A DNA stretch of 62,262 nucleotides, the filler included, from Collodictyon triciliatum (lineage: Eukaryota): assembly GCA_043381765.1 (NCBI GenBank). It is 5 parts of 5 records of this genome, joined end to end, with 100 filler letters (N's around TTAATTAATTAA, not from the genome) between each part and the next. Parts side by side here need not be neighbours in the genome. Positions count along the whole stretch, not along the records: positions 30,523 to 43,918 come from JBHJMP010000659.1; 4 more parts are not named here. One strand, 5' to 3'. Positions 1 through 62,262 of this stretch are shown one piece after another. The position numbers were made by a program, and so were the translations under genes. The notes under the pieces are model-generated. The model saw only the letters and a list, made by a program, of their open reading frames with translations, did not search any database and was not told the origin of the DNA. Each line of letters begins with the position of its first letter. The stretch's first letter is position 1.

Positions 1-195
1 AAAAAAGAAAAAAAAGAAAAAAAAGAAAAAAAGAAAAAAAGAAAAAAAGAAAAAAAGAAAAAAAGAAAAAAAGAAAAAAAGAAAAAAAGAAAAAAGAAAA
101 AGAAAAAGAAAAAAGAAAAAGAAAAAAGAAAAAAGAAAAAGAAAAAAGAAAAAGAAAAAGAAAAAAGAAAAAGAAAAAAGAAAAAAGAAAAAAAA
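1..195. repeat. (A5-7G)n purine tract
   Basis: Direct reading. Confidence 0.95.
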
Positions 196-245
196 TCGTG
201 TACAAGTGCTTGTCTTATTCAACAAAAACTTTTCAACAGCCATAA

Positions 246-3200
246 ATGAGGCGCAGTTCCGTCGCTGTGGGTGTGTGCGCGTTGTTCGCTTTGCAGTCAC
301 TGCTTCTTGTGCAGAATGCCACCTCCTCCTCGTTCTCCGAACAACTCATGGAGACTCGCACTCCTGATGGCGATGCGTGCCTTGTCTGTGTCGTGGTTTC
401 GCTCCTGGTAAGTTTTGTAGCCCTTTCTTTAAATCTCGTTAGACCTCAAATGAATCGCACCAGCTTATTCAACGCGCGGGCTTTATTCACCATTGTCATA
501 CCTTTTTTCTTTTCTTTTCTTTTCTTTATTTTGGTTTATCTATTCATAGTCATTAATACTTATTTTTCTTTGCTTGCTCGGTGCATCCTCTTTTAAACTG
601 CGACTTGTATTTTTGTTTGGCTGTTCGTAGGCTCAAACACTCCGCCCCCGTAACGTGGACGAGTTGCTATCCATGGAGACTGAAATCTGCTCTGCCTTGC
701 CAAATGATGAAGAAATGGTTGGTAGTAGTGCTCAGTTACGAAGATAACAAATATAACAAACAATTGGATCAGTCAAAGAATCGCGCGTTTATGTTCATAT
801 CCCAGATATTTTAGCCTACGAAAAAAGAAGAAAAAAAAGAAGAAAAAAGAAGAAAAAAGAAGAAAAAAGAAGAAAAAAGAAGAAAAAAGAAGAAAAAAGA
901 AGAAAAAAGAAGAAAAAAAGANNNNNNNNNNNNNNNNNNNNNNNNNNNNNNNNNNNNNNNNNNNNNNNNNNNNNNNNNNNNNNAGAAGAAAAAAGAAGAA
1001 AAAAGAAGAAAAAAGAAGAAAAAAGAAGAAAAAAGAAGAAAAAAGAAGAAAAAAGAAGAAAAAAGAAGAAAAAGAAGAAAAAGAAGAAAAAAAGAAAAAA
1101 GAAGAAAGAGAAAGAAAATCGAAGTCAAAGTCATTTATATATATTTTCAATCTATGTTGTCTTTCCTGATTTCTTTACTTACCAAACCTATATTTGATCA
1201 GTGTTATTTCATGGTGGAGAACTACAGCCAAGAAATCATCGACTACCTGGCCAACCCTGCAGATGAGCTTTGCGGACCCTCTGGTGCTTATCCAGTTTGC
1301 GACAAGTGCAAGATTGAGCCGTCTGCAGACCTAGTGAGATAGCCTCTTTATTCCCATATCCTTTTCCATATCCCTCTATCTTGAGGTAGGCTTCAACCAT
1401 ATATCGTTATAGTTGTAAAAAACAAGCAATGAGTATATTATTCTAAATCACCAATAAAAGAATATCAAGATGAATCGTGACCGCCAATCTCGCGCCCGCC
1501 TTGTTGCTGAGCTTCTCCGTCAGCGCAAAAAGAACAAGGTCAATATATGATACAGTTTTAGTTTGCAAAAGCAAAAATTCTCCCCATTTTCATTCCTGGG
1601 TTAATGCATATGTGAGTTTCTTACAGTAAATACCTCCCTTTTTCTTTTTCCCTTGCTTAAAATTTATACTATGGGTGCTCCTTTTTCTTTTGAATGTAAC
1701 GAATTCTTAACAGATTGCATACGAGCCAACCGTCGACCTTGACGCCGACTTCTTTTCTCCTAACCGCGGCGGTCTGCGAGGTATATTGCTGCGATATTGG
1801 ATTATACTTCATCGTGTATATGCTTTTCTTCTTCGTTAAGCATTCTGTTCGATTGTTCCCTAAAATCGTTGAGATTGAGATTTGGCGATGAAAACCAGCT
1901 CTTTAACTGCTATATGGTCCTCAGGTGTTGACTGGCGTGGACGAGACTGCAATGATCGCAACCCTGATGTTCGCCCTGGTGTCTATGATGAATCCCGCTC
2001 GCCTAATATCGACAGAAATTGCAACGGTATCTTCGGTGCTGATTCTCGTGGCGTGGTTAGACTTTATGTCCTAATGTCCTTTTAGCAAAAAAATAAAAAC
2101 AAAAATAAAAATAAAAACAAAAATAAAAATAAAAACAAAAATAAAAATAAAAATAAAAACAAAAATAAAAACAAAAATAAAAATAAAAATAAAAATAAAA
2201 ATAAAAATAAAAATAAAATAAAATAAAATAAAAACAAAAATAAAAATAAAAATAAAATAAAAACAAAAATAAAATAAAAATAAAATAAAATAAAAATAAA
2301 AATAAATAGCCTGTATCCATATTATGCCATTCTTTTTACAAGGGAGTCCACATATAAAGAATCTGAAATATTTATTTTTCTTTCGGCACTTATCAAGTCA
2401 TATGAGTCGCAATACTGCGATTCTTCACGCACAGTCTCTCTCATCGCTCTTGGGGATAGCGCCACCGCTGGGTATAGTGTGATATCTTCGAAATACTACG
2501 ATGCATTCTAGAAATCTATACATAATTGATAAATAAGCTATTCGATCATTAAACCCTTTCATACTCTATTTAGATTCCGTATTCCTGAGCAGGTGACCAT
2601 ACAACATACTCTATCAGTGTTTTTAATGAAAGATAATTTTAGAATTATGTTTTCAAGGCACCGAAATAGGGAAACATGATATGAATTCTTCAAAATAATA
2701 GCCATAGCAATCGCGCCCATACATATAAACGGAAAAAAATCATAAAAATTTATATATTATCCTTTTTTTCTCTCTAGTGGCTCGACCCCAACAACTGTGG
2801 CGATTGGTGCTTCCTCGATACCATCCGCCAGGGTGCTCTCAATGAGTTGGATTGGCCCCATAAATCCGCTGTTACTGGTTTGTGACTCTGACTTTTACAA
2901 TGATTTTTTGTCTTTGGAATTAAACTTACAAAATAATTCGGCAATATAGTCTGCGCAAACGATGAAAACAATTCTGATAAATTATATCTAGGATTTGATG
3001 AACCCAATGGCAACTCCTTGATTGGTTACCTCACTCGCCACAATCGATGCAACCACCGTGATTACCAGAACGTGGCCCGCAATGGGGCTGAATGGGACGA
3101 CTTCTTGACGCAGGTATGAAAGAACCAAACCCCTCCTCCCTCAAAACGCCCTCAAAAACTCTTGATCGTTGGAATGACTTGTTTGTTATCTCAATGTTCA

Positions 3201-4967
3201 AAATTATTTCTCTCTAATCGGTCCACTTTATTTTGTAATAAAAAAACAGAACCAAAAGTTTATCATTACACCGAACAGCAAGCCAGTCATAATGGTTGTT
3301 GCCTATATCGGAAATGATGTATGCAAGAGGAACTTGGCGGACATGACCACTGTGGAAGTAAGTTTAACTAACAAATGGTTGATACACATATGTCATTTAT
3401 ATTGAAGCCATCAGTATTCCTACAGAGGTTTTGTTAATGGATCTTAAATCTTTCTGGGCTAAACCTTGCACCAAGAATAATAATAACAAATCATAACAAC
3501 ATTGATTAACCAAAGGCCGGTAATTTTATAGGAAATAAATACGCACCTCGAGAACGGCTTTACTTTCTTGAACACAAAACTTCCAGCTGGAAGCAAGGTT
3601 TCCCTTTTTATATTATGAGCATCAGAAAGTGTTTCATATATGCCATATTGTCTTTAACATATGTAAATGATACTTGTTTGTGTTCGTTATGGTATTATTG
3701 ATTTAAATAGCCACCTAACTGGATAAAATATCACCCAAAGATTCTTGTCAACGGCCTCGTGGACGGTCGCTTCCTTTGGAATACCCTTTTCGATAAGATG
3801 CACCCGCTAGGCGTGACTTATGAAAATGTTAATGATTCCTCATCAGATACATACTCATCACACATAATTCGCACATGTACTCATTTACGCATAAAAATGT
3901 TCTTGCTATCTAATATTTTGAATGGACAAACTCGCTTCAGCTCTACAACTTCCTTACTTGCACTGATGCCAATCCTTGCAACACTTGGTTGAGTTCCGAT
4001 GAGGCAGTCCGCAATGCCACTACTGACCGTGCTATGGAATTGTCTGCCGTGAGTTCTCCCCTCCCTAATATAGACAAATTTCCTTATTTGCAGCCTTGCT
4101 GCACAAAATCATTTAGAATTCAGAGGCCGCACAAAGGATAAAATGTTTTTCACATTGGTATCATATATTTTTTCTATTATGTACCAATTTTTATATCAAA
4201 TATTAGGCAATTCGCGATTATGTGAGTGCCAATGCTCGCAGGTTTGTGGCCATATACTTTGTGAATCCAAAGAAGAATAAACATTAACTGCTTTAATTCA
4301 TATTTCTAACTAGCCTTCCAATTATACTTATTGCAAACTATTTTTACGTGATACCAATACCAATACCAATTATATATATTTTTTTGACGTGGCCATGTCG
4401 TCTGCAGATTCAACTTTGAGGTAAATTTCATGCAATTTAAATACAACTCGTGCACCTATGTCTTCTCTTTCTGTATATATATATATTTAATATATTAATC
4501 AAACCATCCAGCGAAAACGAAAGAAAGGAATGAATAAAGAAAAGAGGAAAGGAAACGTTCGATATTTTCCTATTTGATACCTTATTTCTGGCTTTAATAC
4601 AGCTTGTATACGAAGACTTCCCACTCGACGAGATGATTCGACGAGCCAATGAACGTGGACTGACCAACCAACAGCTCATTGAGCCGATTGGTAAGTGTGC
4701 ACGTTATGTGGGTCTTTTGTGAAATTAACCAGTGGGCAATCGATTACATAGATGGATTCCACCCGTCTCTCGTCTACGGCCATCCTATCCTGGCTGAGTA
4801 CACATGGGAAACCATCAATCGCAAGTGGCCCCACTGGATTGGTGAACCCAACCGATACAATGAGGTCATCCAGCAGCAATTCGGGTAGCTAATCACATCA
4901 CATCACATCACATCATTCTCAACCACACTCAACCACACTCAATTACAGCAACCAGGGTGGATACTGA
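246..4967 (+). CDS. AOAH: Acyloxyacyl hydrolase (saposin-B domain + SGNH/GDSL lipase), multi-exon, apparently complete
   Basis: Exons joined by GT-AG introns give: signal-peptide-like N-terminus, saposin cysteines (DACLVCVV, EICSALP, CYFMV, DELCG), DLDADFFS..LRGVDWRGRDCND..VRPG, DRNCNGIFG, catalytic LGDSATAG, NELDWPH, RCNHRDYQNVARNGA, IGNDVC, DGRFLW..HPLG, LYNFLTC..NPCNTWL, LIEPIDGFHPS, C-terminal FGNQGGY* (TGA 4965-4967). Confidence 0.93.
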
Positions 4968-5190
4968 GCGAGTTGTAGCTCGTCAAATCAATGTATGTGT
5001 GATGACGTTACGGCTTTCTAAACAGACGACGCTTCAGGCCCTTCCGCTTGTCTTCGCGCACTACACACGCACTCATAAACTCGCCCCTCATAGACAACAG
5101 GCACGAACTTTACTGTCGAAAGTCCACTTGCAGTGAGTCTTTTATAGATGACTGCGATAGAAAACGAGCTGGTGGTGACGAACAGAGCGG

Positions 5191-7575
5191 CTACAAATCA
5201 AAGAACGGGTCCATGCTTGCAATCGATGCACCAGAGTTTGGCACTCCAGCAAAGTCTTCCATGTCGTGCTCATCCTCGGGTGAAAAGACGCTTTGTGCGT
5301 TCATGGGGAGGGAGCCCATCACCCGATGGAGACTCTCAATAACGTCCTACAACGCCAAAAAGAGAGATAGAGAGAGAAAAGAAAACGTGAGTGTCAAAAC
5401 AAAGTCAGGGGACTGGAAAGTATATGTCATTTGTGTGTGTTCGTGTTTGGTTTGGTGTGGGGGTTTACAGACCGTGTTAGCGTGAGGATGGAGTAGCACT
5501 CTTCGAAGAGAATCTGTGCCGCCGACGTGGAGAATGCAGCGCGTGATGGACTGAGACTCCGGTGCAGATGGGCCGAACACAGCAAATATCTCGTCGAGCA
5601 CAAAGACAGCCGCATGCACATCGCCAGACTCGTCGCTGGACAAAAGATGGCAGAGTGCCAGAGCAACGGAATCATCCAGCAAGCGAGTTTGCTGCACATC
5701 GCCAGGAATGCAACGAATCAACTGTCTCAGTGCATTCAATGCATCTAATCGAGCGTCTAAATCCGGGCTTGCAATGTGTCTGGCGATGCCTTGTGTCAGC
5801 CCGTCTGTCTGTGCAATCTAGCAGCAAAGAAAGAGTCAGCCGATGATAGCAAGCACTGCGAATATACGTGATACAGATGTGTAGGTTTAGATACATAGGG
5901 TTGATATAAACCTGTTGCAAGGCCGCAAAGTCCTTGGTCAGCGCCTGGATGAGTTCACAACCCAGCTGCAGCGACTCTTTGCAACCCATGGACACAGCCA
6001 GCGAACGCAAAAAAGCTTTGCCTGTTGATGTAAAGCACGCTGTGTGTCGCACTGGCGGAAACACGCTTACTAAGCGCGTCATGCATGTCAATCCCGACAG
6101 TCGGATGGGGAGTTGATCGTGACTGTGTTGAGAAGCAACGAATATCAGTCAAACATGTGATTCAGCATATTACACATAGGATTCGAGCTGTTAAGCCGAG
6201 AATTAATACGGAGAGAAAAACAAAGTACAGACCAGCACAGTTCTGCCAGGCGTTGGATGACAGTTGCGCTCGGTGCAAATCCTGTGTGGTTCCACCCCGC
6301 ATCTGTGACCAAAGCAGACAGGCAGTTTGCAAAGCGAGAGGCAGCAGGGATATCCTGGGTTGCGATGGCATCCAAGATGAAGTTGACCGCCTTTCGAACC
6401 TATAGATATCGCCCATGTTAACTATCCATTTTCAAAGCTGAGGCCAATTCAGTCGAGATGTAATAAGCATAGAACAAGAGCATAACAAAAACCTCTTGCT
6501 GACAGGAATGTGATTCGGCAGCGCGCACGAGAACAGAGACAGTCCAAAGCACGCTTTTGGTCCACGGGGCATCGGGAGTCGGAGCCATCAATGTTGCCAG
6601 TAGTGGGTGTAAGAGTGGATAAGAAAGCACGGCTGCAGCGTTTGTGGGCGAGTCCAGGGCGATATTCCCCAGAGCGCAGGCGGTGTGATGCATCATATGC
6701 ACATGGCCAGAACCGAGAGCACGAGCGAAGGCGGGAAGGACTCCGGATTGGATCAATGTGTGGCTGTGCTCTCGCCTGCCAGCGGTCAGATTCGTCAGAC
6801 AGGCTACTGCATCCGCCTGTATTGTTCAGTACATGAGATTTGGACCCAGTATAGCACAATATAGAGCAATTTTTATGATATACATGAGCACGAAAGACAC
6901 ATACCCGAATATGCATGTCGTTGCTGTTCAAGGCTAATTGGACAAGCTGTGGGGCGATGCCTGCCTGGAATACTTGGTCGATGGGTGCGTGCGAATCTAT
7001 GGTAAAATAAATGAGCAAACTAATAAAATAGCATCAACACTGGAGTAGAAAAAAGAAAATAAAAAATAGAATATAAAAAAATAGAATATAAAAAAATAGA
7101 ATATAAAAAAAATAGAATATAAAAAAAATAGAATATAAAAAATAGAATATAAAAAAAATAGAATATAAAAAAAATAGAAAATAAAAAAAATAGAAAATAA
7201 AAAAAATAGAATATAAAAAATAGAATATAAAAAAATAGAATATAAAAAAATAATAGGAAAACTTGTACCAGAGGAGAGAATGGCGCGAAAGTAACGAGCG
7301 CTCTGGCGACAAAGGTTGATGTCATGGCTGTAAAGACCAAGAATGGCTTGAATGACAGCAGCAGCGTCATCAACAAGCGCAGCTCCAACCGGGCTCACGG
7401 ACGGCAAATCTGCATCAAAATCCTCATCGGTGGTTCTGGACAGAACCATTCGCTTCTGCATAAGCAGTGCATCCTTTCGTTCCCTTCGAGCAGCCTCCGA
7501 AGCAAATCCACGCCGTGAGTTTCCAACAGAGCGCAGAGTAGTGTTCTTTGCAAAGTCTTCGCGGCGCTTTTCCAT
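5191..7575 (-). CDS. Divergent importin-alpha-like armadillo-repeat protein
   Basis: ATG 7575; IBB-like basic N-terminus (RRERKDALLMQKR); SARYFRAILS..PIDQVFQAGIAPQLVQL; CLTNLTAG; CALGNIALDS; last exon ends MDPFFDL* (TAG 5191-5193). Internal exon boundaries approximate. Confidence 0.75.
7055..7250. repeat. Intronic minisatellite (AAAAAATAGAATAT)n
   Basis: About 13 degenerate 14-16 bp units in the first intron of the importin-alpha-like gene. Confidence 0.9.
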
Positions 7576-9347
7576 TCACACGATGTGCTTTGAGACCAAA
7601 GGCAGGATCCAAGCCAGCAAAAAGAGGAGAGAAGGAACAGGCAAATAGCAAGGATGCTCAGCTACTCTGTTTGTCTTTATGCAAAGGGTCTTGCGAGAGT
7701 GAAGCGTTCTGGGGTGAGTTGGTTGCGAATCGCGTTCTGTGCTTCAAAGACTGCCTTGAATCAAACAACACGGCCCGAGAATCGCTCGTCTCTCCCTTGC
7801 TTCGCGCCCTTCTGCTCTCTGTGGTGATCTGCTACTGGTTTTGCGGAGCGTCTCTTCGGGGCGGTCGTTTGAATTCGGCAGCGGCTTTTGAGCGCGTGTG
7901 TGAGTTCTTGGCTGATCTTGATTTGAAGCAGGTGGCGGGTTGCGAAGGTCGTTTGATGATTATGCTTGCGATGAAGATACGGTTCATAGCTGATGGGTTT
8001 ATATAAGGGCGGGCGGTAAGACAAACTCCGAATTTTAATCATATATGGAATATAATTTCATTTCATTATATAGAGATTTAAGGTTCAATTTTTCTATTAT
8101 GATAATTAATTATTGATTGATTACAATATTTTATATAGTTTAATTAAATCTCTTTTTTAATGGCAGATTCGGCTGTCACACTTTTCAGAGTCGTTCGGCC
8201 GATTTTTTTAGTTGTCTTTTCTGGAGCGTGGGTTTCTATGTCCCTTTGACAGTCTTATTTCTTTGCTGGCTGATAATTATTGGAAAGAATGCTGCAGTTC
8301 AAGAAATTCGACTAGAAACGAGTGGCAGGGCATTGCTCCGGGTTTTGAGAGTATATGCATAGGTCTCGAGAATTGTAACGTGAAAAATTAGAACTCTTGA
8401 GATGGGACGGAGAAAACAATCGGTGGAGATAGGCAACAGGTTTTTTTTTAACTGAACAAAAAACCAAACCCCCCATGAAACAGATAGAATGCACAGAAAA
8501 GAAGTCTTGCAGGCTTTCAAGAACTAGAGAAAGAACGACCAAGCAATGTGCACAATACTGTTGTAAATTTAGGGACGAAAGAAAATCATAATTGTGGAGT
8601 AGTTCTTTGTTGTCAATTCAAAAACCATATGAATAAAAGTAAAAAGTAAAAAAGTAAAAAAGGAAAAAGTAAAAATTAAAAAAAAAAGAGTCGTGGTTCA
8701 TGATGTCGGAGTAGACTATTTTAGAAGGATACTTTGTGACTCGGTGCAGATATTACTCAAGCACAGGAAGTTTGAAAAGGAAACTGGATAATCAAGAATT
8801 AAGAGTTTTGCAATGGCCTCATATTTTAAAGCCTTGAAAGTACTTAATTGTGCGAACTGGCAGAAAATTTATGAATAATTCGATAAAATGAGCATCCCAC
8901 TTTTTCGTCGCTCGCACATGGAACTATGAAAAAAAAATAGTCATGTTATTAGATATAAATATCCCTGGTAGAGGGAAAGAAACACCCACAGTTTCAGTTG
9001 AAAAACTTCTGATATTATGTCACAAACGATTTCAGGATAAGCAAATAAAAACTAAGGAATAAATAAAAAGCAATGCCTATCACTGGCTGAGTTTTGTATT
9101 CTTGGTTTGTATGGTTAGGTGAGATGAGTTTAGTGAAATAGTGGGCAGACGCGATTTCTGTAAATTCGGTGTGTTTGTTTTATTTGAATTAATAGAAAAG
9201 GCGGAAGAGTTCTATTTGAAAAACAAGGGATTATATAGCCCAAGTGAGATGGGGAGGGGGTTTCGGAAGTCAGGTGCGATATCACAATCTAAGTAGAAAG
9301 GTCTCGCGTATATGTTATCTTCCTTTCTTTCTATTTTGCAATTGTTT

Positions 9348-9393
9348 AAGAACCCAGGATTATCGAATAAAGGAAAAAAGAGCCCAGGAATAT
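9348..9393 (+). mobile_element. Micro-retroposon copy 1
   Basis: Insert cgaataaaggaaaa (9364-9377) between direct repeats aagaacccaggattat / aagagcccaggaatat (14/16 identical). Confidence 0.6.
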
Positions 9394-9519
9394 AGTGAAC
9401 CGTTCGGCGGTGTATATAAAAATGAAGAAAATATAATAAAAATAATTGTGTTTGAGCTGATTACATCTGTTTCATTGCATTTTGTTTGAAACACGTAATA
9501 CATGGATTAAATCCGACAC

Positions 9520-12500
9520 AGCCAGCGAGAGAGGGTGTGCTTTTCCGAACAAGGCTGTGCAAATCACATAGGATTGATGTGCCGCGGCCTCTGACTCAGA
9601 CACCCTTTTTTCAGACAAGTTACGCAATCAGTACGAAAATAAATCAGTCAATGTTATCAAAATATCTTCTTATTTATGACCAAGCACTTCTAGTTCGAGC
9701 TGGGTAAATTATACACGAGTATCTATTGATTCAATTCATTTCTATCAGCGAAGCTAAGATGGGTATTGAGTTGAAGTGATGCATAAACGCAAAAAAGAAA
9801 AAAAAAGAGAGATAAAAAAGAGAGATAAAAAAGAGAGATAAAAAAGAGAGATAAAAAAGAGAGATAAAAAAAGAGAGATAAAAAAAANNNNNNNNNNNNN
9901 NNNNNNNNNNNNNNNNNNNNNNNNNNNNNNNNNNNNNNNNNNNNNNNNNNNNNNNNNNNNNNNNNNNNNNNNNNNNNNNNNNNNNNNAAAAAAGAGAAAA
10001 AAGAGAAAAAAGAGAAAAAAGAGAAAAAAGAGAAAAAAGAGAAAAAAGAGAAAAAAGAGAAAAAAGAGAAAAAAGAGAAAAAAGAGAAAAAAGAGAGCTT
10101 ACTTTCTTTCCAAGCTTAGGTTAATGGCCAGCTCCTTGTACACTTCGGCAAGGTAAGGATTTATTTCACCAAAATATTTCCTCAAAAGATGGATGGCATC
10201 TTTGTAAACCTCAGTCGCCTTCTCGAAACTTAATGGCAACGATTTATAAAGAAAAGAATTACATCAATTTTATGAATAACTTGCATGAACGAGTTCTTTT
10301 TTATTTTCATGTATAGTAATTGCATCCATTGTCGCTTTTATTTGCGTAGACGTTTGCAATGATATAATCAAACCCTCCATCCAGCTGCAATGCGTAGGCC
10401 GCATCACATAAAAGATGTGCTATTACATAGTGCCATCTGTCACTGGATTTGAGAATTGCAATGGAGCGTTGTATGTATATTGTAGCATCAACCCCTCTAC
10501 GTAAATATTTTATAAGAAAATTTCAAAAAATCATAATTGAAAATAAGGACAAAACAAAACAAAAAAGTCAATCACAAATTGATCATAGCCTTACGTACAC
10601 ATTCTCTACAAAGCAAAAACCTTTTCAATTTTAGAAGAGCATGAGCTAGATGGCTTTCGCATAGTGCTTTTTCAATAGAGGTCTCTCCATATATTCTGCT
10701 GGCCATTCTTGCTGCCTCACCAAATTGGGCGATGGCTTCATTATATCTATAAGAAAACAAAAGTTTATATATGGTATATGCAAATATACCGGGTATGAGT
10801 ACACCAGAGAAGGTATACATGTATAGAAATTCACACATGAACTTTCTCTAACAATATTGGTGTATAATCTTGCATACTTTTTCAGCTTTATATAGCACTT
10901 CCCAAGATTAAAGTTGTCCATGAGAGCCATAACAGCTAAGAAAATATTAATCAATAAATATAGGCAGAATATACCAAACCTGTGATAAATTCATCGAAGA
11001 ATAGGAATACAGAAGACAAATTTCTGAGTCAAGCCAGATCTAAAAATAAGAGAGCAGGTAACAAACAGAGAAAAGCTTACATATATCAGACCACGTTTGA
11101 ACTCGGTGAATTAGAACCGGCAGAATTGATACATGTTCTTGAATCTCCACATAAAAGCTCGTTAAAGTATAGCCAATTAAATTCAGTTCCTGTAAGAAGA
11201 CATGCCGGTTAAATAAATGCTAATTTACATTTAATTTATCATATTTAAAGGAAAATGAAAATAATCTCTTTGGTCGTAAACTTTGTAAGAGTCGTACCTT
11301 TCTTGCGTCCCGATAAATTCTTTCCTTATCGAACGTCGGAGATGATGAAATTAAAGACCAATAAATAAAAAACTCTTTTCTGTAAAAACTCCGAAGAAGC
11401 TTGGTTGCATACTGTTGTTGATCACCAATTTACATTACTAAACATGTGTTCCTCCAAAAAAGTGAATGAAAAGTTACGCAATCAAAACATTCAATTTATC
11501 TCACATGGATTTGTGCATCAGCAAAATTGATTACATATTTGATAGGAATATGATAAAAAAAGTAGATGTACTCCCAAATATCTAAAGACAACTTGGTATG
11601 CATAAAACAAACAAAAAACAAACAAAAAAAATAATTCATGCCTCGGGATTGGACAGAAATTCAGCCAAAAGATCGACCATCGACGCTGTTACAAGTGCAT
11701 GACACACCTCAGCAATCATGTCAACGTTCCCAACGATATCACTTTCACGCGACAAAATCCACAGCCCGTACTGGCGTATTTCCAGCATAAATGTATCGGA
11801 AAGTGCTTCTTTCAAAGTCTCAGTCATTGCACGGTTTTGGATACGATATCTAATGAGCCCATTAATCGAGTTCTTGATTACAATCAAATATGAAGAATGA
11901 TGGTAAATTATAAATAAATAAATAAATAAATATTTAACATAAACATAATCAACATATGCATACTAATAGTAATCAATAAAAATAAGATATTGATAGTAAA
12001 AACTTAACCTTCCGTCGTAAATAAGAAGAGAGTCCGATATTTGAACCAAAAGCATTTTCCTAATACATGATATATTAATGCGTAAGAAGGCGGAGTAGTA
12101 AATGTAGAGTTTCTTCCTCACTCTATAATAAGATATTTTTCACTAACCACTGCTGATAGTTGAATACCGCACCGAGCCGATATTTCATGTACCCATCGAG
12201 TTGAGACTCAGTAAGACCAATGCGGGATGCACACAAAACCGACAAGCAAACCCGAACGAGAGAGGCCCCTGATACATCAAAATAAAAAAGAAAAGGGGGT
12301 TTCTTAACAAGGAGTTAAAATACGCTTTCACAAAAGAAAATAAACACACTTCCTGTTCATATATAGCTTTACCAAATATCTCTTGAAGAATTTTAATAAT
12401 ATATGCGATGAAAGCCCTCATCGATTGAATGGGAGGTTTTTCGTGGGGCTTCATTTCTTTGCCAAAGGGACTTGTTTCAAACTTAAGGAAATTCAATATA

Positions 12501-12522
12501 GCCCTCAATTCAGCAGGTTTGA
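9520..12522 (-). CDS. NPHP3-like protein (post-NTPase helical region + TPR repeats), 5' end cut by contig boundary, 3' end uncertain
   Basis: Exons encode LVRVCLSVLCASRIGLTESQL (typical of NPHP3-like NTPase-TPR proteins) and kinesin-light-chain-type TPRs (YNEAIAQFGEAARMASRIYGETSIEKA, YVICTALFGKAHPL). Confidence 0.6.
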
Positions 12523-12571
12523 CTATTATTATAATTGCTCTTACTTTTACTTTTACTATTACGATGATTAC

Positions 12572-12673
12572 GATGAAGATGAAGATGAAGATGAAGATGA
12601 AGATGAAGATGAAGATGAAGATGAAGATGAAGATGAAGATGAAGATGAAGATGAAGATGAAGATGAAGATGAA
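12572..12673. repeat. (GATGAA)n microsatellite at contig end
   Basis: Direct reading. Confidence 0.95.
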
Positions 12674-12773
12674 NNNNNNNNNNNNNNNNNNNNNNNNNNN
12701 NNNNNNNNNNNNNNNNNTTAATTAATTAANNNNNNNNNNNNNNNNNNNNNNNNNNNNNNNNNNNNNNNNNNNN
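12674..12773. other. Artificial contig spacer (N-TTAATTAATTAA-N)
   Basis: 100-nt N run with a central six-frame stop linker; genes on both sides are truncated. Confidence 0.95.
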
Positions 12774-12820
12774 TTCTCTTTTCTCTTTTCTCTTTTCTCT
12801 TTCCTTTCACACGTCGTTAG

Positions 12821-16954
<4,134 letters not shown>

Positions 16955-17372
16955 GTGCGTCCTACCTGCGCCGATTCCTGTGCAGACTCGTGGTTGTCCC
17001 AGACCGAACGGGAGGATGTATGTGTGTTGTGTTTGTTTTCTTTGTAGACTCATCTACGACCGAGGAAAAGCGCCTGCGTGCAAATGCTATGCAGCAGCGT
17101 ACTTTGCGGTCGATGGGAGTCACATAAAACAGAGTCTGCTTGTCTCTTGTGGATTATGTGGTGGCATTGGCCTTGGCCATGGCGGGTTGTGTGTGCGGCT
17201 CCTGCCAAAGGGTTTGTTTATGGATGGCCAAGGAAAGGAGCAGGACATTCCTGGCAACAATATCAACTGCACCGACTGCCGCAAATACGGACACAATCGA
17301 GGCGTCTGCTTCGTCTGGTTGCGTGTATTACTTCCTTGCGGAGGGTCTGCTGTGAGTGAAGATGCACAGACA

Positions 17373-23026
<5,654 letters not shown>

Positions 23027-23935
23027 ATCCAGAAAACCAATCCCATCGCCTCTATTTCCACGTTATCCAAGCATAAATTGAGCAGATTCGCCGCTTGGGT
23101 GGCAGAATGGAGCTGTTGCTGCCAGGAAAGAGTCATTAATAAAAGAAACCTTGGAGACGCAGCGACGTTTTCATTCAAAACAAAATTGCTGCTGCTGAAG
23201 ATACGAATTCAGCCGATTTCGGCAAACTTGTCACGAGAATGCCCAAAATTTCGGAACGTGTAGACTGCTGTCCTGATTGCGCAGCTCGCTTTATGTTGCG
23301 CCGTAGAAAAGGTCTTGCCACTCCGACGGAAACACTAATGGCGAATAAAGTACACGGTATCAATGATGGTCTCGACTGGCTGAGTCTCTTTGCTGTATGC
23401 AACCCTGACACTTCTATTTCTTCACCACCTACACCAGGATATTCGCTTTTTTAACTTTTCTTGTGCCTTTGAGCTACTTCCGGACAGTGTCTTCAAAGCG
23501 TTGTTAATTAAACAACAAAAAAAATAATAATGAAAAACATTTTCAAAACAATATATTTTTTGTTCATCAGAGCAATCTCACTCAGAAATTAAAAAAAAAA
23601 ACTCACATATTTTCTCGCAGAGGAAGATGAATTAGAGATTATTTGCAGCTGTGAAAAGGATTCAGAGCAGGAGAGGCATAATCTGCTAGACTGGAGGTTG
23701 CGCTCACGACATAAACTTGACTCGAGGACGGTGTCGATTTTACTTTTGATTACAAACGCATATTTGCATTATTTTATCACCACAAACACTCGCAGTTGCA
23801 ACAAAATAATAATTTACAAAGACGGCAAAGTAGCAGACGCCTCATAATTTTCAGATAGGCGGGAACGATGGCTGATGCAGATGTCATTTTATTAGGCTTT
23901 GATTGATTTCAAATCTAATTATTGTCAACGGGAAA

Positions 23936-30250
<6,315 letters not shown>

Positions 30251-30314
30251 CAAATTTAAGGGAAGTGGAGTATTTATTATAGTGTGCAAATACCTCGATT
30301 TTATGTGCAAATTT

Positions 30315-30354
<40 letters not shown>

Positions 30355-30422
30355 AAAAAAAAAATAAAAAAAAATTTTTTTAAATTTTTAAATTTTTTTT
30401 TTTTTATTATATTTTTTTTTTT

Positions 30423-30522
30423 NNNNNNNNNNNNNNNNNNNNNNNNNNNNNNNNNNNNNNNNNNNNTTAATTAATTAANNNNNNNNNNNNNNNNNNNNNN
30501 NNNNNNNNNNNNNNNNNNNNNN
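30423..30522. other. Artificial contig spacer
   Basis: Same N-TTAATTAATTAA-N structure. Confidence 0.95.
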
Positions 30523-30597
<75 letters not shown>

Positions 30598-30670
30598 GAA
30601 ATCATGAAAAACTTATTTCAGAGTATTATTTGCGGGCGCACATCAGGACACTATCGAAAAAACGGATTAC

Positions 30671-31998
30671 TCTGCATCAATAGACTTGGCTGCCTCACAT
30701 CCCAAATAGGTAGGGACGATGTGCTTAATATTGATTCATGAGTGAAATGTTAGAAAAATTACATAATGTGACATCACAACAAATTGAAATATATACTGAG
30801 ATTCAGATGAACTATATATTTTATCAACCCAGGGTGACTCAATTTTATAATACCTTAAGGTCTGCTTTCAGCCCCACCAACCATACATGGATATTTTTTC
30901 CAACATAACTACGGACTTCTTTGGCCCATTCTATCGCACTCTGGAGGGTCATAGGGCAGCTTAAATCGAACGCGACTATTGCCCCGCTGGACCCACGGTA
31001 ATAAGACTGCACTATTGATTTGTATCTTTCTTGCCCGGCGGTGTCCCATCTATATGGAGGAAATTTTTAATTTCATCAAAATCAGAAATTCGCAAAGGAT
31101 ATGTGTAGCCAAGGTAAAGGATTACATTTGAAGGCAGAAATCTTTCCCCAGAATATCAAATGTCTGTGAAACGAAATCAACTCCTACAGTTGACTACACC
31201 GCAACAACATAATAAGAATTATAAGAGAAAAAAAGGGTTAGTTTTTGTATGTCATAACATCTCTGTACTTTGTATCGAATGAATGGGGAAAACAAAAAGG
31301 TTTTGGGTATAATTGTTAAATCATTCATGCTGTGGATTTAACTCGCCATATTCAAAAAAAAAATATCGGAAGGGAAAAGTCATTACAAATGGCTTAAATT
31401 TCTGCTGCAACTTCTAAAAAGCATACCTTATAATTACTTGTTACAGAATCTTTACAAAACCTCCCGACCAAAGTAGATTTTCCAACATAAGAGTCACCAA
31501 CAATTATGACTTTGTCCATGAGATCTACCGAATCCATTCTTTGTGTATATGGTTAACCCATTCAGATGATTTGATTATCAAACACCCCATTTAGGTCATA
31601 GCTGGAAAGAATGAAACAAAAAACTATTCGTGATTGGACATTAAAATAGAAGATGAAAGCCTACATAAATGCAGTCAGCACAGCCTCCTTTATCTCTTCC
31701 AAGAAGTCTGATTGACCATTACTTTAACAATCACATCGTGAATTGTGTCAGCATGAAAAAAAAAATCGAAAAAAAAAGAGAACCCGAATTGGTTGTTAGT
31801 GTTTTCAGTAATGACGAACTATTTTTGCCTTCAGCTCATTTTTGGGTTGGTGCGCTCATCTAAGGTATTTTCTAATATATGAATATACTCTTGAGTGATT
31901 GCCATCCCGGTATCAGGGTAGCCCGAAAGCCTGTGCGCACGTAAGCGAAATGAAGATGACGGATTCTCGGAGGGTGTTTCCGACTTTGCTGTCAACAT
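30671..31998 (-). CDS. Rab-family small GTPase, Rab34/Rab36-like, 3' end cut by contig start
   Basis: ATG 31998 plus two short exons give an N-terminal extension (..DFLEEIKEAV..), then KVIIVGDSYVGKST, STVGVDF, WDTAGQERYKSIVQSYYRG, LVGLKADL. Confidence 0.85.
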
Positions 31999-33758
31999 TT
32001 TACTGCGAATACTAAATGGAAAATGAAAAATGGAACATGAAAATAGCTGTATGGTTTGTGCATCTTTATCTTTTGGAGAAGTACTGCCCCGAATTATAAA
32101 AAGTGCTCTGTTCTCGATATAAAAAACGATTTAGATAATTTTTTCCTATGAAACGCCATATCTCTGGTATTTTTTTCTTCGATAAAAATAGGACTATATT
32201 TGCTGAGTAAAGCAGCGATTATCCTCCTTTTTGCCTCTACCTACCCAGCCTCCCAAGGAAAGCTTTTTTTGATTCTTAAGTAAACAATATGATAGGGCAT
32301 TACTTCTCTCGGCGAGCAAGGGGCTGTATGCTCTTGTATTGGCCACTAAAAAAACAGAAAAGGAGGCAGGTACAACGAGGCAAAGATAAAAACCAAAAGC
32401 CGACAGTATATCCCTGTAGCGAATATATATCCGACCACCACCCCGGGTTACTTCAGCGTCTATATATGCGACTGTCAATAGAAAATTGTCCGAAGACCTG
32501 GTGTTGAGCATTCCTCTGATATGCCTCTTCATCTACGGCCTCATAGACTGCGCGATGATTACCACAGGCAAGCAGAACCTTCAAGTAGTGTTTTCTCCAA
32601 ACAGCCCAGCCATTTAAGTTCTTTGAGATTCCCACATCCACAATTGTCCGCATAGCCCCAGAGACAAAACACTATGTGGCTATGGTTTCCCAAAATCATT
32701 GCATGGAGGATTAAGGGACAAAAATTCCTTACTTGTTTTTCTTTTCTGTAAACCGCAGCACCAAATACCCACAAAAGCATACCGACCACACAATAGACAC
32801 AAATCACCGAGCTCAGTATTACCCTTTCCATTCAAACCCACCCATTGCCGTATTCCCCGGCGCTCTGAACTCGTTGAGAAAGGGACAGGATGGGGTTGAG
32901 TAGAATCTAATCCATCGCCCAAGCCGCTGGTTTCCAGCATCTTAACCTGACATCCCTTGTTCTTCTGCCTCGGTCTGCGCTGTGTATCAAGGTCTAGTGT
33001 GCGTGCATATTCCTCTAAATGACATTAATTCCCAAAGGTTGTCCTTGAATCTCGGGAGGCCAAAATCTTGGATAAATGCAAGCAGTCCAGATTTGTCCAT
33101 CTTCCACCCTTCACATTCCCATCCCAACTTGTGGCTCATCTGTGGTCAAAGCACTTTTGGTGTGTCAAAGGTTCATCTTTCAGTTACATGTTCAGAATAA
33201 GTGCAGAAACATTTAGTCATCCAGTCAGTTGCTCCAGATATATATATAAATATTATATATGAAGTAGAATTTTACTATGCATAATCAGTTTATTATTAAT
33301 GAGACATCAATTTATATTATATGAGAAAATAGCATCTTATTAATTATAAATTCCGCATTAATTTACTGAAACAAGTCTACTTCCGCAGCAAGGGTTTACG
33401 ACGTTCAGAAAGGTGCTGGACGTAGGCATCCCTGGGAGGGAGAAGGGACCACCGGATTCTGTTGCCTTTTGGGTGCGCCCATTATTTTGCGTCTGTTCAC
33501 CACCACACCCCCATTACCTATTCCATGGATTACTAGACTTGTTTCGAAACGATGGGAACGATATCCCGGGATATTAAGGCAAGTCGCATTGCTGGTGTAT
33601 CATAAAGCTTTTGTTTATTGGATGTTTTTTTTTTTTTTTGTTTTTTTACGTAGAAAATAAAGATGATAAGAAAAAAAGGCCACAAAACAAGAATGATGGA
33701 GATTGCAAAAGTATGAATAGATCAAAACTGAAGATTGTTAGATACTTGAAAAATTAGT

Positions 33759-37702
<3,944 letters not shown>

Positions 37703-39118
37703 TTGTTGATCGACTCTTTCTTTCTCTTGAAGAGCTGAGCGGCAGCAGGACTCAACAGGTCTTGCTTTTTATTTCCCGGCTTCTGTGGTGGTAGATGAGT
37801 TATGCGATCGACAACGCCCGGTTAGGAGAAGCAGGGGACGCTCAAAGATTATCTAAAATAAAACTCGCTTGACTTTTAACTCTTTCTCTTTTGAAAAACA
37901 ACGCAAAAGAAAACACGTGTTGAGCCTCAGGGCTCCGGTCTTAACCCTCTCGCTGCGCATCTTGATCAAAGTCCCCCTCAATCAAGACAGGCTCTGGGAA
38001 AGATTATGAAATCGAATCGGCTGACAAATAAAATTCCAGAAATGGGCAAATGATGAGTGCCGTCATTTCAGCGAGATGGGGTTCGAACATCTTTTGGCCA
38101 ATCACAACACGGAGACTTCACCAACAACACCATCAAATCGATACTCCTGAAAAGCTGAAAAAGCAACAACACCAACCTCTACAGAACATTATTCAAATAA
38201 AATCAATTTCAATGAACAATACACACTAATCCGGATACTTGCACCCCGCATCCAAAGCCAACAGCCACAAATAGGCAATGCACATAATTCGTCTTATTTA
38301 GAATAGTTTTATGTATATTAGTAGAAAGTGAACAAATATGTGTTTTGTTTCGTGGCCATGAGAGAAAGCACATCACTATATGTGTGCGAGTGTGGGAGAA
38401 ACGTTATGAAGTGTGTATTCGCAGGCGGCCACAAGATGCAAACAAACAAACAAACAAAAGTCAAAAGCAGATCAGATTTCTTCACAACCTTTCAGAGGAA
38501 GCAAAGGAAGCTCGTGCAAAGGAACTGCGAAGAGAAGGGACAGCAAGATAATCAAGTCCACACGCTTCGCCCTCAAGCAAGAGATATATGAGTGTGATAT
38601 AAAACCCCAAAGGATACTCAGCGTTATTGTTCTTGTGATCTATGTTAAGCCGTCTGGGGCAACAAAATCCTTCCTGGGGTCTTTATCCTGCTTGGACTAA
38701 TGTGTCCAGCAAATCAAAGCAATGTGTTTGTTTTCCTGGCGCAAACACTTCCAGAAAACAAACTCTTCTTTCGAGTCGTCCTCTATTTTATGTTGAAGGA
38801 GAGACAAAACTGGAGCAAAGGCAGAATAAAGACAGGAGAAAAAAAGAAAGAAGGGAACATAAGATAAAAGAAAAGAAAAACTATAGAGCAAAATACAAAA
38901 ATACCTCAAAACAGGTCCACCTTGAGTCCAACCGATTCGTCGCCGACTCACTCCACTTGCATCGCAGCAGCTTTTTGACCGCCCGATCGCTTTCTACCAA
39001 TACACTCGGTCAAACTAGACCAGGAAGCAGATCACACTCCAACCAACCAAACCAGTAAATCAGGTCCTCCGTTTTTGAATCCGCATTCTCATATGCAACT
39101 AGTCTCCTCTCCTTTATA

Positions 39119-39217
39119 CTCAACTCAACTCAACTCAACTCAACTCAACTCAACTCAACTCAACTCAACTCAACTCAACTCTACTAGCCTCAACTCAACT
39201 CAACCCGACCCGACCCG
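39119..39217 (+). repeat. (CAACT)n / (CGACC)n pentamer repeat just upstream of the AdoMetDC ATG
   Basis: Direct reading. Confidence 0.9.
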
Positions 39218-39218
39218 A

Positions 39219-40004
39219 ATGAGCGCCACCTCCTCCGAACCTGACGCTGCACAATGGTCTACAACGATTTCTGAGTCCGATCTGAACGCCGGGGATCTGA
39301 GCGACTCCGCGTGTCCTCCTTGCATGGGCGGCACTTCAAGCGGCTTCGAAGGCGTGGAAAAGAAAGTCGAGATTGATTTCAAGGGTGTTGGACTGGGCGA
39401 CACGCCGACTCTTCGTTCCATCCCGCGCGACGAGTGGGACGCCATTCTATGGGACGCCAAATGCTGCATCCTCAACGTTTCCACCAACGACATCTTTGAC
39501 GCCTATCTCCTCTCCGAAAGTTCGCTCTTTGTCTACGATGCGAAGCTCATGATTAAGACCTGCGGAACAACGACATTGCTGCTGATGATTCCTCGGCTTC
39601 TTGAGGTCGTTCGTGACGTGTGTGGACCACACGTCAGTGTCGAGTTTCTGCAGTTTTCCCGCTCTGCTTTCCGCTTCCCACAGGAACAGCGTTTTCCTCA
39701 TACCAGTTTTGAGCAGGAGGTATCATATTCCACCCTTTCTTTCGTATTACAAGCGTAGTCAGGGGATTGGTTCAGTTTTACTTTTGTCATTGGGCATCTC
39801 TCTTTTTTTTGATTCATATTTATTTTTGTGTTATTTTTTCTTTCCTAACTTGTACATTCTAGGTCAAGTTCCTGCAGCAATACTTTGATGGCGACGCATA
39901 CACACTTGGTCGTCTGAACGGTCCGACCTGGCACTTGTATATCGCAGATTACACGGACTCGTCTCGCAAGCACGAAGAATTCAATGACCAGAGCATCGAG
40001 GTAA

Positions 40005-40042
<38 letters not shown>

Positions 40043-43000
40043 AAGCAATCATCCGTAATCTGAGTGGAACCTCTTGTCATGAACAGTTAACACATATCCA
40101 ATCGAAGCTTATTCTTTTTTTTTCTCATGTCAACAGACTTCACTCAAAGAGAATGGCCACCATTCGCTAATGTTGTGTTCTTTTTTCCCCTTTCCTATTT
40201 AATCATCACCATCCTAAGATTATCATGCACGACTTGGACGCGGCATCCATGGCCCATTTTTTTAAGGGAGAGAACTTTACCACGCCTGAGGAGGTCACCA
40301 GGGCATCTGGTATCAAAGGGCTAATGATGGAGGGAACAATCATCGATGAATATTGTTTTGATCCATGCGGATACTCCCTGAATGCTTTGAACGGCAACGT
40401 GCACTACACCATCCACATCACACCAGAGGCACACTGTAGCTATGTCAGCTTCGAGACAAATCTCTCCTCAAAGAATTACATGTCGTTAATCTCTCAAGTG
40501 GTTTCAGTCTTCAAACCTGGTCGTTTTGCCGTAACATTGTTTGTCGACGACCATGCAATAGCCGCGAGCTCTGACCTTTTCAAAGGATCCGTATGTAGCT
40601 CAACACAGTTTTTCATAAATAATGAAGGAAATAACTCACCCACTGCTAACCCATTATTGAATAATATAATTCATTTTTTTCACAATTTAAAGAAAAACAT
40701 AACCACTCTTTTACAGACATTTTTGGAAGGATATTCGCTGAACGACAAAGCTGCTCATAAATTCTCTGGTTCCTACAAAGCCATTTACTGCAACTATACC
40801 ATGACAGATAAAGAAAGGTACTACTCTCGAATCAATGGACAGCGCGATGAAGCGAATGTTTACCCGAAACGCGCAATGATGTGGGTCTCATAAAATTTAC
40901 GTCATGTATTGTCTAAATCATTATCCTTTTCTTACATTCAGCATCGGGCTTGATTCCATTCACGAGCTTACAATCTCGGAGCAGCACCAAACTGGAACAC
41001 ACTACTCTGGATGGGAACAATGTCCTGATATTTTCAAGGAGCTTAATGTTGAAAAAATTGAAGGAACGCCAGCCATTACTGACTTGATTCGAAGAAAAAT
41101 TGACGAACAGGAAATGGAGGAGGCATTCTTTTTGAGTAAGTGAAACATCCAGAGATATTATCACCCAATTTTTTTCCAATCCTTTTAACTATCCTACTGA
41201 GAAACAGAACTACTCTACTCATAGGTTTCTTTTTCATTTTGATTTTTTTAAATAATACATCGTGTAATCTTTCATTTCAATCATTAGTGGACCTCGGGAC
41301 TGTCGCTCAGAAGTTAAATGAATGGACGAAGAAACTTCCAAATGTCCAGCCGGTTTATGGTTTGTTGCTTAGCCGTGAACCATGATAGTTCTCATAGCAC
41401 ACAATTTTTCCCATAGATTGTTCTCTCCATCATACGCAGGACAGTTTCATTGAATTTCTTTTATACCCTGCTCGTCATTTCTCAGCCCTCAAGTGCAATA
41501 CGTCTCCTGGAATTCTGAAGATGCTAAACCGCTTTGGATGCAACTTCCAATGTTCTAGTCAGCCCGAGATTGATGCTGTAAGATAATAAAAAAAAATCAA
41601 TAATTCAAAGCACATTGAAGCTGACGCTAAAGTCATGGCATGATTCAATACATATTCTCCTCTAGGATTTACGAATAAATATTCAAAGCCCTCTGATTCC
41701 TTTCCATTTACGCAAACGAAGACGTTTCTCTTGCTCAGTTTTATTTCCCTCTAACTATGACATGATTCCCAAACAGGCGCTTTCTGAAGGAATTCCTGCA
41801 AGCAAAATCTTGTACTCAAATCCATGCAAGATGCCATCGCAAATCAAATACGCAAAGAAACACGGTATCGGGACGATGATGTTTGACAGCCAGGAGGAAT
41901 TGGAGAAAATCGCAGCAAACTACTCAACTGCCCAGCTCCTGATGCGGATCGCCCTTCCTGATGTACTACCTGCAGAAGGAATCACAGCTTCAAGCACAAC
42001 CGCGATAACAAATACCGCTTCAGGGAAATACGGAGTCGCCATTTCTGACTGCCATAATTTGCTTCGGGCTGCAAAGAAACTCCAACTGCAAGTTGTGGGT
42101 GTTAGGTATACAGCCGCTATATATTACAGAACCGTGCACAAAACTCCTCCCTCACTCAGCACACCACCAAAAGTGCCAATGTTCCCTTTAAATCGATTGC
42201 TTCAGAAGCTGACACAAGTGGCCATACATATGTAAATTTAGTTTCGATGTGGGCTTCAACTGGGACGGAGTTGACCCCGAGAGATATGCTGTTGGACTGG
42301 AACGAGCAAGGAGCATTTTTAATATTGCAGACTCACTAGGGATAAAAATGGACACAGTTGATATTGGTGGCGGATTTCCAGGTAAACACCGTTGCACAGC
42401 CACCAGTCACATACGTGTATCATTATGTTTGTACATACATTTGTTTTAAAATGAAATATTTAATATATTGGAAATATCTTGTAGTTGTGAATTGCATGTT
42501 TTAGGAGAATACGACCCTTGCAATAATAATAAAGTGCTCAATATCCCCTCTTAAACCAAACTCAAACACGTACACAAACACATGACCAGGCCTTGAAAAT
42601 GGGAAAGTCCAGTTCGACACCCTTGCCACCGCCATCAACCAGAAAGTGGAAGCACTCTTCCCAGAAAACATCCGCATCATTGCCGAAACTGCACGCTTCA
42701 TGACGTCCACATGTGCCACTCTCGCTGTCAACGTCTTTGCCCGCCGCGTGGTGAACAAAGGCTCCGGCCCCGTCATCGGTACAACCTCCATATTTAAATC
42801 AAGACCAATGACGAGAATAACCAACGTGTGCATCAGCCACGCCTTCGCTCAAAGAAAACCTACACATCCACCAAACCACAACCCAGACGCCGAAGCAGAC
42901 CTCCAGAACGCAACCCCGCGGTTTCTCTACTACGTCAACGACGGGGTCTACGGCTCGTTCAACTGCCTGCTCTTTGACAAGGCCAAGGTCACCGCAATCC

Positions 43001-43370
43001 CACTCGACCCGCAGGCCGCGCAGGAGGACCAATTGCGGTATCCTTGCACGGTCTTTGGCCCCACGTGCGACGGTACAACACCCTCCATCCAAACCTGCTT
43101 TCTCGCCAGCTGAATCCGCCACTGCCACAGATTTTCATCACACTCGACAAAAGCACTGCATATGTGCGCGATGCGGCATTCTCGCTCATCAAGCGCGCGT
43201 TTTTTCTCACAGGTCTCGACTGCATCTCTGAGCGCGCCCTGCTTCCGGAACTCAGTGTGGGCGACTGGCTCTACTTCCCCAACATGGGCTCATACACAAC
43301 CACGGCGGCCACAAACTTCAACGGATTCCCTGCCACACGCATCTTCTACACCTGCGCCTCCACACACTGA
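39219..43370 (+). CDS. S-adenosylmethionine decarboxylase fused to an ornithine-decarboxylase-like (fold III PLP) domain
   Basis: Exons 39219-39719, 39863-40000, 40219-40590, 40717-40880, 40942-41135, 41288-41359, 41486-41577, 41777-42105, 42242-42381, 42590-42778, 42887-43072, 43213-43370 join in one frame via GT-AG introns. AdoMetDC motifs: FEGVEK, YLLSESSLFV, IKTCGTT, FPHTSF, FDPCGYS, TIHITPE..SYVSFETN. ODC motifs: PVYALKCN, NPCK, DIGGGFPG, YYVNDGVYGSFNC, GPTCDGLD, NMGSYT, FNGF. Confidence 0.9.
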
Positions 43371-43705
43371 CACGCCCCAGTTAGCCCATACCATTTATAT
43401 CCAGTAAGAAATAAACGATCTAATGCCTTATATGGACGCCCGCACTTGCATCTTTGTCCCTGGTTCTGGCGCTTTGTGAGTTATCCGCAACGGCCTTGAA
43501 AGAAAACAGATAACGTGGTGATGATAACGTTCCGCAGCGCCTCCATTTTCACCTACTCTTCTTCCTTGAAGATACTCTTTGTTGCGTTATTCTTTTTTTC
43601 TCTTTCTTCTAGAGTATTCCTTGATTGTTTATACACACCTGATCTGGTCAACCGACACGATCGCCAGCTTATCTGCACGGTTGAACGACAGCGCCCAAAA
43701 CAACG

Positions 43706-43918
43706 ATGATTCAGTCGAGAGTCACTTCTGCTCTTTCGCAACTGCGCGTCCAATCGTCTTCTGCAGCCGTGGTTTTATCAGACTTTGCTGGGAATGCCGA
43801 ACGCAAACGAAGCCACGCCGAAGAACGAAAACCACCACTTGTTGTGTTTTCAGGGTCGTTCAACCCGCTGACGATCTCTCACAGGGAAATGTGTGTGGAA
43901 GCGTGTCGCTCGCTTTCG
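43706..43918 (+). CDS. NMNAT/cytidylyltransferase-superfamily nucleotidyltransferase, N-terminal fragment cut by contig end
   Basis: LVVFSGSFNPLTISH matches the GSFNPxTxxH motif of NMN adenylyltransferase-like proteins. Confidence 0.65.
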
Positions 43919-44018
43919 NNNNNNNNNNNNNNNNNNNNNNNNNNNNNNNNNNNNNNNNNNNNTTAATTAATTAANNNNNNNNNNNNNNNNNNNNNNNNNN
44001 NNNNNNNNNNNNNNNNNN
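43919..44018. other. Artificial contig spacer
   Basis: Same N-TTAATTAATTAA-N structure. Confidence 0.95.
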
Positions 44019-44127
44019 TTTTTTTTTTTTTTTTTTTTTTTATTATACTTCCTTTCAAGCACCGAGTGTAGTCTCGAAGCATAACAAGAGGACTGCTTTG
44101 CTAAACGTCCCTTTGCAACTGACTCAG

Positions 44128-44341
44128 GCCCATCCCAGAGCGTTCGTCGATGAATCAACTCCGCCGAAACATCCTTCAGGCCAAAGAGCTGCTGCCCGCA
44201 ACACAGCACCATGCAGACGGGATTCTAAACTACTTGATGCAAGCCCACCCGCGCGAGTTTGCACGAAAGAAGCACGACCTGTTGAAGACCTCCATCCCAT
44301 CTAAGAGTACTTTCACTAATGACCATATATATATATTTTAA
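44128..44341 (+). CDS. Probable terminal exon of an unidentified gene truncated by contig start
   Basis: GC-rich exon-like block after a CAG acceptor; frame MNQLRRNILQAKELL.. looks protein-like but no family recognised and frame is uncertain. Confidence 0.3.
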
Positions 44342-47300
44342 GCCAATTTGCTTTTGTATATTGATTAATGGTCTGAATACAAAGTAGTTTCTTGGGTCGA
44401 GAGACGATTCATTGGGGTTGACTGAAAAGGGTCTGTCGTGTATCAGGTTACTATCTGTATGCACTTAACTCAATTCGTGAATAATTTCCAACCTGTGTGC
44501 GGAATATACCATCTTCTGTACCAACTTAGTTGGTTTATTGTGCTTTTCTACCCAAAACTTGTAGATTTTTGGGCGAGAATGACGAATCTTGAAAATAGAA
44601 CTTGATTTTTGATTTTTGTTTGGTTTTTTTTTTTAAAAAAAAAGTTCAATTATTAAGTATCGTCCTTTTGGACAATCATCTAATAATAAAGCGGCCCTAA
44701 AACAGAGCGAACCTGCCGAGACCCAACTGACACGAGGAAGTATCATAGTCTGAGGGGATGTGAAACGTGTGCAAAAATGCCAACACTCTTTCAATCTTTC
44801 GGTCAATTGAGCTAGCACGAGTTTTTATGAGTGTTAGTGTTAGAAATGTTTTGACTTCTGTAAATGAGTCTCAACATGCTGACCTCGTTATTTTTGATAT
44901 ATAGATCTGAGACCTGAGAAGCTCACTAAATCCAGATATACAATTCAAAAATCCGAGGATTCTTCTTAGCATCAACATAGACGATATGATGTTCAACGCG
45001 TTTGTTGGGTAAGAAATCCAATGACCTTTGACTAGCATCTAGAGTATGTTAATTATTGTTTTATGTCCACCGTGTTACAATATCAGTGTCATTTTCAAAT
45101 TTCTTGAAGACGGACAAACTTGAGGGAAAAAACCATAGATTGTCGAACCTCTCTCTTCGTTCTTGTCCTGAAATTCTGTATACATTTTCTTGTATGAATA
45201 CATCAACTGCGATTGTGTATTGCGCACAAATCAATCACATATGAATGACAATTCTCATCTCGATGGCCAAACAAACCTGTCAGACCCTCCAGAGCCTGTA
45301 GGAGCTCGTGCTCTCGGATTTTTATTTCGGGGTTATGCGCTATCGCCTCCATCAAGGAGGTAAGAACGAAAGTCGAAACAAAGGCGTTATTGTCAAAAAC
45401 CTAGACGAAATCAGAGTTTTAAAGTTGTGTGCAGTGGATTTGGCAGGGCAACGACGAGCAACATTCAGAATAACCTTGAAATATTTGCGAAGAAAAGTTC
45501 TAAAAATGCTCCCTTTCAGATTAATATGGATATATGACGGATATAGCCCGCTCCATTTTTCTAGCTTCAAAAGTCCATAATTTTGCTTGACTCTGGATTT
45601 CAAAAAATAATAAACAATAAAATCGCGTTAGTTCCTCCTTCTGAATAATCAAATGAGATCCACATCAACTATGCACTCGATATATGCATATAAATTAGGG
45701 TGACTCTTTTGTAAACATAGTGGCTTTCTGTGTTCTTTTGTGCACCCTGTACTGACCTTGTGAAAGAGTACTGAATATCCTTAAGGAGATGTGCGTTTAT
45801 GACATCTATTTCATCTTTATTTGTTCTGATGCTATCAAAGCACCTTGGACTCTGCTTCCCTTCACCAGTGGCTTCCCTGCACCAACTTACAAAGAACGCC
45901 CACAATGACCCCGCTGATATGAAGAAAACAACATATCCAAGCATTTCTGCTCCCTTTTTTTGTATGTATACGCGCGAGGCTTTTACTAATGCAAGTTACA
46001 CGTATGTGTCTTGTTTAGTATGTCTGGTACCACATCACATACGAATTACATCTCCATTGTAATTTCCATTATAATTTATATATTGATTTTGTTTTTTTAA
46101 ACTATCAAAGTCCCGGCGTGTGACACTTATATAGCGCGTATCAATACTCCTTTGGTAATCGGCATATCCGACTTTCAAATCTAAATAGATTATATACCCA
46201 AGGAAATGAAAGAGCGTATCCTTTTATTGAATTCTTGATATCCGCTCCATTTATATTATGTGGTACATCACCACCAATTAATTCCGAGAACCTCTTTCGT
46301 GGTGGTGATTCGTGGTATCAGTCATATCTTCAATTAACCCAAACGTAATTTGATATTCTGATTTATTTTCAGAGAAACGCCTTTTAAATAAAACCACTAG
46401 CCCATACCTGACCGAAGTAAATAGAGATAGATTCGAAACAGATTTGAGGATGCCCTTTGTTACAAACATAAACATGACCTCTAGCCTTCCAGAGGAGGCC
46501 AACGTGCTTGAAAGGGCGGTTTACTACGTGAATGGAATACGAATCTTCGAGGCCGTTTATCCTCCATACCATTTGATGTTTGATATGTGCGTTTTCGCAT
46601 TATTTGCCCACATTTACATTTTCTTGTACTTGGCAGAGAGCACAGAATTATTCTTGAAGATTGCGATGAATGCATTCCTGGTGGGAGTCGTATACAAAAG
46701 CGTATTCTTACATGTGAAGGCAAGGGTGTTTGGAATCATTTCGCGCAGTTTTATGCAAGATTCCCTTTTCTTTGTCATTCCTTGCTTTGTTGCTCTTACA
46801 AGTCTTCAAAACTGTGGCCATCTACTTGCGTTGGATATTGCAGGAACTGCGATGCCCTTGGTCCTTTCCTTCATGCGACTTGGATGCTTTTTCTCAGGTA
46901 TCCATGACAACATGACAACATCTTGTCTCGAAAAGAAGGGGAAGATATCAGTGTCTATCTAAAAGATATTTGCTTGCTATAAAGCATACAGAAGCATCAC
47001 TGGTAACATAACTACGCACACTACTATAAAAAGGTTGCTGTTATGGACGTCCATCATCCTATAGAGTTTGCTATCGAAAGCTGCTTTGTCGAAAGGAGCG
47101 GCCGTCTTGGGTGTTGCTGCTGATTGGGAATCCGTCTGGGATGCCAAATTACAACAGAGAAGCTGACCTGTGTCCCGATTATAGAGTGTTCCCTCTGCAG
47201 TTGGTGGAGTCTGCGTACAACCTCGTCGTTTATTTCGTGTTTATGATGTCAATCCCGAACAACTTCGATGGGTGAATATGAACATACTTATAATATCAAT

Positions 47301-49204
47301 AGTAGCTGTGTCCTTCATTCTTTTCAGCATTTTACAACGATACCTTTTTTTTCTGCCTATCATTTCCCATCTATCGGTTTGAATTGTAAAGAGTATATTG
47401 TAATGAACAAACGCTGTAGAATGTATTTTGTTCGCTTTCTATTGTTGTGCTCTGCCTTTCGCATCATCGGTGATTACTTCAAATCATACTCGAATCGGCC
47501 AAGATTGTATGGCTTATCGGAGGCCCAGCGACTTTCCTTGCTGCTTTTTCCTTGCTGCTTTGCTTTGGTTCACTTTTCTCCTGAAACCTAACTATGGAAA
47601 TAGCACGTTCGTTTGGTCTTTCAAGCCGCGTTACTGTTCCTGGTTTCATCTTTAAAAGCAACCAATTGTCGGATGAGACTATTAATCATACATTCTCTCC
47701 CTTTTTTTTTTACCAGAAAAAGAATGAGCGGGTAGATTCAAAATAAAAAAAAGTTATAATAACAGTAATTTAACTTTGCTTGAAGACCGAAAATCTTGGC
47801 TTTTTTCTTTTTAAAAATAATAACAATCCATTTTAATGTGAGTTTATTGTAGTGACCGAAAGCATGCGAGTTCACAAAGACCTTCATGTCGATTTTTCCA
47901 TCCCTAATCAACACGATTGATTATTATTATTATTTTAAAAAAGTAAGCAATTGAAACATATTCCGATTGCATCGTAGCGTAAATATAACCACATCATGTT
48001 ATATTCGTCAGCACAGCTTCAAGCATTGGATTCTACTTGAAGGCTAAGCATACAAGAAAGTGATGGTGTGGCGTTTCTTTTACACAACCTCAGAGTTCAT
48101 TTGGATTCATACCTGGTATTAAGTTTCTATCCATGATTTGAAGAATTGTGTGCGCTTGCACCAGAAGATGAAGTTGTGTTGATGCTCGAGCCTTTTCTGA
48201 AACTGAAGACATTCGTAATGCTCTCAAAGATAGATTTCTGAAGAAAACCCCACAGGTGAGTAGATTGGTCAAGCTTTATTTTGGATTTTACAGATTATAT
48301 TTATTGTATTAATTACCCTCCTTTGTACTCCGGTGTAAGGAATTTCTGCAGAAGCGGGTATTAGCAAATAATGAAAATTGTTTATAGGCTACTGCATCTT
48401 TGGAAACCTTATTCTATTTATGTGCACGAAAATAATACGAGTAAAATTACCGTCAAAGTCGTCTGCTCCCTCTGCTGGCAGACTAAGGGACACTCTCAAA
48501 TCACGATTCTAGAGTAATTAAAAAAGAAAAAAAAAAAAAAGGGGCTTATTCAGTCATGGAAACAGTATAGTTCACTAATATCAATTGAAGACGAANNNNN
48601 NNNNNNNNNNNNNNNNNNNNNNNNNNNNNNNNNNNNNNNNNNNNNNNNNNNNNNNNNNNNNNNNNNNNNNNNNNNNNNNNNNNNNNNNNNNNNNNAACAA
48701 CTATTGCAAATAAACCCCCCTCCCCCCCTTCCCAAAAAAAAAAAAGAAAAAGAAAAAGAAAAAATCAATTGATTCATAGTATATTCCCAATCATATCTTA
48801 GAATGGGGCCACGCTTAAAGACTTTACCAAAAAATCTGATGTGAAGTCCATCGAAATTGTTGAAAACAATGTCGTCGTTCTGGGCCGCAAAGTAAAAAAA
48901 AAAAACTTCAAAAAATGTCGAAATCACTATTAATCCGAATAATTCATATATATTTATATTTTTTTGAAATAATCACAAAGGAAGCAAAATGCCTTTCAAG
49001 ATTTTTGTAATTATTTGTGTTTTTTTTAAAAAAAAGAAAGTACGTAACCAATTGATCTGGGCATTAATATAATATACTTTCTAATTATCAACATGCGTTT
49101 CCTTTATTATTTCTCTCCGTATGTGCAACATAGAGAGGCTAAATATACCTGCCTTATTTTCTTTTTGAAATCCATTTGATTTTTCATTTATAAAACATGA
49201 TTAG

Positions 49205-51469
49205 GTGAGTGTTGATGCCGCATTGATTATGTTGAAAACTCATATTGAATATCACAACCAAATCGAAGAGGAGACCAAGAAACTTGAAGAATTGGCTGGG
49301 ACTAAATGTAATGATAATCATCTCCTGTTTCTAAATTTTTAGTGTCCTCTAAACACGTGCAAGAGCGTTGGGTCGTTATGTTTTTTTATTTTATTTCAGT
49401 ATTACAATTGATAAATTAACCCTTTAATGTGATACTTTAACATCAAAGTATCTGGCGAGCGCGCAGTTAAATTAAACACACACAAAGGATACTCCCAACC
49501 AAATGAAAGTCTCAGACACCAGTAATTCACTTTTTACTCTTTTATTAGTTATATAGATATATCTATTGGGTTGCATGATGCAAAGTTTGCCTTGTTTGGA
49601 ACTAATCTAATTATTTTATAAACAGGATTACAAAAGATGAGTACAGTAAGTTCAATTTTCTTTAAAAATATTCATTTTCGAGCTTAGTTGGTATTTTCAA
49701 CAAACGATACTAATTTTTATATGAATAAAAAAAAAATCACTTAAGATGGTCGTGCCAAATCTGATGTTAAACCAGTTACTACGCTACCCACGAAAGAACC
49801 AGAAAAACCACATCCAGGACCATCAAAAACTTCAGGGCAAATAACGCTGCATGTTACACTTTTAGATGGGCAGAGGTATGTGCAATCATCGCCCCTGAGC
49901 ACAGAAAGAACCTCGACGGTCAAAGTAGCGAAAGAGGAACTACATAAGAGCAAGTTTACCGAACATACCCATAAGAAACATGTCCCCGATCAAAAAGATG
50001 GTACATCAGATGGAACCACAAAGACGTTTATTCATGGCCCTGCCCCATCTGCGACTCATGCTGTGGCAGAAAAGAAAAGGCCAAGCCCGACGGGTGTCCA
50101 TCGAAAAACGGAGCGTGAACAAAAGGAGCTGAAGGCCGACGCAGCTACAACCATCATGATAGCAACTACTTCGAAGGAGGTTACTAAACCGAAGGGTGAG
50201 GAGAAGGCTTCTCTAGGAACTGCAGAATCCAGCACCACAAACCAAAGCAAACGTTATTCTAATCGCCACAGCAAGAAAGAGCTTCCATCATCAACGACGA
50301 CTGACGAATTTGCAAAATATGACCCGACGAAGGATGAGGAGGTTGTGTCCAGAGCAACATATAGTTCTGGTAGAAGAAGAGTGAGCGAGGATGAAAATGA
50401 TTGCAGTGAAAACAGCAACGATGCAGACAAGCCTCACACAAAGGAGACTCAACCGCCCAAAAGAGATAGCAGCCAAGGCAAACGACGCGCTGTCAAGCCT
50501 CAGAGAAAGGAAGAGGCTGGAACCAAATCCACTAACCTGTCCGTAACAACAGTAGCTACAGCTTCAACAGTATCCACATCCGAGGGCACACCAACCACAG
50601 CCAGCGAACCAGCAAGTGAAGAGGCCAACAAAAAAGCTGTGAAAGAACCACGCTTGTCAACCCCATCAAAGAAAAAGAAAGGCCTGACCACGAGTGAAGT
50701 AGTCCAAAAGAAAACGCAAATACAAACACAAACACAAGCACAAGCTGAACTAACATCACAAACACTCGAAGAGGCACCCGAATCAAAAGCTAAGCAAAAT
50801 CAGCAGCCAAAACTTGTATACCGAGTGAAACAGTCCCCGTCCACTGGGGACAAAGCCGCCCCATATGCAGCCCCTGATGCAGCACCCACAAATACCGTGG
50901 AAGTCATGCAAGTTCTTCCCCACACACCTGCAGACAACCAGACACAGGCCACCGAGGCACACTCGCCAGCAGGCACTGCGAATCACACAGCGAAGCACAC
51001 AAAACCAGAGGTACAAAGAAGAGCAGTGCCGACCGAGCAACAACGCCGCACAAAGCAGACTGACGTCCCCAAGATGATCTACATAAAGAAGGAAGTGCCA
51101 ACGATTGCACAACCCTTACTGGAAGCCGAGAACTACACACCAGCCCAAGAGGCAACCAAAGAGTCGCCCGATGAGAAGACAGCCCAGGGAACCGAGCAGT
51201 CAGAGCAAGCCGAGCAGACAGTTGAAGAGCACGACCAAGTTGTGAACCAGTCAGAACAACCAGATCAGCCTGAGCAACCAGAACAGTCCGAGCAACCAGA
51301 ACAGTCTGAGCAACTCGAGCAAGCCCAGCAGGTAGTTGAAGAGGCCAAGCAAAATGCGGAGCAGCCCGAGCAACCACCTGCAGAGGCGGAACAAATCGTG
51401 AGTCTGGGGGAGGAGGGTGGAAAGGCCGAGACAGGCAAAGAGCAGGCCTTTTCTGCTAACGAAAACTGA
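49205..51469 (+). CDS. Unknown, largely disordered K/E/T/Q-rich protein
   Basis: Stop-free frame from acceptor at about 49746 to TGA 51469 (about 570 codons) with EQP/EQS repeats; short upstream exons (VSVDAALIMLKTHIEYHNQIEEETKKLEE). 5' structure uncertain. Confidence 0.75.
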
Positions 51470-52127
51470 GGTCTTGTGTGGCGAAAGCAGCCCTCGTTAG
51501 TCTTTCCTCAACCTCATCTCGTTCCTTCCATCAAAAAGAAAACAAAACAAGAGAATGAACCCCCCCCCCCAAGGAAAAAAAACTCTTACTGAAAACAATG
51601 AAAAAGCAAAAACACAAATGAAAACACCCAAACCATTTTCCAGATTCATGCACACATATCCACGATTGCAGAAGGAAATAACGAATAAAGGGGTGTATGC
51701 GATTACTCTAGTCTTTTAAAAAATTGATGATAGTGGAATATGAAAAAGTATATATATAAATATAAAAGAATAGGAAACAGAAATTATCGGCGGTATTTGC
51801 TACAATATTGAAAGCTATCTATCTACCTATCAATCCACCAATCCACCAATCAACCCATTGGATTTATATGGCACATTCTTTAAATACTCCCACCGTAGCA
51901 TTCCTTTGGTTTGCAAGACAACCGCATACTGCAAATACCAAAACGAGCGTCTGCACAGCTCACGACTTAAAGGCGATGGTCATTGTCGGAGTAAAAAAAA
52001 AAAAAGTTGTTGCAGCGCAATTAGTGGCCCACCGCGTGGGGATTCTGCGCCACAGCATATACATATTCTGCAATATGTTCGTCATAAGACCATCTTCCAA
52101 GGCCAGCAACTTCTTTTCATCTTACAC

Positions 52128-55100
52128 TTACGGAGCCGCCAGCGTCGATTGCACTATGCGTTTAACAGCAGTGCGCGGCAAGCTACTCTCCTCATCTTTC
52201 AGGCCTTGCATTGCAGAAGTCCAAGATATAACACCTTACTTACAACTTCGTTGAAAATGACAGCGGTCTCCGTGTTGAGGGAATGCAAATCAATAGACAA
52301 TTANNNNNNNNNNNNNNNNNNNNNNNNNNNNNNNNNNNNNNNNNNNNNNNNNNNNNNNNNNNNNNNNNNNNNNNNNNNNNNNNNNNNNNNNNNNNNNNNN
52401 NNNNNNNNNNNNNNNNNNNNNNNNNNNNNNNNNNNNNNNNNNNNNNNNNNNNNNNNNNNNNNNNNNNNNNNNNNNNNNNNNNNNNNNNNNNNNNNNNNNN
52501 NNNNNNNNNNNNNNNNNNNNNNNNNNNNNNNNNNNNNNNNNNNNNNNNNNNNNNNNNNNNNNNNNNNNNNNNNNNNNNNNNNNNNNNNNNNNNNNNNNNN
52601 NNNNNNNNNNNNNNNNNNNNNNNNNNNNNNNNNNNNNNNNNNNNNNNNNNNNNNNNNNNNNNNNNNNNNNNNNNNNNNNNNNNNNNNNNNNNNNNNNNNN
52701 NNNNNNNNNNNNNNNNNNNNNNNNNNNNNNNNNNNNNNNNNNNNNNNNNNNNNNNNNNNNNNNNNNNNNNNNNNNNNNNNNNNNNNNNNNNNNNNNNNNN
52801 NNNNNNNNNNNNNNNNNNNNNNNNNNNNNNNNNNNNNNNNNNNNNNNNNNNNNNNNNNNNNNNNNNNNNNNNNNNNNNNNNNNNNNNNNNNNNNNNNACA
52901 ACCTGAGCCTTTAGCATACTTTTGATCTGGTCCATCTCTTCACTTGCTTTCTTCATTCGCTCCTCAGTCTGACCCATATTAGATTTGCATCAATGGAACG
53001 TGTTGGTATATATTCCAAAGTATAATTACCTCTTCTTTTTGACGAATTTCGTGCAGTATCTTCACTTCTATGCCCTTTCTTGAGTTCACTTCTATTTGTC
53101 CCTTCAGCTCCTCATGTTTCAACTTATCTTCTAAGACTCGATTCGCCTCCTCCAAACGCTGCTTCATTTCAGTCTCAGCTTCAAGCTTCTTATTCAACTT
53201 CTCCAGCTGAAAATTTATTACGATATTTCAAAGTGAAAAATAATAGGTGATGGTTTTTTTTTTCAAATAGACATACTAGAGTGGAATAGTTTTATATGTA
53301 TGATTTCTAAAATATGTTTTGGAAATGAAATAAAACCTGGGCTTTCATTTGACTCAACAATTCATCAGCATCGTGCAACACACCTACAAACCATTTTTTA
53401 AAACAACTTTTCTTTGAAAAGCATCACTGATGTCAGAAGAGGAGTCTAAATTACTTTATCTAGCTTTATTCAATAGCCAATTAAAATGTAAGCTTCAAAG
53501 TCACGCATGTAAACAAACCATCCGTTGGGCGATACTCTCTGGATGGCGATGACGGTTCGGAGATTTCTTCTTGCGATATATCAACCTAAAGCCAAACCAA
53601 ATGTATTAATTACATTAACACAGGTCATTCCATGAATCGAATAAAGGGAAAAAAAAACACAGGTCATTCCATAATAAAGTTATACACTGAAAATGCGATA
53701 TTATTATTATTTTGTTAAAATACACCACATTACTAACCGATTCTTCATCCTCGGGTTCTTCTTCATATTCAACTTCCTCAATAACTTCCTCTTCTAATTG
53801 CTCCTCAGGAAGAGGGACTTGCTCTGGGTGAATAGCCTTTTCAGTTTCTTGGGGCTGTGCTGGTTTTGGCTTTGCCACTGGTTTCTTTGGCTGAGTGGCG
53901 AGCTTTTGCCTCAACCTGGCCTTTTCTTCTTCAAGCTCTGCTTTCTAAAAAAAAATGTTCATAACCAATACTGATGTTTTTTTTTTTTTCCTTTATTCGA
54001 TTCAAAGATAACTAATACTGATGTTGATATTTGCTATTAGTTATATTTGATTGTTTTTAAATATAGTTATTTGTACGGCTCGAAGTTCTGCTTGAAGTCG
54101 CTGTTGCATCATGGCAAGCTGATTAACAATCTTTCGTGCTTCACGGGCCTTTTATTAACATTTTTTTTTGGTTTAAATGTGTTACTTGTTTAGTAAATGA
54201 TATTTTAAAAATAAAAAAAAAAACGGTAGACATCGTTGAATATTAACCTCCTATGTTATCATTACAAATATGGAATGCCTACCTCATGCACATCAGCAAG
54301 ATATTTTTGTCGACACTGTCTCATTCGTACCATGGATTGAATCTTGATGACAGACTTCCTCAGAGCGACATACTTACGCCTTTGAATAAATCGCCTGAAT
54401 ACTTTCTGTAGGTCATAGTTTGCAGTTAGATGCTTGGAGTATAGTATAAGAATCCAAATAGTTTTGTTCTTGGTTTTTTTTTTTAAAAAAAATAAAAAAA
54501 ATCATGGAGATAAATGGATTAGACTTGTATGCGAGTTGCTGATCGCTGTCGAAGTGTCTCCCTGGCCAATTTGATTGCGGCAATCATGCGAGTAAAAGTC
54601 TAATATATTCAAATATTTTGTATATTAAATTAAAATAAAATGATAAAGAAACGTCAATCGGAGAAAAAAAAAGCAATATGACAAGGTAGGGCGGGTGATA
54701 TGATATATATGTGCCTGCAGCTTGATGATGGAAGCCCGAATTTTTTTATATTGCTGTTTTTTCATACGCCCTCTCCATTGTGCCTGGAATGATAAATATC
54801 AGGAAGTCGTAAGCATATGACTCGAGATACACAATAGTTTTACAAGATCGAAATTTTAAATCGAATAAAGGAGGGGAAAATGCCTGGATTTTCACTGCGC
54901 AGTATCGCATCTTTGAGTACGTTTTTCTCTGTCATATGATATATTTATTAAAATGACAATAAGGAAGATATTTTTTCAAACAGTGAAATGATATAGATAA
55001 ATTATGCTATTAGGGTAATATATTGTTTCTTTCGTGTTGCCACAATCAAGACAGAGAGTAAAGAGGAGCTCACAGTAACCCATGCTCGAATGTGTTTTTG

Positions 55101-56138
55101 GAGGAAAATCACGACTTGGGTCACTTTTCCACTTCTCAACTGAGACGATATACGGCAAAATATATGAGCAATTTACAATTAAAGATAATGGCATTTGATT
55201 TTCTTTTTTTTTAAAAAAAAAAAAACTGAACGAATGTACATCAGTTGAAAAAGACACACGTGTTCCAATTCCTCGAGACAGCCATATCGGAAGTAAACAC
55301 GTGTAAGGCCGATTGTATATTTATCTCCTCCTGTAAACGCAACCTTCAATATATCCTCGATTGCACTATTTTACAGAATATTTTTATCTCAGTCAATTCA
55401 GTGCAATGCCAATAGAAGAAAGTCTAAATTATGATAACATGGCACAAATTAAAACTAAGAAAAAGATGCCCTCAAATAGGTCTGACCTTTTTGTATTGCT
55501 CTGAAATGATTTCCACTTGGACCGATGAACTAAAATTAAACTTGATTAATAATATATCGGCGATAGAAATGGCTAAATTTGAAGTAGAAAAGATGTTAGA
55601 AATGCAGAAGAAAATTGCATTACTCAAAATTTTAAATCTCTCCAAGAATTCCGTAAATGATAAGCGATTCGGATACGCAGAACGGCTTTTTTTTTTTATA
55701 ACGAGTACGGCGATTTTAGAAGGAGAACAAAGGGCTACTTGATGAATGAGTTTTGATTGGTGTGTCCAACCGAATGAAAAATAAATGGTAATGGATACAG
55801 CAAAAGAAAAATGAACGTTGCAAATTTGTTATCAACCTTATGCGAATGGCCTCTAGTACACCTGCATATCGAAGTTGATGGGCAGCATATATATTCTAAT
55901 GATAAATATTCTTAGAATGTGCTAAAAAAAAAAGTCTAGAGAAACATAAATTATAAATGAACATGCAACCTTTGCAAAATTCATACTTGAAAAATATTCG
56001 GTTTGTTCGCTGTGTTTGGCTTAATACATCTGACGTAATTGACCGTAGTCTTTCCAATCGTTTCCATCAAAGAGTTGAGTTGATGCTTGAATTGACTTGC
56101 TATGAAGTTGTCTCTTGATCCAACTTAACGTAAAAGGT

Positions 56139-56177
<39 letters not shown>

Positions 56178-56195
56178 CGGGCTAATTTGGATTTT

Positions 56196-56230
<35 letters not shown>

Positions 56231-59200
56231 GTTTACTTTTAGAGCTCCCTTCAAAGCTAACATTAGCGTTGCTTGAAAATGTGATAAGCTGAGCTATGAA
56301 ACTGTCGGTGCTTTGTTTTACAGCCAAAATCTAATGGTAAATAAGAAAGTTTTGATAATGATTTTTACTTGAATATTGATTACGTTTTTTTTTGTATATC
56401 GACTTTTAAACAAATTATCTAATTATAGACCAAAGATACAATCAAGTAAGAAAAAAAAAACCAAGTCAGGGACCAAAGTATCCTTATTTTTCTCCAAGAA
56501 ATTATCAACGTCATAGGTGACTTCACCTAGCATGAATTAAATGTGCTTACGGATTAGATATTCAAGAATCCTAAGAGGCCTGCCGAGATATAGTTACATT
56601 ACCAGTATATTTTAGGGCTATTTAAAAAAAAGGCTCCACTATAGTATGTACCTGCATAGTGACCGACGATAAATCCTTTAATCATTTTCTTAGACTTTAC
56701 AAGATTTTTGTGCCCATCGTGTACCGTTTTAAGCTTGTTCAGCAGGTTGGCATCTGATAGAAAAGCAAATATTGATCAGATTTTGAATGGCAGGATTCAA
56801 AGTGTTTAAATAAGAAAAATAAAAATAAAAAACTTCAACTATCATCCAATATCTAAGAAATTTCAATTGTTATATGTATTGTACCTGAGCCTTTAGGCAT
56901 AATGCATTCTTCATTCAAAAGTGCCAAAAGTCCAACCTAGAAGAAAAAAACAACTTAATGTCAGAAACAAAATAAAGGTCCAAGTATTGAACTTAAAAGG
57001 AGAGGTATTGCAAATATGTCAATGTTGCGGGAAAAAAAAACAGAAAAAAAACTAATACATGATACCATACCTTGCTTTCAATGAGGTTTAAGCATTCTTG
57101 ATTATCAATAAAATCAATATGGCTCCATGGAATCTTTTCAGCCTCGTATTCTTCTTGTACGGTCTGAGCAGAATAAGTTTTATAAGAGGCGTTTCATGCG
57201 GTTTAGATATATGCGAAGCTGAGCTTAATGAATATGATTTAAAACCTTGAAGACGTCTCGTGTGTATTGCTGTTGAAGCTTTTCATTGGCGTAGTTAATA
57301 CCTAATAGTGAATGAAACAACACATCAGTATCAAATAGCAAAGTATATAATGTTTTTTGCATAGGGGCTCCCAGATACAACATTAACTCGGAGCGACTTA
57401 CATAACTGCTCGAAGCTGTTTTTTTCAAAGCATTCAAAGCCAAAGATATCCAAAATCCCAATAAATCTTGATGTCTAGTTTAGTTCAATAAGATAAATTA
57501 CAGAAATTATTCAGCAAAATAATAATATTGATAATAAAATTGAATGACGAACAAAATAAGTGTATACCTTTTCATCACGCCGGGTCGTACGATTAATACG
57601 GTCTACAATCCAATCAAAAAGCCGACCATATAGATGCTTGGAAAGTGCATCGCGGGCACCAAGAGCCTAAGGTGATGAAGAAAACATATTGAAAAGGCCT
57701 TAATTATCCCTTCCCAACTACTTTGTAAACTAGTTATTTTTTTTTCCTTTATTCGATTCAAAGTGTAGCGAGTCTTTGTAAACTAGGTATGAATTACTAG
57801 CGATGTGAAGACTTTAAGATAGTGATGGGAAACTTTGAATTGAATAAAGGGGAAAAAATAGTAATGGGAAACTGAATTGGAATCTATAAAGAGTGGAAAG
57901 ATGGGTACCTGTTCCAGATTGTTTGGTTTAGAATACGTTTCTGATCTTGTAGAAATTCGCCGGAAACATAAGGATTCGATTAATTTATCCTTTGGGACAC
58001 TAAGAAGGTCAGATATAATGTCGACCTATAAGAAGCCACCAATGGAATAGTCAGTTTTAATACAGGTGTAAGTGGATAAAAAAAAAAAGAAGATAAATTG
58101 CCAATATTTCTCTGATGGAAACATATATAAAACCATCTCTTCATTTTCGATGGATGCAGAGTCTTCCTGTCGGCGGCGTACAACAAACTTTAGTTGGCCG
58201 AGATGCAGAATTGCAGATAAAACCTTGTTGATGATGGGAGAATCGGGCGGATGTCGATCTTAAATTAGAAATTCGCAGATAATATTTAAATGAATTACAA
58301 CAAGATTGGGTGCGAATACATTTCAACCTTGAGTGAGCTGTTCATCTCTGGCTCAGCGATTCCGACAATCCGCATAGAATTTAACGTAGCTTCAAAGTCA
58401 TTTTTGTCTGATACATCTGGTAGTTCATAGCAAGGGCTAAAAATAAATCAATCAATTAAGATAGTGAATTTAGGTGGTGTGATACTAAATGAGGAAGAGG
58501 GAAAGAAGAAGAAAAAAAAAGCATACTCAGCCAATTATAAACTATTTCGTTCATCAAAAGAAAGAGAAGAAAATATCGTTGATGAATCGATAAAGCACAC
58601 AAATAATTCAAGTACCTTTGATTGAGATAGAAATAGTCTTGTGGACCTCCACTGAGATGAAGTTGTTTCCTCATCTTTGCATCAGCCCCAGCAAGAAGCT
58701 TTTTTTTTATGAAAAAAATTACAATAAAGGAAGCTAGTAACAAAGGGATATCATATAACATGTAATACTCTATTAAAGCAGTTTTGTCATGAGTTAAGTA
58801 TAGTGTTTACCTGATAAAAGATGTGATAGTTTCGTTCCCCTTTCGATACGTGAACAACCCGAGACTTTTCGAGGAGATAGGTCTGTTTTTTTTTTTTTTT
58901 TAAAAAAAATGTGTATTACAAATCAAATGAAAAATAATAACAGGGAAGAAAAAAAGCTGAAATGATTCTGGAATCATCATATTACAATGAACATAACTTA
59001 TTTTCATGCCTACTTGTATCGTATCTAGCTTATTTCGTATCAATATATATATGTATGTATAATTTTATTTTAAATTACATTTGGTATCTCACAGACTAAC
59101 CTGTGTCTTTGCTCCAATAATTACATTCTTGTCGTCAAATTGTAGCTCAATAAACTTTCCGAATCGGCTACTGTTGTCGTTGCGGAGGGTTTTTGCATTT

Positions 59201-60660
59201 CCGAATGACTATTAATTATTCGAACATCGAGTTATCTAACAAAATCTTGTAACATTATAAATGGAAATAAGAAATAAGAAATAAGAAAGAAGAAATAAGA
59301 AGTATGAAATATGAACCTCCAGCAACGGGTTTGATTGCAAAACTTGCTCGGTAATACTGACTGTGTTGTCCCCTCTTGCGGCATTTGCAATAAACTTGAG
59401 AAGAAGCTTTGTCGCCTCTGTCTTACCCGCCCCACTTTCAGATAGAGATTTTCAAATATGTTCAATTTAATATATATATATATATATATATATATCAGTA
59501 GAATGAGAAAAAAAAGACACAGCTAGTTACTTTCTCAGAGAAATGTATAGGTTTCTTACCTCTCTCCACTAACCAGGATCGATTGGCTCTTCAATGTCTT
59601 CCTCATCTCCCTACATATATATGTTTTTGAAACATATCGACATTTAAAAAGTCATTTGCTGTTTAGTTTAGTATACTGGATATCGTAAAATCCGAAAATG
59701 TACTTGTAAGATAACTGCGCAACAGCAAAGACATGGGGAGGAAGCTCTCCTGAAGAATTTCATAGACCGTTAGTATTTAAGATATTTAAGCGATTGATAA
59801 AGATGACTTTTATTTCTGCATAAATCATTATATAATCAGTCTTTAATTATTATTTTTTTTTTGCACTTTTCATTCTGCTTAAGATGAACTAAAAATGTGA
59901 TTAATCATAATTTGATTATAGAGATATATTTTAATAAAAAAAAAAAAAGTAATTGTCATGTTTAAACTTGCCAAATTCTGCAGATTTATATGATTCTACT
60001 TTTTCGTCTCCATATAAATTCAGCCATTTGAAAGGGTTCACAGATATGCATGTTCTTCCACTTTTTTATTTTATATTTTAGAAAAATGATGGAAATGTAA
60101 TGATAAAACTAGGAATTGTTGTAGAAATGATAAAGATGTAAGACCTACCTGTAAGTGTAGACAATATCCGAACGGAAACGAGTGAGCAAGTTGTGAAGAA
60201 TAGCAGCTTCGTGTAAATGATTGAGATTTGTCATATCATCGTAACCACCTTCGACTATTGCCAATGATTGTGATAATTCAATCATGCGATAGAAGGATGC
60301 CTTAAAGAAAAGAAATAGAAAAGGAAGCATCGTCTTTGTATAAAGAAGAGAAAATGACAGACCTTCCGGATTCGAGAAATGCATATCCTTGGCAGACTTG
60401 ATCACGCTTTCAGATCCCGTTAACAAGTTGCGAACAACAAGACTGCCATCTAAAAGTCCAACGATAAGCATTTTTTTTTATAATGAGTTGACTCAAATAA
60501 AGGAAAAAGGAAAAAGGAAAAAGAGGAAAAAGGAAAAAGAGGACGATCGTGTGTGAGCGAAGCAAATCCTCGTGCCTGCTTCTTGACGCACAACTTCCGC
60601 TTCCACGAAAGATCGCTCCTCGTCCGAAATCCAAAGCCGTGTCCCTTCTGCAGCAGCCAT
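52128..60660 (-). CDS. Myosin heavy chain (SH3-like N-terminus, motor, 5 IQ motifs, coiled-coil tail)
   Basis: ATG 60660; [102 protein letters not shown] motifs [36 protein letters not shown]. 3' end lies beyond an N gap and is tentative. Confidence 0.93.
53617..53672 (+). mobile_element. Micro-retroposon copy 2
   Basis: Insert gaatcgaataaaggg(a)7 (53634-53655) between perfect 17-bp repeats aacacaggtcattccat. Confidence 0.8.
53961..54025 (-). mobile_element. Micro-retroposon copy 3
   Basis: Minus-strand insert ctttgaatcgaataaagg(a)11 (53979-54007) between ataaccaatactgatgtt / ataactaatactgatgtt (17/18). Confidence 0.8.
57721..57786 (-). mobile_element. Micro-retroposon copy 4 (longest)
   Basis: Minus-strand insert actcgctacactttgaatcgaataaagg(a)9taa (57734-57773) between perfect 13-bp repeats ctttgtaaactag. 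Confidence 0.8.
57819..57873 (+). mobile_element. Micro-retroposon copy 5
   Basis: Insert ttgaattgaataaagggg(a)5 (57835-57857) between atagtgatgggaaact / atagtaatgggaaact (15/16). Confidence 0.75.
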
Positions 60661-60898
60661 CCTAGCTTATTCGCAAGTCTTTGAATGATTACCAGCGTAG
60701 CTTTACTTTTCCTATTTTATTCTTTTTTCTTTTTTTCTTTTTCTTTTTCTTTTTCTTTTTTCCTTTTTTTCTTTTTTTTTCCTTTTTTTCCTTTTTTTCT
60801 TTTTTTCTTTTTTTCTTTTTTTCTTTTTCTCTTTTTTTCTTTTTTTCTTTTTTTCTTTTTTTCTTTTTTTCTTTTTTTCTTTTTTTCTTTTTTTCTTT

Positions 60899-60998
60899 NN
60901 NNNNNNNNNNNNNNNNNNNNNNNNNNNNNNNNNNNNNNNNNNTTAATTAATTAANNNNNNNNNNNNNNNNNNNNNNNNNNNNNNNNNNNNNNNNNNNN
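60899..60998. other. Artificial contig spacer
   Basis: Same N-TTAATTAATTAA-N structure. Confidence 0.95.
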
Positions 60999-61889
60999 AA
61001 AAAAACAATAAAAACAATAAAAAAACCAATAAAAACAATAAAAAAACAATAAAAAAACATAAAAAACACATAAAAAACAATAAAAAAACAATAAAAAACA
61101 ATAAAAAACAATAAAAAACAATAAAACATTAAAAACAAAAAAAAACAATAAAAAACAATAAAAAACAATAAAAAACAATAAAAAACAATAAAAAAACAAT
61201 AAAAAAAACAATAAAAAACAATAAAAAAAAAAAAAAAACAAAAAAAAAAAAAAAAAAAAAAAAAAAAACAAAAAAAAAACCAATAAAAAAACAATAAAAA
61301 ACAGAGTAAAAAACAATAAACAATAAAAAACAATAAAAAACAATAAAAAACAATAAAAAACAATAAAAAACAATAAAAAACAATAAAAAACAATAAAAAA
61401 CAATAAAAACAATAAAAAACAATAAAAAACAATAAAAAACAATAAAAAACAATAAAAAACAATAAAAAACAATAAAAAACAATAAAAAACAATAAAAAAC
61501 AATAAAAAACAATAAAAAACAATAAAAAACAATAAAAAACAATAAAAACAATAAAAACAATAAAAAATAAAAACAATAAAAAAAACAATAAAAAACAAAA
61601 AAAAACAATAAAAAACAATAAAAAACAATAAAACAATAAAAACATAAAAAACAAAAAAAACAATAAAAAACAATAAAAAAACAATAAAAACAATAAAAAA
61701 CAATAAAAAACAATAAAAAACAATAAACAATAAAAACAATAAAAAATAAAAAACAATAAAACAATAAAAAAAATAAAAAACATAAAAAACATAAAAAAAC
61801 AATAAAAACAAATAAAAAAATAAAAAACATAAAAAACTAATAAAAAACAATAAAAAAACAATAAAAAATAAAGAAACAATAAAAAACGA

Positions 61890-61931
<42 letters not shown>

Positions 61932-62262
61932 AATAAAAAACAATAAAAAACAATAAAAAACAATAAAAAACAATAAAAAACAATAAAAAACAATAAAAAA
62001 CAATAAAAAACAATAAAAAACAATAAAAACAAAAAAAAACAATAAAAAAACAATAAAAAACAATAAAAAACAATAAAAAACAATAAAAAAAAAAAAAAAC
62101 AATAAAAAACAAATAAAAAAACAATAAAAAAACAATAAAAAAAAAAAAAAAACAATAAAAAAACAATAAAAAAACAATAAAAAAACAATAAAAAACAATA
62201 AAAAACAATAAAAAAACAATAAAAAACAATAAAAAACAATAAAAAACAATAAAAAACAATAA
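60999..62262. repeat. Degenerate (AAAAAACAAT)n 10-bp satellite
   Basis: At least 1.26 kb of tandem 9-11 bp units running to the window end. Confidence 0.95.

Follow-up and report, generated by a model that had tools for sequence, protein, structure and literature searches.

The closest described counterpart of the gene reported here is the bifunctional AdoMetDC/ODC of Plasmodium falciparum, in which, according to the accessible part of PMC3253432, an N-terminal AdoMetDC is connected by a hinge to a C-terminal ODC in a chain of ~170 kDa, two such chains make up the complex, and the domains modulate one another without channelling. The accessible parts of PMC3940083 and PMC3253432 call this arrangement unique to Plasmodium and use it as an argument for drug targeting. 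A second point of comparison is provided by AZIN, ODC-related protein and the trypanosomatid dead paralogs, ODC-fold or paralogous proteins that no longer catalyse but act as regulators of the pathway; PMC5518511 lists the 20 residues most critical for ODC catalysis, a set that separates ODC from AZIN and similar proteins. In trypanosomatids, DHS is activated by a dead paralog (PMC3663545, accessible part).

We analysed a stretch of 62,262 nucleotides from Collodictyon triciliatum, referred to as the window. By translation and Pfam, positions 39219-43370 on the plus strand hold a 12-exon gene whose product begins with a eukaryotic AdoMetDC and ends with an ODC-fold domain (Table 1). The 12 exons first proposed have GT..AG borders throughout, agree in phase and give a single open frame of 844 aa; this part of the preliminary description stood, except that the donor of exon 4 lies after 40817 and not after 40880. 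The RNA-based correction removes 21 codons, leaves the phase unchanged and yields a protein of 823 aa, or roughly 91 kDa by arithmetic. As had also been stated, neither spacer nor N gap lies inside the gene, the nearest N runs being at 37409-37460 and 43919-43962. Pfam scans covered 10 of the 12 exon translations (all but exons 6 and 12), and seven gave matches in the correct domain order; the individual translations of exons 4, 5 and 10 gave none. Very likely, the locus is a 12-exon nuclear gene that receives a spliced leader by trans-splicing and produces one AdoMetDC-linker-ODC-fold polypeptide; its host, placed on the strength of this one gene, would be a freshwater protist near Diphylleia rotans (Diphyllatea, CRuMs).

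The core of the earlier reading, a host other than Plasmodium with the same two-domain layout, therefore holds: as in Plasmodium, a single ORF and mRNA specify AdoMetDC, hinge and ODC in that order, for reactions that are not consecutive. The two proteins differ in size (~170 kDa in the accessible part of the Plasmodium source vs. roughly 91 kDa), the 823-aa chain having a short linker and none of the large parasite-specific inserts. They also differ in that both Plasmodium domains are experimentally active, whereas the ODC half in the window lacks D88, H197 and S200. The nearest relative is a transcript ORF of Diphylleia rotans (EukProt EP00002, P0001, 843 aa), which is uncharacterised and without a name in its source. 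P0001 shares the architecture and the unusual ODC residues Q88, D197 and F200, and its AdoMetDC and ODC halves are 79.4% and 75.5% identical, respectively, to those encoded in the window. Its linker, however, is 35 aa longer (linker identity just 45%), the ~11-aa insertion in the exon-8 region is missing, and residue 276 is G in place of the window's A. By sequence, the window gene is the ortholog of this existing transcript, and the result for the window alone is modest.

Table 1 Features of the AdoMetDC-ODC gene, in positions of the window.
Feature	Position	Strand	Evidence and content
Trans-splice acceptor AG, site 1	38913..38914	+	Spliced leader joined to 38915
Trans-splice acceptor AG, site 2	38966..38967	+	Spliced leader joined to 38968
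5' UTR from upstream acceptor	38915..39218	+	Contig cover 38900-39060
Microsatellite (TCAAC)12	39120-39179	+	Within 5' UTR
Exon 1	39219..39719	+	PF01536, 149.8 bits; ATG coincides with Diphylleia ORF start; N-terminal 40 aa low-confidence, AdoMetDC beta chain, alpha-chain start with KTCGTT cysteine
Self-cleavage site E100/S101 (exon 1)	codons 39516-39521	+	Alignment to human proenzyme 1jl0
Exon 2, AdoMetDC	39863..40000	+	PF01536, 23.8 bits; joint 39719/39863 in 4/4 runs
Upstream joint of exon 3	40000/40219	+	Implied by RNA record coordinates
Exon 3, AdoMetDC, FDPCGYS and TIHITPE	40219..40590	+	PF01536, 124.8 bits; human alpha-chain alignment
Exon 4, end of AdoMetDC core	40717..40817	+	RNA joints 40590/40717 (X1, X2) and 40817/40942 (X1-X4)
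Intron 4, between enzyme halves	40818..40941	+	124 nt, GT..AG; RNA joint in 4/4 runs
Exon 5, ~22-aa flexible linker then ODC N-terminal helix	40942..41135	+	RNA joints; Diphylleia model; no Pfam match
Exon 6, ODC barrel start	41288..41359	+	RNA joints 41135/41288 and 41359/41486
Exon 7, ODC	41486..41577	+	PF02784, 24.1 bits; K69 equivalent is residue 462; D88->Q is residue 481
Exon 8, ODC	41777..42105	+	PF02784, 73.8 bits; E94, R154 and K169 equivalents; RNA joint 41577/41777; insertion of ~11-12 aa vs. solved ODCs and vs. Diphylleia
Exon 9, ODC	42242..42381	+	PF02784, 25.3 bits; H197->D is residue 602; S200->F is residue 605; GGG phosphate loop retained
Exon 10, ODC	42590..42778	+	E274 and R277 retained; G276->A
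Exon 11, ODC C-terminal sheet domain	42887..43072	+	PF00278, 38 bits; D332, C360 and D361 retained
Exon 12, ODC C-terminus	43213..43370	+	Y389, F397 and N398 retained; stop TGA 43368-43370
3' UTR	43371..43430	+	AATAAA 43410-43415; poly(A) added after ~43430

The AdoMetDC and ODC halves were spliced together in RNA contigs of all four runs (X1-X4, from three studies), and one 2251-nt contig (X1, record 1), extending from 39310 to 42777, covers both. Ten introns were seen as explicit joints, and the eleventh (40001-40218) follows from record coordinates, a poly-A run having masked the joint. The domain-joining joint was 40817/40942 in every run, while the joint 40880/40942 proposed in the preliminary description was absent from all contigs examined in the four runs; these are assembled contigs, not raw reads, in which minor isoforms using the 40880 donor or retaining intron 4 could go unseen. 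The RNA nature of X1 and X2 was guessed from the records, and their contigs are cDNA-like, being spliced and having oligo and poly(A) ends. Contigs and window differ at 22 listed positions, so that other strains or close relatives must be the source of the contigs; those of X1-X3 share a synonymous G>A at 41779.

An alternative is that the locus consists of adjacent genes or an assembly chimera, in which TAA 40891-40893 closes AdoMetDC and an independent ODC gene begins just downstream. This in-frame TAA lies 74 nt inside intron 4, an ATG in the ODC frame occurs shortly 3' of it, and neither exon 4 nor exon 5 matches Pfam by itself; computed retention of intron 4 stops the frame at this TAA and gives a stand-alone AdoMetDC of 395 aa. 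Retention was not observed in the contigs of the four runs, and the alternative is extremely improbable, being contradicted by the exact skipping of 40818-40941 at GT..AG in all runs of the three studies, by the single contig that includes both halves, by the corresponding uninterrupted ORF in the Diphylleia transcript and by the same architecture in 188 other proteins. The open frame, the Pfam matches and the spanning contig support the original description of a single gene and mRNA in which AdoMetDC is N-terminal to the ODC fold.

The AdoMetDC-ODC mRNA bears a spliced leader. At the upstream acceptor, record 12 of X4 has the leader as a loose end followed by a match to 38909-39000 with one letter different, and this mismatch fits the leader 3' end AAAGAG lying over genomic AAACAG; at the downstream acceptor, a loose end of X2 finishes ...CTAATCAAAG ahead of 38966, and the leader terminates ...AAAGAG. 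X1 has a template-switch-oligo-like loose end before 39002. The only ATG in the 5' UTR (39093-39095) is in frame, 42 codons upstream of the main ORF and separated from it by no stop, and the start codon is ambiguous, giving 823 aa from 39219 or 865 aa from 39093. At the 3' end, a loose end of 23 A stands behind 43430 in X2 and an X1 piece stops at 43429.

Scores for exons 1-3 exceed the PF01536 (SAM_decarbox) cut-off of 22.2 bits and together cover profile positions 2-301 of 343, which places the N-terminal half in the eukaryotic pyruvoyl-dependent AdoMetDC family. The LSESS, TCGTT, PCGYS and TIHITPE motifs, previously described as intact, are all present in the translation and in alignments to the human enzyme; the Glu-Ser self-cleavage site within LSESS aligns with that of the human proenzyme and is conserved in all 46 fused rows tabulated. 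In human residue numbering, equivalents of F7, E8, E11, E67, S68, C82, F223, C226, S229, H243 and E247 are all found; activity of the AdoMetDC half is very probable. By analogy with the enzyme families and Plasmodium, it would cut itself between E100 and S101 to form its pyruvoyl cofactor; the resulting beta chain of ~100 aa would stay associated with the alpha chain, itself still covalently joined to the ODC half.

The flexible linker, previously put at roughly 70 aa, is ~22 aa (residues 371-392) by homology to a low-confidence stretch of the Diphylleia model, with the intron-4 splice junction at codon 371. AlphaFold2 predicts two domains of P0001 with confidence (42-369 and 427-843), with residues 1-41 and 370-426 under pLDDT 50 and a pTM of 0.53. 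The ODC half would be expected to pair head to tail with a second copy, giving a particle of two fused chains as in Plasmodium, and the tether would couple the amounts, and possibly the activities, of both decarboxylases. Substrate channelling is not expected because the two decarboxylations are not consecutive steps.

Both ODC Pfam domains, PF02784 (Orn_Arg_deC_N, exons 7-9, cut-off 23.4 bits) and PF00278 (Orn_DAP_Arg_deC, exon 11, cut-off 23 bits), were present in the expected order, and the Diphylleia ortholog aligned with mouse ODC 7odc at E = 7.7e-97. The window retains K69 (the Schiff-base lysine, K462 of the 823-aa model), E94, R154, K169, D233, G235-237, E274, R277, D332, C360, D361, Y389, F397 and N398; with G171, G387 and D364 read directly from its sequence against the mouse-ODC alignment, 17 of the 20 critical residues listed in the accessible part of PMC5518511 are kept, short of the full set. 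The other three are replaced (D88Q, H197D and S200F), all are PLP contacts, and the replacements are common to the window and Diphylleia only; A in place of G276 is found in the window alone. The preliminary assignment of an ODC-fold domain is thus upheld by domain order, fold and most critical residues, but the domain is not fully canonical. An Aedes ODC with H197N plus D332R is called non-functional in the accessible part of PMC3543441. Because three PLP contacts are lost, ODC activity is uncertain: we put continued decarboxylation of ornithine at slightly under an even chance, the remaining probability being shared by a modified PLP enzyme and a pseudo-enzyme with a regulatory role.

That the ODC half is no longer an ODC, acting as a structural or allosteric partner of AdoMetDC or as a PLP enzyme of other specificity, is a serious if tentative possibility. 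It is consistent with three replacements that all affect PLP contacts and are restricted to this species pair, with the long stem of the pair's ODC clade, and with the mutual modulation of the Plasmodium domains (PMC3253432, accessible part). The Schiff-base lysine is moreover replaced in 18 of the 46 fused rows (red-algal and Leptophrys types), all with intact AdoMetDC residues, so there is evidently value in an ODC half even when it is non-catalytic. However, K69, E274, R277, D332, C360, D361, Y389, F397 and the GGG loop, which a pure scaffold would not need, are kept, and no stand-alone ODC of the host is known that could substitute. The ODC half is conserved between the window and Diphylleia as strongly as the AdoMetDC half, and in the ODC tree the two species share a long common stem (0.61) with short tips (0.14 and 0.21), a pattern that points to purifying selection and not to decay.

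Fusions from red algae (Rhodosorus, Rhodochaete, Pyropia and Porphyridium) and Leptophrys vorax likewise combine an intact AdoMetDC with a retained ODC-fold half, but their Schiff-base lysine is gone, as are, in most rows, the GGG loop and E274, all of which the window keeps; their residues make them an apparent precedent for retaining an ODC half whose catalytic positions have changed. AZIN and the dead paralogs are separate polypeptides, whereas the candidate regulatory domain in the window is covalently fused and shows far fewer changes.

Domain-architecture searches found both domains in 189 of 480 sequences examined (188 database proteins and the window), with AdoMetDC first in every one. 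Carriers include glaucophytes, red and green algae, liverworts, lycophytes, ferns, dinoflagellates, chromerids, gregarines and a vampyrellid, and belong to Archaeplastida, Alveolata, Rhizaria and CRuMs; HMMER against 1.84 billion representatives returned dozens of 50%-identity clusters of at least 680 aa matching both halves. Judged by these comparisons, the window gene is one member of a widespread fusion family and not singular. Family members stand in public databases under automatic names, and our literature search found no paper describing an AdoMetDC-ODC fusion outside Plasmodium. The malaria enzyme presumably belongs to the same family, as judged from its relatives Cardiosporidium, Selenidium, Chromera and Vitrella (apicomplexan and chromerid alveolates) and not from the Plasmodium sequence itself.

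Compact fusions of 756-860 aa with the same domain order occur in Cyanophora (P0133), Gloeochaete (P0131), Marchantia (P0452), Selaginella (P0471) and Adiantum (P0141), and AdoMetDC residues are intact in the compact glaucophyte, green and seedless-plant fusions; those of glaucophytes have 43-46% identity to P0001 over 95% of its length. The compact fusions in our residue table, which leaves out Marchantia and Selaginella, differ from the window in having H197 and an acidic residue at D88 (D88E in Cyanophora). Among green-lineage rows, Adiantum and Chloropicon have the full canonical ODC set; rows from glaucophytes depart from it at S200. The literature search likewise returned no paper on compact algal or seedless-plant fusions, for which we found automatic database names only.

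The preliminary description had left the choice between an independent compact fusion and a more widespread one; the 188 database proteins with the same order favour the latter, and independence is not favoured, as the nearest relatives are fused. Of the separate domain phylogenies, the AdoMetDC tree groups the window and Diphylleia pair with the fused protein P0003 (support 99); neither tree fixes where the pair belongs among the deeper branches. This loose placement would leave room for a separate, convergent fusion of AdoMetDC and ODC genes native to the host, as would the small margins between fused and unfused best matches (324-338 vs. 303 bits for AdoMetDC, 346 vs. 331 for ODC) and linkers that are not alignable between lineages. 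Such an origin is nevertheless very unlikely given the identical domain order in 189 of 189 sequences, the grouping with P0003, the full-length identity of Gloeochaete to P0001 (46% over 95% of the query) and the fact that, after Diphylleia, the same fused glaucophyte-type proteins are the best matches of both halves.

Diphyllateans feed on other eukaryotes, and a ready-fused gene might have been transferred from algal prey (glaucophyte-like or other archaeplastid) instead of being inherited vertically from an early eukaryote. Glaucophyte-type fusions are the nearest non-diphyllatean relatives of both halves, and the unfused ODCs sampled are mostly opisthokont and amoebozoan, and published abstracts put CRuMs at the base of Amorphea; the sample excludes Rigifila and Mantamonas. 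Yet the pair is not nested inside glaucophytes in either domain tree, identity to the glaucophyte-type relatives is just 43-53%, and 11 spliceosomal introns together with the host spliced leader would make any transfer old. We consider transfer unlikely.

The window provides transcript-backed genomic proof of a compact fusion in a deep-branching free-living protist, and it was the starting point for finding ~188 other fused proteins in organisms that range from glaucophytes to ferns. Their compact, insert-free members are possible tractable models of inter-domain communication, and lineages in which ODC catalytic residues have been lost amount to a natural experiment on other roles of that half. 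The fusion is present in CRuMs and many Diaphoretickes and the genes are unfused in sampled Amorphea, which may constitute a rare genomic character for resolving deep relationships among eukaryotes if transfer is excluded. A broader scenario, which we regard as somewhat unlikely in its entirety, is that the fusion is an old eukaryotic gene, predating the split of CRuMs, plants, alveolates and rhizarians or spread early among them, which animals, fungi, amoebozoans and seed plants have since split or lost, and that in several branches, including the diphyllatean one, the ODC half, with PLP contacts gone, became mainly a built-in regulator of AdoMetDC. The AdoMetDC prozyme belongs with the dead-paralog activators of trypanosomatid polyamine enzymes; if the scenario is true, the ODC half would be a covalent counterpart of those activators.

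The window carries a genuine, expressed gene for a fused AdoMetDC-ODC protein, one exon border of which needed correction. In the sequence of 38800-43800, the 12 exons of the preliminary description proved to have GT..AG borders and compatible phases throughout, and spliced together they gave a 2535-nt frame of 844 aa. The Pfam scan took in 10 of the 12 exon translations, leaving out exons 6 and 12, and placed SAM_decarbox in exons 1-3 (149.8, 23.8 and 124.8 bits vs. a cut-off of 22.2), Orn_Arg_deC_N in exons 7-9 and Orn_DAP_Arg_deC in exon 11, with no match in exons 4, 5 and 10. No N runs occurred anywhere in the gene. An open spliced frame with ordered domain matches of this kind is far beyond chance.

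Ten sequencing runs were listed, seven of which, from three studies, hold part of the stretch; we aligned four (X1-X4), all consisting of assembled contigs rather than raw reads (X5-X7 hold small shares of the stretch and X8-X10 next to nothing). Ten introns were seen as GT..AG joints in the contigs of X1-X4, and the eleventh, which carries a long A run, was deduced from the record coordinates of the contigs. One X1 record covered both enzyme halves, and poly(A) terminated an X2 contig. The donor proposed earlier for the domain-joining splice did not hold, as contigs in all four runs showed exon 4 ending upstream of it instead, with the same phase, 21 codons fewer and a protein of 823 aa. The earlier donor may still be used at a low level, or the intron retained, in rare isoforms that contigs cannot reveal. 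A second apparent discrepancy, a joint with "CA" between its borders, was the expected joint combined with a synonymous substitution.

Positions of features in and around the fusion gene
Feature	Position	Detail
AG sites joined to the leader	38913-38968	two sites, upstream of gene
Upstream ATG	39093	sole ATG of 5' UTR; in frame with main ORF, no stop between
Microsatellite	39120-39179	(TCAAC)12
Counterpart of Diphylleia ORF start	39219	
Single-base differences from RNA contigs	39001-43028	22 differences
Difference in all four runs	39895	C>T vs. window
X1 record 1	39310 to 42777	2251 nt
Eleventh intron	40001-40218	
Domain-joining splice, proposed	40880/40942	
Domain-joining splice, in contigs	40817/40942	
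Apparent joint	41578/41780	"CA" between
Expected joint	41577/41777	G>A at 41779
Sole match of some X2, X3 and X4 contigs	42926-42965	encodes YYVNDGVYGSFN region
Poly(A)	after 43430	
Paired 44-N runs	12674-12773, 30423-30522, 43919-44018, 60899-60998	12 bases apart within pair

The single-base differences between window and RNA contigs, several of them common to X1 and X2, indicate strain-level or close-species variation, and the one found in all four runs may be a window-specific allele or error. Some contigs of X2, X3 and X4 matched only a highly conserved stretch and continued into unlike sequence; these are probably ODC genes of other metatranscriptome organisms, not variants of the window gene. 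Starting at the upstream ATG would add 42 residues through the microsatellite, and repeat-number changes not in multiples of three would make this extension an upstream ORF. Beyond the gene, four regular pairs of 44-N runs, one about 550 nt downstream of the stop codon, look like masked or withheld copies of one repeated element, their positions being those of the 100-letter fillers that join the records and are not genome sequence; further N runs of 52-594 bases lie elsewhere in the window.

Fused relatives were numerous. An exon 1 query against longer proteins returned 791 matches; among the 120 listed, 10 had both AdoMetDC and ODC Pfam domains, and the best was an 843-aa transcript ORF of Diphylleia rotans. 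Identity between the window and Diphylleia proteins was 79.4% in AdoMetDC and 75.5% in ODC; their linkers, which differ in length by 35 aa, were 45% identical. Going by this one gene, the host is probably a diphyllatean related closely to Diphylleia. Full-length searches with the Diphylleia and Cardiosporidium proteins, plus name look-ups, gathered fused proteins from glaucophytes (Cyanophora, Gloeochaete), red algae (Rhodosorus, Rhodochaete, Pyropia, Porphyridium), chlorophytes (Chloropicon, Nannochloris, Bryopsis, Trebouxia, Cymbomonas), streptophyte algae (Chlorokybus, Closterium), liverworts (Marchantia, Riccia, Calypogeia), a lycophyte (Selaginella), ferns (Adiantum, Ceratopteris), a dinoflagellate (Gymnodinium smaydae), chromerids (Chromera, Vitrella), apicomplexans (Cardiosporidium, Selenidium) and a vampyrellid (Leptophrys). 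Searching 1.84 billion representatives with HMMER returned 10,679 matches at E ≤ 0.001, and dozens of clusters of at least 680 aa among the best 150 matched both halves. Both domains were present in 189 of the 480 sequences examined, with AdoMetDC always first and a median length of 830 aa.

Fused proteins are already public under automatic names, and the family is large and apparently undescribed. We found no description of an AdoMetDC-ODC fusion outside Plasmodium in the open-access literature, nor in passages of PMC12803844, PMC6356823, PMC11107197 and a 2026 bioRxiv preprint, and the arrangement is called unique in PMC3940083 and PMC3253432. In seedless land plants (Marchantia, Riccia, Selaginella, Ceratopteris, Adiantum) and streptophyte algae, the fusion lies on large chromosomal contigs (P0452, P0430, P0471, P0451, P0139, P0141, P0423, P0268). 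PF08132, the plant AdoMetDC leader-peptide family, stands at the N-terminus of two predictions from streptophyte algae (Chlorokybus P0423, Closterium P0445), so that an upstream ORF may have been merged into both gene models. In the PDB, positions 226-591 of a 727-residue "ornithine decarboxylase" with an exceptionally long chain for an ODC (9fos chain A; 9fsc and 9gyg as well) match Diphylleia residues 419-772.

For trees of each half, built with FastTree from 93 and 98 rows, unnamed rows were sampled at random (25 fused, 35 unfused) and the rest left out. Large fused groups common to both trees were the alveolates, the green lineage, red algae, glaucophytes, the Leptophrys proteins and the diphyllatean pair (the window and Diphylleia proteins). 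Animal, fungal and amoebozoan ODCs that are not fused clustered apart. The seven changes between fused and solo labels are an inflated count, since several "solo" rows inside fused clades are fragments or fusions with degenerate ODC halves (e.g., P0002, P0039, P0125, P0377); Chlamydomonas and Sanguina, which lie within the green-lineage clade of fusions, are genuine secondary splits. Our reading is that a single ancient fusion was followed by splits and losses. After Diphylleia, both window halves had the same fused glaucophyte-type proteins as best matches, with small margins over unfused enzymes, and neither tree settled where the diphyllatean pair belongs among the deep branches; we regard an independent origin of the diphyllatean fusion as highly improbable and acquisition of the ready-fused gene by transfer from prey as unlikely.

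We compared catalytic and cofactor residues in 53 sequences (46 fused and seven stand-alone ODC or AZIN) aligned with MAFFT at a fast setting; ODC columns were indexed by aligning the Diphylleia protein to mouse ODC (7odc), and AdoMetDC columns by aligning the window exons with the human enzyme. AdoMetDC residues were all intact in the window protein; E67, S68, C82, F223, S229 and H243 were kept in all 46 fused rows, and F7, E8 and E11 were missing in three N-terminally truncated ones. The window ODC half retains K69, E94, R154, K169, D233, G235-237, E274, R277, D332, C360, D361, Y389, F397 and N398, and has D88 replaced by Q, H197 by D and S200 by F, identically in Diphylleia, as well as G276 by A in the window alone. 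It keeps 17 of the 20 residues that PMC5518511 ranks as most critical for ODC, where D88, H197 and S200 are described as stabilising PLP. The cofactor site of the ODC half is unusual.

Among the fused rows, 18 of 46, of red-algal and Leptophrys types, were without the Schiff-base lysine K69 and kept every AdoMetDC catalytic residue (P0002, P0007, P0011, P0015, P0019, P0020, P0031, P0039, P0063, P0121, P0170, P0176, P0205, P0214, P0223, P0229, P0232, P0240); most were also without the GGG loop and E274. In these proteins the ODC half looks to have been converted repeatedly into a non-catalytic domain. The opposite pattern to that of red algae was seen in seven dinoflagellate-type fusions, one from Gymnodinium smaydae (P0146, P0147, P0148, P0149, P0151, P0158, P0161), in which C226 was replaced by I, V, Y or F and E247 by Q, whereas the ODC half was fully canonical.

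For the Diphylleia protein, an AlphaFold2 model from a 36-row alignment (mean pLDDT 82.4) had two confident domains and low confidence at residues 1-41 and 370-426, and its pTM of 0.53 means that no fixed packing between the domains is predicted. Mapped from this model, the window linker is 22 aa (371-392), with the exon 4/5 junction at codon 371. By analogy with the two enzyme families and the malaria enzyme, as described in PMC3253432, the AdoMetDC half would self-cleave between E100 and S101, its alpha chain would remain tethered to an ODC half that would itself dimerise, and the tether may co-ordinate two non-consecutive decarboxylations.

The mRNA of the gene undergoes spliced-leader trans-splicing with two alternative AG acceptors, as two runs from different studies carry the same foreign 5' sequence joined at these sites. 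Even with two mismatches allowed, the leader 18-mer did not occur in the 62-kb window, which excludes a nearby upstream exon as its source. Exact copies were present on 61 metagenome contigs; on 59 the copy lay no more than 13 nt from the 5' end, within a shared leader, AACCGATCAAGTAGCTAACACTACCTAATCAAAGAG, at least 36 nt long and followed by unrelated sequences. The first ATG came a median of 9 nt after the leader and opened an ORF of at least 100 aa in 58 of the 59. These 61 contigs derive from other genes: the fusion is not encoded by any of them, and neither blastn nor tblastx matched them to the window. Their median GC of 59% vs. 50.5% for the fusion CDS suggests that they possibly come from a relative. 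Among the open-access papers listed, none connects Diphyllatea or CRuMs with a spliced leader. Provided that the host is assigned correctly, this would add one more eukaryote lineage to those with spliced-leader trans-splicing.

Follow-up and report, generated by a model that had tools for sequence, protein, structure and literature searches.

Control of polyamine synthesis has produced several unusual devices: antizyme and AZIN in animals, the prozyme in trypanosomes and a fused enzyme in malaria parasites. The ODC half of the Plasmodium enzyme is catalytically canonical, and the whole protein, at ~1400 aa, carries parasite-specific inserts. P. falciparum AdoMetDC/ODC is believed to be built around an ODC dimer, and the two halves of the fusion are reported to modulate each other (PMC3253432). 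AZINs are described in PMC6313458 as separate, monomeric proteins with affinity for antizyme but none for PLP; for AZIN1, AZIN2 and other inactive ODC homologs PMC5518511 cites Ivanov, Firth and Atkins (2010). The trypanosomatid AdoMetDC prozyme is, according to PMC5201418, a dead paralog that activates AdoMetDC.

Here we describe a gene of Collodictyon triciliatum, a freshwater protist and relative of Diphylleia, located in a window of 62,262 nucleotides (the whole stretch of DNA analysed, along which all positions are counted), that encodes a fusion of an intact AdoMetDC with an ODC domain altered in its PLP pocket. With its pocket rebuilt and since conserved, this half probably serves as a regulator or a modified enzyme, not as a standard ODC.

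One mRNA encodes both domains

The gene occupies positions 39219 to 43370 on the forward strand; its 12 exons (Table 1) specify an AdoMetDC-hinge-ODC fusion of 823 aa. It is expressed. All 11 introns, including that at the AdoMetDC/ODC junction, are of the GT..AG type and are bridged by RNA contigs from public runs, ten as listed joints and one (40001–40218), which adjoins a skipped A-run, via adjacent pieces in a single contig. The junction intron (40818–40941) is in-frame, three runs from two studies supply RNA contigs that span it, and the frame from exon 4 to exon 5 is open: the two domains share one frame and one mRNA, with AdoMetDC first. Two other in-frame introns (40591–40716 and 42779–42886), together with the junction donor at 40818, are visible only with RNA; the second of them is confirmed both by RNA and by the ortholog from Diphylleia rotans (transcript P0001), which also agrees on the start codon. 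The donor of exon 1 is likewise bridged by RNA contigs. A junction donor at 40881, used in the initial gene model, was rejected since RNA places it at 40818, and the hinge is therefore 21 residues shorter. The earlier note had the ODC feature start at 41288; this is indeed the start of exon 6, but the domain already begins in exon 5.

The mRNA ends near 43430, at a poly(A) loose end of the RNA contigs. Its 5′ end, near 39002, is marked by an oligo-like loose end that we take to be template-switch-oligo-like. RNA runs X5–X22 contain small shares of the sampled words only. For neighbouring genes, ten long open frames were compared with Pfam and gave only one weak BEACH match, below the curated cut-off; tblastn found no second ODC or AdoMetDC within the window.

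Table 1. Exons and 5′ leader of the fusion gene, in window positions, with human-type residue numbers for each domain
Feature	Position	Strand	Content
5′ leader	39093..39204	+	In-frame upstream ATG 39093; (ACTCA)x17 microsatellite 39118-39204
Exon 1	39219..39719	+	Start codon, N-terminal extension, first AdoMetDC part (F7, E8, E11, E15, E67-S68, C82); S68 codon of the E67-S68 cleavage site 39519-39521
Exon 2	39863..40000	+	AdoMetDC middle part, last residues D174-Q-S-I-E178
Exon 3	40219..40590	+	AdoMetDC core: F223, S229, H243, E247, E256; RNA joint 40590>40717
Exon 4	40717..40817	+	AdoMetDC C-terminal end and hinge start; RNA joints 40590>40717 and 40815>40940 (cut +2) in X1, X2, X3
Exon 5	40942..41135	+	Hinge and ODC-domain N-terminus; RNA-bridged
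Exon 6	41288..41359	+	Start of ODC beta/alpha barrel; RNA-backed
Exon 7	41486..41577	+	K69 (41491-41493), D88Q (CAA, 41548-41550)
Exon 8	41777..42105	+	Antizyme-binding-element region, R154, Ser/Thr-rich loop insertion (41948-42025), K169, G171
Exon 9	42242..42381	+	SFDVGFNWDG with H197D (GAT, 42246-42248), S200F (TTC, 42255-42257), W202 (42261-42263); then G235-G237 loop
Exon 10	42590..42778	+	E274-T275-A276-R277 (42685-42696): E274 (42685-42687), P275T (42688-42690), G276A (42691-42693), R277
Exon 11	42887..43072	+	Y323, D332, H333K (AAG, 42979-42981), C360 (43066-43068), D361
Exon 12	43213..43370	+	D364, G387, Y389, F397, N398, stop codon 43368-43370; RNA joint 43071>43212

The AdoMetDC half (Pfam PF01536) is fully canonical. 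Human AdoMetDC is matched by exon 1 (proenzyme, 1jl0_A, E 4.5e-24) and by exon 3 (alpha chain, 1i72_A, E 7.9e-30); the alignment to the human enzyme and a signature table show F7, E8, E11, E15, E67-S68, C82, D174, E178, F223, S229, H243, E247 and E256 in place. All four of the acidic residues E15, D174, E178 and E256, presumably those of the putrescine site, are present, and this half is probably putrescine-responsive.

Substitutions and retained residues in the ODC half

By alignment, the C-terminal half is unambiguously a homolog of eukaryotic ODC, a fold-type III PLP decarboxylase, over the whole domain. Residues 453–839 of the Diphylleia protein match mouse ODC (7odc_A, E 7.7e-97), the precomputed Pfam domains of that protein are PF02784 and PF00278, and the C. 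triciliatum ODC exons match T. brucei ODC with E 6.6e-16. The replacements first read by eye, D88Q, H197D, S200F, P275T/G276A and H333K, all stand in the final gene model at the codons given for them (Table 1), the residue numbering having been verified on the solved ODC structures of mouse, human and T. brucei. Retained are K69, E94, R154, K169, G171, G235–237, E274, R277, Y323, D332, C360, D361, D364, G387, Y389, F397 and N398. This list contains the PLP set (the Schiff-base lysine K69, E274, R277, the G235–237 loop and Y389), present in both species, and the substrate and catalytic residues D332, C360, D361 and F397. Both C. triciliatum and Diphylleia keep 17 of 20 critical ODC residues; the three missing are D88, H197 and S200, read as Q88, D197 and F200 in each species, so that the catalytic set is complete in one half of the fusion only.

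According to PMC5518511, D88, H197 and S200 belong to the 20 critical residues and 'stabilize the bound PLP'. PMC3543441 gives H197, G276 and S200 as PLP binders, and calls an Aedes ODC paralog with H197N and D332R non-functional. For mutants of H197 or D88 our literature search returned lists of critical residues only. Lu, Stanley and Pegg (1991) and Osterman et al. (1995) are said to be ODC mutagenesis papers.

The replaced positions are otherwise highly constrained. Across 235 other ODC-domain sequences the usual residue occurs at D88 in 219, at H197 in 220, at P275 in 228, at G276 in 226 and at H333 in 209; of 201 canonical ODC sequences, 195 have serine at 200. S200 and H333 vary also in glaucophyte fusions that are otherwise canonical. 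At the level of the whole domain, C. triciliatum keeps 83 of the 102 columns whose conservation reaches 85% or more across the 201 canonical ODCs, and Cyanophora, with H197 intact, keeps a similar number, 84.

The loop from R154 to K169, described earlier as about 12 residues longer than normal, does span 27 positions against 15 in vertebrate ODC. In C. triciliatum it leaves a 12-residue gap against T. brucei ODC, but in the Diphylleia ortholog it measures only 16; the insertion is species-specific. That this Ser/Thr-rich stretch is an unspliced intron was considered and rejected, as it offers no suitable in-frame GT..AG pair and RNA contigs read across it.

The Diphylleia transcript is the sole close relative among the matches listed (120 of 2162 at E ≤ 0.001 for the exon query, 150 of 10679 for the representatives and 120 of 512 for the ODC-half query). 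It shares D88Q, H197D, S200F, P275T and H333K, keeps G276, and has an identical SFDVGFNWDG motif. No further ortholog of the variant occurs among those matches, where it is represented by two sequences only, and a search from P0125, a fusion discussed below, gave none closer. Identity between the two proteins is 0.757 in AdoMetDC (354 aligned columns) and 0.754 in ODC (407); on the initial hinge model the counts were 261/335 and 294/385, with 31/72 (43%) in the hinge. The best-conserved stretches are the pocket motifs. The stem leading to the pair measures 0.60 in the ODC tree versus 0.28 in the AdoMetDC tree, and the distance between its members has a ratio (0.336/0.255) like that of canonical pairs: on these branch lengths the timing looks like a single burst of change, then constraint. 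The ratio of ODC to AdoMetDC identity, each taken against canonical fusions, is 1.02 for C. triciliatum and 0.98 for Diphylleia; canonical fusions lie just above the pair (1.04–1.39) and degenerate proteins far below it (0.59–0.81).

The earlier note had allowed that the substitutions might be assembly errors or random decay. RNA contigs of runs X1, X2 and X3 cover the substitution codons and show no difference from the window except a synonymous A>G at 42693. Elsewhere they differ at 22 coding positions, 15 of them synonymous; the three nonsynonymous differences that touch the ODC half are confined to variable loops. The Ser/Thr-rich loop holds two nonsynonymous polymorphisms. The ortholog carries the same substitutions, save that at G276, under purifying selection. 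Since the changes are common to both species and held by purifying selection, they reflect neither decay nor error. An artefact or decaying pseudogene, which would have to be squared with a frame open across 12 exons, splicing and polyadenylation in contigs of three runs, the same substitutions in the independent transcriptome of another species and an excess of synonymous differences, can be given next to no weight.

Fusions with degenerate ODC halves

The AdoMetDC-ODC fusion is no Plasmodium oddity: it occurs in many eukaryotes of several supergroups, and the order is AdoMetDC then ODC in 68 of 68 sequences with both domains. An abstract by Green et al. (2011) reportedly mentions one in Micromonas. 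The tethered pseudoenzyme that the earlier note imagined for C. triciliatum does have natural counterparts: of 65 other fused representatives 19, red algae included, lack at least 10 of the 20 ODC residues and keep those of AdoMetDC, the 19 including five with a truncated or partly aligned ODC and one with a truncated AdoMetDC N-terminus. The ODC half has repeatedly been stripped of catalytic residues, yet has stayed attached to an AdoMetDC that is intact. This state is seen in three Galdieria species, Pyropia, Rhodochaete and Leptophrys vorax, beside many further eukaryotes. The databases call the Galdieria sulphuraria protein S-adenosylmethionine decarboxylase, and those of G. partita and Pyropia hypothetical proteins. 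One fusion, P0125, clusters with C. triciliatum and Diphylleia in the AdoMetDC tree (support 0.99), although its own ODC half lacks 11 of the 20 critical residues and is dead. A literature search that covered main texts outside subscription journals turned up no account of degenerate ODC halves in AdoMetDC-ODC fusions.

Within the 14 full-length degenerate fusions retention of ODC residues is highest at D364 (13 of 14) and G387 (12 of 14), tied in PMC5518511 to dimerisation and to monomer structure, respectively. C360 is kept in only eight of the 14, so donation of this residue to a partner is not the general role of such domains.

Function of the ODC half and comparison with known systems

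The losses had been placed by the earlier note on the PLP side of a domain that looked half-dead. The substitutions do lie on that side, but most cis residues are kept (K69, E94, R154, G235–237, E274, R277 and Y389), and 'half-dead' was an overstatement. We give an even chance to the view that the ODC half no longer works as a standard enzyme and persists as a module that dimerises, may bind a ligand and acts on the fused AdoMetDC; that its activity is lost, that it dimerises and that it regulates are inferences. The PLP pocket was rebuilt on the Diphylleia-like stem lineage (D88Q, H197D, S200F with W202, P275T, H333K) and has stayed constant since, in a domain that retains its fold, its dimer-linked residues and most pocket residues. 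Standard ornithine decarboxylation would be lost, and the domain would act in cis on the attached AdoMetDC. It may represent an early or stable form of a state that has decayed further in red algae, Leptophrys and uncultured eukaryotes.

Several observations bear on this reading. AZIN1 (Marmota, P0293), an inactive relative, looks almost as intact: it misses only five of the 20 critical residues, versus three in C. triciliatum. The AZIN1 forms of residues 277, 331, 332 and 389 are reported to make AZIN1 monomeric (PMC6313458); in C. triciliatum residues 277, 332 and 389 are ODC-type (R, D, Y) and residue 331 is F, as in 140 of 235 ODC homologs. The recurrence of degenerate ODC halves beside an intact AdoMetDC supports the reading indirectly, and the mutual modulation reported for the Plasmodium halves also speaks for it. 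More tentatively, the module could be a cis-acting sensor pseudoenzyme, in which PLP, ornithine or a polyamine bound in the rebuilt pocket sets AdoMetDC activity via an ODC-type dimer, and Diphylleia-like proteins could be a preserved intermediate of a repeated conversion of enzyme to tethered regulator. If so, red algae, Rhizaria and other eukaryotes each underwent the conversion on their own, and it constitutes an undescribed, widespread mode of polyamine control.

Much of the same evidence would also suit a working PLP decarboxylase with a re-engineered pocket, acting on ornithine or a changed substrate in a true bifunctional enzyme as in Plasmodium. K69, E94, R154, G235–237, E274, R277, Y389, D332, C360, D361, F397 and N398 are kept in both species, as is the great majority of conserved columns in C. 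triciliatum; the pocket motifs are the most conserved stretches between the two; the rate after the burst looks like that of canonical pairs; and the five changes, fixed in both, give the impression of coordination, not of chance. The role of H197 as cover of the PLP ring may have passed to F200 or W202, for example, and that of D88 as the carboxylate near K69 to D197. ODC paralogs can change substrate, Gm853 being reported as a leucine decarboxylase (PMC6313458). Against this, most of the few sequences without H197 or D88 are degenerate at many further positions, three PLP-phosphate elements are changed (S200F, P275T and G276A), and the stacking swap is conjecture. AZIN1, moreover, is inactive though it keeps K69 and C360, so that retention of these two residues is no proof of activity. 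We regard an active enzyme as possible, if doubtful.

A partner in trans was another proposal: the domain would heterodimerise with a separate canonical ODC, donate the C360/D361/F397 side and so tether AdoMetDC to ODC. The five changes are all on the cis side, the trans-donated Y323, C360, D361, F397 and N398 are intact, the dimer-linked residues are kept, and Table 2 of PMC6356823 gives separate ODC entries for a red alga whose fused domain is dead. However, no canonical ODC of C. triciliatum lies within the window, and conservation extends to most residues of the cis side, for which a pure donor subunit would have no use; we consider such a half-site role improbable. Lower still we place an AZIN-like decoy that sequesters antizyme. 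AZIN1 reads GFACSS at the D88 motif, in line with the FACSS given earlier, and D88 is lost in the C. triciliatum domain as it is there; residue 125 is an AZIN1-type lysine, said in PMC6313458 to raise antizyme affinity. Yet of the antizyme-binding residues 119, 124, 125, 129, 136, 137 and 140 only Q119 is kept (1/7, a weak test, the standard being an animal sequence), four of the seven differ between C. triciliatum and Diphylleia, and at the positions linked to the AZIN1 monomer residues 277, 332 and 389 are ODC-type, with F at 331. We think a decoy very unlikely.

In this one lineage the altered ODC half takes a mild form, stably conserved and with the catalytic lysine in place. The C. triciliatum and Diphylleia proteins offer a tractable case in which to study the effect of a tethered ODC-like domain on AdoMetDC and to ask whether His197 is indispensable in the fold.

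The architecture is that of Plasmodium falciparum AdoMetDC/ODC: N-terminal AdoMetDC, hinge and C-terminal ODC in one polypeptide. The C. triciliatum fusion differs in having 823 aa and 11 introns, and in the replacement of D88, H197, S200, P275 and H333. With AZIN1, AZIN2 and the inactive ODC homologs it shares the ODC fold and the loss of few critical residues, D88 among them, with K69, C360 and D361 kept (AZIN1 keeps 15 of 20). In contrast to the AZINs, the domain is fused to AdoMetDC, is ODC-type at 277, 332 and 389 (331 being F), has not kept the antizyme-binding element as judged by the animal standard, and has lost H197, which AZIN1 keeps. Like the prozyme, it would be an impaired polyamine-pathway domain kept for control of AdoMetDC; whereas the prozyme is an AdoMetDC paralog that acts in trans as a heterodimer, the candidate regulator of C. 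triciliatum has an ODC fold and is fused in cis. The fusions of red algae and Leptophrys vorax have the same architecture and an intact AdoMetDC half, and it is a fusion of this degenerate kind, P0125, that is the nearest relative of the pair in the AdoMetDC tree. Degenerate fusions, however, lack 10 to 19 of the 20 critical residues, K69 usually among them, whereas C. triciliatum lacks three and keeps K69.

Structure of the fused gene and its transcript

Read in six frames, the region 39000-43600 (+) presents AdoMetDC and ODC pieces in shifting frames with AT-rich stretches between them: the locus is a eukaryotic split gene. Exons were modelled from GT..AG sites and then checked against contigs of four public runs aligned to 39000-43600 (runs X1 and X2 come from one study; X3 is a freshwater metatranscriptome from another); RNA contigs of X1, X2 and X3 match the window at 99% or more. 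In the final model, 12 exons run from an ATG at 39219 to a stop at 43368-43370 and encode 823 aa. RNA contigs bridge the intron at the domain junction, which bears out the fusion proposed in the earlier note; given a single model with bridged introns, the gene therefore yields both enzymes as a single polypeptide. A junction-intron donor at 40881, guessed from GT..AG sites, was ruled out, the RNA contigs placing it at 40818. Two introns are in frame, and the earlier reading and ORF list ran through both. The evidence for intron 2 consists of adjacent contig pieces only, because the aligner skipped a 36-base A-run (40006-40041) within it.

Introns and substituted ODC codons of the fused gene (human ODC numbering)
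Feature	Position	Strand	Evidence or remark
Intron	39720-39862	+	bridged by RNA contigs
Intron 2	40001-40218	+	adjacent pieces of single RNA contigs; adjoins A-run skipped in alignment
Intron	40591-40716	+	bridged by RNA contigs
Junction intron	40818-40941	+	bridged by RNA contigs
Intron	41136-41287	+	bridged by RNA contigs
Intron	41360-41485	+	bridged by RNA contigs
D88Q	41548-41550		final gene model
Intron	41578-41776	+	bridged by RNA contigs
Intron	42106-42241	+	bridged by RNA contigs
H197D	42246-42248		final gene model
S200F	42255-42257		final gene model
Intron	42382-42589	+	bridged by RNA contigs
P275T, G276A	42688-42693		final gene model
Intron	42779-42886	+	bridged by RNA contigs
H333K	42979-42981		final gene model
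Intron	43073-43212	+	bridged by RNA contigs

The transcript ends at ∼43430, where RNA contigs carry a poly(A) loose end, and begins at ∼39002, at a loose end resembling a template-switch oligo. In the 5′ leader, an upstream ATG (39093) shares the frame of the main start, and an (ACTCA)x17.4 microsatellite lies between the two (39118-39204). Were its copy number to change by a number not divisible by three, the upstream ATG would open an overlapping uORF. In plants and mammals, AdoMetDC mRNAs are regulated through uORFs.

Aligned to the human enzyme, the AdoMetDC half has F7, E8, E11, E15, C82, the E67-S68 cleavage site, D174, E178, F223, S229, H243, E247 and E256; in human AdoMetDC, the acidic residues E15, D174, E178 and E256 make up the putrescine site. 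One X1 contig matches the window only at 39435-39475 (40 bases of an AdoMetDC exon), with both flanks unlike the window; the sample may contain a further AdoMetDC-like transcript. Elsewhere in the window, 27057-27401 (-), adjoining a run of N, gives a weak Beige/BEACH match (E 3e-05, under the Pfam cut-off); it is probably exonic, from a BEACH-domain gene.

Substitutions in the ODC half

Residues were numbered by aligning P0001, the ortholog from Diphylleia rotans, to the solved ODC structures of mouse, human and T. brucei. The final gene model carries every substitution that the earlier note had read by eye (see table; H333K is part of the change from YDHA to FDKA), all on the PLP side as it had observed, together with an R154-K169 loop 12 residues longer than in vertebrate ODC. 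Among the 235 other ODC-domain sequences collected, the usual residue is present at D88 in 219, H197 in 220, P275 in 228, G276 in 226 and H333 in 209; S200 is Ser in 195 of 201 canonical ODCs, the K169 and S200 columns lying in loops where assignment is uncertain for divergent sequences. At 22 coding places the RNA contigs depart from the window sequence, and so constitute distinct data; they have the same substituted codons, save one synonymous change in the A276 codon, and assembly error is not supported. An X3 contig matches at 90-95% only at 42931-42963, the conserved YYVNDGVYGSFN-coding stretch; part of its GC-rich remainder, translated by eye, reads canonical YDHA, and it is an ODC from another organism, not a demonstrated paralog from this one.

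P0001, a complete ORF of 843 aa in the EukProt transcriptome, is the sole close relative among the matches listed (∼5.8 billion clustered proteins and 1.84 billion representatives searched), and the variant is known from these two sequences. They have the same architecture, Q88, D197, F200, W202, T275 and K333 in common and an identical ten-residue motif around D197; position 276 is G in P0001 versus A in the window. Identity is 0.757 for AdoMetDC and 0.754 for ODC, and only 31/72 in the hinge (first hinge model, donor 40881). The R154-K169 loop spans 16 positions in P0001 versus 27 in the window; since P0001 lacks the long Ser/Thr loop and the window's copy holds two nonsynonymous polymorphisms, we regard the loop as a species-specific insertion of little weight. 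Fifteen of the 22 coding differences are synonymous (six in the ODC half, against three nonsynonymous ones, all in variable loops). This excess, with the conservation of the domain in P0001, argues that the ODC domain is under purifying selection; the ortholog shares all the substitutions but G276A, and the random decay that the earlier note set against its proposal is not seen.

Degeneration among AdoMetDC-ODC fusions

Twenty residues critical for ODC are listed in the available part of PMC5518511, after Ivanov et al. 2010. The window and P0001 each lack three (D88, H197, S200). AdoMetDC comes first in all 68 two-domain sequences among the matches listed (the window, P0001 and one duplicate included). 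Among the other 65 fused representatives listed, 38 have all 20 residues, three lack one, five lack three (three of these being truncated or partial sequences) and 19 lack 10 to 19, five of the 19 with ODC parts that are cut short or align only in part. Among named fusions, canonical or near-canonical ODC halves occur in Gloeochaete, Cyanophora, Klebsormidium nitens and the JGI 'Mesen1' and 'Mesvir1' entries; degenerate ones in Leptophrys vorax, Galdieria sulphuraria, G. partita, G. phlegrea, Pyropia vietnamensis and Rhodochaete pulchella. The degenerate representatives (P0168, P0385, P0396, P0437, P0393, P0139 and 13 more, from red algae, Leptophrys and other eukaryotes) are labelled AdoMetDC or hypothetical protein where sources give names.

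AdoMetDC residues, where present, are intact in all 19. The best-kept residues in the 14 full-length degenerate ODC domains are D364 (13), G387 (12), D361 (11) and E94 (11); K69 is kept in two and C360 in eight. P0125, a protein from a Logan contig, clusters with the window and P0001 at support 0.99 in the AdoMetDC tree. Its ODC half, 27% identical to that of the window and with 11/20 critical residues gone, is by these residues clearly dead, which suggests that the wider clade no longer needed ODC activity from the fusion. A dead ODC-like domain on a live AdoMetDC is thus recurrent across fusions and, in red algae, evidently old. A literature search of openly readable main texts found no paper describing degenerate ODC halves in AdoMetDC fusions; a microalgal polyamine review (PMC6356823), in its available part, records ODC for Galdieria in entries of its own, with no mention of the fusion.

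The window has gone less far. Of 102 columns with at least 85% conservation across 201 canonical ODCs, it keeps 83, Cyanophora 84 and degenerate domains 47-54. The ODC/AdoMetDC identity ratio, each half being measured against canonical fusions, is 1.02 for the window, 1.04-1.39 for canonical and 0.59-0.81 for degenerate fusions. In single FastTree runs on automatic alignments, the stem to the window and P0001 is ∼2x as long for ODC (0.60 vs 0.28 for AdoMetDC), and the window-P0001 distance has the same ODC/AdoMetDC ratio as in canonical pairs. The pocket appears to have changed in a burst and then come under normal constraint, a functional shift and not continuing decay. P0174, a free-standing 450-aa ODC-like protein with D at the H197 position (SFDLG), E274D and P275I, and with K69 and D88 kept, is a second, independent His-to-Asp case in the ODC fold.

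Role of the ODC half

The reading we favour, with about even confidence, is that the ODC half would have lost standard ornithine decarboxylation and been retained as a dimerising module, possibly still binding a ligand, that acts on the attached AdoMetDC. It draws on the loss of the universally conserved PLP-contacting histidine and two further PLP-contacting elements, the retention of dimerisation-linked residues, and the repeated degeneration of the fusion elsewhere, including in its nearest relative, P0125. An enzyme that is still active, its pocket rebuilt, would fit the normal present-day rate and the retention of all other catalytic residues; we think it possible, if rather doubtful. Retention of the catalytic lysine and cysteine does not imply activity, because the inactive AZIN1 keeps K69 and C360.

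The heterodimer with a canonical ODC put forward in the earlier note builds on the sound observation that all changes lie on the PLP side; it lacks a candidate partner, C360 is kept in only eight of the 14 full-length degenerate domains, and it is improbable. That the half serves as an antizyme decoy is more improbable still: only 1/7 key antizyme-contact residues is kept, and 4/7 differ between the window and P0001.

Known systems lend the regulatory module some precedent. AZIN1 is described as lacking both activity and the capacity to bind PLP (PMC6313458, in part), and looks nearly intact: the marmot protein (P0293) lacks 5/20 critical residues and keeps K69, H197, C360 and D361, whereas the window has lost H197. 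The accessible text of PMC3543441 names H197, G276, R277, Y389 and S200 as PLP binders, and describes as non-functional an Aedes paralog that carries H197N and D332R. In the Plasmodium fusion, the two halves are reported to modulate each other (PMC3253432, available part), as the ODC half may do here.
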